Positions 1 to 64,000 of a stretch of 64,000 nt of DNA are shown here, piece after piece (within the stretch, counting starts at the first letter, position 1; each line of letters starts with the position of its first letter). The DNA is from Phallusia mammillata. Its lineage: Eukaryota. The notes beneath the pieces are model-generated. The model was not told where the DNA came from. It worked only from the letters and a program-made list of their open reading frames with translations, and did no database searches. Made by a program: the position numbers and the translations under genes. The stretch is taken from the NCBI GenBank assembly GCA_965637545.1, contig OZ281496.1, forward strand, positions 16,802,001-16,866,000. Direction: 5' to 3'.

Positions 1-1
1 C

Positions 2-270
2 GGATTGAATAACCAGGCTCAATTAAAAAAACGTTTTCACTTTCCAAAATATTTAATTCTCTCATAAATGGCTCAAGAACTTTTGTGAATCCACACTTCT
101 TAATATCAAGTGAATGGGCTGCTGCTAGCAAATGTATGTTTTTTTAAAGCAGAATTGCATTCAGATGGCAAATTCTCTATGGTGTAGTAAAACAAAGCAA
201 GTTCATGAGTTTTAGTTTTTGATCCAAGTGGGTTTACAAATTCAACATCATCACAATAGAGTTGAGTTTG
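2..270 (-). pseudogene. CMC/EnSpm-like transposase fragment (frameshifted)
   Basis: Manual translation gives LYCDDVEFVNPLGSKTKTHELALFYYTIENLPSECNSALKK/fs/IHLLAAAHSLDIKKCGFTKVLEPFMRELNILES, matching the YxDD..NPLG..H..FY..NLP pattern of animal CMC-type transposases. Confidence 0.65.
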
Positions 271-300
271 TAGGGCATGGGGATCAACTTTATACAGGGT

Positions 301-754
301 ATAGAATGTTTGGGAAACAAAAACAAGTCGTTAGAAATTAATAGTAATAACGTTACATATAAATTCAAGTTTAACTAGAAACCAATAGATTACGTGAATG
401 CAAGTAATTGGACAGTAAGCCAAAGAGTTAACTGCGGTAGGACTAAATCTTTTATGAGCCATTACATCAGCGGTGCGTTTTAGAATTTCATAACACATGA
501 CATTAAACTGCACAACTATGCTCTTGCCGTTGGCTCTTGCACATTTTCTCACACAAAAAACAACGACTAATTCACCGCACGATACAAAACATACTATTAA
601 AGCGGGTAAACACCAGATAGCAAAGTCGATCAACCTCCTAATTTAACTGTAACGGGGAATATTATCAAGGCTCGAGCATGTTTAGCAAGCAAAACGAGCT
701 AATTTGGTAAACAACTATTGCAAAGTTTGCACAAACCATGACGCAATCGCTACA
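301..754 (-). repeat. LTR-like repeat; diverged relative of the Gypsy LTR at 43592-44699
   Basis: The reverse complement starts TGTAGCG..TTTGTGCAAACTTTGCAATA and aligns collinearly with 43592-44004 + 44574-44665, ending AAACATTCTAT in both copies. Confidence 0.65.
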
Positions 755-779
755 CTTATACAACCATAGACTAATTAAC

Positions 780-1121
780 TTAACTGATATTGTACAAAGT
801 GAGTGATTTCCAACAGCATGGTACCAGTAAAACTTTCCACAACGAGTCCTTCCAAAACCATGCGAATATAGTGAAAAAAATTAATTCAATTACCGTCCGG
901 CCGTCGATGACCAATGGGATCGTCGTGTTCGACAGGCGGCGCGCCAAAATCAGGACGCGAAAATTGCGAACAAAGGCGTAGATCTCGGGGGAGATACGGT
1001 CAAGCGTTTGAATATTTATTTCACTCATGGTGACAGCAAAAGATTCAAAATCCCTTTCAAACTTTTTTGAAAGGTTCACGAAAATGAATGAAGTTTTTTT
1101 TAGAGTGTAATCATCTGGCAC
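780..1121 (-). CDS. Orphan 113-aa ORF (GTG start) with hydrophobic C-terminus, ending 25 nt upstream of the LTR-like repeat
   Basis: Open frame in a locally GC-richer island; possible splice acceptor (tttattacag) near 1190; faint similarity to ORF 44734-45363. Confidence 0.35.
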   Translation of the reverse strand: MPDDYTLKKTSFIFVNLSKKFERDFESFAVTMSEINIQTLDRISPEIYAFVRNFRVLILARRLSNTTIPLVIDGRTVIELIFFTIFAWFWKDSLWKVLLVPCCWKSLTLYNIS

Positions 1122-1394
1122 AGAGATTCCCTAATTAACAATCAACTTTATTACCTTCTTTGGCGATTTTCTTTCTGTATCTGTCTTTCTGTAATAAACA
1201 CAATACACAATAAAGTTCTCTTGCTAAATTTTGAACGACTACTTTACAATTTAAAACAACTTACTCTGCTGTCAGCTTGTTGCTGCAGCTCACATGGCAG
1301 TTTATAAATTTAACGTCCATCCCTGTTGCAACTCTACATGACAATTAATCAATTTTATAAAACCTAATTAAACTACACCACGACCAATTAATTT

Positions 1395-1495
1395 TTGTTT
1401 ACGGGGTTCGAACCCACGACTCTCCCAGTGACGAATCCCGATCAGGGTTTTTTATTGGGTCAGGCGCGCCAGACCATTCGGCCAAGTTCCTGCCC
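1395..1495 (-). mobile_element. tRNA-Leu-derived SINE, copy 1
   Basis: A box TGGCCGAATGG, B box GGTTCGAACCC, short A tail, 15-bp TSD with 1 mismatch (1380-1394 / 1496-1510); homologous to 39117 and 62198. Confidence 0.75.
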
Positions 1496-1589
1496 ACAAC
1501 CAATTAATTTAAAAGTGCGCTTTCAATAATACGCCTTATTGCGCCACCTACCAGAAATTAGGTCCGTTTGGGGGTAAGATTCTCGTTAT

Positions 1590-2020
1590 GGTGTTCGTAT
1601 TTCTACCCATTTTCTGTTGGTGCCATTTAATGTGTTTCAATTTCAGTTTGTTGCCCAGCCATAGACCTTCTCTGTCTTGCAACTCATCAATATACCGCCA
1701 TTTTTTTGCTTTTTCAGGTCAACAAAAACATTCCAGTCAGCAATAGTATTACGAACAAGCTTCAGTATATGGCATACATCAAGAATGATGTGTATCTTTT
1801 TCCCATTATGTGGCGGGTGTGGAAAGTGAGCCAATAAATTACTGGGATCCAGCTCTTGAAGCATATCGATCACAAGTCAAAGACACTACTCTTGCTCCAG
1901 TGTCAGCAAGTCGTTGGATACAAATTTTAACAATGTTGGTTCGTTCAATGCCATTCAATCCATCAATGTAAAATAAGCACATGGCGTTTCTATGAACTGT
2001 TAACACATACTGCCATTAAA
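1590..2020 (-). pseudogene. P-element/THAP9-like transposase fragment (catalytic region)
   Basis: ..RVVSLTCD.. followed by FPHPPHNGKKIHIILDVCHILKLVRN, the DxxHxxKxxRN signature. Confidence 0.8.
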
Positions 2021-2021
2021 A

Positions 2022-2609
2022 CAAGTGATTCCCGTGCCAAAGGTTGTGAAACATTATCTTCATGGGTCGCGCAGGGTAAAAAAATGGGTCGCGCTATGGT
2101 GGTTCAATTCTGTCCAAACGAACTTTTACCGCATTAAGTAAACACAAACGAATTTACCTAATGTTGTAGTAGTAAAGACCCCTCACTCGACCACGTTGCA
2201 CAGTAAAATGAACTAAGAATTGACAATCGCCTTCTGATTTTTGCTGTTACGCACATGGCGATTGTTACGTCATAGCACGGGGAATAAAAGTTAATCAAGC
2301 AAAACCGAACGTGGAAATGTACCAGTTAGCGTTTGAGGATGAGTAAGTATTCGTACACGGAAACATTTTTAGATTTGGGATTCACTTCTATCAATGACCA
2401 TGGTGCTACAAAGGCACAATGTGTGTTGGGTTATGTAGTATTGTCGAATCGAACTCGTTAAACTTGCAGCCATTTTGACATGGGCAGACTCATATGCGGC
2501 GGCAACGTGGCCTCGAAATTGTTACATTTTTTGATGTTTGAGGCTTGGGTCGTGAGATGTTCATAAAACTCAGATTTGGGTCGCGGTCAAAAAAGTTTGA
2601 GAACCACTG
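2022..2609. mobile_element. Degraded hAT-type MITE inside the P-element
   Basis: Right TIR GTTTGAGAACCACTG (2595-2609); decayed left end CAAGTGATTCCC; internal GGGTCGC motifs. Confidence 0.55.
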
Positions 2610-3125
2610 GCCTATATCAACAAAGCCACAAAACTTCTCGCCATCCTATTCAACATATGCTTCTTAATAGCCATCCCATCCAACATCAACATACCACTTG
2701 TTTGCCACAATCTGCATAATTTTTTACTTTTTCTTTTATTGCATCAAATGAGGGTTTTGTAAACCCTGGCTCTGCAGGAATTTTTAAGTACCATTTTCTA
2801 ATTTGTGCTTAAAGAGGAAGGGCAAACTGAAATGTTTCACGGACAAACTCATAAGCCTTGGTTGAATAGAATTGCGATGGTAATGCAAATGCCCTCAGTG
2901 AGTCTGGGATACTTGGACCCTTCACCTGACTTGCTTTTAACATTTCTACTCATTATATCCAGAGGTACACCTGCCAAAGCTAAACAGTGGTTGTGGTGTG
3001 TCTTACTTTTCTTAGTAAGTGTCTCATTGACTTGTGTGCTATTTTGTGCAGTTGGTTTGTCAATTTGGCCCTCATTCTCTATGTGCTTTTTATATGTGGC
3101 CTCCGTTCTTTATTTTGCTTAAAAT
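2610..3125 (-). pseudogene. P-element/THAP9-like transposase fragment (N-terminal part)
   Basis: KYP..LRAF..FYSTKAYEFVRETFQFALP..IRKW and LMLDGMAIKKH..GEKFCGFVDIG read across frameshifts. Confidence 0.75.
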
Positions 3126-3291
3126 ATGTTAATAGAGAAATGTAAATATATTCTCATTTTTTTTGTGTAGTAATTCTTTTCTTATTATTGAAATCTCCTT
3201 TCAAGTAAAACGCCGCGACGATTCAGGGTCATTAAAATCAGATGAAGAAAATTCAGTGTGAAAAACCGCTAAATCTGTCGCTATGTTTTAT

Positions 3292-3341
3292 CAAAACAAA
3301 TGCATTTCGCTATAAAAAGCATCATCAGTGTCTAAAAACAA
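3292..3341 (-). ncRNA. Minimal type I hammerhead ribozyme (inverted pLTR copy)
   Basis: ACA-CUGAUGA-U-GCU(UUUUAU)AGC-GAAA-UGCAU-U-UGU: full catalytic core, short helix II, palindromic helix III. Confidence 0.7.
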
Positions 3342-3653
3342 AATAAAAAGCGGGATAAAAGCAAAAAATACAAAAAACGCACACACCCAGACCAACCACA
3401 AAAAGCCTATCCTCTGTCTTACAGGACTGCAAATGCAGACCGGCAGGTATGGCGCTGATTAAAACCACGAAAAAAGGCGAGGAAAAGATAAGGGCGCAAA
3501 ACGAAAAAACAAACACGATTGTAGCAATAAAGCGATTGCAGTCAACGAACCGCAGGAAGGACCATAGCTTGAACATTTATTGTGGCGCCCGTTAAAATTA
3601 GCCATTTGTTTTCACAAACGTCCAAATTTTCAGTCCGAGGTTAATTTCGCAAG

Positions 3654-6630
3654 TTGAAAATGCAAATACGTAAAATGGAGAATGATTTAGCCAACATCCA
3701 CAGACAAGCCCACTTCTCCAAATATGCACATAATCTGAAAAATCACAAAAGGACTATTGCAAGAAACTTTATCCGGAAAGTCAACCGACACCCAAAGGTA
3801 CAGAAAAAGAAAAGCTTACAAAATAAGAGAAAACATTGTACAACAGGCCTCACAAGTCATTCTTAATAAATCGGCGTTTAACCTGGACGACAATGACAAA
3901 ATTCTTCTGATGAAAGGTCCAAATTTCGTCGCGACGCCAAATTGGGCAACAGCAGTAGAGACGAACGAATGGCTGAACACTCAAGCACATATCAGAAGAG
4001 TGGAATGGGCACACGTGTTTGAAAATAGCGAAGCAGAGTATGTTGCATTACCACGTAAGCTGACAGTCCCACGACACTCGAGACCAGACAAGAGCCAGCT
4101 AGATGATGTCACCATTGCGTACGTAGAAGGTGTCATGGCAAAAATGCGCAACTTGAAAGAAGAAGTAATCCAGCGGTATAAGAAGAAAAACAACCTTTCT
4201 GTAGACCTACGAAAAAGTTTTCACAAACTTCAATCAATGGTTCGTGACAAAAAAATCGTTATCTGTCGTTCAGACAAGGATGGTAAAATTATCATCATCA
4301 ACTATACTGATTATGACAAGATCATGAAGCGAGAACTAGCACAGTTTGTGGAGCTTGACATGACAGCTGAGGGACTTGTGCAACACCTGGATAAAGTCCG
4401 TAAAATGTGTGACAAGTACATGATGGCGCTCCACGCTGAAGGTGCAATAACTGAAAAGCTTCTCTACGCTACGGTAGGGATAAAATTTCAAAACAACCGC
4501 TATCACCACACACACGGTTGTTTGTCGAAAGTATTTTGCAACAACAACACAGCATATGCCTACCCGTTATTCAAGACGCACAAAGTACAACCGGTCTTGC
4601 TTCCATCCATCGACGCCGCCGACATCCCAATCAGACTACTTCAGTCCGCTGGAAACATCACGACATCACGGATAACGGCATTTCTGGAACTTGTACTCCA
4701 GCCCATTAGTGTGGCATACTGTCGGTCTTTCGTGGATGAATATTGCCGTGACACCCGAGACTATCTCATGCAATTGGACCACTGGAAAACGGCGCATGAT
4801 TCACAAATGCGCCCTAATCGACCTCTTTTTCTGGTTACAGCAGACGTCACAAAAATGTATGCAAATCTGCGCCGCGATATTGTCGCAGAGGCTTTGCTGG
4901 ACGCTACGGCTACACAATCAACACTATCTGCAAACGCTTGCCAATCGCTGATGCAGCTGGTGATGTACTGCCTAAAAAATGTAATAACTCAGTACCAACA
5001 AGCATTTTTTCAGCAGGCAGAAGGAATTGTCACAGGAGACAACCACTGGGTGACACTAAAACGCTGAATGGGCGGGAGATGGCGGGACGTCGTGAAAACC
5101 GCTGAATATCGGGTTAAATTGCTGACGGTTAGTGCTATTAAGGTTGGTATAAAGTTTTATAATAGAAAATCATTAAAAATAATTCCCCCGGATACCTTCC
5201 GCGACCGAGCGAAACATTCAGCGGCCGAGGGAAACATTCAGCGTCCGAGGGAGACTTCCCGCCCAAGCATTTTTGCTGAATGTCAGGAAACAGCTGAATA
5301 AGTTTTAGGCAGGGACATTTTTTGATTCATATACTTTTATAAAACCTCAACCCAACCCTAATAGCACTAACCGTCAGCAATTTACCCGATATTTAACGGT
5401 TTCCGCGACGTCCCGCCCATTCAGCGTTTTAGTGTCACCCCAACCACTCGGTTTCAGTGGCAAATATTACAGCCCATTACATCATCAAACAAGAAGTGCG
5501 TGCTGTGGGTAAAACAGAACTATTTCGCCGATATATTGACGACATAGTTTGGCTGTCGTATGGAAAGACCCGCACGTTGGCTGTGGAACGCGCCTTAAGG
5601 GATAGGTTTGCACGAAATCACCTCGAAATAACCTTCCGCTGCATCTCCACTAACAAAGATGGCTCTCGGCTGGAGTTTCTTGATGTACTGCACATCATAG
5701 ACAAAACCTCGCGGGGTGGTTTTTACACCACCAACTATGTAAAACCTACGGCAAAAGGGAGATTATTCCTCAACGGCACGTCCCACCATCCACCTTGGAT
5801 TTTTAGAGGCATCGTGTTTGGGGAGTGCATTCGTCTCCGCCGACTTAATGAAATGCATGACCGATATAGGTCCAGCCTCTGCGACCTTGAGGCAAAATGT
5901 CGACGCTCCAGTTTTCCATTTAAAGTGTATTCCGCCATACTTACTGCAGCAGCCAAATGGAAGGAACGTTTTGCCCCCCCCAACTTCCAGACACCGGAGC
6001 GAAAAAAGAATTGTTTGGGCGACTTCCTTCACCAACATTCTACGACTGACTGACCGGGAAAGGCAGTTGAAGCCATCAGCGTGTGTAGTCTACAAGCGAC
6101 CCTTCACCATCGGCGCTGCCTTGATGCGTTACAAAATATTAGCGCACGAAACAGCAGATCATAAAACAGGATCTTATCCTTGTGGCAAATGCGCCCTGTG
6201 CGGTCACCACGGCAAATCCAAATCAATGGTTTTTCCGGTGACTGACTTGCGGTCACAACAAAGACTGTTCCACTTACGTCAGCAACTTTCGTGTCGTAAC
6301 TACGGAATATATGTTGCCACGTGTTTGGCGTGTGAAGAACAATATGTCGGCCAAACTAAAAATAAGTTTTCGACCCGATGGAATTCACATCGAGCTGTTT
6401 GGCGGACGTCCGACATAAGTGTAGGGGGTGACCGCGCGGCCCTTCTTCAGCACTACCACAATAAACATTTCCGACTTTTCCAAAAAAAGTTAGGTATTGC
6501 ACAATGCTATAATGTGGTTTTTGTAGAGGAACCTCGGACTGAAAATTTGGACGTTTGTGAAAACAAATGGCTAATTTTAACGGGCGCCACAATAAATGTT
6601 CAAGCTATGGTCCTTCCTGCGGTTCGTTGA
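3654..6630 (+). pseudogene. PLE RT-GIY-YIG ORF, disrupted by a MITE and about two frameshifts
   Basis: SDKDGK, ADVTKMY, TGDNHS(MITE)VSVANI, RYIDD, FLDV, YVKPT, CGKCALC, YGIYVATCLACEEQYVGQT, RWNSH. Confidence 0.9.
5048..5440. mobile_element. MITE with ~120-bp imperfect TIRs (MULE- or Merlin-like) inserted in the PLE RT
   Basis: TIR GGGTGACACTAAAACGCTGAATGGGCGGG; perfect 8-bp TSD CAACCACT (5040-5047, 5441-5448); removing it restores the reading frame. Confidence 0.9.
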
Positions 6631-6831
6631 CTGCAATCGCTTTGTTGCTACAATCGTGTTTGTTTTTTCGTTTTGCGCCCTTATCTTTTCCTCGCCTTTT
6701 TTCGTGGTTTTAATCAGCGCCATACCTGCCGGTCTGCATTTGCAGTCCTGTAAGACAGAGGATAGGCTTTTTGTGGTTGGTCTGGGTGTGTGCGTTTTTT
6801 GTATTTTTTGCTTTTATCCCGCTTTTTATTT

Positions 6832-6882
6832 TGTTTTTAGACACTGATGATGCTTTTTATAGCGAAATGCATTTGTAAAACA
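6832..6882 (+). ncRNA. Minimal type I hammerhead ribozyme (3' pLTR)
   Basis: CTGATGA 6844-6850, GAAA 6864-6867; helix I ACA/TGT plus TGTTTT/AAAACA; predicted cleavage after 6873. Confidence 0.7.
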
Positions 6883-6969
6883 TATAAAACATAGCGACAG
6901 ATTTAGTGGTTTTTCACACTGAATTTTCTTTCTTTTTTTTGTGTATTAAGTTTAATGTTCTAATTCATT

Positions 6970-7672
6970 ATTTCAAATAATACAACTTTTTTATCACCTG
7001 CTTTAGATATTTTGGCAAATTCTTAAATCTAGTGGGAACAGCATCCTCTCTTAAAGTGGTAATTTGGATTCCATTTTTGCCCGTGAATGTAATTAATCCA
7101 GACTTTTCGACGGTCCGACTCTGATGGAAATCTAGGAGCAAATGTATCAAGTAACCTCTAATTAAAATGTGTGTAAAATTGTAATGAAAAAAACTGGAGG
7201 ATATCTTATGAGTTTTACCACTTGCACTACAATCAATACACCACAAAACCAAGTAATTGTATATTAATTAATCCCGCCTGGAATCGAACCAGGGTCCGTT
7301 GCCAAAAAGCGAATGTGATAAACCACTACACCACAGGATTTGACAAAATGTATACACATCACTTGGATATAGGTATTACACTACAATATGTGACTAAGGA
7401 GGGCCTGCTTGTCTCATGCAATTATAATAGTAAAAGATGCGTAATAATAATAACACCTAATGTTCCTAGTCAAACACAACTATAATCAGCTTCGTCTTAG
7501 TTGCTGGCACTGACTCAAATAAACTGTCAAAATATGTGAAAAGTACGGGGATATCTGCGCTTTGTATAGCTCTCTTCATCATTACTGCCTTCGCTGTCGC
7601 TTCTACGTCGTGCTTTTTTACTTTTCTTTTGTTGCAACCGAATGCACAACACTGTACTCCGGCTTTGCCCAT
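6970..7672 (-). pseudogene. THAP domain exons (5' end of the P-element)
   Basis: MGKAGVQCCAFGCNKRK..KRRYPRTFH / intron / RFPSESDRRKVWINYIHGQKWNP..LREDAVPTRF. Confidence 0.7.
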
Positions 7673-8049
7673 TGTACCAGACTACACCAGGTGATCCTTC
7701 CAACATCGCGCTACTAGCCGTCACGGTTGAAGCAAATTGAAGCGTAATGGCGGCTGCAAAAGAAAGCCCCAAAAATGCGTTGGAAAAATGACGATAATTT
7801 TTGTTTTAGGCATTTGCATAGCGATTTTTGCAGATATGATTTGTAGATTAATAGGACACATGCATTCCAGTGTGTAATAACCGATACATATGCGTAGAGG
7901 TGTGCTGGATATACGTTATTAAGTTAGTGTTGAAATAAATCTTTACTGAGCAGTAATAATGTTTTTTTGTGCAATATAAGCAATGTTCGTGCTTTTTTAA
8001 GTATTTTGGACTTAAATCCCACAAGATGGTTATTTTCTCCACACAAGAT

Positions 8050-9150
8050 GATGTGATACTTTGTGTGACATTACCTTACTTATCCAAATTGCTTGTTTTT
8101 GACTGTCATCAAACTCCTGGAAATTCTGAGGAACAAGTGGTTTGAACGTTTTAATCAAAAACACAAAATAAAAATATAATATTTCAACTATTTTGCTCAA
8201 ATATTTTTAACAGTATTTGATTTGTTTTTCTTGATTGAGTGCATTTGATTTGGGTGTTTATTATCTATTATAAAATTGGTAATACTATAAAATTTTACAA
8301 TTCTCAATTTCTCATGAAGTTGTTTCTGTAGGGTTTATATTTCTCCAATAAGCATCATTAATGGTCTCAGGAAAAGTTCCGCTGGAAATGTTTCAGTCTC
8401 TTTCCAAACCCTCAAGCTTTATGGCACTGCATGATTACAGTACGACCTTTTTCTGCGACAATTACACTATGAAGGAATTGGAATCACATTAGATATTTTA
8501 TTTGTGTTTTCTGTTTTACTAGCACTGTGTATGTTTTGTAATCATTTCTGAAGCATAGCCCATGATATACTGCACATTTTAAACTTAATTAACATTTGTT
8601 TTATATCTGGTGAATGCACTATCTGTTATAATGGGATCACCAATAATAGTGATGCATCTGACAATAAATGCAGAATATCTGTACGAACTTGGCTATATAG
8701 TTGCCTTCATTCCTGTTTTGCAAGAAAGAATTTAAGTGTTGGAATGTTGTGTAGGCATGTTTTTTGCAGAAAATTGCTCATTGAATGGAAATGAAATAAA
8801 ACAAGATTCTGACTAAAATAGTACATAAAAAGGCATTTCATTTGGGTGTGAGATCTTAAATGCATTTATGCATGTATCTCTTTGAGATTTTGCAATGCAG
8901 GATCCAAGCCTTCTAATTCACTACAGCTGCTAAAGGTACTACGGAGCTATCAAGTCCTTCTCAGCTATCAGATTCAGCTAAGGTTTTCATACCAGATATC
9001 TTGACACAATTTAATCTAAATGATACAATGTCCAGTTGTGCCAAAATTGGTACAAATGTGCTTTATTTAATTTGTTGACTTGAAAAAATTGCAAAAATGG
9101 TTTACCATTCCTGCCAAAACTATCATCAAATATACTAAAGTTTTGTACAA
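8050..9150 (-). pseudogene. Heavily decayed CMC/EnSpm-like transposase C-terminal part
   Basis: Scattered LIAP, PK.HF..HY-like, SFPF and WIS motifs across many stops and frameshifts. Confidence 0.35.
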
Positions 9151-10799
9151 ATTACATGACCTAAATCACTAATACCATAAAGCGCTCATCAACCTGTATT
9201 ATAATTTTCTGTGAAAAACATAAACAGCTTAGTAATAAAAACAAATCAGTTGTTTGCACGCCCCTGCTCTGGAACATACATTGGTCAAAGGATTGGCAGA
9301 AAATAAACGCCGGCTTGAGCGTTTTACATTTGACAGCGCTTGGATCCTATACAAAGAAAATTTGTGCTCTTCTCAGGATTAGATTGAACCCTTGTCCCAT
9401 TTTGTCGTTTATGTTGTAACCTTGTCGATTTTACTTTTTTCCAGTATATAACCGTCGTAGTAATATAGATCATAGATTTTACGCGAGTTGGAGAAGCGTT
9501 TTCTAACTTTTCCTTCACTCGTTTTCTCGCCTTTTTCTTTTGTTTTGGTAAACAATAACTGGCTTTCATATTTCCCCTTTTCGGTTCCTGTCAAAGTTTG
9601 GAGAACGTTTCCATTTTACAATGAGGCTGCTTGTATTTGTGCCCATATACATCTCTATTCCATGTCGCACACGTTTGTATGTGGGTGGGGTACTGCGTAA
9701 TCAATCCGTATGCAATGACACCGATATGAACATACATAGAAGTTGTTTCATCACATCTACGAGTTTTTGTTAGTTAAACAAATTAGACTATAGCAATGAA
9801 AGTTGTTTTCTTACACGCTTCTTCGTTCAAATTCAAGCAATGATAAGATAATGCGTATTTAGAAGCCTGTTTACATTCTGTTGTTCAGAAAAATGTAAGC
9901 TTTCTCAATTTCAAGTTACTTCAGCATTTCTGATACTGGCTTATTCAGTTCAGTATTCCATTACTTATTTTTTGTTTCACTTCTTCCCAATAGAAATTTA
10001 GAAGAATGCGGCATCATTCCATCAAACGAGATTCCTCTTGGAGTGTTTTTATCAAAATACAGTAATTTTCTTGGCAAATTTGATCATTACCATGTGGAAG
10101 GGAAATATTTGGCCCAATTGTTTTACCCAATTGATCACAACAATCCTGAGAAGAGCACATAGTAAATAACTGAAACCCATCTAACGTAATCCATCTCCTC
10201 ATAATTACTTCTTTCTAATTGTCTTCCAAAACATATGCACGTTCAAAATCACTGTATGAGGCAATTTCATTTCTAGCAAGTGAACCCATCGCAACATGAG
10301 CATATTAACATGGTGGAGTACCTTGAACTGTTACGCAGTACTCCATAATGTCATGCATTGTTGGTTTGCGATATTTTGTTTTGTATTCCCTCAACTTATT
10401 TGACTTTGTAAACTGCCTACTTGGTCTCTCAAACAGTTGAATTTCTGAAGAATTTCTTTTATTTTCTTTTACTGGATTACTTTCATGTTTTTCAGACTTT
10501 GTAAGCTTTAATATTTGGTTGCAAAAGTTTAACGTCTTCAATAGCTTTAGGATCTCTTGCAATTGCTGCATTCAACAAATCTGAAATCTGATGTATGTAA
10601 TTTTCTGCTCATGTTTATCAGCACAGTTCTCGGACATTGTTTTGTAAACCACTGCAATGATAAAGGATTTCTGCACTCTGTACAGGATTTTCTTCCTTTC
10701 CATTGTATTCAAAAAGTTCTCTAAAGGTAGCAGACAATTCTTGAAATTTGTCCTCCATTGCTTAAAAATTAGACTTCAAATAGAATGCCGATCATGCAG

Positions 10800-11990
10800 C
10801 ACGCCCCGTTCTGGCATTTTGCGCACATCTACTACCCTGATTATTAGCCAATAAAGTGCAACGAGTGCGGCAAAAGAGAAGTTATATTCAGCCAAAGCAC
10901 AAACAGATATTGTCTTGCAAAAATCCCTTTGTTTATCATCACTTTTCAGACATAAGTTGCAGAAACTGCCATTTCAAATACGTTGATAGAAACCAGCTTG
11001 AAAAGCCTGTTGAATGTAGTGGATTCCATTTCAGCACCAGTAGAGTAACCAATGATGGAAAAGCTTGAGATTTCTCTCCCGGCTCCTGTTTCATGAAAGC
11101 CCGTGCATGATCAGATGCAACCTTCAGGTGATCGTATTCGAATATGGACAGAGCAATGCAACCGATTTTGTTCTTTCTGCTTTTTAACTAAGATTGAAAA
11201 AAATCCTTGGGTTGTTTCCTCTTCCTAAAAGTTTATCTCGCCTCTTTCCTATAAATGTTACACCGCTGCATCTTGGATTGCATACAACACGACAGAAAAT
11301 GTCTCTTAATAAAAGCTCAAAATGTTTTTTTTCTCATTTTTAAACTTAGTGTTACAAATCCTGTCCATTTCTTTTGTGATCTTGTTGTTGTTTTATTTTC
11401 TGTTACATATTGTTCAGGTTTCTCTTTCTGTTTTCTTTGCTTGCAAGCCACCAATCAACATAACGCTGCAACTTCTTCACTTCGATGTCTGGAGGGTCTG
11501 TTGTCAAAAATTCAATAAAAATTGACAGAGTTGCCAGATAGGCATAAAATGTCCCAGCGGACGTAGAATCCTTGCCTATACTTTCTTTTGTTGTGGTGTT
11601 GCGTTTTCCAACTCCCATGGAAACCAGGACCTTTTCATAATTAAATAGAATCTCTGCAAATTTGTCCACATTCAACACACACTGTTGTCCGGTCGTTTTA
11701 AATTATTCACTTTTTATAACAATTTGTTCATTGTGCTTCTTTCGATAATGTTCTTTGAAGGCTTAAATAATTTCACCGCCAAAGCAGCACTTGTATCCCT
11801 GGTATTTTTTTGAAGCTACCCCCTTTTTCTTTCGCCGTGTTGTCAAAGAAGAGGTGTTCCTTTGGAACATCGGGTTGCTTCTTTTGGTGGTGAGTGATGT
11901 TAACATAAGTTTGATTGCATTCCGGCACAGGACACAACTCTTACTTCATTTACCGCTACTTTTGTTTTGCTGCAAAACAAGTTAAGATAA
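10800..11990 (-). pseudogene. Decayed tyrosine-recombinase-like ORF with N-terminal C2H2-like finger (Crypton-like)
   Basis: CPVPECNQTYVNITHH; SAGTFYAYLATLSIFIEFL; CNPRCSG; KNKIGCIALSIFEYDHL; SATYV*KVM (TGA, possibly from CGA); SLLPHS. Confidence 0.45.
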
Positions 11991-12499
11991 GAAATTATTG
12001 AACTAAGAATGAACATGTTTTCATGTAAGTGATACAATCCAATAAGTAATACAAATACACCAAAAATAATTTAATTTTATGTTGAGTGAATGGAATTCGA
12101 CGGCTAACATTAAATTGTGTATTTGGTAGTAAAAACAAATGCCAGTAAAACCATAATCTATTCTACCTTGTACGGCTAAGTAAAGCTGAGTACTGAAAAG
12201 TTACGATGGAAGTGATTGAACCACATTCTGACGGACAATTCACCAACGTTTGCAGTACTCAGTGACGAAAATTTTGGGCTTGAGAAGGTCTAACAATTTA
12301 AATTTTTCAAACATGTTACTATGTAACTTGACTTTATAACATTATAAAACAACCTGTCATGGTCGGATTGGATTTAAGTCAAGCAGACTCATAATGAAGT
12401 CACATGCACATCCGCTAAAACATGGTATTTACACTGGAGACTTCTTGTGTCTTGCAAAATTGTGCAAATTATGTCTAGCATCCTGTGTTGCCGCGAAAT

Positions 12500-14140
12500 C
12501 CTGTGAATGCTTAAAACTCCTAACCCCACCCGTAAACCACTTCATCTAATAAGGTGCTCGGTAATGTATGTAGAAGAAATTCCCCTGATAGGGATGTAAA
12601 GGAATTTGACAACAGCCTTAGTTAAATCATTATCTTTGGCCTCATAACTGTACATTTTGTAAAGTCAGGAATATTTTTGAGTTGCATAAATGTGGAACTG
12701 AATGTATGTCGTTATAATATTCTGTTGCTGTAAATAGGAATTGCAAGGTAACTCACCTAAATATGGGAGAAACTTCATGACTTGTGTCTTCACAATATTT
12801 TCCTTGTTTTTCATTTCCTGGGCATCTGGAAACAACTTTAACACGATACTGAATAACCAATTCATTGCATGTTCAAGACGTTGTAGAATGAGTTGGAGTG
12901 AGTGCCCATACAGTTAGTTCCCCATACACCGATCCTGGAGTAAAAATGTTAAATGCATTATACGATTTGTACCTGTCACCCGAGTGCTCTTGACCCCTAA
13001 CTTGGAATTAAACGTTCAATTGCAGTAAATGTTTTCCCCTGAATATAAACAAACTTTGCCTCACGCAAAACACATTCACCATGGTTCTATGGCAACAAGG
13101 AACAAAAGCTTCATGCAATGAAACGCGAAATGGTTGTGTCATGCATGTCCTTAGGTTATTTTTTTACAGCATATTCTGCAATGCTATATCCTTCCTAAAA
13201 GAAATATTTAGAATTATGTAGGTATTTATTGCATGTTTTCACAGGTGGACTAATCACAACTCACCCCTTTGAATTCAATCACAGACAAGTTTTCCCCTTT
13301 CTCCCTTTATATTCAGAGGTGGAAGAGCTACCATTGCTGATAAATTTCCAAATTTTAAGTTCTAGACGGATGGTCATGATCTATATCAAATCTTCGGTAC
13401 TCAAATGTTGTATCCATGGCACTGTATATCATAGGCAGTACTTCTGGTCGCGGACATGTTTGTTGAAGCCACAATATCTAAATTGAAAAAAAAAACAATT
13501 AAAGAATAACTTCTGCAGAAAAGCTTTGTAAATTCTCTACAGTCATTAGGTTATTTGCCTTTTTAGCAGATACATATACTATAAAAACTGTATCCCTTCT
13601 TAACAAAGCTATAAGCTGTCAATTTGTTTGTTAGGAGCACTGCCACATGGTATTGTCTAAGGTGGCCAATAAGGGTAGAAGTAATGAACATTTAGTGCCT
13701 TTTCTTTGCTTGATTTCATTTCCTTGTTGTCGCTTAAATCCACTGTGGCATCATATTCAGCCGAAGAACTGCTATCGCTGCTAAATTTCCTCTTCATGCC
13801 TGTTTGTTTGCAGGCCTTTTCTTCAATGGGCCTGCGTATAGTTTTAAATCTGCTTTCAATGTATCCGCTTTTGAGATGGGATCATAATAATGTTCCTGCA
13901 AAGTGATTTTTACATTTAGATGGTGATAGTAGGTATGCGACTTCTGTTAGTTAATTTATACATGTCATTCACAAATGATTTTATTATTGATTGTGCAAGA
14001 TCTGTGTTGAAGGATATCTGCAACCAGACATGTATTAATTCTTGCAGATTAAACAAACCAACAATTTTCAGATCTACACACTGTTTTTTGTCTCCACATT
14101 TCAGTGATTCAAAAATCAGAATATTGGTGGTGCACATCTT
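12500..14140 (-). pseudogene. Decayed SAMD3-like accessory ORF of CMC-type transposons
   Basis: GYIESRFKTIRR and AMDTTFEYRRFDI (TFxxRRxxI motif), with many stops. Confidence 0.45.
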
Positions 14141-15587
14141 TACAAAAAGCTTTTTGTTTGATGTGGTGAAGTACCCATCATTATCCAGCTGATCAATTAT
14201 TTTTGTACCTTACGAGAGTGCAAGCAGGCGTTCTTTCAAATCAACAAACTAAAACAAACATGAAACTGGAAAACCTGGAAACTCGATACATGTGTTTTGC
14301 GCTTTGGTTTGTTTATTTGTTACTTCTCAGAAAAATTCGCTCTTTAAAGCAATACAAAAACAGCTGAAATGAACCAGTGCATCTGTAGTCGTACTCCCGA
14401 TATAGACATATGCTCTTGTGATTGGTTCGTGCTTATTTTCTGCACAAAGATAAACTAACATCCTATTGCGCCACCGTAAAAAGCACACTATTGCAAATTT
14501 GGCATGAGTTATTTTATTGTTGCAATCGCTACTACAAACACCCTAACTAAGCTAAACAAGGAACTTAAGTAGAAGTTGATGGCTCGGAGCCGACCAAACA
14601 GGATAACAGGCAGAAGGTAGGATTTAATTTTGCATTTTTTTAACGAACCATCAAAACTAGATTCACAATGTGTCATTTAATTTTGTGCTGTTTATATGTA
14701 CACAAACATTTTAATCATACTCGCAAAGAAAGTAATAATACATTTTCAGGAACAAATTAAACTTCGCATCAATTCAACACCAGTCAGCTGTTGTGTGATT
14801 TTGGCTGGCTCATCCTTAAACCGCCGGCCCAATTCATCTTAGGTATTCTTTCGGCCAGTGTTGTTGCTCTTGCATCGAATGCAAAGCTAACTCCTGGTTT
14901 AATAACTGCTATAGCACAAACTTAAGTATCTACTTCACGAGTTTTATTACAAGCAACATAACAAACAGACGAACACAGATTACTTATACGATTTCAGCGG
15001 ACATCAAGTTCACGATCGACGCATACGTTGGCGAATCAAGACAGAATATAGTATTCGCACTTTGACCAGAATTTTAACGGTTAGAACTAGAATAATTTTC
15101 AATGTTTGTGGCGTGGTATTTATAGGTCCGGTATTTTACTTAATCAAGATTAGAATCGATGCGACTTTAGATTGGACAAGAGATAATGAAACTCGAGGGA
15201 TAAGAAATGGACACACGGGGATTTGAAATCAATGTACCAAAGTCATTACGCTTGATTAACTCAAGGTTAATAGGGTCGTCCAAAAAGGGAAAATATATAA
15301 ATTACAAAAAGCAATCTCGAGAAAAGAACAGATGGTTGCTGATTAATCTCGGAGGACCACGTGTTTGGTGCACTCCCTCGTCGTGAAACAGGAGTTCCAG
15401 CATTTCGAGCTGCTAACGATCGGCCGAATCGACCAGGTTGCGAAAGCTGTTGTTAACCTCGTAACAAACCGCATTGTTTATCCCCTTATCGCCGGCATAT
15501 AGAGCGTTTGTGTAAAAAAATGTTTGTTATTTCAGTGTGCTTTACTTTTCCACTCAGAAAAAAATACATTTTTTTTAACTTCGGGGG

Positions 15588-17180
15588 TTAATGCCCTCTG
15601 TCCCGAATTAGGGACATTCGTCACTAGGATTAAAAAATGAAAATCCCTTCATTTTGTTCTGTCTTTTTAGTAAAAAAATTTATGAAACAATCGTTTTTTT
15701 CAGTGACGTCATATGTTGACTCTAAAACAATCCTGTTTCCTATTATGACGTCATAATCACAGTTATAAAATTTCGTATTTTTTTGACTTTTTCGGTTAGT
15801 ACACGGCTTAACACACTTGTTTAGGGTTTAGAAAGGTTTAATTTCAAAACACAACTCACTTTTCAACTTAAACTGCAATTAAAACAACTAAAAAACAAAA
15901 TTGTAACCAGCATTTTAGGACAGGTGAAAATTGGTGAAACAATTGCTGTGTTTATTTAGACACAGATTCACGTTGCACTTTTTGCAACAGATCACGGTTT
16001 TGCCATTACAATTTAACATCTTGCACCTCTGTCGCTTTTCTCCGACCTCGGGCCAATGCCCAACGCCATCAAATCGTGTTTCATTTTGCGGTCGTTTCGC
16101 CGGGGTGGAGGATCTGCGTGGCCATGAATGAACACGTTCATTTGGCGACCCTTTTTGGGTGTAATATCTTTGCCTTCTTTGCATAAAGAATCTGCAATGC
16201 AAATTTTAAAATGAAGAAAATCTTTTTTTTATTGTGTGGTATGTCGAACCAATCACAATCTCTTCTGTACATAAGCCAACCGTTTACGACCGCAAGGTCG
16301 ACAAAATGGAAAAAAATGTGTGATAAAATTTCTTCGACTTAAGGTGGATTCTGTAATAGGATATGAGGGCATCCAAGGCATCAACTCTTCCCATATTCTT
16401 GTTATAATGATTCACAATGGCCGGACAGGGAACAGAGAAGTTTTGGAACACCTATCCCAGCGCCGGACATCAATGACCGGTTGTGCGCTGCAGCACGTAC
16501 TCACAAGAGTGACCGCTCGGTTGTCATACCACTTAATAGCTCGGATTGGAGCTCCTTCAATGAGCGCTTCCTTCTCTTGAAAGCTGCCTCTTCCTTCCTT
16601 TCTCAGTTTGGCGTCACTTTTAAAATCGCAACCTTGCAACCGGTTCGCTCGCACAGTACCAGTTGCATATATGCCATGCTTTGCTAATTGTGGACGAGAC
16701 CATGAACGTCACATAGCACAAATATTTTGTATCCCCACTTGTAAGGCTTTTTCGGAATATACTGTTTTAGGCATGAATGGCCTTTGAACGGCACCATCTG
16801 TTCGTCAACGCAAAGATCTTGCTGTTGTTGAATACTTTGGAAGACAGGCAAGAGATAATTAATAATTGGCCTAATTTTAAATAATTTGGATCATTAATAT
16901 CAGGCAAGTTGTCGTTGTTGTAAAATGAATTAATTTTATTATTGCTTCCCTCGATCACGTGATATTATATCTGCAATATTTTATCATTGCAATTGCAATA
17001 TTCGAACATTCATATTTATTTTTTTATTGATCACGCTAGATGTCCACAAAGAGCATGTGTTTATACATCAAGACGTGACGAAATCGGCACAACCGACTCC
17101 CACGCCTAAACTCATTTCCTCGCATAATGAAACAAACAAACAGCATGGGACGAATTCGTCCCATACGGCGTTAAGGGGTT
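15588..17180 (-). mobile_element. Internally deleted piggyBac (PGBD3-like)
   Basis: Related ends (TTAATGCC..TGTCCCGAATT / GGGACGAATTCGTCCCATACGGCGTTAAGGGG); transposase pieces inside. Confidence 0.75.
15915..16960 (-). pseudogene. piggyBac transposase fragments
   Basis: LCVDEQMVPFKG, KWYDNRAVTLVST, YNKNMGRVD, and the C-terminal Cys-rich HWPE..RQRCKMLNC..CKKCNVNLC..CFTNFH. Confidence 0.85.
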
Positions 17181-17199
17181 ATTATTGGTTTAAAATATG

Positions 17200-18765
17200 A
17201 TTTGGGCGCAAACACCGATCGGGTTTTATAGTTGAGCCACGCACCGTCCTTTTTTTAACCGCTTCCACCATCTCTCTGACCCGCGTGGAGATGAGAAATT
17301 GTTCGTTGCTATCGCAGGTTGCCCACTACACACGACCTGCACCCAATTGTAGCCGTTCTCGGTCGGCTTGGGAAACACCTGGATGTGCAAAGTCTCTTGG
17401 AACAGGTGAGCGCAGAGAGCGTAAAGCGGTTTAGTGTCGAAAAAATCGCCTTTGCCTACCTTGAAGCTGAAGGTAGAAGAGCGCATATGTCGTTGCACGT
17501 TTATCCCGTAAACGTTGAAGGACACGATTGGCGTTTGCACGATTCAGCCAGTAGCCTGTCCAAATCGTCAAAAATCCCCAGGAAGCGTTCACCGTGTCGC
17601 TTCCTGCACTCGCACGAGATAGGAAAGCATGTGATCGACGAGTTTCCCAGCATTCCCATCCGTGGGGACTGGGCCTCCTGGAAGCCGGGATCATTAAAAC
17701 AAATAGAAACGTCCAGGGGAAGGTACTCGGCGTGCCAGCGTTTGCAGGGAGATTCTCCTTTGTGAAGTACGCCTCGAGGTCGAATGCAGTAACGTTTTTA
17801 ACCAAACCTTTGCAGATGTTTTCGTGTTTGCTGCACTTGGACAACTTGCCAAAGTGTTTCATGCACACCTTGCACACAAACCCTGAGGCGAAAATGTCCA
17901 AAAATTTTCTATGTGACTAAAATGCTCCCTGAATAATTAAGAATTTGTGGTTCCTTAAAGGCGCGGCGTCGCACACTCCGCGACTTTAGTACGCAGCCGT
18001 TCAGAGGAGCGTAGGCCGCCAAATGAAAAACACTGATATTGACCTTGAACAGCTCCTCTATGACAGGCAGATCCACCAGTTTCACGCCGGGAAAAGTGTC
18101 AGGGTTGACATCGACCGCCAAAAGCCCGCCGCATTGGACTGGAGCCACGAAACAAGACCAGCGTAAAAAAACACAGGTTGTCCTTAATCACCCGCCCTCG
18201 GACAGTCCTGTGATGCGGCACCAAGCCACGATTCCGCAACAAATGTATCGGGAGCTTCTCAGCTTGCCCGATAAACGGTCCGTCCACTTAATAACAAAAA
18301 AATGCGACGTTGGTGATCGCTTTCACGACCCACAACGAATCCTCGCGCAGAAGTCTAAGCCACCTCAGGTAATCTCGCTCGGAGCTCGTCGAGGAAGCGA
18401 ATCAACAGCGGGCCGTCGAACAAATGGAAGTTATTGTCTGATGTGTGGAAGTACCGTCGTTCGCCCGTGACTCGCCGCAAGACAAATCCGAAACCCGCGT
18501 TGACACGAAGGCCCGGGAGCGCACAGCCATGATGTCCGGCAATCGGTAGTTAAACGCGCCGCTGATTGGACCTAGATCCTGGTGCGATCGTATCGCGTCC
18601 CAACGTTCCGCGACGATGCCACTAGCGGGGCGCGGAGCTGTTTCTGCAACAATAACGCGTTGGCGACTGCCAGGCAGTGGACGCGTCTTCTTTTCAGACG
18701 GTCTACGGCGCCGCCCCGCTGAATTGGTCGAGACCTGAGGTGTAAAAAACGTTTTACCATTTAAA
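17200..18765 (-). pseudogene. Maverick/Polinton protein-primed polB, N-terminal remnant
   Basis: DNLCFF, FPGVKLVDLPVIEELFKVNISVF, FVCKVCMKHF..HENIC, AFDLEAY. Confidence 0.75.
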
Positions 18766-18849
18766 AATCAAAAAAAATCACACAAAACGGTCAATGTGAA
18801 CTTGCCGTAGAATCGGCAGAAGGTTGAATATCGACGCTGGGGGTAGTGT

Positions 18850-19130
18850 CGCAGACGTGACCCTCCGATGGTATACTTCTAAACAAGTTCATTGTCAAGA
18901 AATATCACACATTTGCTTTTTTAACCCAGATACAGCACAAGCTTGGTTCTGCGTTTTCCAACGCACGAATATCAGAATTGTCGTTGGGTGTAGCATCGCA
19001 GACGTGACCCTCCGATGGTAAACTCCTAAACAAGTTCATTTTCAAGAAATATCACGCATTTGCTTTTAGGGTACCTACCAACAACAGCAGATATCGCACA
19101 GGCTCGGTTCTGCGTTTTCCAACGCACGAT
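18850..19130. repeat. Tandem duplication, ~147-bp period, 2 copies
   Basis: CGCAGACGTGACCCTCCGATGGTA starts at 18850 and 18997. Confidence 0.75.
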
Positions 19131-20585
19131 TTTACTTCCAGAAATTATCAAAATCTTATTCAAACAATGAAGAAATCTTCTATATGTTACAATACCACTT
19201 TCAAAATTCCATAACATTTAAGGCTATTTGTAATGCTATCGAAAAGTGGAAGCAATGGCTCAACGATGTGGAACTGGGTATTACTTTTACCCCCAAATAG
19301 ATTTCCTGTTGAACGGTTACGGAAATAATGTCTAGAATTACAAACAACACGCAAATGATTTATTACAAACTAATTTCAGTATTACATTAAAAAAACGTCA
19401 AGCAAAAAACAACTAAAATCACCAAACTGACCTCATCACAAAATGTAGAAAGCTAAATATATAAAACGTAGTAATCAAAATATGTACGTGAAAGGATTCT
19501 TTTACGTGAATTACGATTGGGATTAGGAGGCCAGTGACTTTGTCTAAATTGACCTGCAGCCGTTAATGAGATTTGAGCTACGGGTAGAGCCATGTTCCAA
19601 AACTATTTTGTTACCCCATTCTATTCCTCTCAATTGAAAACAGTGCGTTTCCTGGAGAAAAACGACATGAAATGCTTTTCCTTTCCTTTAATAAAGTGAA
19701 AAATAGCTTTTGTTTGTTATGATTCCTAATACCCACGACATTAAATTTGGCAATTACGGAAATCGCACAAAAAGAAAAGTTAAAAAAAGCCGCTATTGAT
19801 ATTTCTGATCTTCTATGTCCCCATCCATATTCAACACCGCAAATAGTTGTGAGGTTGTCTTGGTTCAATATTTACAGCTTTTTTTTTCTCCCACAACTCT
19901 TCTGCTGGCGGAATTGGAGTTTTTATTCATAGCAATTCTAGGCAGAGTGTTGACAGTGTTACACTAACAAGTAATAGCATGCCTTTGGGACCGAATGCAT
20001 TCGAACATGTTGTCATCCATTAAATATTCTGGTTAAATTTCATTGCAGCATGGCATTGGACCAGGGGTGTGTCACCGGCGACTAGTGTGGCCCTCTACAA
20101 CAGTTTGATTCGTTTGATTCAAAGCAAGTAAAAATGCAAACTTTACCAAAACCGCTAGTTATCGGTAAATCTCCTACACGTAACAAGAATAAGCTAAACC
20201 AGCTTGGTGGGCTATACAGAAGTTCAAGTGGTTCCCTTCGATATTGAAGGATCGCATGGAACAATTTTATTCACCCAGGCCTATAGTCTTATATCCGCAC
20301 TAGGTGCATGTTGCGTAATTCGAATGTGACGTTATAACCCTCTTTGTCTAGTAAACAATTTTGTAGTTGTAAAAGCGTTGCGACGAAACTTACTTGCACC
20401 TAACATTTTAAAGTTGAATGTTTTGAACGAACATAAACGAAGCAACTCCCAAAGAACCTTAGTTTCGTCGTAAACCTGTACGAACTCCGCTAATTTTTTA
20501 AATTTGTGCCCGCGAAGTCTTTAACTCTTGTTGCGATTTTTCCATTATTCCCTGCGTCCGGTTGTTTTTTGGCGATTGTCTAGGA

Positions 20586-20994
20586 CAGGGATGGCGAACC
20601 TTTTTAGTTAAATGGGTCAAAGATGATATCAAAATACGGAAATAAAACAAAGTGGGTCACAAATTTATGTGCCAATGTCAATGCTAAGTTGCTTGATGCT
20701 GCATCTTTTCTGCAAGTCTTGCAATTCTAGGTAGTTTACAGTTTAATACACGCACCAGTCATATCTGAGCTGAGACGATTCCTGGCACTTGATTTTATGA
20801 AATTCATGTGTGAAAACAAAGATTCGCATGAATATGTGGAAGGAACCGTTAACTGTTGCGTTGGTTTTTATTCCTGAAAGTCTGGTAACCCTACCTATAG
20901 TAATCAGTATAAATTTTTGAAACTACAAGTGGGTCAGATGAGTCTATGTGGTGGGTCACTTTGTGACCCGCGGTTCAGTGGTTCGCCATCCCTG
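20586..20994. mobile_element. hAT MITE
   Basis: TIR CAGGGATGGCGAACC; 8-bp TSD GTCTAGGA. Confidence 0.9.
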
Positions 20995-21780
20995 GTCTAG
21001 GAAAATATTAGATTAGCTAATAGCAGCAAAAACAAACAATCAACAGTAATTACATTTAACAATGTAATACCTGAGTTATTTTGGAAGACAGATTTTAATA
21101 ACATTTGGAGTATTGTTTGTAGCTGGACAAGGTTCCATGGCGACCCAAGTTTTTTTAAATAAATAAACAAAAAATGCTGTTGTATTTTTTATTACTTTAC
21201 AAGGTTCAAATAAGCTTACCTAGCATAATGCCTGACCACAGCGAAGAACATGAGTTTGAATGACATCTATGAATTTTGGTGCATGATAAGGGTTGTTTTT
21301 TTTTGTGTGCGAGTGTCCGTTGTGTTTTGCTTTTGAAATTATCTCCGCAAAGTACTTTTTTCTGATTGGTGGCCGTCGGTGTTTGATAGAAACTCCCCCG
21401 AATGCTGCAAAAAGAACAAATATCACGATATTGTTACGGTGAAAAATTTAATGCCAACTTACATCACTTGTCTCCACTTGCATGAGTAGGTCTTTAAGTT
21501 CCGTGAAGCTTGCTTCAGCTATCTCTTGACGCTTTGCTGTACACACCACATCAGCCAGCGAAGTTGATAAGACCATCATACCGAAGGTGTGCATGCCGAA
21601 TTTGTAATGCCGGGGAAAGCCGAAAAAAGGTTAGTTTTGTAACATTTACTATAACAGGATTTTTACAACATTCACTTACTTCTGTTTTGTCATTCGTTTA
21701 GCATTCTTCATTATGTGACTTGCACAAATATGTAAAAACAAATCAACAAAGGTTTCGTCATGTTTCCTCGTAGCGACTTA

Positions 21781-22020
21781 ACCGTCATTATCGCTCCTGA
21801 CGACGATACCACCGTCAATTCCCCTCCTGACGACGATCCCACCGTCAATAATCCTCCTGACGACGACTTAACCGTCAATACTCCTCCTGACGACGATTCA
21901 ACTGTCAATACCGCTCCTGAGGACGATCCCACCGTCAATGCCGCTCCTGGCGACGATTCAACTGTCAATACTGCTACTGACGACGATTCAAAGGTCAATA
22001 CTGCTACTGACGACGAACTC
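21781..22020 (+). repeat. 30-bp tandem array x8 encoding (TVNxxPDDDx)n
   Basis: Units start every 30 nt from 21781; in frame within ORF 21760-22164. Confidence 0.95.
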
Positions 22021-22469
22021 ATTCGTTCGATTGCAGGTACAGTTTATAATCAGCCGTGCAAACGTGTATTATACAAAAACCGTAGTAAAAACAAAAAAAT
22101 GAATCGCATAATGTTTCCCTGCCTAAAATCCACTTGTACACACAAATTACATCGCAACAAATGACCTTGTTTGTTCGGTGGCTTTGTTTTTAAAACGTGG
22201 TGGTTTGATGGAGATGGATGTGACCTCTGAGAGTAATTTTTTGCTGGAAAGTCTCCATTCAGGCTTTGGTCGAGTCGTTAGATCGCTACCTAAACGTATC
22301 AATTCTTCCGAGTAAGGCGGTTGCCGCTTTCATAAAAATGTCGCACTATAAAGTCACAAACACGCGCCGACGCCAAATAAACTTAAAATGGCTTTCCGAT
22401 GAAAGTTTTAGAAAAACTGTCCAATTGAAATATTGTCAGCGTTATGGGGTAAGAAATACGAACGACAGC

Positions 22470-22620
22470 ATGCCGCTTACTACCAGACCCCCCAAAAATC
22501 AACAATCTACCAAACACCTGCGAGTCTTCCAAGGTTTACTGTACTTGCCGTAAACCTTGGAATGGCGACGACTTGATGATTGAATGTGAAACGTGCTTGC
22601 CCAAGTGTGTGTTCAATAAC
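22470..22620 (+). pseudogene. Truncated PHD finger
   Basis: VYCTCRKPWNGDDLMIECETC. Confidence 0.55.
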
Positions 22621-22779
22621 GTCAAAGCTCTTAAGTACTTAGCTGAAGAATGGAATTGTCTTCATTTTCAATGCAATGAGTTAAACGATAGTTCACATAG
22701 CGACCATACCCTTTATCATGAACAACCTGCAGCGCCAAACGACCACGATTCCCCAGAAGGGACGATTTAAAACTTAACT

Positions 22780-24560
22780 GACTTGACGACGACACAGAAA
22801 CCGATGACGACGACACTGTCTGCTCACCACCTGGACATTCCCCACGTTCTCTAACCACAGATAGCGACATACAACCGTTGCTTGACTCCGTTACACAAAA
22901 CGCAACAACTGACGAACCTATTGACTCTTGGGTTCCAGCAGAAGTAATCAACGAGTTGGGAAAATATAAAAAACAGTCAACAAGCATTGTAAACTTAACG
23001 ACACTTGTCGATAAAAATAAAGATTTTGTTATTAATCTGAAAGAAAATGACCACCTCCAGGGGAAAGCATTCGTTTGCAAACGATTTGTACCAGGAAGTC
23101 GTTGTTTCAAATATTTGCAAGATGTACAAATGCTGCGTTCGGGAAAACGCCAGCACGTTAGTGGATGTGCTCGCAAAAAAACGAAGTCGTGGAGTGTTTC
23201 GGGCAAAAGTTGGAAGATCGCTTAGAAATCAAAGTGCAGTTCAAGTTCACAGGAAGTTGTATAATTTGTTAAGTGACGAGGAACGCCTGCTCGGATCCCA
23301 CACTTTCCCGCCCTCGCAGTCAGTTCTGCGGAACATAAAAAGCGAAGAAAAGCTGAAGCATCGCTTTAGCAACTTATGGTACGCCAATGCCGACATACTA
23401 CGACGGACATGGGAAAAAAAAGCCAGCAGCCGTTTATCCGTTTGATTTCTGTCCACCCTCCATCTCTTCACTTATATACAAATCCTGGAATAAAAATATT
23501 CAACGCGTTATGCGATAAAGATGTTTTGTATTTGGATGCAACCGGCAGTGTCTGTAAACAACATGAAGGTTACTCTAACTTTCAAGTTTACACCTTACTG
23601 CTTCGAAATCTCACAGAGGAGGGCTAAATGTAACGACACGTCATGATAGTGAGGCTATTGCCGCTTTTCTATCTCGATTTTTTGTAAATGTGACCAAACG
23701 TTGCCGCAAAGCCAAAAAGCCTGCAATGTTAATTGTTGATGGTTCCATGGCTATGTGGAACGGAGCGTTAAAGGCGTTATGTAATGAAAGCCGCATGGAT
23801 TTTTATGTTCGCTGTTGGCGAATTACTACAGGCGTTCCCCTGTTTCAGGATTTAAACGAACCCTTGGTGCACAATTGCTACAGCCACGCCATGCGAGCAG
23901 CAAAAATTCTGTGTAACAAGTACAGCGATAAAAAAGTTAGTAAAACCTATTCTTTTCTGGGTAAATCTTATCTTTTAAGTTCAACACTCTCCGAGTTGGA
24001 TGAGGTGGTGAACAGTTTTGTTATCTTGACCAGCAACATTTTGATCAACTGCAGTCATTGCTTCTAATAAACCAGCAGTCTAATGATGTTGGTGATTTTG
24101 AAGAAGAAACCGAAGAATTAGAGACTGGCGACTTTTATGCACCGAAGTCAACAGATAGCATGCAGGAAAAAAATCTCCGTTTTATTCCCGATATAATACA
24201 ATGGAAAAGCTTTTCAGCAAGTTTCAGCAACAACAAAAATGCATATTATAATCCAACGTTGTGTCAAAAAGTAATTGAAATCATTTTGTCTAGAATTTGC
24301 GCAACTTCTCACTTAATGCTAGGTGATTTTTTTGCGCCATATTGTTAAACAAAAAACGTCAAGCGAACAAGAGGAACAGTACAAAAAATATTCCAAAAAA
24401 TGCACAAAATTATCTCGTTCGAGCTTTCAATCAAGCTTTACAAACAATAACACGCAGGGCATAATAGAACAACACTTCGGCGATCTTAAAAAAACTACTT
24501 TTCTGGGAAACGCATTGCGAGACTTGATGATTTTGCGATAATTTATCGCAACAATCTGCT
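22780..24560 (+). pseudogene. NOF-like MULE transposase, multiply frameshifted
   Basis: VLYLDATGSV (first catalytic D), LIVDGSMAMW (second D), VHNCYSH, IIEQHFG. Confidence 0.7.
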
Positions 24561-26559
24561 AATACAGGAAAAACAATTTGCAGATTCTCTCCACGTGTGC
24601 ATTTGAAAAGACGTGGAGCTTGTTACAGAAAATTGGTTTAAAAAAAAGTGAAACCGATACGGCTAAAATTTAAAAAAGAAAAAGGCAAACTGGCTTTTAT
24701 TCTTCCAAAAATTGCATCAAGCGAATTCGTTTTGAAAATGCACGCCAGTCGGAAAACAACTCCTTAGTCGCCACCCAGGTACTGCCATTTTACATTGTTA
24801 ATCCGGAAAAGGCACGTTTTAGTTTATCCTTGACTCAAATTACCAATCACATTTGGAAACAAATATCGTTCAATAAAACAACTATTAAAGAAAAAGCACT
24901 TGTAACATCTGATCATCGAAAGTTGTCTCGGATCGATTTATGTTCGCTCTGTTTGTTTCCCAGCGACACTACACTGTAAATCAAAAAGATGGAGTTTACA
25001 AAACCCGAGGGGTGGTCCCAAATTTTCCAGCTGTTTTTGCATCGCTTGCTTAATTTAACAACTGCAGTCACGTTATTAGCTTAAAAAGGTTTCAACTTTC
25101 TCAATTCAGCATAAAAGTATCTTAGCAATGGAATATATCATACTGTTTTTCTTTAGCATAGCAGACAAAAAAAATCGTACAAACATAGTACACATCAGCG
25201 TGGCTTTGCGAACTCCCAACTGGGCTAAAATGCCAGCTGTTACGCATAGGCCTACACGATGTAATTTAGACAGGAATCGGTTGTGCAGCTGCGACGCACG
25301 TTCCCGTGTTACAGGATGCAATTTAGCAGTTTGACATCAGAGCACACAGCAAGAGAAATTCTGCAGTGCTAGTCAAAATTTCTGAAATCTGCAAAACTCA
25401 CCATTGCAACTATTATTCGTCAGTATCCGCAAAACCCGCTTTAGCAGAAGAACAAGTAACTTTTTGCTTTTGGGGAATTCAAGCTGATGAAGTGCAAGGA
25501 ACGGTACACTGACTACCGAACGCATTTGTCGTTATATAATGCATTGCATCTACAATGTCAGGCCAGGGACCGGGCCTGTTCGTACTTGCTCGTTAAGCAA
25601 GTCCTCTCCAGGGAGGAGCAATGTTGGGTTTAAAACCAACATGTTTGATTACAACAAACTATAATCGGTTTCCTAACAACCTGAAACAAGACGTCGTGCA
25701 ATTCGCCCTCAGGACAGGTCAATTTACTAACCAACGCGAGAGATCTCTGTGACGCAAACGTTGCCAAATTAAGCTACAAAATGTCGTGCTTCAAATGAAC
25801 GATAGCCCGCTAATTCTGTTTAATTGTGTAACTTTCATCATTCTCTTGTATTGGCGCTTTTCATGTAATCGCCCTTTCTTGCGTTCACATCTACGACATA
25901 GTATTTATGTGGTCCCTTTCGTTACGAAAGGGAGAGTGTTATCCTCGGGCAGTCGTCCAGCGTGTATGCTTGACTGATTGCCCTGTTGTTGCCTGTGATG
26001 TTGTACGCTTGTTGAATGCAGTTTCTTTAGAACTGGATGCCAGATTACTGTGGTTTTGGCAGTTGTATGTATTAGCATTATGTCTTGTATATAATAATTG
26101 TTTGTGTGTTTACTTTTATTAAAATCACTTGGTGGAGTGGAACTAGGTTTGGTTTATAGACAGGTTTATCTTCATAAAGTAATTTAACTTTAACTAAAGT
26201 TAGTTGTTACACAAAAAGCAATAAGCGAATTAGTGAACTCACGCACTAATAGAATAAACTAGATAATATAATCTACATTAACGTAAGATTATACTTTAAA
26301 ATTAGTGGCGTTTTTGTGATAGCTCAAATAGTTAATTTAGACTAAAAAGGCTACCTAGAAACGTTACAGCATTCTTCACAAATATACCTAATAGCATATA
26401 ACTTCACACTGCATATCGTACCCCCTGCTTTGGTGCTTCGTACCCCCAAGGAGTACACGTACCCCTGGTTAAGAACCCCTCCCCTAAAGTTTGACAAAAA
26501 CGAGTATTTGTATTGTACTTACAAAAATACCTTCGTCGAACCCCGGTTAAGAACCACTG

Positions 26560-27215
26560 ACTTAAGCCAATTGCAGGTTCCATTTATAACCTGGATGTTA
26601 GACAAGAGGTATGCAAAAAACACATTGACGAAGCTGTGCATTGAAGTCCATTGAGATGCTTAGAAGAGGAAAATGTAAAGGCAAGAATTTTGTTCCGTAA
26701 AATAAGGTAGTGACACCAACACACAATGCTGCATACTTACTTGACCCTACATTTCAAGGTCAGGAGCTGACATATGTGGAGTTTGATGAACCATGTGATG
26801 TAATTAACACTGTTGCAAATTGTAAAGGAAGCTCGTGCAACGATGAAGTAATTGCACAAATTGGAAATTTTAGAGCAAGAAGTGGCATATTTGCCAGAAA
26901 AATAATGTGGAACGCAATTTCTTCCGTCCAAGCAAACCGCTTCAAACATAGCTCCCTTATTGTTATTTAAGTAAAGTAGCTGAAATACTACTTTCACTTG
27001 CGAGCAAGCTCTTGTGCTGAGCGCAACTGGTCTCTCTGGGGGAAATATACACACAAAAATCGGACTTAAAACATCAACAGTTGGCAAACTGATTGGAGTA
27101 TACCACAATCTTAGGCTACTTAAAAATTTCGAAGAACCAAAACCCTTGTCTCCAGTGGATCCGGAGTCAGATACTGGTGATGACTTCGAGAATTCAGATA
27201 GTGACAAAAGTTATG
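26560..27215 (+). pseudogene. hAT transposase C-terminal (dimerisation) fragment
   Basis: AAYLLDP, SSCAERNWS..IHTK, KLIGVYHNL. Confidence 0.75.
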
Positions 27216-27639
27216 ATGAGAATTATATATATTTTTACTTGCTACTAAATTTCGTTAATAAACTTGTTGGCTTACCTTGGTGGTTGTTGTGATGTTTGGT
27301 GGTTGTAGTACTGGAAAAAACTAGAAGGGTGGCTTAGCACATACTGCCCTTGCACATACACTATAACCTATTTGAAAAAAATAATATATTCCCTACAGTT
27401 ATTTTATATTGGGTCCCATATCACACACTGTCTTTTATAACATTAGTTGTTTCTGCAGGCAGAAACTCATGGGTCCCCACACATGCAATGTTGTAAATAA
27501 TTCATTTCAACAAATAACCATGTGAATATTTGGTATTGTAAGGTCAAACACAATGATTGGTACTGAGCATAAATAAACATGCTATGTGGAGTGCAAACTA
27601 TCAAAATTTTCTTCCATTCGGTCATTTTTAAAGGTTTTT

Positions 27640-28560
27640 CTATTGTATGTTCTATCTTAAAAATGAAGGGGTAAATAGCGAAAAATTAGACTAAAACACA
27701 ACAATCAGCTGCTATTATTGGAAATTGCACAAGCTGTCCTAATTTCATTCAATTCAGACATTGTTAAAAAAATTGTCCTATTTTGGGGGGCAAGTGGCGT
27801 AAATGTTTGGGCTACAGGGTTAAACACAAGAATCAACACCTATAAATGGCATACTCTACAAGCTTTCCAAATTTTATCCAATTCAGACATTGTTTAAAAA
27901 ATTCCCCCTTTTTAGGGGGCTAGCGGGTAAATGTTGGGGCTACAGGTTGGAAAACAACAATCAACACCTAACAATGGCACAATGGACAAACTGTCCAAAT
28001 TTCATCCCAATCGAACAATACTTAAACAATTCACCCTTTTTGGGGGGCTAGTGGGGTAAATAGTTGGTCTCTACTCCAAAACTAAAAAAATATCAAACCA
28101 CAATAACCCAATCCACAGTCCTGTAATTTTTTGTCCAAATCGGCAAATGTTTGAACATTTGGTCACTGGAGGGGCTTTTGAGCAACAACCGTTGATGCCT
28201 CTGACGTCATAAGGCTGTTAACACCCCCTGACTGTCGACTGCAAAAACATCCACCAAACAACCCACAAACATTAGTAGTGTATATATGGTTGGTTTTATA
28301 ACATCACACAAAACTAACGTGTGTGGTGCGCACCAACCACATTTTACATTTTGGGGCTAGCGGGGTAAATACTGGGGTTATCATGACAAACGAAGCAGAT
28401 GACACATCTACATAACTATATCTACCATCTGTGAAAGTTTCATCCAAATCCATCAAACATTTCAAGGCAAAAAGGGGTGGACAAACTTCAGGGAAGAAAA
28501 AAAAAAAAAAGAAATCGAGTAAAATCAAGATGTGTCCCCTTCAAGGAAGGGGACCCATAA
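27640..28560. mobile_element. Non-autonomous element with internal imperfect tandem repeats and terminal hairpin (Helentron/DINE-like)
   Basis: Recurrent TTTCATCCAA..CCCTTTTTGGGGG..GTAAA..GGGCTAC units; hairpin GTCCCCTTC-AAG-GAAGGGGAC at 28534-28554. Confidence 0.45.
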
Positions 28561-28923
28561 TTACTACTGCCAAATAGTATTGCTTATATGGGCATGATGA
28601 TGCAAAGATTGTTATTGATGGACAAAAACAATTGTACTTGAAAACGTTCATATCTTTTATTTAAGGTAAAAATCAAAGTTTATTCTTAACTTAAATTGCA
28701 TTTTGATAGTTTGTATTTGACCGATCAAATGCCCAACGCTAAGCGAAACACATGTTGATTTTGTCAATCAATACAAACTTGCTTCGGCACTGTTAAAGTA
28801 GTTTGTAAAAGCCATTTGCGACTGAACACGCAACGCAATTGTCACCACGCCACGAATCAACTGTGGGATATCAACTCGAATGCAGAAACTCGGTAACTTA
28901 TGCACTCTTATGGTAACTTAAGG

Positions 28924-29389
28924 CAGTGCTTCCCAACCTTTTTTTAACGCGACCCAAATACTTACCAAAATTTAGTTTTGTGGTTTCTCGCGACCCATGG
29001 ACATGCTATTTTAGTTGTATTTTTGTCTGTAAGTTGGGAACGCTTTTTAAAAATTACTACGCCAGTTTAGCAAATCAATAACCTTATAACGAACAAACGC
29101 TGTTGTTTTTTACGACCAAACATTTCCATTTATTCCGAACTTGGAGCTAACGAGGCATTATTAGCCAGACAACACTCTTCTGTAAGCTAACACATCACTT
29201 TATGACGTCACAAACAGTTTTAACCATTGTCAAGACAAGTTGTGATGAAGTTGTTATTGGGGAACAATTTAAAGCCCTGAGGTAATATAAAAGTAACGCT
29301 ACTAGGCGTCAAAAAGTAGATGCTGTAATTTTCACTAAAACAAGCGACCCAACAGAATGTTCAGGCGACCCATAGGTTGGGAACCACTG
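28924..29389. mobile_element. hAT MITE, older
   Basis: TIRs CAGTGCTTCCCAACCT / AGGTTGGGAACCACTG; TSD degraded. Confidence 0.75.
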
Positions 29390-29745
29390 ATTTTAAGTTT
29401 AAAATACGCGGATTATATAGCGTTCAGGTCACATGTCGTTATATGTTGTAAAACAGGTATAATTGTAAAACACGTACGGCCGAGAATATTAACTGAGTTC
29501 TAAACCGTAATTATTCGTTAATTGCTTTACAGAAACGTCAAATGTAACAAGGCTGGAAGCCAAATAAGACGTGGTTCCCGTTAACACGTAACTTAGAGAT
29601 ACAACGATAGCCTTAAGCAGTAATTGACCGGTGCAGTAATAAGAAAAAAAGGTTTAATAGCTGGTCAAGCTTTTGTGTCGAAAAAAGGCGGCGAGGTTTG
29701 ACCGGGGCAAATGCGTCACGATAATTACATGCAAAATGTTTTGAA

Positions 29746-30110
29746 TTAAAAGTCCAAGGTCCGATACATCACTCTCTCCGTCCCGTGAAATGTTTTCCGG
29801 AACAGATTCTTCTGGATGATGTCTTCCAAATTAGATCTATCATTGTCTGTTTGTTCCTTCCCTTTTGACTCTTCGTGCTCCAAAATCAAAATGTGGTTCG
29901 TGCGGAAATTGTTGTGTCCATTTGACGTTCTTGCTTGATGGATATCACGCTGTGTGGTGATAAATTGTTTGTAGTTGTTGGTGAACTCCGGTTGACGAAG
30001 TTGTTTATATTTTCGAACGACATCGTACAAATGGAGATGCGTAGAGCGATTTGATCCGGTGAGATTGGAACAGTTGAATTTGTACGTTTATGTCCTTGAA
30101 TGTCCAAAAT
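29746..30110 (-). pseudogene. Orphan coding-like island (94-aa ORF plus frameshifted upstream piece)
   Basis: Open frame LYDVVRKYKQL..RTLDF; no family recognised. Confidence 0.3.
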
Positions 30111-30985
30111 TCCAACTCAAGATTTGCGCGGCAAAATATTCACAACAATGATTATATAAGGGCATTTTAAAAAAAAGGGATATAATGATAATTTTTACAA
30201 GTGTATATATACAATACAGTTAATTAGGCGCAAATTCTAAGTACTACGTAGGTTTTTGGTATACAAATAAAAATAGTTTTGCCATTTGACAAGTGTTTCT
30301 GCTTCGAATTTTTGTAAAGAAATTAAACGAGCTGTTCGTAGTTTTCAGGGTTGGCTAAGCTTTTTTACGGTTTGACGTGTAGCATGCTGGCGTCTTGATT
30401 TTACATGTGAAATGTGGCCATACAGCTTCCCACGTGTAAGTTTGGAAAGTTTTGCAGTGCATTTGAAATCTGCAGTTGTGAGTTGGTGAGTCGCTTTATG
30501 TTGTGTTACTCTCGCCATAATCTGACATGCATCTTTGACAGATTATTATACTTTCGCGCTGCCGTCGAGGCAAGGTAAAGGTTTTTAGGCAATCAATCTC
30601 GCTTGAGTTGCAATTGCTTCAGCAGTGCTGCTTTGAGCAATGCTCATTGTATTATGAGATTCAATATTAATCATTGGCTTGGCGTTCTATGAACGCTGGC
30701 GCTAGTGTCAAGGGCTATTTGCATCTATGCCGCTTAATCGCTGTAGCATTCTCCTGCATTTTTCCTTAGCATGTTTAACTGATTAAACACAATTTCATAT
30801 TTATCGTTTTGGTTTCACAGATAGTCATGTCAAATCTAAAATTATTTTTATACAGTGTCAACCTACTGGGTACTTAGAGTGAATATTATGATCGTTTTTT
30901 TTTTCTTTCTTTCAATATCAATATAATTGTTATACAACTGAGGGTCATGTCCGTTTAAGCTAACTTAGGGTACAAGGGCTGTGCC

Positions 30986-31444
30986 TTATACTTCGTCAGC
31001 TAGATTATTACCGTCCGGTTGTTTATTTTTTCCCGCGTCCTTTAGCTCCATCAATTTGTCCGATCCAAGTCTGCCGTAGACCTTGACGACCCATCCGGCG
31101 AGCAAAACTCCCCATATTCCTGCTAAAATGTATGTAACTACGAAGATGAAACATAAAAATGGCGAGGATATTGAGCTGATCAAATGCAGAAGTGCGTTCT
31201 TCGAAGCTGCTTCCAGGGTTGAGTAAAAATATGAAGTGTCCGCTTCTGTTGTAGGATCAGTGTTGCTGTCGATGAACTGGTAAAGTTTATGGTTTGTTAG
31301 GCGTGACTGGCTTAGAAGCGCCAACATTGAATTTAAATCTTCGAAACCGCTACTCGGTCGTGGTAAATTATCTTCGTACTGTTGAAAATCCGAAGGGTTG
31401 TAAAGTCGGCCAAAACATGTCTGAAAGGCTAGTGCATCTGCCAT
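30986..31444 (-). CDS. Orphan 152-aa ORF with a C-terminal hydrophobic (TM-like) segment
   Basis: ATG start in good context, uninterrupted in AT-rich DNA; FLCFIFVVTYILAGIWGVLLAGWVV. Confidence 0.45.
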   Translation of the reverse strand: MADALAFQTCFGRLYNPSDFQQYEDNLPRPSSGFEDLNSMLALLSQSRLTNHKLYQFIDSNTDPTTEADTSYFYSTLEAASKNALLHLISSISSPFLCFIFVVTYILAGIWGVLLAGWVVKVYGRLGSDKLMELKDAGKNKQPDGNNLADEV

Positions 31445-31929
31445 TTAACAAGTTATGGGTTCAGGTATAGCATATTCCCCTTTAAATAAAGCTTCATGAC
31501 AGAGTTTAAATTACAATGCAATGTGCATACTCAGAAAACAAAAGTTCCGCACTCTGCAAATTTTGTTTCCGTTAAATTATTTGTGAAAGTGGCAGATTTT
31601 CTGAAAAATTTTCTTTAGTTTATTCTCAGGTAAAACTTGGGTTGAAATGAATGTTTCTGAACTAATTGGGAGGGGAAAATTTTGCAATTACCACACAACC
31701 AGGAAACGTTTTTCTTAGCCACGTTTTTAGGAATCCCTATCTTGACACACCCTGGATGATACCAGTCTTCGCACATACTACTCTACGACTTACTCCTCGT
31801 CGTAAGCTCAACGACAAATACAGTATACAGGACTCTGAAAACTCTCACTGTTGCACTTTGAAATACTTTTCCTCTTAACTAAGGCTTTCTTCTGAACTGT
31901 TGTCTTTTGAATCCACCATGACTCCACTT

Positions 31930-33040
31930 TTCGCCGACTTGCACGTTTCCTTGAGGAACACCCAAACACACAGCGGCTGCAAACATTGACAAAATTTCCA
32001 TAATTCTTTGATTGTTAGGTAACACCAGGAAAAATACACCTTAGCTGTTTATGTTCACATGAAACAAGTTTGGATAAAATGAACTGATCGTAACGGCTAT
32101 ACTGCGCTTTAGGGGCGCTGATATAAACATCAATCGTTTATTTGTTTGGTGAAAAAATGTTAGATACAGTTACCCAGTGATTTCCGTGTGCATTGACGAT
32201 TTGGACAAACAATTTTGTGGGCGTGTATACCGGGTTATTATCCGCAAACTTGAAAGGCAACTCCGAAACCCATAACATTCGGAAACTGCTGTGCCAACAT
32301 GTACATTGCCTAGTCGATGTGCGAATCACCTAACCATTCATCTGCTTGCAGCGAGCATGCAGACCCTTGAACCTTCTTCCCTGCCACCTGGTTCTTTTTA
32401 ACTGTTGCTGATTCTTCCATAATACCCTGCGTTCTATCGTCTTTCGTAAAGTTTTGCTCGACTCTGTTTGCACCTTCACAAACATGTCGGAATAATTTTT
32501 GTGAGCAAGTGTGTCCCCGTGTCGCCCGAGCATCAATCCTGTACGAAGCGCAATTTTCGGAAGATTGTATTAAATGTTTCCAAAAGTTCTGGACAAAAAA
32601 ATCATGGGTTGGAACCTTACCGTCTGACTGTACGTTGCCTTTAGCCCGTGTGATTACTTTTTGTAAGTTATTAAACCATGAATCGGACATTACAGCCAAA
32701 GTTTTGCCAAACGGGACATCGTTGCTTGCCCCCGAAACGGTTTTCTCTTCCGAAAAGGTAGCCTCACTATTGCGGCTAACTTACTGCTGCAAAATCTTCC
32801 AGCTGCCCTCTGCGTGAAGCGCGTCTCCGTTGTAAACAAAGTTTTCATATGATACACAATTTGTTATATTTCCACCATGGATTCTGCACAAGTAAGTAGG
32901 TCCATTATATACATGACTTCCTGTCAACTTTTTTTGACTAAACTCACCTTTTTCATGTTCTTCGTGGTGTGGCTGCCACACAAATGCAGAAATAGCTTTG
33001 CAAGCATTTCTCCCTGTTACAACATGAAAACAACTAGACA
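31930..33040 (-). pseudogene. Transposon-derived ORF remnant with Ulp1/SENP-like protease motifs
   Basis: WLGDSHID..LAQQFP and FVQIVNAHGNHWVTVSNI, followed by a Cys-rich tail. Confidence 0.45.
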
Positions 33041-34859
33041 AATAGGTTTCAAAACTTTCCTCAAAAACTTAGCCAAAACAGATTGAATTAGGGGAACACT
33101 ACCGTCGCAAATTGAAAGTCTGGGCCGCGTTTTCCCACAAATTTTGTTCGCGTCGCTTTTAAAAAAAACGATAAAATGTTTAAAAGATGTTGCACTGTTA
33201 GAATTCGCGATATACGTTCCTACAGCAATCGGTGCGCTACGCTTGTTTTAATGGCGTACGACGATTTCATACGCGTAAAATGTTTTTCATTGGCAACACC
33301 TGTGATTATACATTCCTGTTGCATCAATGTACGCTGCATAAAACTCTGTCCTGAAAAATTTGCCTGGCCATTTTCTTAACACACCTGAAAGCTTTTTTCA
33401 GACACTGTTTTCTTTCGGCCTATGACATTTTTTTGCAACGCCTTAATCTCGCTTTTATCTGAAACCTGTGTATTTTTGGCTTAATGGCGTGTTTTCATTA
33501 ACACTGTCTCATTTGAGGTTGATTTGCTGTTTCCTGACTCAAAAACATCCTGAGCCAGTTTATTAATGCTTTCCTAATATTGATCACGATCTGTAGCATG
33601 TCGCCAGGGTTTTTTCAAGTCAGCGCGATGCGAACCTTTCCAGGGACAAGCCACAAATGTATTCATTCGGTGTTTTATTCCAAATCTTTTGAATCACCGA
33701 GTTTATTTCTCTAATGAAGTGGCAGTATGCCACAGCAAAACACCTGCCATAAAACAAATTGTTTATTCGCAAAATAAACTTTAATACGCATCTAAAAGAG
33801 TTTGGCAATAGAACTAAAAATGTTACTACCTTGGCACCAGGGTTAGGAATTCGGTCTTCTTAACCAGGCGTTCAATACTCGGAATCAGTCTCCCGAGGTT
33901 TGTCCTAATTTAACCGGGATTTCGCAGTACGTTGTTGGGTTCCAAGGACCAACACCACAATATCGACCCGGAACGAGAGCCCCATCTTGCAGCTCAACAA
34001 TTCCATAACCGATGGTTCCTCCGGGAATGTTTACCGCTGCAAAATCGAATTCCTTGCGTTGCGGTCCGACGTAAACAGCACGCTTCGCTTCCTGGTTCGG
34101 GAATGATCCATTCAACCCGCTTTCCGGAGACGCCTTTGCGGTAATCAACATGCGACATCCTCGATCCACAAGGTGCTTTCATTCCAGAAACCTGAAAGCA
34201 AATTTTATGATAAAATAATTTAATCAAACTAAATGTACATTTACTTACACAAAGCATCTGGTTGCTTGTCATTGTTGTGATAAAAACCTACTGACCAGGG
34301 TAAAAACCGCTGGACATCTGCATTGTTCTTCAAAGTTTCTTTGTCAAATGTTTAAATAAACAAAAAGTTGTTTTGCAAAAGTTCTCAAAGAGAATAGAAC
34401 GTCTTTGTTTGTTCAGCAAACATATAACATTGCCCTTACGATTACGCTCAAACTATGATTAAGGAACTTTGACCGCCTCGGAGCATAGTGATAGCAGGGT
34501 TCCCGCGGGCATGGTAAGCCTGGAAAAGTTTTGAAAAAAGCCAACTTTTGCAAAAGTCCTTGAAAAAGTATGGAATTAATGGTTGGTAAATTGGCTAAAT
34601 ATTCCTAAGTCTCTTATCTGGTTTTACTATGGGAATTGCTCGATTTTTTTTCGATTAAGGCTATGGAAATTCGTTTTTTTTTGGGGGGGGGAACCCTGTG
34701 ATAGAAAACAATAGCGCCGCGCTCGCCAGGAATCGCATCACGCCGTGAACCAGGAGCCAAGGTGCAAGTAAAGACCCCTGACCTAGAAAAAAAGTCTAAA
34801 TCTGACCTGTATACAAGTCTGTACACGCCGCAAGCCATACAAATTTTTAATAAAAATAT

Positions 34860-35260
34860 ATTTTTTTAAATATTTTTGTTACGCCAATGAGTCAAATGTG
34901 GTTGCTATTTCTGGATTTCATGGCCTTATCAGCATCGCGTTAGGTAATATTTCTGTGGTGAAGCTTATTACACAACGATTTTCCATAATTTCGTGGAGTG
35001 GCCAATAATCCTTTTATCAGGGTGAACATCACCAAAGCGACAAGCAGTAAAGATGAAACATTTCATCTTTACGAAACGAGGCAAAACAAGCATTTGGTTC
35101 ATAACAAATTACGCAGTAAATATGGGTTACAACAAGTTCGTGTTTTAAATACCATTGTAAAAGGGGAGCAGCAATTAAAATTTTGTCAACCTTCATGCTT
35201 CCAATCAGGCATTGGCGTTCAGGCACGCATAAATCCACCCATATCCTGACGTGATACCCT
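34860..35260 (-). pseudogene. Maverick/Polinton polB, central/C-terminal remnant
   Basis: LIGSMKVDKILIAAPLLQWYLKHELVVTHIY..YEPNACF. Confidence 0.7.
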
Positions 35261-35414
35261 AATGTTTTTAAATATGGGACATTTCTTCGTAATATTTACG
35301 TTGATGGGAAGGCACAGAAATGTCACATTCGACTAACAACTTTTTCACAATTTCTTACAAAAGGAATTTCAGTATGTGACATGGGTTGTTCTGCCAAAAA
35401 TGCACACACCCTAG

Positions 35415-35800
35415 TCCCAGCAAACAATTTAACGTCGTGGCAACGTTGCGTAATGGCTTTTTAAAACTACCAAAAACGTTTGCTGTGACGTTATAAAAAA
35501 CATAAAGTTCCATTTTCGTTTTAATTACGTTTAAACAAACGCACGTTTATTCACTATAATAACGTTTAAAACAACGATTACACAACGTTTCAGTTTGCCG
35601 TTTTTGTTACGTTAATTTAACGGTTGTTAAAACGAAGATTGTCACGTCAACTGGCGGTTCAAGTTTAGGTTGTCCTAACGTCACTCGTATCGTTTTCCTC
35701 ACGTTGTTCAAATGAGTTGTGCGAACGACATTATGTGGACTCCCATTGACGTTTCTATAACGATTACTGCAACGTTGTACGCACACCAATTTTTATTTAA
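35415..35800. repeat. AACGTT-rich subterminal region of a DNA transposon (begins CCCAGCAAAC)
   Basis: Dense AACGT/ACGTT motifs; a similar tract lies at 38330-38520. Confidence 0.4.
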
Positions 35801-35899
35801 TACAAACAAACGAAATTAAGGCTGCATCGATTTGAAATTAAACATCATTTTCTTCGTCTGACGAAAAAAAAGGACAGTGGGTGTGCCAGAAGAACTTGA

Positions 35900-37500
35900 A
35901 CTTGAGATGTTCATGTCAGCCTGTCTATTCTAAAACACAAAAATGGTTTAAGATTACAAAACAAATAACTATATAGTAATGTATCACTTGTAGTATCTGT
36001 GTATAAAAAGTGTGTTAATAAACTAGAAGGGTATATTAGCACATATTGCACAACATACAACGTTAGTGTATAAAGCTACATTCTGGTGATGGCAAGGGAA
36101 CTAAAAGGGGGAGTGGGCAAATTGAAAGCAACTAATTGATTTACGAACTGTATCTATCAGCTGTGAAAGTTTAATGCAACTCACTCGAGCAGTTTAAATC
36201 AAGGGTGAAAAATTAAAAAAATATCTGTGTACCTTATAGTTAATTCCACCAGGCTTGTATGGTGCATGCTTCAAAAATTCTTTTATCTCCACCTCAACTG
36301 CACTGGCTTGAGTTCTTTGTTAGAACGTAGTGCACTTTCTAAGAATCACAAATCCATATTTTCAGTTTTGCAACCAGTTTCAAATTTTTTCGCCGGCAAA
36401 ATGCTTACTTAAAATAACTTTACACATAACAGTTCCACAAAAAGCCTCCTTTCCTTTTCTTCCTTTATAGCTATACTGTGACCATAAACCATACGAACCA
36501 ACAGCCTTCATCATACGCCGCACATTGTCTCCAACACTGGTCCCTCCAATATTGGTTAAATATTTGACCTATGTGATAAATTGATTTGCATTCAGGGCAG
36601 TTTGTATGTAAACAAGACACATGTACTACCAGTGATTTGCATAACTCCTTGTCATGAAGTTGTTATCCAAATCCTTCAATTCCAGTATGGATTCAAGCGG
36701 TCTTTCCAGCATGTCAAATTCCAGGACTTTGCCATCACCATTGTTGGGTATGCTTTGTTTAACTATGTTTGTGAGGTTTGTTTGTAATTCCAATAACATG
36801 TTTAATTTTGCTGCAAAAAATTACAATAATCTGACAAGGACCCACTCAAGTAAACGTGCACATGCATACCATTTATGTTATGAAGAGCACTTTGCTGGAT
36901 TTGCTTTGTTGGTCTTTGTTTGAACTTATATTTGAAGATGTGCTCAAGTTTTTTTTTTCCTTGTTTGCTTCTATGTGTTTGTATCTATCAACTGGAAAGA
37001 AAAAGTTTTAGAAAACAGGTATGGTTTGTACTACATTAGTGCAGAATGTTACCTGGTGGAGAGTATCGACACACTTTTTTTCTTAAACGAACATCTGGCA
37101 CTTCATCATCACTTTCCACATTTGAGGTTAATTCTGCCCTGGCTACCCGTTTCAGTGCAATTTCAAAATCATCTAAAGCATACAGTAGCAGTAAAAAACT
37201 GTTCATTGTCATAAAAGCACAATTTACCTGTAGTTGAGAAAATCCGTATTTCAAAAGTATCTGGAATTTCACCTTTCTTTGCCTTCTGTCTAGCATTTAG
37301 TTTGGGCCAGAAACACTGTGTTGTCTGGAAAATATAAACATGACTGATTTACCATCAGAATACCAAAAAGACAAAAATAATAAAAGATACTTACAGATTC
37401 GCTTTTTTTTTATCCAAGTTGAATGTACAAGTTTGACACTTTGCTCCTTTAAAAATTCCACTATGGCAAACGACATCTGCAAAACAAAATTTAATGAAAA
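35900..37500 (-). pseudogene. Multi-exon DUF4806-type accessory gene (CMC-type transposon)
   Basis: FAIVEFLKEQSVKLVHSTW; AELTSNVESD; IGGTSVGDNVRRMMKAV..LWSQYSYKGRKGKEAF. Confidence 0.55.
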
Positions 37501-39116
37501 ATATAAAAATACAATTTTGCTGATAAAAAAAGGCCTAGAATACAACTCTACATTAGGGTTTCCATGCTATTACAAATTGAAAATTTTCTCTTACATTAAA
37601 CAAAATTTACTTTGGGTCATTGAAAACAAACATTGTGTAGCATTCTGCAAAACTAATTGAAACATTACACTTTTTCAACAAAAAGCTAGCTCCCGCAAAC
37701 TGTTAATAGATATGACTTTCTGAGTATTGCAAATCATAGTAGTTCATCACTGACTCTGTTTTAATTTCTATACTGTACAATTTATTACCTTTTCGGAAAT
37801 ACTTCGATGCACAGCTTAAACTTGTAACACACTCGCACACGACAAGGCTGCACGCACGTTCGGCCGCACTTACAGCCATGAACCATGCCGCCCCTGATTT
37901 TAGCTTCCCAATTTGATTCCTGATTCCAATTCATAAGCGGTTGCATCATTATTTTGTAATGGTTACTATTTATAGCCGCACCGCAATGCATACGTTTTAA
38001 AGTTTGTTTACGCATACCTTTTTTCTCTTTATTAATTGTGTCATTGATTTTTAAGTAATGTGTTTACCATTATAAAAACATGAATGCTAAAACTTTTTTT
38101 CGGAAAATACCGGTTTAAAGTTAGTGATGTATTTGATTCATGACTAAATTACGTTAATTAATTCTACAACCAATCAATGTAGCCATAAAAAAGCGTTTAA
38201 GAGGCACGTGTTTTTTCTGTTGAGTGGTAAGGTTGCAAGAACGTTGGATTTGATTCGTTTCTTTACGCTTGTCGTTATGTGGAACGTTTGATTTCATTCG
38301 TATCTTAATAAGCGTTTTTAAAACCACTATATGTAACAACAGTTAGTTAAAACGTTTTAGACAAAAATATTTATATCGTCCAAAATAATCCAACAAAAAC
38401 ATTTAAGCTTATATCGTACCGTATATCCCATGACGTTACCCACACCTCGGATTACAACCACACCAAAACGTTGTTTTTAGAACGTTTTTCATCGATCATT
38501 TTGTGACTTTTTCGGTTAACTTAATTGGTGTAACATTTTCATCAACACACAAAAAAATCATTTGGCGACCTTTAAGTTCAGAAAAAAAAACATTTAGTCG
38601 TTCATCCTTCAGATTGAAAGACATGTATATTTCGCTTTTACAGCATCGTCAGTATCTGCGAATAAGCAGAAAGATTCGTGAAAAATAAAAACAGAATAGG
38701 TAAATATATACTAATAAAATAGAAAAGTTAAAATAGATATAAAAACGTTACTCAAGGTGCAGCGGCAAACAACGCACCGAATAAAACGCTACCGCATTGA
38801 ACACAAGCGAAGAGATAAGAAAACGAAAAAAAAATATTGCAAGTGCGTTGTTTGTCCCATAAAAAATCCACGGGCAGAGAAAAAACAGTAAGGCAGTGGT
38901 TCTTAACCAGGGGGGCGCCAGACATTTCAAAGAGGGGCGTGAATCCAAAGATAAATAAACAAATTTAAGCCCCGCAGTCTTTCCCAAACTGCCACTCGCG
39001 AGGCGATTTTGACAAGAATGCCGAGGGTTCATGTCTTTCCACGATCTTATTTGTATTCGGATAGTGCCGCTGTTTTTTTAGCCAAAAATGTTTCATCCAC
39101 CAAAAAGGCAGTTGTT

Positions 39117-39226
39117 GGGCAGGAACTTGGCCGAACGGTCTGGCGCGTCTGACCCATATACAGACATAAAAAACCCTGATCGGGATTCGTCCCCGGGAGA
39201 GTCCTGGGTTCGAACCCCGTGGGAAA
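39117..39226 (+). mobile_element. tRNA-Leu-derived SINE, copy 2
   Basis: A and B boxes, A tail, perfect 15-bp TSD AAAAAGGCAGTTGTT (39102-39116, 39227-39241). Confidence 0.8.
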
Positions 39227-39599
39227 AAAAAGGCAGTTGTTCCCGCACAATTAGTATTCTTTGCTTTGTCTGTGACGTAACAAACTAAAATTATAACTAA
39301 AATGTATTCTGCATGTTTGCACAATCTATAACGTGCTGCGTTACAAAATGCCGGTGACCCCTGGTTTACAACATAGGCAAGTGGGACTTTTGGTTCCATT
39401 GCTGCGAGTGTTTAAAAAACAGCCGTTTTTTGCCTGTTTCAGGAGGGGGGGGGGGCTGCGACGGTTTCTTAATTACAAGCGTAAAAAGCGGTTTTCTCAA
39501 GGCGGCGTTAGCTTATTTGAAATATTGCCTGCGCAGACGCGCAAACGTTTTAGAGACGGATTTGAACTTAAGAGCGTTTTTAGTGCGAAATGTGAGTTA

Positions 39600-40260
39600 C
39601 TTTTGTCTGCTTTTTGTTGTCTTTTTGTTGTCTGACCTGCAACCTCAGAGAGACGGATGTAACTGCTGGAACCAAGTTCAAAAAGTTCTGAAAAGCTTGC
39701 AAGCTAATCAGGCAAAGATAATCAAGATCATACAGGCTAAGTGTGTTGCAGATTTTCCGCTCATGGTTCCTGCTAAAACTGATGAAGACCTAGACAAGTT
39801 AATGGAAAATGTTCCGGTAAGTTTATAACCAAATGTTATGATGTATCCATTTTAACATGAATGTAATTCCAGGATTTGCAAATGCTGGCCAAAAAAGTGG
39901 AGCAAAATAGGATGAAAGCTACCATTCGAACATTCATTAGATTATTTATGTCCAGGGATTTAGCTGCGTCCTACTCATGGTCAGGATTGGGGCCTAAACG
40001 CAGCATTCGAAAAAAGCTTTCAAGGATCACAAAATGTATTCAATTCTTCGCAGTAAGTAATATTTACTTTATTTTAAACGTGTACAAGCTTTTCCAGATC
40101 AAAATAACTAGATGTTATTCCACTCACTGACTACAAGAACGAAAAGAACAAAACAATCGCTGACGACATCAAGATTGTTCTGTCAGGTGCAGCTGATTGG
40201 GACAACGGCTGGATGCAACGGCAAAAGTGGTTCTTTAACAGAACCAATTGCATCATCCGA
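39600..40260 (+). pseudogene. Second DUF4806-type gene remnant (spliced)
   Basis: IRTFIRLFMSRDLAASYSWSGLGPKRS. Confidence 0.55.
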
Positions 40261-41018
40261 TGAGGACGAGACTTAATGCAACTGAGCCTTATGGTCGTCT
40301 ATAAATTACCTAATGCGACCATAATGTGATCACCCACAACTTTTTCATTGCGACATTTTTTTAATCGCCTAAATACTCCGATGACTTTTCGTGCATTATA
40401 AACATGTTCTTTATTTGAGTGTAAAATTTGTGAAACGATGACGTTACAGGGCAGGTTTATCACAGTTTAATGAAAGAAAATCACATATGTTGGTAGGGAT
40501 TATGCGAGTATATTCTCAGAAAATCATGATAGGTTTATCGTATATTAACCCTTGAAAAACGCAGGTATATGTTCGGATTATGCGAGTATATTCTCAGAAA
40601 ATCATGTAAAAACTTCGTATTAAATCATGTATGATCCGATGTAAACTTTCCGTGTAAAACAACCCTATATATCTATCATTGTCACCAGAAAATCGTACGT
40701 GATACAACCATGAACTTATATATTATATGTATGATTCGGGGATAATTTTCCGCCTGGGAATCGACGGTGGGCGTGGCAGACGACTTTGGTTGTCATTTGC
40801 CTTATGGTGTTAGTAGCTCTACCCTTTACGTTCCATGGCATAGACGCGGTTGTAGCCAACTACTAGAAACTATCTCTGTTGGTACAATAATTTCATAGCA
40901 TACATATTTTTTTTCTTAAATTCCTGACTTTTAAGTACATTTTAACATTTCTCCCTGACACAGATTTAAACTCTAAATTCCCTGACATGTCAGGAAAAGT
41001 CCTGACGTATGGCCCTAG

Positions 41019-41436
41019 TCTAAACGCAACCCAACAGATATCTTTCTATTTTGGCCCAATATTATCGGTAAGCATGTGCAATTTTCAACCAATGATTTTC
41101 CATTTTGTTATGATTCAAGTTTTCCCATATTGCGCTGATTTTATTTGCCAGCAGGTTTGTTCTTCTTTGTTGGTATGAACGATCTGATGATAGATTATTG
41201 AACTTCTCCATACATATTGTTTCTAAAGTTCAGGTGGTGCACCACTGTTGTCTACAAAGCAATGTTACGTCCGATGTACAAGTGTTATATTACCATTTTC
41301 AGGTGGTATGCGGTTGATACTTTTACTAACAACTTTGCTGTGCATGTCTGACTATTGCGTAGCCGCTGTGAGCCTTCACCTTTTCGACATTTTCCTGGAA
41401 TTTATTGACGGTCCAATCGCTCGACGTTGTAACCAG
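41019..41436 (+). pseudogene. CDIPT: Two exons (41019-41067, 41303-41436) of a CDP-alcohol phosphatidyltransferase (PI synthase-like)
   Basis: Spliced product TDIFLFWPNIIG|GMRL..FLEFIDGPIARRCNQ with GT/AG borders; matches the IFLFxPNxIG and DGxxAR motifs. No start codon or later exons seen. Confidence 0.65.
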
Positions 41437-41519
41437 GTGGGTTTTGAAAAATTCTCAGAACAAACACACAAAACATACTTGACTTAATCCCGGCTTCACA
41501 ATAGGCCACAATTCTGTCT

Positions 41520-41899
41520 TTTAGCAAGTTTTTTCTTGAAATTGTATGCAACAGTTTTGTACATGTCATTATACAGACAATCTAAACAAATTTACGAGTA
41601 ATATTGTACATTGTAATGTTTATTGACAACGTTTCTCTCTTTTTTTAGTTATAACTTGTCTGATTTTCATAAAACGTTTAATTTCAGGAAATACTTGTTC
41701 AACTTAAAGTTACAACTTTGCCAAATGAAAAAATGATTTTGTCTATGTTTAAATTTGTTTCTTTTGAAGTTGAAAAAATTTCCAACACAAACTTTTTTTT
41801 ACAATCACATTGATTATTTCTTGCTCTATGTCAGCACATGTTAGTTCAAATCTCCAATGGATAATCGGACTGAATCTTATTTCATAAACAATACAACAC
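41520..41899 (-). pseudogene. Highly decayed C2H2 ZF repeats, probable 3' continuation of 51452-52130
   Basis: Residual TGTGATTGT..AAAAGTTT and CATGTGCTGAC finger-like codons. Confidence 0.4.
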
Positions 41900-42311
41900 T
41901 AACCCTGTTTACATGCGTCGTCTTCAAACGGATCGGATTAAGCCTCAAGCCGGCTTGAGATTTGATCCATTCGAGCGTCCTATTTACATGCGCGTTTCGT
42001 GCAAGTTTAATCCGTTCCGATTTTCTTCGGATAAGTTTGTGTAAACATAGTTATAACACCTCTTGTTTTGGTTACAAAGGATACTTACAAAGTAACTAAC
42101 AATTATCGCCTGTTTTATTGTGTGAAAAGGATCACTCCTTCATTCAGAGCTTTTGTAGAAGTGAGAAATCAAGCTGTTAGTTTCCTATAAGCAGTTAGGG
42201 TAACTGATTGACATTTTTTCTTGTCATTTGGTTTATTGTTAACTGTTGGGTTCTAAAGCTGATGGAACAAACCGTGCTTAAGTATTATATTTTGTTTAGA
42301 TAACAATAAAA

Positions 42312-43591
42312 ATGAACTATCAAGAAATACTTGGATTTGTCCTTGTCATAAAATATGTTTTGGACTGTTACATTATGATGGTTGAGTGGGACAGAGAGAG
42401 CAAATACAAAAAGTTTAAGTTACTATTTGGTAGACTGAAGTTCTTGCAGAGCAAAGTTGACAAGCGAAGTGGCAGAATTTGGATGTATCCAAGGTAGTAA
42501 ACTGTAACTAGCCAACCTATGTTATGAAGCTTTTTTAAAATTATAAAATGTTACAGGACAGGAAACTACTGGGAAGGTGATGTTTCACAGTACAATGCAC
42601 AATGGATCCAAAACTTCAGGATGACAAAAGAAAACTTCATGGAGTTGTTGGCTATAATTCATGATGACATAAAACCAGGTTAGGACCAAATATATGGAAA
42701 TACATTTGAAACATCTTTATCATTAAAGTGCTACCTAAGTAATCATATATTGCAGAGGACATAACAGTCCGTGAGCCAATACCAGTTGACAAAAGAATGG
42801 GAATTGCTGTTTTTAAACTCGCTTCCTCAGCAGAATACAGAACAGTTGCCCACAACTTTGGTGTCAGTAAAGCAAGTGTATACAACTGTCTCAAAAGGTA
42901 CATGCAAAACATTTGTATGTTTGTGTTTCTTATTACTCCTTGTTACAGATTTTGTTTGGCGATTTGCAAAAGGTTGGACATGTTTATATTCATGCCATCA
43001 GAGGGTGAAGCAAAGGAGATTGCAACAAGAATTCAAAGAGAACACCATTTTCCACAGGTATATGTTCTCAAATATAATTTGTGTGTAGGTTTTATTTGTT
43101 GCTTATGTGCAGGTTATGGGTTGCATTGATGGAAGTCATATTCCAATAACTGCCCCCATGCAAGGCAAAAAATACTATACTAATCGCAAGGGTTGGGATT
43201 CAATGGTACTGCAAGGCCTTGTTGATGATCATTACATGTAGGTAAAATACACTTATATGTTTTTGGCAGTATTTAATTTTTATTTTTATCTTAGGTTTCG
43301 TGATGTTAATATTGCAATGCCTGGGAGTGTTCATGATGCTACTGTCTTTAAGCAGTCAGGACTTTTCAAATATTCAGACATGCTACCAAAGGTACAAATC
43401 TAGTTTTAAAAACAAATTTGGTAAAAAAAAACCTACTGGATTTTGAAAAAAAATGCTTTTCATGCACCCATTTTACTTAATGACACTGAAGTGCCTCTTA
43501 ATTTTGGGAGACCCAGCATACCCTCTGCTTCCATGGTTAATCAAGCCCTTTATTGGCTTCAACCTTTCCCCAGAAAAAGAATCATTCAACT
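42312..43591 (+). pseudogene. Harbinger transposase exons 1-7, cut after ESFN; C-terminal tail at 49212-49377
   Basis: WIQNFRMTKENF, NFGVSKASV, GCIDGSHIP, YTNRKGWDS, PGSVHDA, LGDPAYPLLPWLIKPF; short GT-AG introns. Confidence 0.9.
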
Positions 43592-44699
43592 TGTAGCGGT
43601 TGCGACATAATTTGTGCAAACTTTGCAATATTTGTTTACCAAAATAGCTCGGTTTTTGACTCGCTAGCTCAAAGGCAGCGAGGAAGTTAAAATGTATAGC
43701 AACCAAATCCCACTGTATTGACAAATCGTGTTCGGACTTTGTAATATTTCCTGTCGCAGTTAATTAGGATGCAGAGGCGACTTTGTGATCTGGTGTTTGC
43801 GAGCTTTAACCGTATGTTTTGTACCGCGCTGTGATTGGACGTTACTTTCTGTGGAAATTTGTGCAAGAGCCAATGGCCAGAGCATAGTTATGCAGTTTAA
43901 TACCACGTGTTATGAATTGATAAAACGCACCGCTAATGTAATTGGTCACAACAGTTTTAGCCCAATAGCAGTTAACTTAATTTGCTTGCTGTCCAAAATG
44001 GTTACTTTAGAGCAGGGGCGGGCAACTTCTCCAGTGGGCGGGCCTGATTAAGGAAAATGAAGTACTTGGCGGGCCGGATTCCTGAATCGACACATTAATC
44101 GTGTATTTATCCAGTGATTTAAAACGGATTTTTGACCACCTAAACCAAATACATTCAAGAACATCACAAATACAATACAGTCCAAACAATCTTACTGATA
44201 TAATACAAAATTATTCACCACAGCGAATTTAATGCATACACCACAGACTTAGATACTGCTGAAACACTAACGAGGCTACACCTGTGGAAACAAAAGAAAC
44301 CGTGAAAGCAGGCCACACACATGGCAGTTATGGCGTAACAATGGACGTATGGTGCAATGGTAACAACGGCGGGAAAGTTTTTGCTATTGGGGAGCGTTAC
44401 TGTCCGTTTCAACTATAATTTGACGCAGTAGGCAAGTAGTGGGGGAATGCGGCAGACCGTGGCCGCGGGCCACATTATCATGCAAGACCTGAAACTGTCT
44501 GCGGGCCGCTCAAAATCCCGTCGCGGGCCGGATCCGGCCCGCGGGCCGTATGTTGCCCGCCCCTGCTTTAGAGTAATATGTTTGTTGTTAGTAGAACTTG
44601 AAATTATGAGTAAAGGTTGTTATTATTACTTTCTAACGACTTGTTTTGTTTCTTAAACATTCTATTTGAATAAGAATAAGCATGTTGATTGAATAAACA
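43592..44699 (+). repeat. 5' LTR (contains a MITE); 3' boundary uncertain (44659 or 44699)
   Basis: TG start, homology to 301-754, AATAAA near 44692; no canonical TGG PBS seen. Confidence 0.6.
44013..44565. mobile_element. hAT MITE inside the LTR
   Basis: TIR CAGGGGCGGGCAAC; TSD CTTTAGAG. Confidence 0.92.
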
Positions 44700-44733
44700 A
44701 ACTGAGGTGCAAAACCCTTGTTGATCGAGACTC

Positions 44734-45363
44734 ATGACATTGATTGATGAAGAAAACTCTGAAAGTGAGGACGAAAGTACAGGTAGCCTTTATCTACCAC
44801 ACGTAATACCGCTTGGCGTGCCACCGCGCCGTCCGCTGGTTTATTACAGAAACGTATACAGAGACTGGTGCGCTAGACTGTTTGTTCTACCAGACTATTT
44901 TGAACTCCCGCCTAGGGAAGAATTCATTGAAAGTGTTTTGACTAAAGACATTGCCGTGCAAATAAGTCCATTCAATACCAACGGAAGGTATATTACCACA
45001 ACGTATAGCTTCAATCAACTAATCATCAGAGATCCAGACGAAGCTGATCGTTATCACGATCTATACGCTATACGTAAATTTACCAACATAAGCGCTGTGT
45101 TGTTAAGCAGGTTACGAAGGCCATTTACTACACCTTTGTACCCACAAAGTTTGGTGCTTCCCGAGGTTTGGACACAAGATCTCACTATTCGCTCCGAGAC
45201 CGTTGATTTACTTCTCGTGTATCACGCAAGTGAAATCCCAGCTGAGAGAGGAGGAGGTGTACACATTTTCACCATCCAGACAATAATCTTTGAACCCGAG
45301 GAAACTGTGGAACCCGAGGACATTGCAGAAACTGAGGAGACTGCTAGGATTGAGGAGATCTAA
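44734..45363 (+). CDS. Orphan 209-aa ORF between LTR and gag
   Basis: ATG to TAA uninterrupted, acidic termini, no family recognised. Confidence 0.6.
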   Translation: MTLIDEENSESEDESTGSLYLPHVIPLGVPPRRPLVYYRNVYRDWCARLFVLPDYFELPPREEFIESVLTKDIAVQISPFNTNGRYITTTYSFNQLIIRDPDEADRYHDLYAIRKFTNISAVLLSRLRRPFTTPLYPQSLVLPEVWTQDLTIRSETVDLLLVYHASEIPAERGGGVHIFTIQTIIFEPEETVEPEDIAETEETARIEEI

Positions 45364-45635
45364 TTTCAGCTGCCCCACGAAAGGTGAGCAGAATTTGAAG
45401 TTATATTCTTGGCTGTTGTTTAATTACTGCTTGCATGTATTTTGTTGAATGTGTATGATCAATAACGATCAAACTGTCTAAAACAATTCGCCAAGCAACT
45501 TGTGGGAATCCTCCCAGTTTACCAGATAAGATTAAATCCGCTGTAAGCCAAGGTACGCGCAGTAAAACGAAATCTAAAGATAAAGAAAAGCCCAATCAAC
45601 GTACCGTTGCAATACAGACTCCGTCAGTTGCAACC

Positions 45636-47195
45636 ATGACTACGCCAAGTACTAGTGGGTCCTCAAAACAAACGACGCAAAGCGATAATGCAGTTGAAAA
45701 TCGCAGTGATAATGACAAATTACGCATCTCGTTGATGAAAATTCCGCCGATTTGGCCTAACCAACATGACATAAAAGAATATTTTGCGTTTTTGGACAAA
45801 TTTTATGAATCCAACCAAATCAGAGATGAAGCAACTAAATTTCAATTGTTTGTTTCTAACCTAACCCCAACGCAATCAGCCAATTACAGAAATGCTTTAA
45901 CTGAAGCAACCGCTTCATTAACAGAACCCTACAGTACGCTCAAACGAGAAATAATTGATTCAGTACATGGGGGATCGAAATTAAATTGGTTAAAGCATTT
46001 AAAATCAATTTCGTTCATGTCACCTGACGAGAGACCTTCTGCTCTGATGCAACGTTTAATTGCCGCATGCAAATACAATCCCCAAAATGACGCAGTTACG
46101 CGTGATTTGTTGGAAGAACATTTCACATCGCTAATGCCAACAGATGTCCAAAATATCATTAAGGCTCAAAATTTTGAAACCCTAAAAGATTTGGGAAAAT
46201 TTTCAGACAAATATTTTGACCCTGATAAAGTAAACTCACCCAGGGATTCGAACAATGAACAAATTGCAATGCTAACTGCTAAAATGGATGAAGTGTTAAC
46301 TTCTGTATCTCAATACAAACTAAACCAGTCACAGATGCATGCCCAACCTCAGGCTGCGCAATTTCAACCCCAAATGAAGCGAAATAACTACTTCAAAAAT
46401 TACAATCACCAATCGCGCAATTTTTACAATAATTCACAAAACGGCAATTTCCCGAGAGGTTTTGCCAATGGCCCGCGGCAATTTAGGCCTCAAGCGCCCG
46501 CCAATTTTGATTCCCAGCCTCGATATTTCCAACATCAAAATGGCCAACGTTTTCCACCACGGTTTCAAAACCGTGCGAGGTTCAACACATACCGTCACAA
46601 CAACCCAGACTTTTGTTACTATCATGATAGATATGGAAAAGATGCATACAGATGCACAAAACCTTGTAAATTTGCGGAAACTCAAAACATAAATGCAATT
46701 AAGTCAGTTGGAATTGACATGCACACAAATATGTCCACTTTGTCAAACATAAGTCAAGGAAATGAAAATTTACCTCATGTTTTTGACACGATAAACAATC
46801 AAACGTTTCTAATAGATTCAGGAGCCACAAAAAGTTTTATGCCTGTTCTCCCAAATGAAAAGAATAATGACTCAAAGCAGCTTTTTGCAACTGCCAATGG
46901 CTCACCTGTAAAATGTTACGGCACAAAAGAAATTGAAATTAATATCGGTTTTGGGCCTATGAAGACTATGTTTTACATTTGCAACATAGAATTTCCGGTT
47001 TTGGGATTTAACTTCTTGCAAGAAAAACAACTTAACCTTCAACCACATTCCAAAACGCTGGAATGCAGCAAAACAGGCGTAAAAGTTGACCTAATCATAA
47101 AACCTGATTGCGGATCACGCATGCCCATTTTAAATGAACAAAAGTACCTGCAACTTTTGGCTAATTACCCCGAATTGACTAAGACTCCTGACTAA
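45636..47195 (+). CDS. gag: Gag-protease
   Basis: CHCC gag motif; protease FLIDSGA..ILGFNFL-type motifs. Confidence 0.9.
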   Translation: MTTPSTSGSSKQTTQSDNAVENRSDNDKLRISLMKIPPIWPNQHDIKEYFAFLDKFYESNQIRDEATKFQLFVSNLTPTQSANYRNALTEATASLTEPYSTLKREIIDSVHGGSKLNWLKHLKSISFMSPDERPSALMQRLIAACKYNPQNDAVTRDLLEEHFTSLMPTDVQNIIKAQNFETLKDLGKFSDKYFDPDKVNSPRDSNNEQIAMLTAKMDEVLTSVSQYKLNQSQMHAQPQAAQFQPQMKRNNYFKNYNHQSRNFYNNSQNGNFPRGFANGPRQFRPQAPANFDSQPRYFQHQNGQRFPPRFQNRARFNTYRHNNPDFCYYHDRYGKDAYRCTKPCKFAETQNINAIKSVGIDMHTNMSTLSNISQGNENLPHVFDTINNQTFLIDSGATKSFMPVLPNEKNNDSKQLFATANGSPVKCYGTKEIEINIGFGPMKTMFYICNIEFPVLGFNFLQEKQLNLQPHSKTLECSKTGVKVDLIIKPDCGSRMPILNEQKYLQLLANYPELTKTPD

Positions 47196-47229
47196 GACTC
47201 CTGACTATCGAGTTCCTGTTCGACATCCG

Positions 47230-49377
47230 GTGGAACAACATTTAACGACAACAGGTCGTCCCCCAACCTGTAGGGCACGTAGAGTACATCCCGAGCTTTA
47301 CAAACAAATGAAGACACAAATTCAAGAAATGTTGAATTCCGGTTTGATTAAAAGATGCAATTCTGAATACGCAAGTCCACTGCAAATAGTTAAGAAGCCA
47401 AATTCAAATGACCTAAGGCTCTGCGGCGATTTTAGAGAAATCAACCAACAATTAAAGAAAGATAATTATGCACTTCCGTCACTACGAACGGCCTATGAAT
47501 TATTACATGGCTCTACCATTTTTTCGATTCTTGACCTTACCTCTGCATTTCACCATGTCCCAATTCGTCCAGAGGACCAAAAGAAAACTGCCATTCGAAC
47601 ACCCCTTGGTACTTTTTGTTATACGCGGTCCCCTTTTGGATTGTCCACTTCCGCACAGGTGTTTCAACGCCTTATCGACCTTGCCCTAGGTTCATTGCAA
47701 TGGTGCTATGCGTATCTTGATGACATAATTGTGTATAGTCGCAACGAAACTGAGCATATGGAGCATTTAAACAAGGTCTTTCAAAAGCTCAATGAATACG
47801 GGTTGCATTTGAACATCGACAAGTGTCGCTTTGGCCGCAAACAAGTCAAATTCTTAGGCCACTTGGTGACGCCAGAGGGCGTACAGCCAAACCCAGACAA
47901 AATTGCGGCGATTAAAAACTTCCCTCAACCGGCTACGACCAGACAATTAAGACGGTTCATCGGCATGTGCCAATTTTTTGCCCCTAGTGTGCCATTGTTG
48001 TCACGTAAGCTAAAACCGCTCTATGAATTGCTTAATGGAAAAGATCCCCGTAATAAAAAGATAACTTGGAATGGCACATTACAGGAAGCGTTTGAAAGCG
48101 TCAAACAAGCCCTTGCTAATTATACCGCCCTCGCTTACCCTCACCCAAAAGGAGAACTAAGTTTAATTACAGATGCGAGTGACAATTCTGCTGGAGGTGT
48201 ACTCCAACAAACAGTAGGAGACGAAACTCAGCCATTGGGATTTTTCTCAAAATTGTTCAACAAAACGCAAACGAAATATTCGGCGTTCGATAGAGAGCTC
48301 ACAGCCATCGTGTTTTCAATAAAGCATTTCCGTTATTTTCTTGAAGGTCGAAAATTCACCGTATATACAGACCACAAAGCAATTGTTGATGCATTTAATG
48401 CCGACAAACCGCGCGAAAACGCAAGACAATCCAGAGCCCTAGCGTTTATTTCTGAATATACCAGTGACTTACGTTTCCTACCTGGTGCTTCAAATGTGGT
48501 AGCTGACACAATGTCACGCCCCAACATAAATTCTATTTTCAGACATGCTGCAGAAATTGACTGGCAACAAATAGCTATTGCCCAAAAGCGTGACCAAACC
48601 CTGCAGGATTTTTGCAAATCAGATCATTCTCTTAACCTGGTTAATAAACCGATACCAGGGGTACCTGACTTGACTTTACTGTGTGATACTTCAATCCCTG
48701 GAACAAACAGGCCTTTAGTACCCACAGGATTCAGGAAATTGATTTTTGACAATGCCCACAACCTTACCCACTGCGGTGTAAAAGCAACGCTAAGACTAAT
48801 TTCTTCCAAATACGTATGGCCGTCCCTTCGTCGTGACGTCACAACTTGGTGTAAGACGTGCATAATTTGTCAACGTACAAAAGTTGTAAGACACACTGTA
48901 ACTCCCTTTGTCAGATATCCTGTTGTGTCAGATAAATTTAAAAACATAAATGCTGACGTCATTGGACCGCTCCCAGCATCTGCAGGTTGTTCCTACATAT
49001 TTGTAATAATAGACAGGTTTACGCGATTTCCTGTAGCGATCCCACTAAGCAACATCAGAACCACAACCCTTTTAAATGCATTAATGCATAACTGGATAAG
49101 TAACTTTGGCGTACCGGAAGTCTTAAGTACAGATAGAGCCTCAACGTTTTGTGGCAAGGCGTGGAAGGAAGCAATGCAATTCTTAGGAATTAGACACATA
49201 ACCACTACTGCTTGCTTATCTACTGCTTATGATGGAAGCAATCAATTTACCCAGCCACTACCTGCTCCTTCAGTACAAACTGCTGACCTTTTTGGTGCTG
49301 GAAATAGTGTAAGACAGGCTGTTTTGCAGTACCTAACTGAAACACAGCCACTGCGCCAGTCATCGCGATTTTTGTAA
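47230..49377 (+). CDS. pol: Pol (RT-RNase H-truncated IN) fused in frame to the Harbinger tail
   Basis: LDLTSAFH, PFGL, YLDD, TDAS, RELTAI, HNLTH..CIIC, ADVIGP, TDRAST; the last ~55 aa end GNSVRQAVLQYL. Confidence 0.9.
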   Translation: MEQHLTTTGRPPTCRARRVHPELYKQMKTQIQEMLNSGLIKRCNSEYASPLQIVKKPNSNDLRLCGDFREINQQLKKDNYALPSLRTAYELLHGSTIFSILDLTSAFHHVPIRPEDQKKTAIRTPLGTFCYTRSPFGLSTSAQVFQRLIDLALGSLQWCYAYLDDIIVYSRNETEHMEHLNKVFQKLNEYGLHLNIDKCRFGRKQVKFLGHLVTPEGVQPNPDKIAAIKNFPQPATTRQLRRFIGMCQFFAPSVPLLSRKLKPLYELLNGKDPRNKKITWNGTLQEAFESVKQALANYTALAYPHPKGELSLITDASDNSAGGVLQQTVGDETQPLGFFSKLFNKTQTKYSAFDRELTAIVFSIKHFRYFLEGRKFTVYTDHKAIVDAFNADKPRENARQSRALAFISEYTSDLRFLPGASNVVADTMSRPNINSIFRHAAEIDWQQIAIAQKRDQTLQDFCKSDHSLNLVNKPIPGVPDLTLLCDTSIPGTNRPLVPTGFRKLIFDNAHNLTHCGVKATLRLISSKYVWPSLRRDVTTWCKTCIICQRTKVVRHTVTPFVRYPVVSDKFKNINADVIGPLPASAGCSYIFVIIDRFTRFPVAIPLSNIRTTTLLNALMHNWISNFGVPEVLSTDRASTFCGKAWKEAMQFLGIRHITTTACLSTAYDGSNQFTQPLPAPSVQTADLFGAGNSVRQAVLQYLTETQPLRQSSRFL

Positions 49378-49461
49378 CATGTTTTGTATTTTTGAATGTT
49401 TCATAATGAACAATACATATGTAAATATGAACAAAAAATGTAAGTTTTAATTTAAAAAAAT

Positions 49462-50997
49462 CTACTCTTGTAAATTTTCCGCATTTTGCAGAACCACAAC
49501 TTGTGATTGTTGTTGCACCAGTGCCGCTAGTTGCTGCAGACCTTCCTGTAGTGTTTTGTTCATAGATTCCACCATTGCCTCTCTGCTTTTTCTATCCTTT
49601 TCACTTTCTTTTTCAAATAAATTCATGAATCTGTCCCATTCTTGTGTTGGTGTTTGTCCTGCAAAATAGAACATCATACATGGTAATTGACTAGGTATGG
49701 TAAGTATCTTAGCACCATACCAAAGAAACCACACAACAAATTTTACTGCCTAGACTTGTGTTATTAGTGGACACAGGTTGTTATTTAGCATTTGTAACAA
49801 CAGTTGTAAGAGTATTACTTACGCCGTGGTCTTTTATCTTTACTTGCTCTACCGTGCTGACCTGCAATATATACTAACAGGTCATTTTCTATTACTTAAA
49901 CTTTAAGCAAATAACACACCAGATTTTTTTCGCTTAAAAGCAGTAGATGTTGTGGCCACATCGTCATCAGTTTGTTCTTCATCGGCAGTTGGCTCATCCA
50001 TCATGCTGCTAGCCCTTGAATGTGACAAGCTACTACCAGCACTTGTTTCCCCTATTATTGAGCTTACTTCTGCATCTTCAGCTGCTTGATGTGTAATGTT
50101 GTGTTCAGCAGCAGGTTCTTGCACCTCTAATAAAATTAAACCATGCAAAGTCTTGTACAAAGGAACCTATTTGAGCAAATAGAGCTTACCTTCCACACCA
50201 GACGTTTCATCCGAAAATGACTGAGATGCACCTAAAAGAACAATGCACATAAACATGTGATATACAACTGGATGTAACAGACAGTTTAGCAACAAATTAA
50301 ATACAAACCAACCATAAAATGACTGCAACTTTTACTGAAAGTCATGCATTATCAAATATTTAAAAATATTACCATGTTTTTGTTGCATGGTGTCCACCAT
50401 CACAGAATGTCCTTGAATTGCCTGAAAATACATGTTTATACAATGGTAAATAAATATGTATTGTCATGTACAACATCTACAACAAACAGCGGTTGGTACT
50501 CACTTGTGTTCTCGGTCGATCTGACAATATTTCCTTCATTTTGTCAAAAAATGGCCACCTTACAGAGCCTGCACCAGATTTTGATGTTGTTTTTAAAATG
50601 TTGTAAAACTGAGTTTTTATGTTTTTCCACTTTATTGAAATTTGTTTCCTGTATTGCAAAACATACAAAAATTCACATAAATGTAGGATAAAGCATTAAT
50701 TGAAACCGTCTTTGAAATGCTATGTAAGTAAATGTTTTAGACAAATCACGACCATGTCATTACCAATGGCATTTGAAAATAGTATTTTAATAAAAACTTT
50801 ATCTGTTATCAAATGTGTACCAACCAATCTCTTTGCAAATTTTGTTTTCTGAACTCATTCTCCAGTTGCTGATAATACTGCCGATTTCTTCCCACTTTGC
50901 CATCAATTTTAGCTATAATTTGCTTTTCTTCTATTAAACGCAACAATAAAAGTGTTTCTTCTTCAGACCAACTTCCCTGGCGAATTTTTTGACTCAT
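49462..50997 (-). CDS. Multi-exon Myb/SANT-like (trihelix) DNA-binding partner of Harbinger
   Basis: WSEEETLLLLRL..; KWKNIKTQF..WPFFDKMKEIL..RP; acidic linker; coiled-coil-like last exon. Confidence 0.8.
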
Positions 50998-51451
50998 TCT
51001 ATACCTTGTTTTGTATCCAACAATTCAACTAGTTGCTCATTCAATTCGTAAAATGATTCAAATTCTCAGGCTAATCATTTAAATAGACAAACTGCTGTAG
51101 AGAGACAAGTAATAAAACACATCCTAACTAGCAAGCCCATGGGCTTGCAGGACAATAAACTGGTCGTTAGTCTGCATACAACTAGCCTGGTATCTACTAA
51201 CCCAGTTTGCACTTCCACTGTGCGACAATTTGCACCTTACGTCCATTATTACAAAACATTTCAATACAAAGTAAACAAACTTGCAAAACAACATTTTTCT
51301 AACCTCCGCCGAACCTTACAACACAGCAAACGCGCCTTGGCGAGAAGGCCGATTAAGCGCGAAACGGATCAAACCACCTAGCGGCAAAAACGAGAGAAGC
51401 GGATTGACGAAACGGATTCGAATCCGTTTCAAACGTCCATGTAAACAGGGT

Positions 51452-52130
51452 TAATGTTGTTTTTCTTTCATGTGTTTTAAAACTTTTATCTTTGACAAAG
51501 TTTTTGTCCCATGTGTCACCATGTTTTTTTTCAAATATTCCAAGTGGGCAAATCGTTTATTACAAAGATCACAATGATTGGTTTTCTCTTTAGTGTGAGT
51601 CATCATTTGTTCTTCATGGCGAACTTTTTTCGCCACAAACATTACTTGGTTGGGTTTCTCGTTGGTGTGTACCAACATGTGAAATTTTAAACTTTCACCT
51701 TCAGAAAATATTTTTTCACAAACATGACATCGATGACGTTTGTTTAGTGTGAATCAACATGCGTGTTTTCAAATTTCCACATCACATTGATGGTTTTTTT
51801 CTTCTTTAGTGTGTGTCATCAGGTGTGTTTTTAGAACTCCTCTCTGGGCAAATCTTTTTGGCAAAAAAAGCTTTTCATTGGTATTAGTCATTATGTGTGT
51901 TTTCAAATCTTCCTTCGGGTAAATCTTTTTTTACAAAAATCACAATAATAAGGTTTCTCTTTAGTATGTGTTAACGTGTGTGCTTTCAATGTCCAAATCC
52001 GAGCAAAAGTTGTTTCACAAACATGACATCTGTAGGGCTTCTCTTTTGTGTGTGTCGACATGTTTTTTTTTCAAATTCCCCCTTTGGCAAAATCTCTTTT
52101 CACAAACTTCACATTGATGAGGTTTCTCAC
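51452..52130 (-). pseudogene. C2H2 zinc-finger array, multiply frameshifted
   Basis: Repeated HTKEKP..C..C.K.F units with indels. Confidence 0.85.
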
Positions 52131-52239
52131 TAGCATTAGTTGAATATTTTATGAGTAGCGAAAACAATTATTTAATGCGTTTCAAATATATGCCAAGCCA
52201 AATTCGCGACTTAAGTTAAAAGCTAACTAGCGTCAACTG

Positions 52240-53310
52240 TAGGGATGTTCAAAGTAGAATGACTGGGTATTCTAGAATAATTGTTTCGAATCTAGAATAT
52301 CGAATCCAATTCTTATATTATTTTTGACTGTGCCATCATAAATCTTGACAACAACAAAAGTAGACCAGTTTTATACATTATAAAACATATTTTCCATTTA
52401 AAATGTAAAAAAAAAACTAACCAAAACAAAGAAAAACACTGGGAAAAAACTTTGCACAACTGTATTGAAACTAAATGTCCGAAAATCCACAAAGTCGGAA
52501 GAATTAGCACAAGGTTAAAAATTAATTATAACAATTTTATTTAGTGACTTTTATTGCCTTCAGCAGAGGTAACTATGTTGTAAGCATGCTGAGGTAATTT
52601 GACTTGCCTGGTGGTAGAGGAGAGGACTGTACAAATATATAACATTTGTCAACTTAAAACAACTGCAAAAACAGGCACCCTAGCAAACAAAGTTGGGAAA
52701 TTGCTTGATTAATTTTCAAATCACAATTAACTACCTGCGATTTTGCAATACAAAACGTGAACTTTGCAGCGTTTACTCACTACATATTTATGTTTGTATG
52801 GGGTTAAAAAAAGAAGCAAACGTCATATGTTTTGGGATTCCTTCACTGTTTTTGTGATATTAACAGAGAATCCCATGCTTTCAATCGCTGTCCAACGCCA
52901 TGACTGTTAAATGTTTTTCTGTTGTCAAAGTCAGAAAACAGTTAGACGCCGGTAAGACGTTGTAAATCGCGTGGCATAAACGTAATCACGTGATCAGATG
53001 CGTAACGTGCGCCAACCGTTATCAGATGCGTAAAGTGCGCCAACCGTTAATTATGCCTCCAATGCATCACCGTCGTTATAGCGACTCATGATTTGGCGTT
53101 GTATAGCGCTCACTGATTTGATGGCGGAGAGTCACTTGCCGTCTTTGCAACTGGCACAATGACCGGGCGTCGACGTAAGAGCGTAACGCATGTGTTTACA
53201 TTTTTACCAACGGCGAGAGCACACATTTATATCGGTTCCAATTACCCGATATAAACGGCAAAAATGGATTCGAATCCAAAGGCTTCGATATTCTACTTTG
53301 AACATCCCTA
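52240..53310. mobile_element. hAT non-autonomous element
   Basis: TIR TAGGGATGTTCAAAGTAGAAT; TSD GTCAACTG. Confidence 0.9.
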
Positions 53311-54484
53311 GTCAACTGGCTTCGCAACGTGGCAGTCAGCTGTGCAACAATTTTCTTTTCAGGCGTGTCTGATTACAAGCGTGATTTATTTTGGTGCCGT
53401 TAAGTTGCTCGCTCTAGTTTCCTAAACTAACGAAATCACAACGCACCAACTTTACCGCGTACTGAAAATCCATCAACTGGTTACAATAAGCAGTTGTTGA
53501 GCGCATATTTGAAATATTTTAGAAAGTAACTAATTGTACAGCTTAGCCCTGCAAGCTCTGTGCGTTTTAAAATGACTCGTTTAAAGTCGGATAACCCAGT
53601 TGGAAACGAGTTAAATGCTGCGTAGTGTTTTGGCACAAAAGGTAAAAATATCCTGTTTGGTGTTGTTAAAAAAAATATCATTAAGTACTGTACTGCGCAG
53701 ATAAAACTTTGTTTCTCGCTTGAACTAAAGTCAATAGTTTCCAGCTACCACTCTGGACTCTTTAGCACAAAGCTTTAATTCCCTGGGGCTCTGCCTGTGT
53801 GCACTGATGCGTGGAGCTTGACCATTGGTGAAGTTACGTCAGTGCGTAGTTGTTGTCACGGTTAAGCAGACACGAGCCATGTAAGAAAAAAATAGGTCAA
53901 ATGTTTCTGCTTTAATTCAGCATTACGCCTGAGGCCTTCTATAATACCTATGTTTGCTTGAAACGACCTATTTTAAAGTGGTCGAGTAACTACTACCATT
54001 CGTCCTCTCTGGTTTCTTTGTCCAATACCCCTCATGTCCTTTGTATTCAAGTAGCGTGGTCGAACTGTAATCTATTGCGTGCGTTGCTACTTGAGTCGAG
54101 GTTGTTCAGTTACTGACCGTTTTCTTGGACGTTAGTACTTCATGTGTTTGGCAGTGGTAAGCGTATTTTTGATTGATTTGAAGTTTTAAATGGCGTGTTA
54201 TTAAAGTTTAGCTTTAAGCGTTAGAAACGGGCAGTGTATTCTATTGTAGTTCGTGAATGGCTTAGGTTTGAACTAATGCAAAACAATGTAGCGTTCACTG
54301 TGTAAGCTAAGAATAAGTAGGTGGACGCTTAATACTTCTGTTTTCACATCCTCTGTATCATGTAGGAGCCCACGTGTTTTTTCTTGTGTGTACAACATGG
54401 AAGAGTAGGGGGGGTTAGTAAAATGGTTTTGAAAAAACTGTTGTTTAAAGTTGTAGGAATCTTCCGATATCAAATAGTTCTAAC

Positions 54485-55005
54485 CAGGGAGTCGAACGCT
54501 TGTCATACGGGTTCAGGTTCGGTTCGGGTTCACTTCGTTTTGTTTTGAAGGGTTCGGGTTCGGTTCAGGTTTTAAAAAATGAATATTGTCGGGTTCGGGT
54601 TTTGTTCCGGTTTGGGCAAACTATCCGGTCCGAACCGGTTTGCGGTTTTTAAACCGGTTCAAATTTTCATTCGTTTCAATTTAATTCTACCTATCATCTT
54701 CCTGGCCTTATCAAACTCCACAAGATTTTTGACCGTGCACTGTTATTTTTGACACGCCCTATAAGTGTTATCTCGCGTATTCTTCAGTGCGCTGTTTTGA
54801 AAAAAAATCACAAAATATAAAACAGACTGCATTTTTTACTGGTTCAGTTCCGGTTCGGGTCCAACGCCAAACAAAATATGGGGTTCAACTCCGGTTCGGG
54901 TTTTTAGAAAATCGTAATTGGCGGTTCGGGTTCGGTTCGGGTTTAATGAAATTAACCGCTCAAACCGGTTCGCGGGTTCGGGGTCAGTTCCGGTTCGACT
55001 CCCTG
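54485..55005. mobile_element. hAT MITE with GGTTC(G) subterminal repeats
   Basis: TIR CAGGGAGTCGAAC; TSD GTTCTAAC. Confidence 0.9.
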
Positions 55006-56349
55006 GTTCTAACCAAACGACCCATTTAAAGTTTACATCCAAACGACCCATTTAAAGTTTACATAGAAACAGCCCATCGCATATTGAAGTCGCGTGATCG
55101 AACAAATCCCCATTGTCCTGCGGTTGCCCAGTTTACTCCCAATTGTTTGGACAATAGCCGAATGTCCGATGCGTTATGCGTGCCCAAGCGATATCATTCG
55201 TATAACTTGCAGGCCTTCGTCGTTTTCGCTTTCTTTTGCTGGTATGCACCAGTGATCAGTGGATTTTCGTTCATGGATCGCTCGTTTGACACAGAAAATT
55301 TTTAACATGTACAGCCTGCAATTATTATAGTCCGCAGTCCGCACATTTAAGCGAGATAAGTTTATTTCTTATTATTTCAATACTTAACCCTAACATTTAC
55401 CTGTCAGTTAGCCTTATACCAAAGCTTAAGTATTTCCTAGTGCTCATGTGTACTCAAACCGTGACATGCACTGTCCACACCTAACCAATGGTCCAGGTGC
55501 ACGCATCAGCTATTGACTTATTTCTTAGGGCGAGGAACGAAGTTTTATGAGTGCAGTGCTGCAGTACGACATTGAGCGATATATTTGCCAAAGTATAAAT
55601 GCTGTGCAAACATTTACCGTTGAATTTGAGATAAATAATAGGTAATTATCTACTTTTACAGCGATCAACTTAACTGCACGTTGGTAGTAAAAAAAGAAAA
55701 GTAAAGTTAATACGATCATGGTTATTTTTTTCCCACTATTTTGATCTTTTCGACACTGTAATCTTTATGCGCCCCCTTTGTGTTTTAGTTTTTTTTCCTT
55801 CTTGTCATTACCAACCAAAATCTCTTTGTTTGGGTTGCCAAGAAAGACACATTGTGTTGTGATATAACGTGGTTTTCCACTAACAATTTACATCTGTTGC
55901 ATGACAATGGGGTTTAAATGTTACAATGTATTTTGGTTTGTCGCCTGGAAACGGACCCTTTTTAGCGTTCTGTTTGTGTTATAGTGCTTGTGTTAGCTTG
56001 AGTGACCGGGTAAAAAGTTGCTTTTTGTTTGTTAAACATTTTACTGCAACAGTGAAGTTTTAGGAGTCTTCGTTTCCTTCACTGTATTTGAACTTCTATG
56101 TTTGATTTCACATCGCGGGGTGCGCTCAATAACATAAATGTTGTGGAAATTGGTGCCGTTTCAGTGTGGTATATTTAATTTTAACGCACATGTTATTTAA
56201 ATTGTTCGGTCATCCGACTAAATACATGTTAGACAAAATTATAGTTTTTATTCTTTTCTAACAGATCAACGATAAAACAAATACATAAATGTCACCTGAT
56301 AAGCTGATACTCCAAACAGATTGGAAACCTCAAAATTTCGTTTATCGAG

Positions 56350-57140
56350 GAACATCATTTATGTAATGTTTGTGAAAAAAGATTCCGACCGACTCGAAAT
56401 TTAAAAACACACATTTGACTCACACTAAAGAGAATACCTTTCGATGTGATGTTTGTGAGAAAAGATTTGGTGAAAATGGAAGTTTTAAAAAACACATGTT
56501 GATACACACGAATGAGAAACCTCATAGATGTGATGTTTGTGAGAAAAGATTTACTCGCAGTGGATATTTAAAAAGACACATGTTGATTCACAACGATGGA
56601 AAACCGCATCAATGTGATGTTTGTGAGAAACGATTTAGTCGAGGTGGAAGTTTAAAAAAACACATGTTGATTCACACTAAAGAAAAACCTCATCGATGTG
56701 TTGTTTGTGAGAAACGATTTTGCGACGGTGGATATTTAAAACAACACATGTTGGTTCACACTGAAGTGAAGTCCCATCGATGTGTTGTTTGTGGAAAAAG
56801 AAGTAGTCGGGCTGGAGATTTGAAAAAACACATGTTGGTTCACACTAAGGAGAAACCTCAGCACCGATGTGTTGTTTGTGAGAAAAGATTTCGCGATGGT
56901 GAATATTTAAAACAACACATGTTGATTCACACTAAAGAGAAACCCCATAGATGTGTTGTTTGTGAGAAAAGATTTCGCGATAGTGGATATTTAAAACAAC
57001 ACATGTTGGTTCACACTAAAGAGAAACCTTTTCATTGTGTTGTTTGTGAGAAACGGTTTCGCCAAGGTGGTCATTTGAAAAGGCATTTGTTGACTCACAC
57101 TAAAGACAAAAATCTATTGATGCGACTTTTGCAAAAATAA
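56350..57140 (+). CDS. C2H2 zinc-finger protein: 8 in-frame fingers plus one upstream finger out of frame
   Basis: ORF 56415-57140; apparent 1-bp deletion near 56414; acceptor TTCTAACAG near 56265. Confidence 0.8.
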
Positions 57141-57912
57141 TATTTTCCATAGTTGGGGGGTTCAACACATGATGATTCACATAAAAAAAGGCTTCGTGTT
57201 CTTTGTTCAATGTTTGTAATAGATTTTGTTTTGGAATAGTATCAGTTGATTTTTTGGCTTGATGTTTTTGCAGTAAACAATAAACTCAATATGAACAGAG
57301 GGTGAGAAATCGTTTTTAACTTTAAAATAATAATTTGTAGAGAAATTTAAATTGCTCTATATGGAACAACAGCAATAAACACGCGTAATTTAATCCGATA
57401 CTAGTACCCGATATTTTAAACAAAAATTACTGCGATACTTTTAGCGAATATTCAACAACAAAAACATTAATCACCTCAAAAATCTTGTACAAGAACAAGA
57501 AATTGTAATGCACTAGCGACTAAAGCAAAGTACTGACTTTCGTGGCCAGGGACTTCTTGCCTTTTTACGGCTTTAGTTTGTCTGTTACTATGCAAATTGT
57601 GTGTAACAACGGCAAAACGGTGTCAAATATTGAAGTAAAAGTTAGCAGCCAAAGTCAACAGTCAAAACATGCATATTCCCTGCGTTTGGAAAACGAAAAA
57701 AAGCCGTATCAGCGACTAGCGACGCGCTATTTAAGGCATGTGGAACAAGAAGGCACATTCCGGGCAATCAACGCCTTGCAAACCAATCACCCCTAAGGGG
57801 AAGCAGCGAGGGTGCCACAACACAAAAACGTAATTAAGGTGCCACAACGAAAAAGAACGAAAACAATAAGTGACGGTGACAAACATCTACAAGCAAATAA
57901 AATTTCGCTACA

Positions 57913-57924
57913 CCCCCTCCCCCC
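57913..57924 (-). promoter_or_regulatory. Polypurine tract
   Basis: GGGGGGAGGGGG immediately precedes TGTAGCG. Confidence 0.8.
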
Positions 57925-58036
57925 AAACCTGATTTCGTCCTACTCCCGTAGGACTTAGCAAACGTCAGTCAGCAGCTTTATAAAAAAAACATGAGCACTT
58001 CGGCGCCATCAATAGTCAAACGTCCATTCTATATCT

Positions 58037-58590
58037 TTAAGACAAATTTATGCACACAACAGGGCTGTTACATAACAGCATTCGTTCGCGAACGCAGCGT
58101 TTCTTGCTCTTGCGTCGCTTGTTAATGGGCGCTAGAGGTTCGCCCCCAAAACACACAGTGGCACCAATATAAACAAACTCTCTACGCGAAAACGCAGAAA
58201 AAGAGCATCCGGCTCGTCGAATAGATCCTTCTAATTGATGTGCCTCATTTTCTGACCGCTTGCATACATCAGGAGAAGCGATTCGTCCGCATTTCTCGTC
58301 GACTAACACCGGCATCAAGTTTGGTGAAGTGGCGTGGGCCCGAAGCCCTTCACCAAACGCCTGCAATCAATCCCACATGGCGGCCAACCGCTTGTAATCT
58401 TCATAGCCGACTTCAGAACAGGGCGTCGTCCGTCGAAAATAAGCCAGCTGTTCGTCTGACACCAAATCAAGTAACAGCTTGGTTTTGTGTCCTCCTGGAG
58501 CTTCAACGTCACGACAGTAGGTCGCCAGCACCACAGTAAAATTATATAAACCTAAATCTCCGCCATAACGCGGAGATTTTATCATTACAT
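58037..58590 (-). pseudogene. gag: Gag N-terminal remnant with an in-frame stop
   Basis: PRYGGD..KTKLLLDLV..YEDYKRL..*LQAFGE fits the P.F.G / K..L..L / Y..LK..L / Q..GE gag pattern. Confidence 0.55.
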
Positions 58591-58689
58591 TAAAAAAAAT
58601 CGTTAATATAACACATAAACAAAAACAAACTAAAACGAACTGAAACCGGCTTTTCTTCAAACTAAACCAGCGGGGTTGTGGTGACAGGG

Positions 58690-58706
58690 TCCTGGCGTGC
58701 TCGCCA
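58690..58706 (-). promoter_or_regulatory. Primer-binding site, tRNA-Arg(ACG)-like
   Basis: TGGCGAGCACGCCAGGA, 3 nt after the LTR end; 2 mismatches to TGGCGAGCCAGCCAGGA (recalled tRNA-Arg 3' complement). Confidence 0.7.
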
Positions 58707-59304
58707 ATTTGTTACCGAATTATTTTGGCAGGCCCGATAAATCGATGTTATGCACCAAGCCTGCTTACTTAATTCGCAACAGGTCCAGAACCCTGCAATC
58801 ACGGCTCACCACTAAAGCCAATTATACTCCCTCACATTCCGGCGCAATCAACGCCTTGCAATCTAATCACCCCTAAGGGGAAGCAGCGAGGGTGCCACAA
58901 CACAAAAACGTAATTAAGGTGCCACAACGAAAACAATAAGTGACGGTGACAAAAATCAACAAGCAAATAAAATTTCGCTACACTTGTACTTCTATTTTAC
59001 AATTAAAATGAATCACAAAGTTATAGTTTGAGCAGAATAATCAATAGCTTCTTCCTTGATTTCCAATTTTTTTTGAAAATAATGGTGTCCCTTAGAAAAG
59101 TTTGCATCCTTTTCAGTGTTGACGAGAACCGTTTTGCCTTTGAGAGACTCATGGAAATTGCTGGCTAACTGGCTTTTCTTTTTAAAAGTTTCAGTAACTT
59201 TTCTAACAACAGGATATGCTTGGTGGTCACTACTATCTCTCCTGTAGAATGTTTATTCTTAAGAAACATTTCCTGTGAAGCAATTTAGCAGCTACTGTTT
59301 AGAG

Positions 59305-59791
59305 CAGGGGTGTGCAACCTTTTTCGTCGGTGGGCCATATAACCAATTTCGGACATCAAGTGAGGGCCACACTATTTTTTCACGTGCCGTATTTACACGT
59401 TTTTTACCTTACTGTTGGTGCGGCTTGCATTATAATATCATGTCGATATTATTTTCATACCCCTGTGTTTTGTTTTATTTAGCGTTTAAAATCAACTTTA
59501 AAATGTTGGGTGCAAGTAAGTTTCGTCGCAACACTGCTTTTCACAACAGAGTAATTGTTATAGATATGCAACAGGCACCTTGTGCGAATAGAAGAGGTCT
59601 GGGTGAATTAAGTTCCATGCGCTGGTTTAGCTGATTCTTGTTACGTATAGTAACTTAGGAGATTTGCCGAAAACTAGCGGGGATTTTTAGCTAAAATGTG
59701 CATTTTTACTTGCTCTGAATCAGAGTGTTGTTGAGGGCCACACTAAACGGCTTAGCGGGCCGGATTGTGACCCGCGGGTTGCACACCCCTG
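59305..59791. mobile_element. hAT MITE
   Basis: TIR CAGGGGTGTGCAACC; TSD GTTTAGAG. Confidence 0.92.
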
Positions 59792-60814
59792 GTTTAGAGA
59801 AACAGTACATGTTCATTATATCAATACACAAGATTGCACTTTTGTTGCAAATACTGTCCACATGGTGTGTTAAGAAACCAAAACTTGAAATTGCCATCAC
59901 TAAGGTATTTCAAAATTCCTGTTGCTTCTGCAATTGTTTGTTCTGCATTTAATATTGCCTGAATTTCAGTAAGGCATTTAACTTCACAGTCACAAAGCTA
60001 TTTTTGTTTGTTAGCATTCAAACTAAAATTGAGTAGTTCTTGTGGTTGCTTATTCCTGCATGACATATTTGAAATAACAGATGTTTTATCCCAGTTTTCT
60101 TAACTTTTTATTCAGGTTTTTATTCTAAAGGTTAATCGTGACTTTTCAAAGTGTTAGATGACCCTTTTTTCTTTTTCAAAGTGGTAGATACACTTTTTAA
60201 TTCAATGATAACTGCAAAAACTGAAGTCCACTTACAGTCATCTTAAAAGTCACGACTAACCTTCAAACAAATAAATTAGAAGATAAAAGTAATTATTTAA
60301 CTGTACTGACAGTCGAACTTGAGAATATAGCAAACCGGTTTGGTTTTGGAGAACAGTAGACCCGGAACAGACAACACAACTAAAGGCCGGTTCACATGCT
60401 GCGTGATTGGTGGAGCTGCCCGAGTCGCAGCCCCCTGTCGCCTATTTCGCCCGGCATATAGCTTTCCAAGTGCAAAACGTCACGATTCGTCATAAATCTA
60501 GAGCTGCAGTTAAACCACAGATAACATATTAATGTCATAATTTTTTTTTAAAAAAATGCTATTTAAGGCGAAAATTACACTCATAAAAATTATACTTAAG
60601 AATAAAAAATAAGTATCATAAAAGTTTTCTTTAACGTTGTGGTAGGAATATATAAGTAAAAATATCTAGAGGGTGCTACAGCTCCGCAGCACCCTAGCAC
60701 GAGCCGCCCCTGCTCTGTTGTCATCATCAGTACAGGTTGTCAATCAAGCTGTAGAACACGGTATATAAAACACTAAGGAAAAAAGGTCTTTCGTGAGCGA
60801 AAACGGCATGCAGC

Positions 60815-61040
60815 TTGTCTGATGAAGAGCGTGATGCCCTGCACTCACTGCAAGAAGACAACAATATTATCACCAGCAAACCAGATAAGGGCAACGGAGT
60901 AGTTTTGATGGATCGTTCTCACTACGTTTCGAAAATGATGGACATTCTCGCAAACAAACAGAAGTTCAAACCCTGCTTGTCAAATGACAACCTGGCTAAT
61001 GTAAGCAAGTTCCAAAACTACATCCGTTACCTAAAGAAGG
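60815..61040 (+). pseudogene. Penelope/Poseidon-type RT N-terminal fragment
   Basis: ALHSLQEDNNIITSKPDKGNGVVLMDRSHYVSKM. Confidence 0.75.
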
Positions 61041-61248
61041 CAGACGCACGAAGCGATGCAAATGAGGTAAAGTCATATAGATCATATAGATTCATAGTCA
61101 GAGGGTTAATACTGCAGCAAGCCGCGTTCGATTGTTTTGGTAAAAGGTATGTTTTTGTTGCAAATTCGAATTAAGTTAAAAATCAAACAAAATGCCCATT
61201 GTTATTGCATGTCATCGACTGAGCGGCTTTCACACCACTTTCTTCCAT

Positions 61249-61470
61249 TGAAGAAAATTCAGTGTGAAAAACCACTAAATCTGTCGCTATGTTTTATTTG
61301 TTTTATCAAAACAAATGCATTTCGCTATAAAAAGCATCATCAGTGTCTAAAAACAAAATAAAAAGCGGGATAAAAGCAAAAAATACAAAAAACGCACACA
61401 CCCAGACCAACCACAAAAAGCCTATCCTCTGTCTTACAGGACTGCAAATGCAGACCGGCAGGTATGGCGC
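61249..61470 (-). repeat. Third, solo partial copy of the PLE pLTR
   Basis: Near-identical to 3243-3454. Confidence 0.9.
61308..61356 (-). ncRNA. Minimal hammerhead ribozyme (third copy)
   Basis: Core identical to the copies at 3292 and 6832. Confidence 0.7.
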
Positions 61471-61921
61471 TTTCTTCCGTATTACATTAGTGCCTTGTTG
61501 TTTTACGCTTTTTACGTTATTTTTTATCAACCAAAATTTTGAACGCAGTTAAATATAGTAATATAGCAAAAAACGTACTTTGCTGTATCTTGTTGTCTTC
61601 TTCCCTCCTCTTATTTTTTTCACATACGCTTTTTACGATCTTTGTTGAGATTAAATAGGCGTTCTGACTGCGATGATGCAAATCCTACAAAAAAGAGTAA
61701 ATACGAAGTTAACCATAATAACTTGGTGCCTGATGTGACATATGTGCTAGAACAGTTGTGTCACTGATAACATGGAAACAGGCAATCGTAATTAAGAATC
61801 TATTTTAACTGATGCACAAACGTTTAAGGGTCAGTATCACAGTACTCCAGGTCCATTGAAGGCGCCATACCAAATCAGCCGGTCACGAGGCATTCGTCAC
61901 GATATGGCATGGCGTAGGCTA

Positions 61922-61994
61922 GAATGCGGCGGGATTCGAATCCACGACAGGAGTCTTTCCGGGACTTGCGCTCTACCAATTAAGATCCGCAGGC
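61922..61994 (-). pseudogene. 73-nt tRNA-like sequence (anticodon position GGA); pseudogene or SINE head
   Basis: AATTGGTAGAGCGC D-loop, AGTC-CCGGAAA-GACT stem-loop, GGATTCGAATCC T-loop; acceptor stem has mismatches. Confidence 0.5.
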
Positions 61995-62197
61995 GCCGTG
62001 GAGCATACGCCGAAAGTTGAACCACAAGCACCGTTGCCTGCCTCTTATGCACATGTCGGCTTCGTAGTAGGGATCACCAGTTTGACCAGTATCGGTTAAG
62101 ATGGACATGAATTCATAACTGGGATCAGCGCTGAAGCGTCTATGCAGACCAGCGATCTGTTCCACGCCAACTAGGCACTAAACGTGTAGTTGGTAAC

Positions 62198-62290
62198 TTT
62201 TTTTTCAAGGAGTTCGAACCCCGATCAAGGATTTTTTTTATGTCTGTATGTGGGTCAGGCGCACCAGACCGTTCGGCCAAGTTCCTGCCC
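62198..62290 (-). mobile_element. tRNA-Leu-derived SINE, copy 3 (internally deleted)
   Basis: GGGCAGGAACTTGGCCGAACGGTCTGG...GGTTCGAACTCC plus A8; no TSD found. Confidence 0.75.
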
Positions 62291-63564
62291 GGAGGCTCCT
62301 AACCTTTTACATTTAAATATTCGGTAATGCTCTTTGCGCCACCTGACGGTAGGCCGCGAATTTGTAATTTAAGATCTTGGTAGAATTTCCCGCCAACTCG
62401 TTAATTGTGCTCCTCTGTCATTGAATTTGAGTATGTGCTTTTCTTGGTTTCGTTCTTTGTTTTGACGTCAACACCATTTTGCTGTTATTGTTTTTAAAAT
62501 TGCATCATCTTTTCGCGCAAAGTTTATTATTTCTTTCGCCCAAAACACATGCCTATGCTGAAGATTTTTATTACTTATCAATTATAACCGTTCAAACTGT
62601 TCAAATTTTAACGTATTTTTACAATAATTTGGTAAATTCTATTCGTCAAAATCAGTTTAGTTGACATTTAACAAAGGACTGATAAATTCCAACGCGATTC
62701 GACATTACCATAAACAAATGATAAACGACTTCAGACTTTCAAAGTTTAATGTAAATAAACTCAAAAATGATTACTTTTCGTCGTGTCATAAGTTACGCGA
62801 GGTGATGTCATAACGGTTTAACAGCTTTGATCACGGGTGTGGGCAGATAGCTTATTGTTTAAAGAATGTCTCAAAAACTACAAACTCAGTAAAATCGAAC
62901 CCCAGAAATATGGCGAAGAATTTGACCTAACATTTAGAAAAGTCGCACCATCGCTGCCGGACCTCCTGCCTGTAATCTCAAATTGAACTACGCACCTAGA
63001 AAAGTTATTTTTTGTTGATTCTTTTAAATTCGGATTCTCAAGACACTAATGTGACCGGTATCTCATTGGAGAACATTAATACAAGTTTATGCCTACAATC
63101 TCTCAAAAGCTTGTAACCAGCATGTAATTCATCAACCCTAATATATTTCAAGGAAACGAGTCGGAGAACGCGAAAACAGGCTCAGGTTTTGCTAACTTCT
63201 GAAGCTTTGTTTGAAAAAGGTAATCAGCAATACACAGCGACAAAGGTTTTTGGAGACAGCATGTGCCTAACAAGGCTCGTTTCAAAAATATCGATGTGAC
63301 TTTTTACATAAGCTAACTATAACGTGCAAAAATATGTTTTCCACTACATAGCACGCCACAAGGTTTCTGCAACAAAACTCGTTTTCGTGACTAGGATTTA
63401 TCTTTCATGGTTTAAAATATTTTTTGTTCATCGAACGCTGACTAGATTTTTTCCGAAAATCTCAGATCAACGAGGTTCCTCATTGCTGAGATTTAGAAGT
63501 ATTTTTTTAATGCACATGTTCAAATTTTGTTTCACCGCGTGCAGCACAGGTTTTTCATCAGATC

Positions 63565-64000
63565 TTATCTCATAATTGCCTCACTCTGATGGGTCAACAT
63601 GTGTGATTTTAGATGTTGCCTTTGCCTAAAATGTTTTTGGCATATATCACAGCGATGGGGTTTCTCGTTGGTGTGAGTTAGCACATGTGTTTTCAAATAT
63701 CCTTTGAAGGCAAATCTTTTATCGCACACAGCGCACCCATGAAGTTTTTCATGAGTATGGGTTAACAAATGTCCTTTTAAAGTATCATTGTGGCGAAATC
63801 TTTTCATACAAACATCACAATGATAAGATTTTTCCTTTGTGTAAGTCGTCATGTGTTTTTTTCAAAGTTTCTCTTATGCTGAATCCTTTTTCGCATATAT
63901 CGCATCCATGGTGTTTATCTTTAGTTTCTCTTTTGTGTGGATCAAAAAGTGTTCTGTCAAATGGGTTTTCCGGCTGAATGTTTTATCACAAACATTACAT
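63565..64000 (-). pseudogene. C2H2 zinc-finger array (3 in-frame fingers; upstream fingers frameshifted; runs off the window)
   Basis: CDVCMKRF..HLLTH, CAVCDKRF..HVLTH, CDICQKHF..HMLTH. Confidence 0.8.

Follow-up and report, generated by a model that had tools for sequence, protein, structure and literature searches.

Accessory genes, a hallmark of complex retroviruses, are seldom found in Gypsy elements of animals, and recent work on the sORF2 of MDG1 elements is reported to have shown that such small ORFs can conceal new biology. In a stretch of 64,000 nucleotides from Phallusia mammillata (contig OZ281496.1, positions 16,802,001 to 16,866,000; hereafter the window), a sequence-only reading had noted a 209-aa ORF in sense orientation ahead of the gag gene of a Gypsy element. 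We asked whether this frame, here called ORF0, is a gene and what its product might do. ORF0 runs intact from ATG to stop at 44734-45363 with no internal stop codon, while the remaining five frames over it contain 7-20 stops, and none of 5000 base shuffles of the 1070-nt region produced an ATG ORF as long. As had been described, it stops about 270 nt ahead of gag, the first ATG of which is located at 45636, 272 nt past the stop. Likewise, the donor-like AG/GTGAG noted near 45383 was found at 45383/45384 and is kept in six of the six other copies examined that contain the region. The features of the element, in window coordinates, are:

43592-45146, forward strand: 5' LTR (TGTAG...CCACA), delimited by BLAST of 30 loci and by solo-LTR termini with 4-bp target duplications
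44013-44565, no strand assigned: putative hAT-like, non-autonomous DNA transposon of 553 bp inside the LTR, absent from the LTRs of other copies
44692-44697, forward strand: AATAAA, candidate poly(A) signal and the sole AATAAA of the LTR, 42 nt before the ATG
44734-45363, forward strand: ORF0, 209 aa, with 138 codons in the LTR and the remainder running over the primer site into the leader
45152-45165, forward strand: primer-binding-site-like stretch within ORF0, able to pair in 6 + 6 nt with the 3' end of the host tRNA-Met(CAT), leaving a 2-nt bulge
45382-45388, forward strand: splice-donor-like AG/GTGAG, 20 nt past the ORF0 stop, predicted junction between 45383 and 45384
45459-45635, forward strand: gag-frame extension, 59 open codons ahead of the first ATG, basic, with changes biased to third positions and possibly a non-AUG start
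45636-47195, forward strand: gag and protease, with DUF7041 and CX2HX9CX3C at residues 327-344 (Pfam and motif)
47179-49213, forward strand: pol (RT, RNase H, integrase), which in the window copy is in another frame than gag and breaks off in integrase

The frame had been placed in the 5' leader, starting about 35 nt after the LTR end, and this placement was wrong. A search of the source genome (G000) with ORF0 yielded 72 matches, so that the ORF is not a one-off insertion; many of these were solo LTRs, and many ended at residue 138-142. The 30 best loci matched the window at 43592-44012 and from about 44566 to 45146, skipping 44013-44565, and the unit common to the other copies starts with TGTAG and ends with CCACA. 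The premature ends of the matches are explained by the end of this LTR unit at about 45146. Among the 29 other loci, 15 were solo LTRs with 4-bp target duplications, 3 ran into the primer site, 5 were preceded by a purine tract and 6 were left without assignment. The solo-LTR termini and the alignment of copies therefore place the ATG inside the LTR, at LTR position 582, with 138 codons within the LTR, and the frame crosses the primer site. The skipped segment has short terminal inverted repeats and an 8-bp target duplication (44005-44012 and 44566-44573), and judged by the latter it is probably a hAT-like insertion; after subtraction of its 553 bp, the 5' LTR is 994 bp in size.

The window ORFs encode protease, RT, RNase H and integrase in this order (Pfam), which together with TG...CA LTRs, a target duplication, a primer site and a purine tract identifies a Ty3/Gypsy (Metaviridae) element. 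The window copy is defective, with the LTR insertion, a frameshift near 47190 and a truncation in integrase at about 49213, and it has kept only the 5' LTR, whereas env and the 3' LTR are both present in other copies. It is nested in decayed transposon-like sequence (window 42300-43590 and 49214-51030), which we take to be of the PIF/Harbinger type; the left flank has transposase-like fragments with only weak HTH matches in Pfam, and the right flank a Myb/SANT gene.

In the other copies of this family, termed A, gag-pol is followed by a third ORF with weak matches to gB and rhabdovirus fusion domains and a C-terminal hydrophobic segment (PF00606 at E 1.7e-5 and PF00974 at E 1.2e-3 in A, and E 4.7e-9 in the related family B, all below the Pfam cut-offs). 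On these matches, the family qualifies as a gB-type env-carrying Gypsy lineage, an 'errantivirus' in the operational sense used in PMC13524379. The sequence-only reading, which had called the element CsRn1-like and had taken CsRn1-clade members normally to carry only gag-pol, was incomplete in this respect. The CsRn1 clade (CsRn1, Kabuki, Boudicca, Saci-3 and PwRn1) is characterised by a CX2HX9CX3C Gag motif and a tRNA-Trp primer site, and an env-like third ORF is itself reported for two members, Boudicca and Saci-3 (PMC2582038). The CsRn1 likeness stands for the Gag motif, which is present in family A and in the related family C, with no exact match in B (a CX4C variant) or D. It does not extend to the primer site: a tRNA-Trp site was rejected since the site matches the host tRNA-Met(CAT), and family A further differs from the clade in its long LTRs and in ORF0.

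The ORF0-bearing copies showed only short or bulged primer-site matches. A recombinant copy (L225, about 1500-1520; G000:C4:4133368) contains a 20-nt site that is perfectly complementary to a host tRNA, called Met(CAT) by ARAGORN. In this copy the site is fused without a gap to sequence from the midst of ORF0's post-LTR part, and it points to tRNA-Met as the likely primer of the family. Subfamilies of family B are distinguished by a frame-keeping 6-nt indel at the primer site. The tRNA-Met end has 375 matches genome-wide, and large tandem tRNA arrays were observed for Met/Leu at G000:C4:7.37-7.47 Mb and beyond and for Lys/Glu at G000:C1:30.95-31.02 Mb.

To quantify selection, we calculated pairwise dN/dS values (NG86) for real copies, with Fisher tests; the pairs share history and are not independent. 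Comparisons of the window ORF0 with L002, L003, L028, L039 and L013 yielded ratios of 0.24, 0.26, 0.25, 0.22 and 0.21 (p 1.9e-3 to 3.2e-9), and the comparison with L018 a ratio of 0.48 (p 0.09). The gene is under purifying selection either side of the LTR end, with ratios of 0.25 and 0.33 for the LTR part (codons 1-138) and 0.10 and 0.12 for the post-LTR part (codons 139-195; p about 5e-4). Among near-identical copies (97-99%) the ratios scattered between 0.3 and values above 1, in keeping with the few changes accumulated after insertion. Relative to L002 and L003, ORF0 contained no indel, and the upstream LTR contained 7-8 single-base indels in about 250 nt. Codons 1-134 were free of stops and frameshifts in 23 of the 29 best other copies, which are top-scoring matches and hence biased towards intact ones. 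The earlier suggestion of an undescribed accessory gene under selection was thereby borne out: neither of the two outcomes it had named as contrary, family members without the ORF and dN/dS near 1, was what we found.

Sister families were identified as RT relatives at 45-55% identity. Families A, B, C and D each have an ORF that starts in the LTR and crosses TGGTGC, the ORF being 269 aa in B (206 codons in a 1193-bp LTR), 276 aa in D (216 codons in an LTR of about 1316 bp) and 305 aa in C (251 codons in the LTR), while family E is known from LTR-sized pieces (solo LTRs) only. In an RT tree of 24 rows, comprising G000 elements only and no named CsRn1 members, A, B, C and D formed one clade with support 97/95, with long branches for C and D, apart from the short env-less elements of the same genome. 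The dN/dS values were 0.16-0.31 in B (7 whole-ORF comparisons), 0.13-0.21 in E (4), 0.08-0.20 in C (4, with dS saturated) and 0.28-0.63 in D (5, two of which were not significant).

Clear homology links the ORF0 proteins of B, D and E, with E values of 1e-14 to 1e-26 and 27-33% identity of aligned residues. Similarity of A to the others was weak, with a BLASTP E of 0.009 over 13 residues, a profile-profile probability of 3%, and a profile score equalled by 2 of 300 shuffles. A motif in the post-LTR part reads DLLLVYHASE in A, DVLVIYHAAE in B and DIVLIYNARE in D, and the similarity of A in this part was significant (0 of 2000 shuffles, in a test devised after the alignment was seen), whereas that in the LTR part was not (1438 of 2000 shuffles). 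Position, RT clade and motif thus make the kinship of A with B, C and D appear firm, for the post-LTR part only; the LTR part of the A protein is either very diverged or replaced.

Conservation of the frame could also reflect constraint on RNA or DNA elements such as U5, the primer site or a packaging signal, or an upstream frame that throttles gag, the protein being unimportant. ORF0 does overlap sequences required in cis, and little protein similarity is left between families in the LTR part. However, changes relative to L002 gather at third codon positions (11/9/32 for the three positions), and synonymous divergence within the subfamily is 0.22-0.27, close to the 0.28-0.33 of gag and RT, which indicates no special constraint on the bases; moreover, aligned residues are kept among B, D and E at the identities given above. 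The dN/dS and synonymous-divergence data largely refute this explanation, which we regard as highly improbable, and we are confident that ORF0 is a real protein gene.

The absence of an obvious transmembrane segment and of a recognisable domain, both noted from the sequence, was upheld: the maximum 19-residue hydropathy was 0.80 in the 209-aa ORF and 0.45-1.14 across the five ORF0 proteins, no signal peptide or membrane segment was found, and no Pfam family matched at E<=1. ORF0 thus has no transmembrane helix like that of MDG1 sORF2, a FAST-like fusogen or an env-like ORF. The acidic ends reported for the protein hold for family A and are not a general trait, since the N-termini of B and E, unlike that of A, are Arg-rich. 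The idea of a captured host gene found no support, as no homologue was detected. AlphaFold2 models built from 15-16 rows were of low confidence (pLDDT 55 and pTM 0.57 for B, pLDDT 48 and pTM 0.46 for A), with a disordered N-terminus followed by long antiparallel strands and helices in a sheet-rich arrangement. Fold searches with these low-confidence models yielded nothing above background, and we found neither a sequence nor a fold match between ORF0 and known proteins.

The predicted build, a disordered charged N-terminus plus an alpha/beta core, and the size of the protein would suit a structural or assembly adaptor, either matrix-like or bridging Gag and Env, that was acquired together with the gB-type env or works on its behalf. 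Families A, B and D indeed carry env, with an atypical N-terminus that overlaps pol. On the other hand, no env was seen in the single family-C copy examined, matrix proteins are absent from the fold lists obtained with the low-confidence models, and sister env-carrying families manage without ORF0. Six such elements with LTR pairs and pol (LTRs of 306-609 bp) showed no ORF of at least 110 aa over the LTR end, and a B/D/E profile run over the sister loci gave nothing better than E 2; the scan also included three env-only copies, for which a single strand was listed, and a locus without an LTR pair. We consider the adaptor role improbable. The loci L172-L191 add at least five short-LTR Gypsy families with a gB-type env, several of them presumably with Trp-type primer sites, and include three env-only copies without pol.

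Of the element's genes, ORF0 diverges fastest. Controls from the same subfamily gave dN/dS values of 0.09-0.11 for gag, 0.07-0.10 for RT, 0.08 for integrase and 0.14 for env, so that ORF0 has the highest ratio (0.21-0.26 versus 0.07-0.14), and its similarity is nearly erased between families in which gag is still 32-43% identical. Five of five family-B copies (L046/L052, L047/L053, L056/L057, L058/L059 and L060/L061, on C4, C6 and C8 of G000) have pairs of 1193-1195-bp LTRs that are 100% identical, with ORF0 and env open, and family B is thus young. The copy L054/L036, with LTRs 99.7% identical, has no LTR part of ORF0, and the gene is therefore not needed in cis. A second LTR type of about 600 bp (L036, L044, L050, L230-L235) has its first 293 bp in common with the family-A LTR and a different 3' half without ORF0; it is found on either side of A and B internal sequence in copies that are non-autonomous or recombinant.

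Rapid divergence and an action in trans, as the ORF0-less recombinants suggest, would also be expected of an early counter-defence protein directed against host silencing (piRNA, siRNA, chromatin) or innate sensing, and the fastest divergence in the element fits such a conflict as well as it fits self-regulation. Yet no comparison of diverged copies yielded a dN/dS above 1, and the searches showed no resemblance of ORF0 to known suppressors, to nucleases or to chromatin domains, which leaves this function rather unlikely.

We propose that ORF0 is an accessory gene of an env-carrying Gypsy lineage that likely encodes an early, soluble, trans-acting self-regulator of expression or RNA fate, a proposal as a whole to which we give an even chance; that ORF0 is an early product of the first cistron is probable, and self-regulation is the likeliest of the roles considered, though at somewhat less than even odds. 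Both halves of ORF0 are selected in one frame, and transcription should therefore start in the 5' LTR upstream of the ATG. ORF0 would then be the first cistron, located in R/U5, and the first protein made by the element. The AATAAA ahead of the ATG may end transcripts just before ORF0, which would make ORF0 a U5 gene; D has a similar poly(A)-type site at -70, and the picture is less clear for B and C. Where the LTR is a 3' or solo copy, the ORF0 frame runs on into host DNA. An identical 16-nt stretch in A (window about 44659-44676) and C (L051), 45-75 nt ahead of the ORF0 ATG, is a candidate promoter or processing element.

A donor-like site is located 0-20 nt past the ORF0 stop in A, B and D, and none directly past the stop in C. 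Since the stop lies just before the donor, unspliced and spliced RNAs alike would yield the protein, which would thus be an early product. Contigs from possible RNA runs covered ORF0 mostly as read-through of one solo LTR; in one contig (depth 3) the match breaks exactly at the donor, 45383, which weakly hints at an acceptor located beyond 43400-49400. The start of gag is 270-510 nt downstream of ORF0, and its translation would then have to rely on internal initiation, a non-AUG start or a processed RNA. In all four families, A to D, the gag frame stays open for 47-60 codons ahead of its first ATG (window 45459-45635; L046, L117, L045), and this extension is basic and has a TRSK-like motif and no ATG, hinting at a non-AUG start. 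The protein, with a predicted alpha/beta core and a variable charged N-terminus, may work within the cell that makes it, its target being either transcription from the LTR or the splicing, export or stability of full-length RNA. Its likeness to regulators of the Rev/Rex/Tat type would consist of position and of the Arg-rich N-termini of B and E only. Unlikely, at present, is the wider picture of a 'complex' Gypsy retroelement in which U5 has grown into a 200-300-aa regulator without known fold that is translated through a degenerate tRNA-Met primer site, heads all LTR-driven RNAs as their first cistron and operates a spliced/full-length switch, a Rev/Tat-type convergence outside Retroviridae.

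A gag frame that itself opens in the LTR and crosses the primer site is known from Ty1. Among the closest known analogues of ORF0 are the sORFs of the MDG1 elements of Drosophila (412, mdg1, Stalker, Blood), in which sORF1 is located upstream of gag, is translated and nuclear, and has a short transcript of its own (PMC11952523). As in our families, sORF1 and sORF2 are selected sense accessory ORFs ahead of gag in an animal Gypsy element, and sORF1 is soluble; sORF1, however, has a predicted helix-turn-helix and a size of about 110 aa, and MDG1 is described as having no env (PMC11952523), whereas ORF0 is 209-305 aa, predicted alpha/beta, mostly located in the LTR and crosses the primer site. 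No sequence match between ORF0 and sORF1 was found. ORFs that start in the 5' LTR are reported for groups IV and VII of the bat endogenous betaretroviruses, but these are Retroviridae with ORFs of 84-101 aa ending 3-26 nt from gag (PMC3621094), and there was no sign of a relationship with ORF0. The sag gene of MMTV is also LTR-encoded, but in U3 and read from the 3' LTR (PMC3621094), and plant Tat/Ogre elements also have an extra ORF ahead of gag, but with plant mobile or Tr28 domains (PMC4408406).

Among tunicates, the ascidian HSV/gB-type 'errantiviruses' likewise combine Gypsy gag-pol with a gB-like env, but their LTRs, where coordinates are given, measure about 270-790 bp, unlike those of family A; the 15 tunicate rows of that report include no Phallusia element, and the words 'accessory', 'extra', 'sORF' and 'ORF0' are absent from its main text (PMC13524379). 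The Tor elements of Oikopleura are env-carrying LTR elements as well, and the env RNA of Tor3a is spliced from a donor near the gag start, but no upstream accessory ORF is described in that account (PMC4402516), and appendicularian env is classed as F-type (PMC13524379). Our literature search, within its limits, found no description of such an LTR-encoded protein family. Upstream accessory ORFs, LTR-start ORFs, frames that cross the primer site and gB-env Gypsy elements in ascidians are already known; what appears to be new is a family of 200-300-aa proteins without known relative, at least two-thirds LTR-encoded, that crosses a degenerate primer site in a clade-wide layout.

The gene sits in U5 and the primer site, which are usually deemed non-coding, and standard annotation therefore misses ORF0, although a whole clade carries this large, selected and fast-evolving gene. 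For an established embryo model, this raises the questions of the protein's function, of how ribosomes reach gag past a first cistron of 630-900 nt, of how a primer site can persist while it codes for protein, and of whether truncated ORF0 fusion peptides arise from the numerous solo LTRs. The ORF0 of family B is 100% identical to a P. mammillata record (UniRef100_A0A6F9DXU7; CAB3267959.1) that is filed as 'zinc finger protein 26' and has no Pfam zinc-finger match, and is thus misnamed; records such as CAB3267959.1 are presumably derived from transcripts. Elsewhere in the window, Penelope-like pieces are located at 3296-6876, with a GIY-YIG ORF at 5848-6630 (E 7e-5), within a 347-nt perfect inverted repeat.
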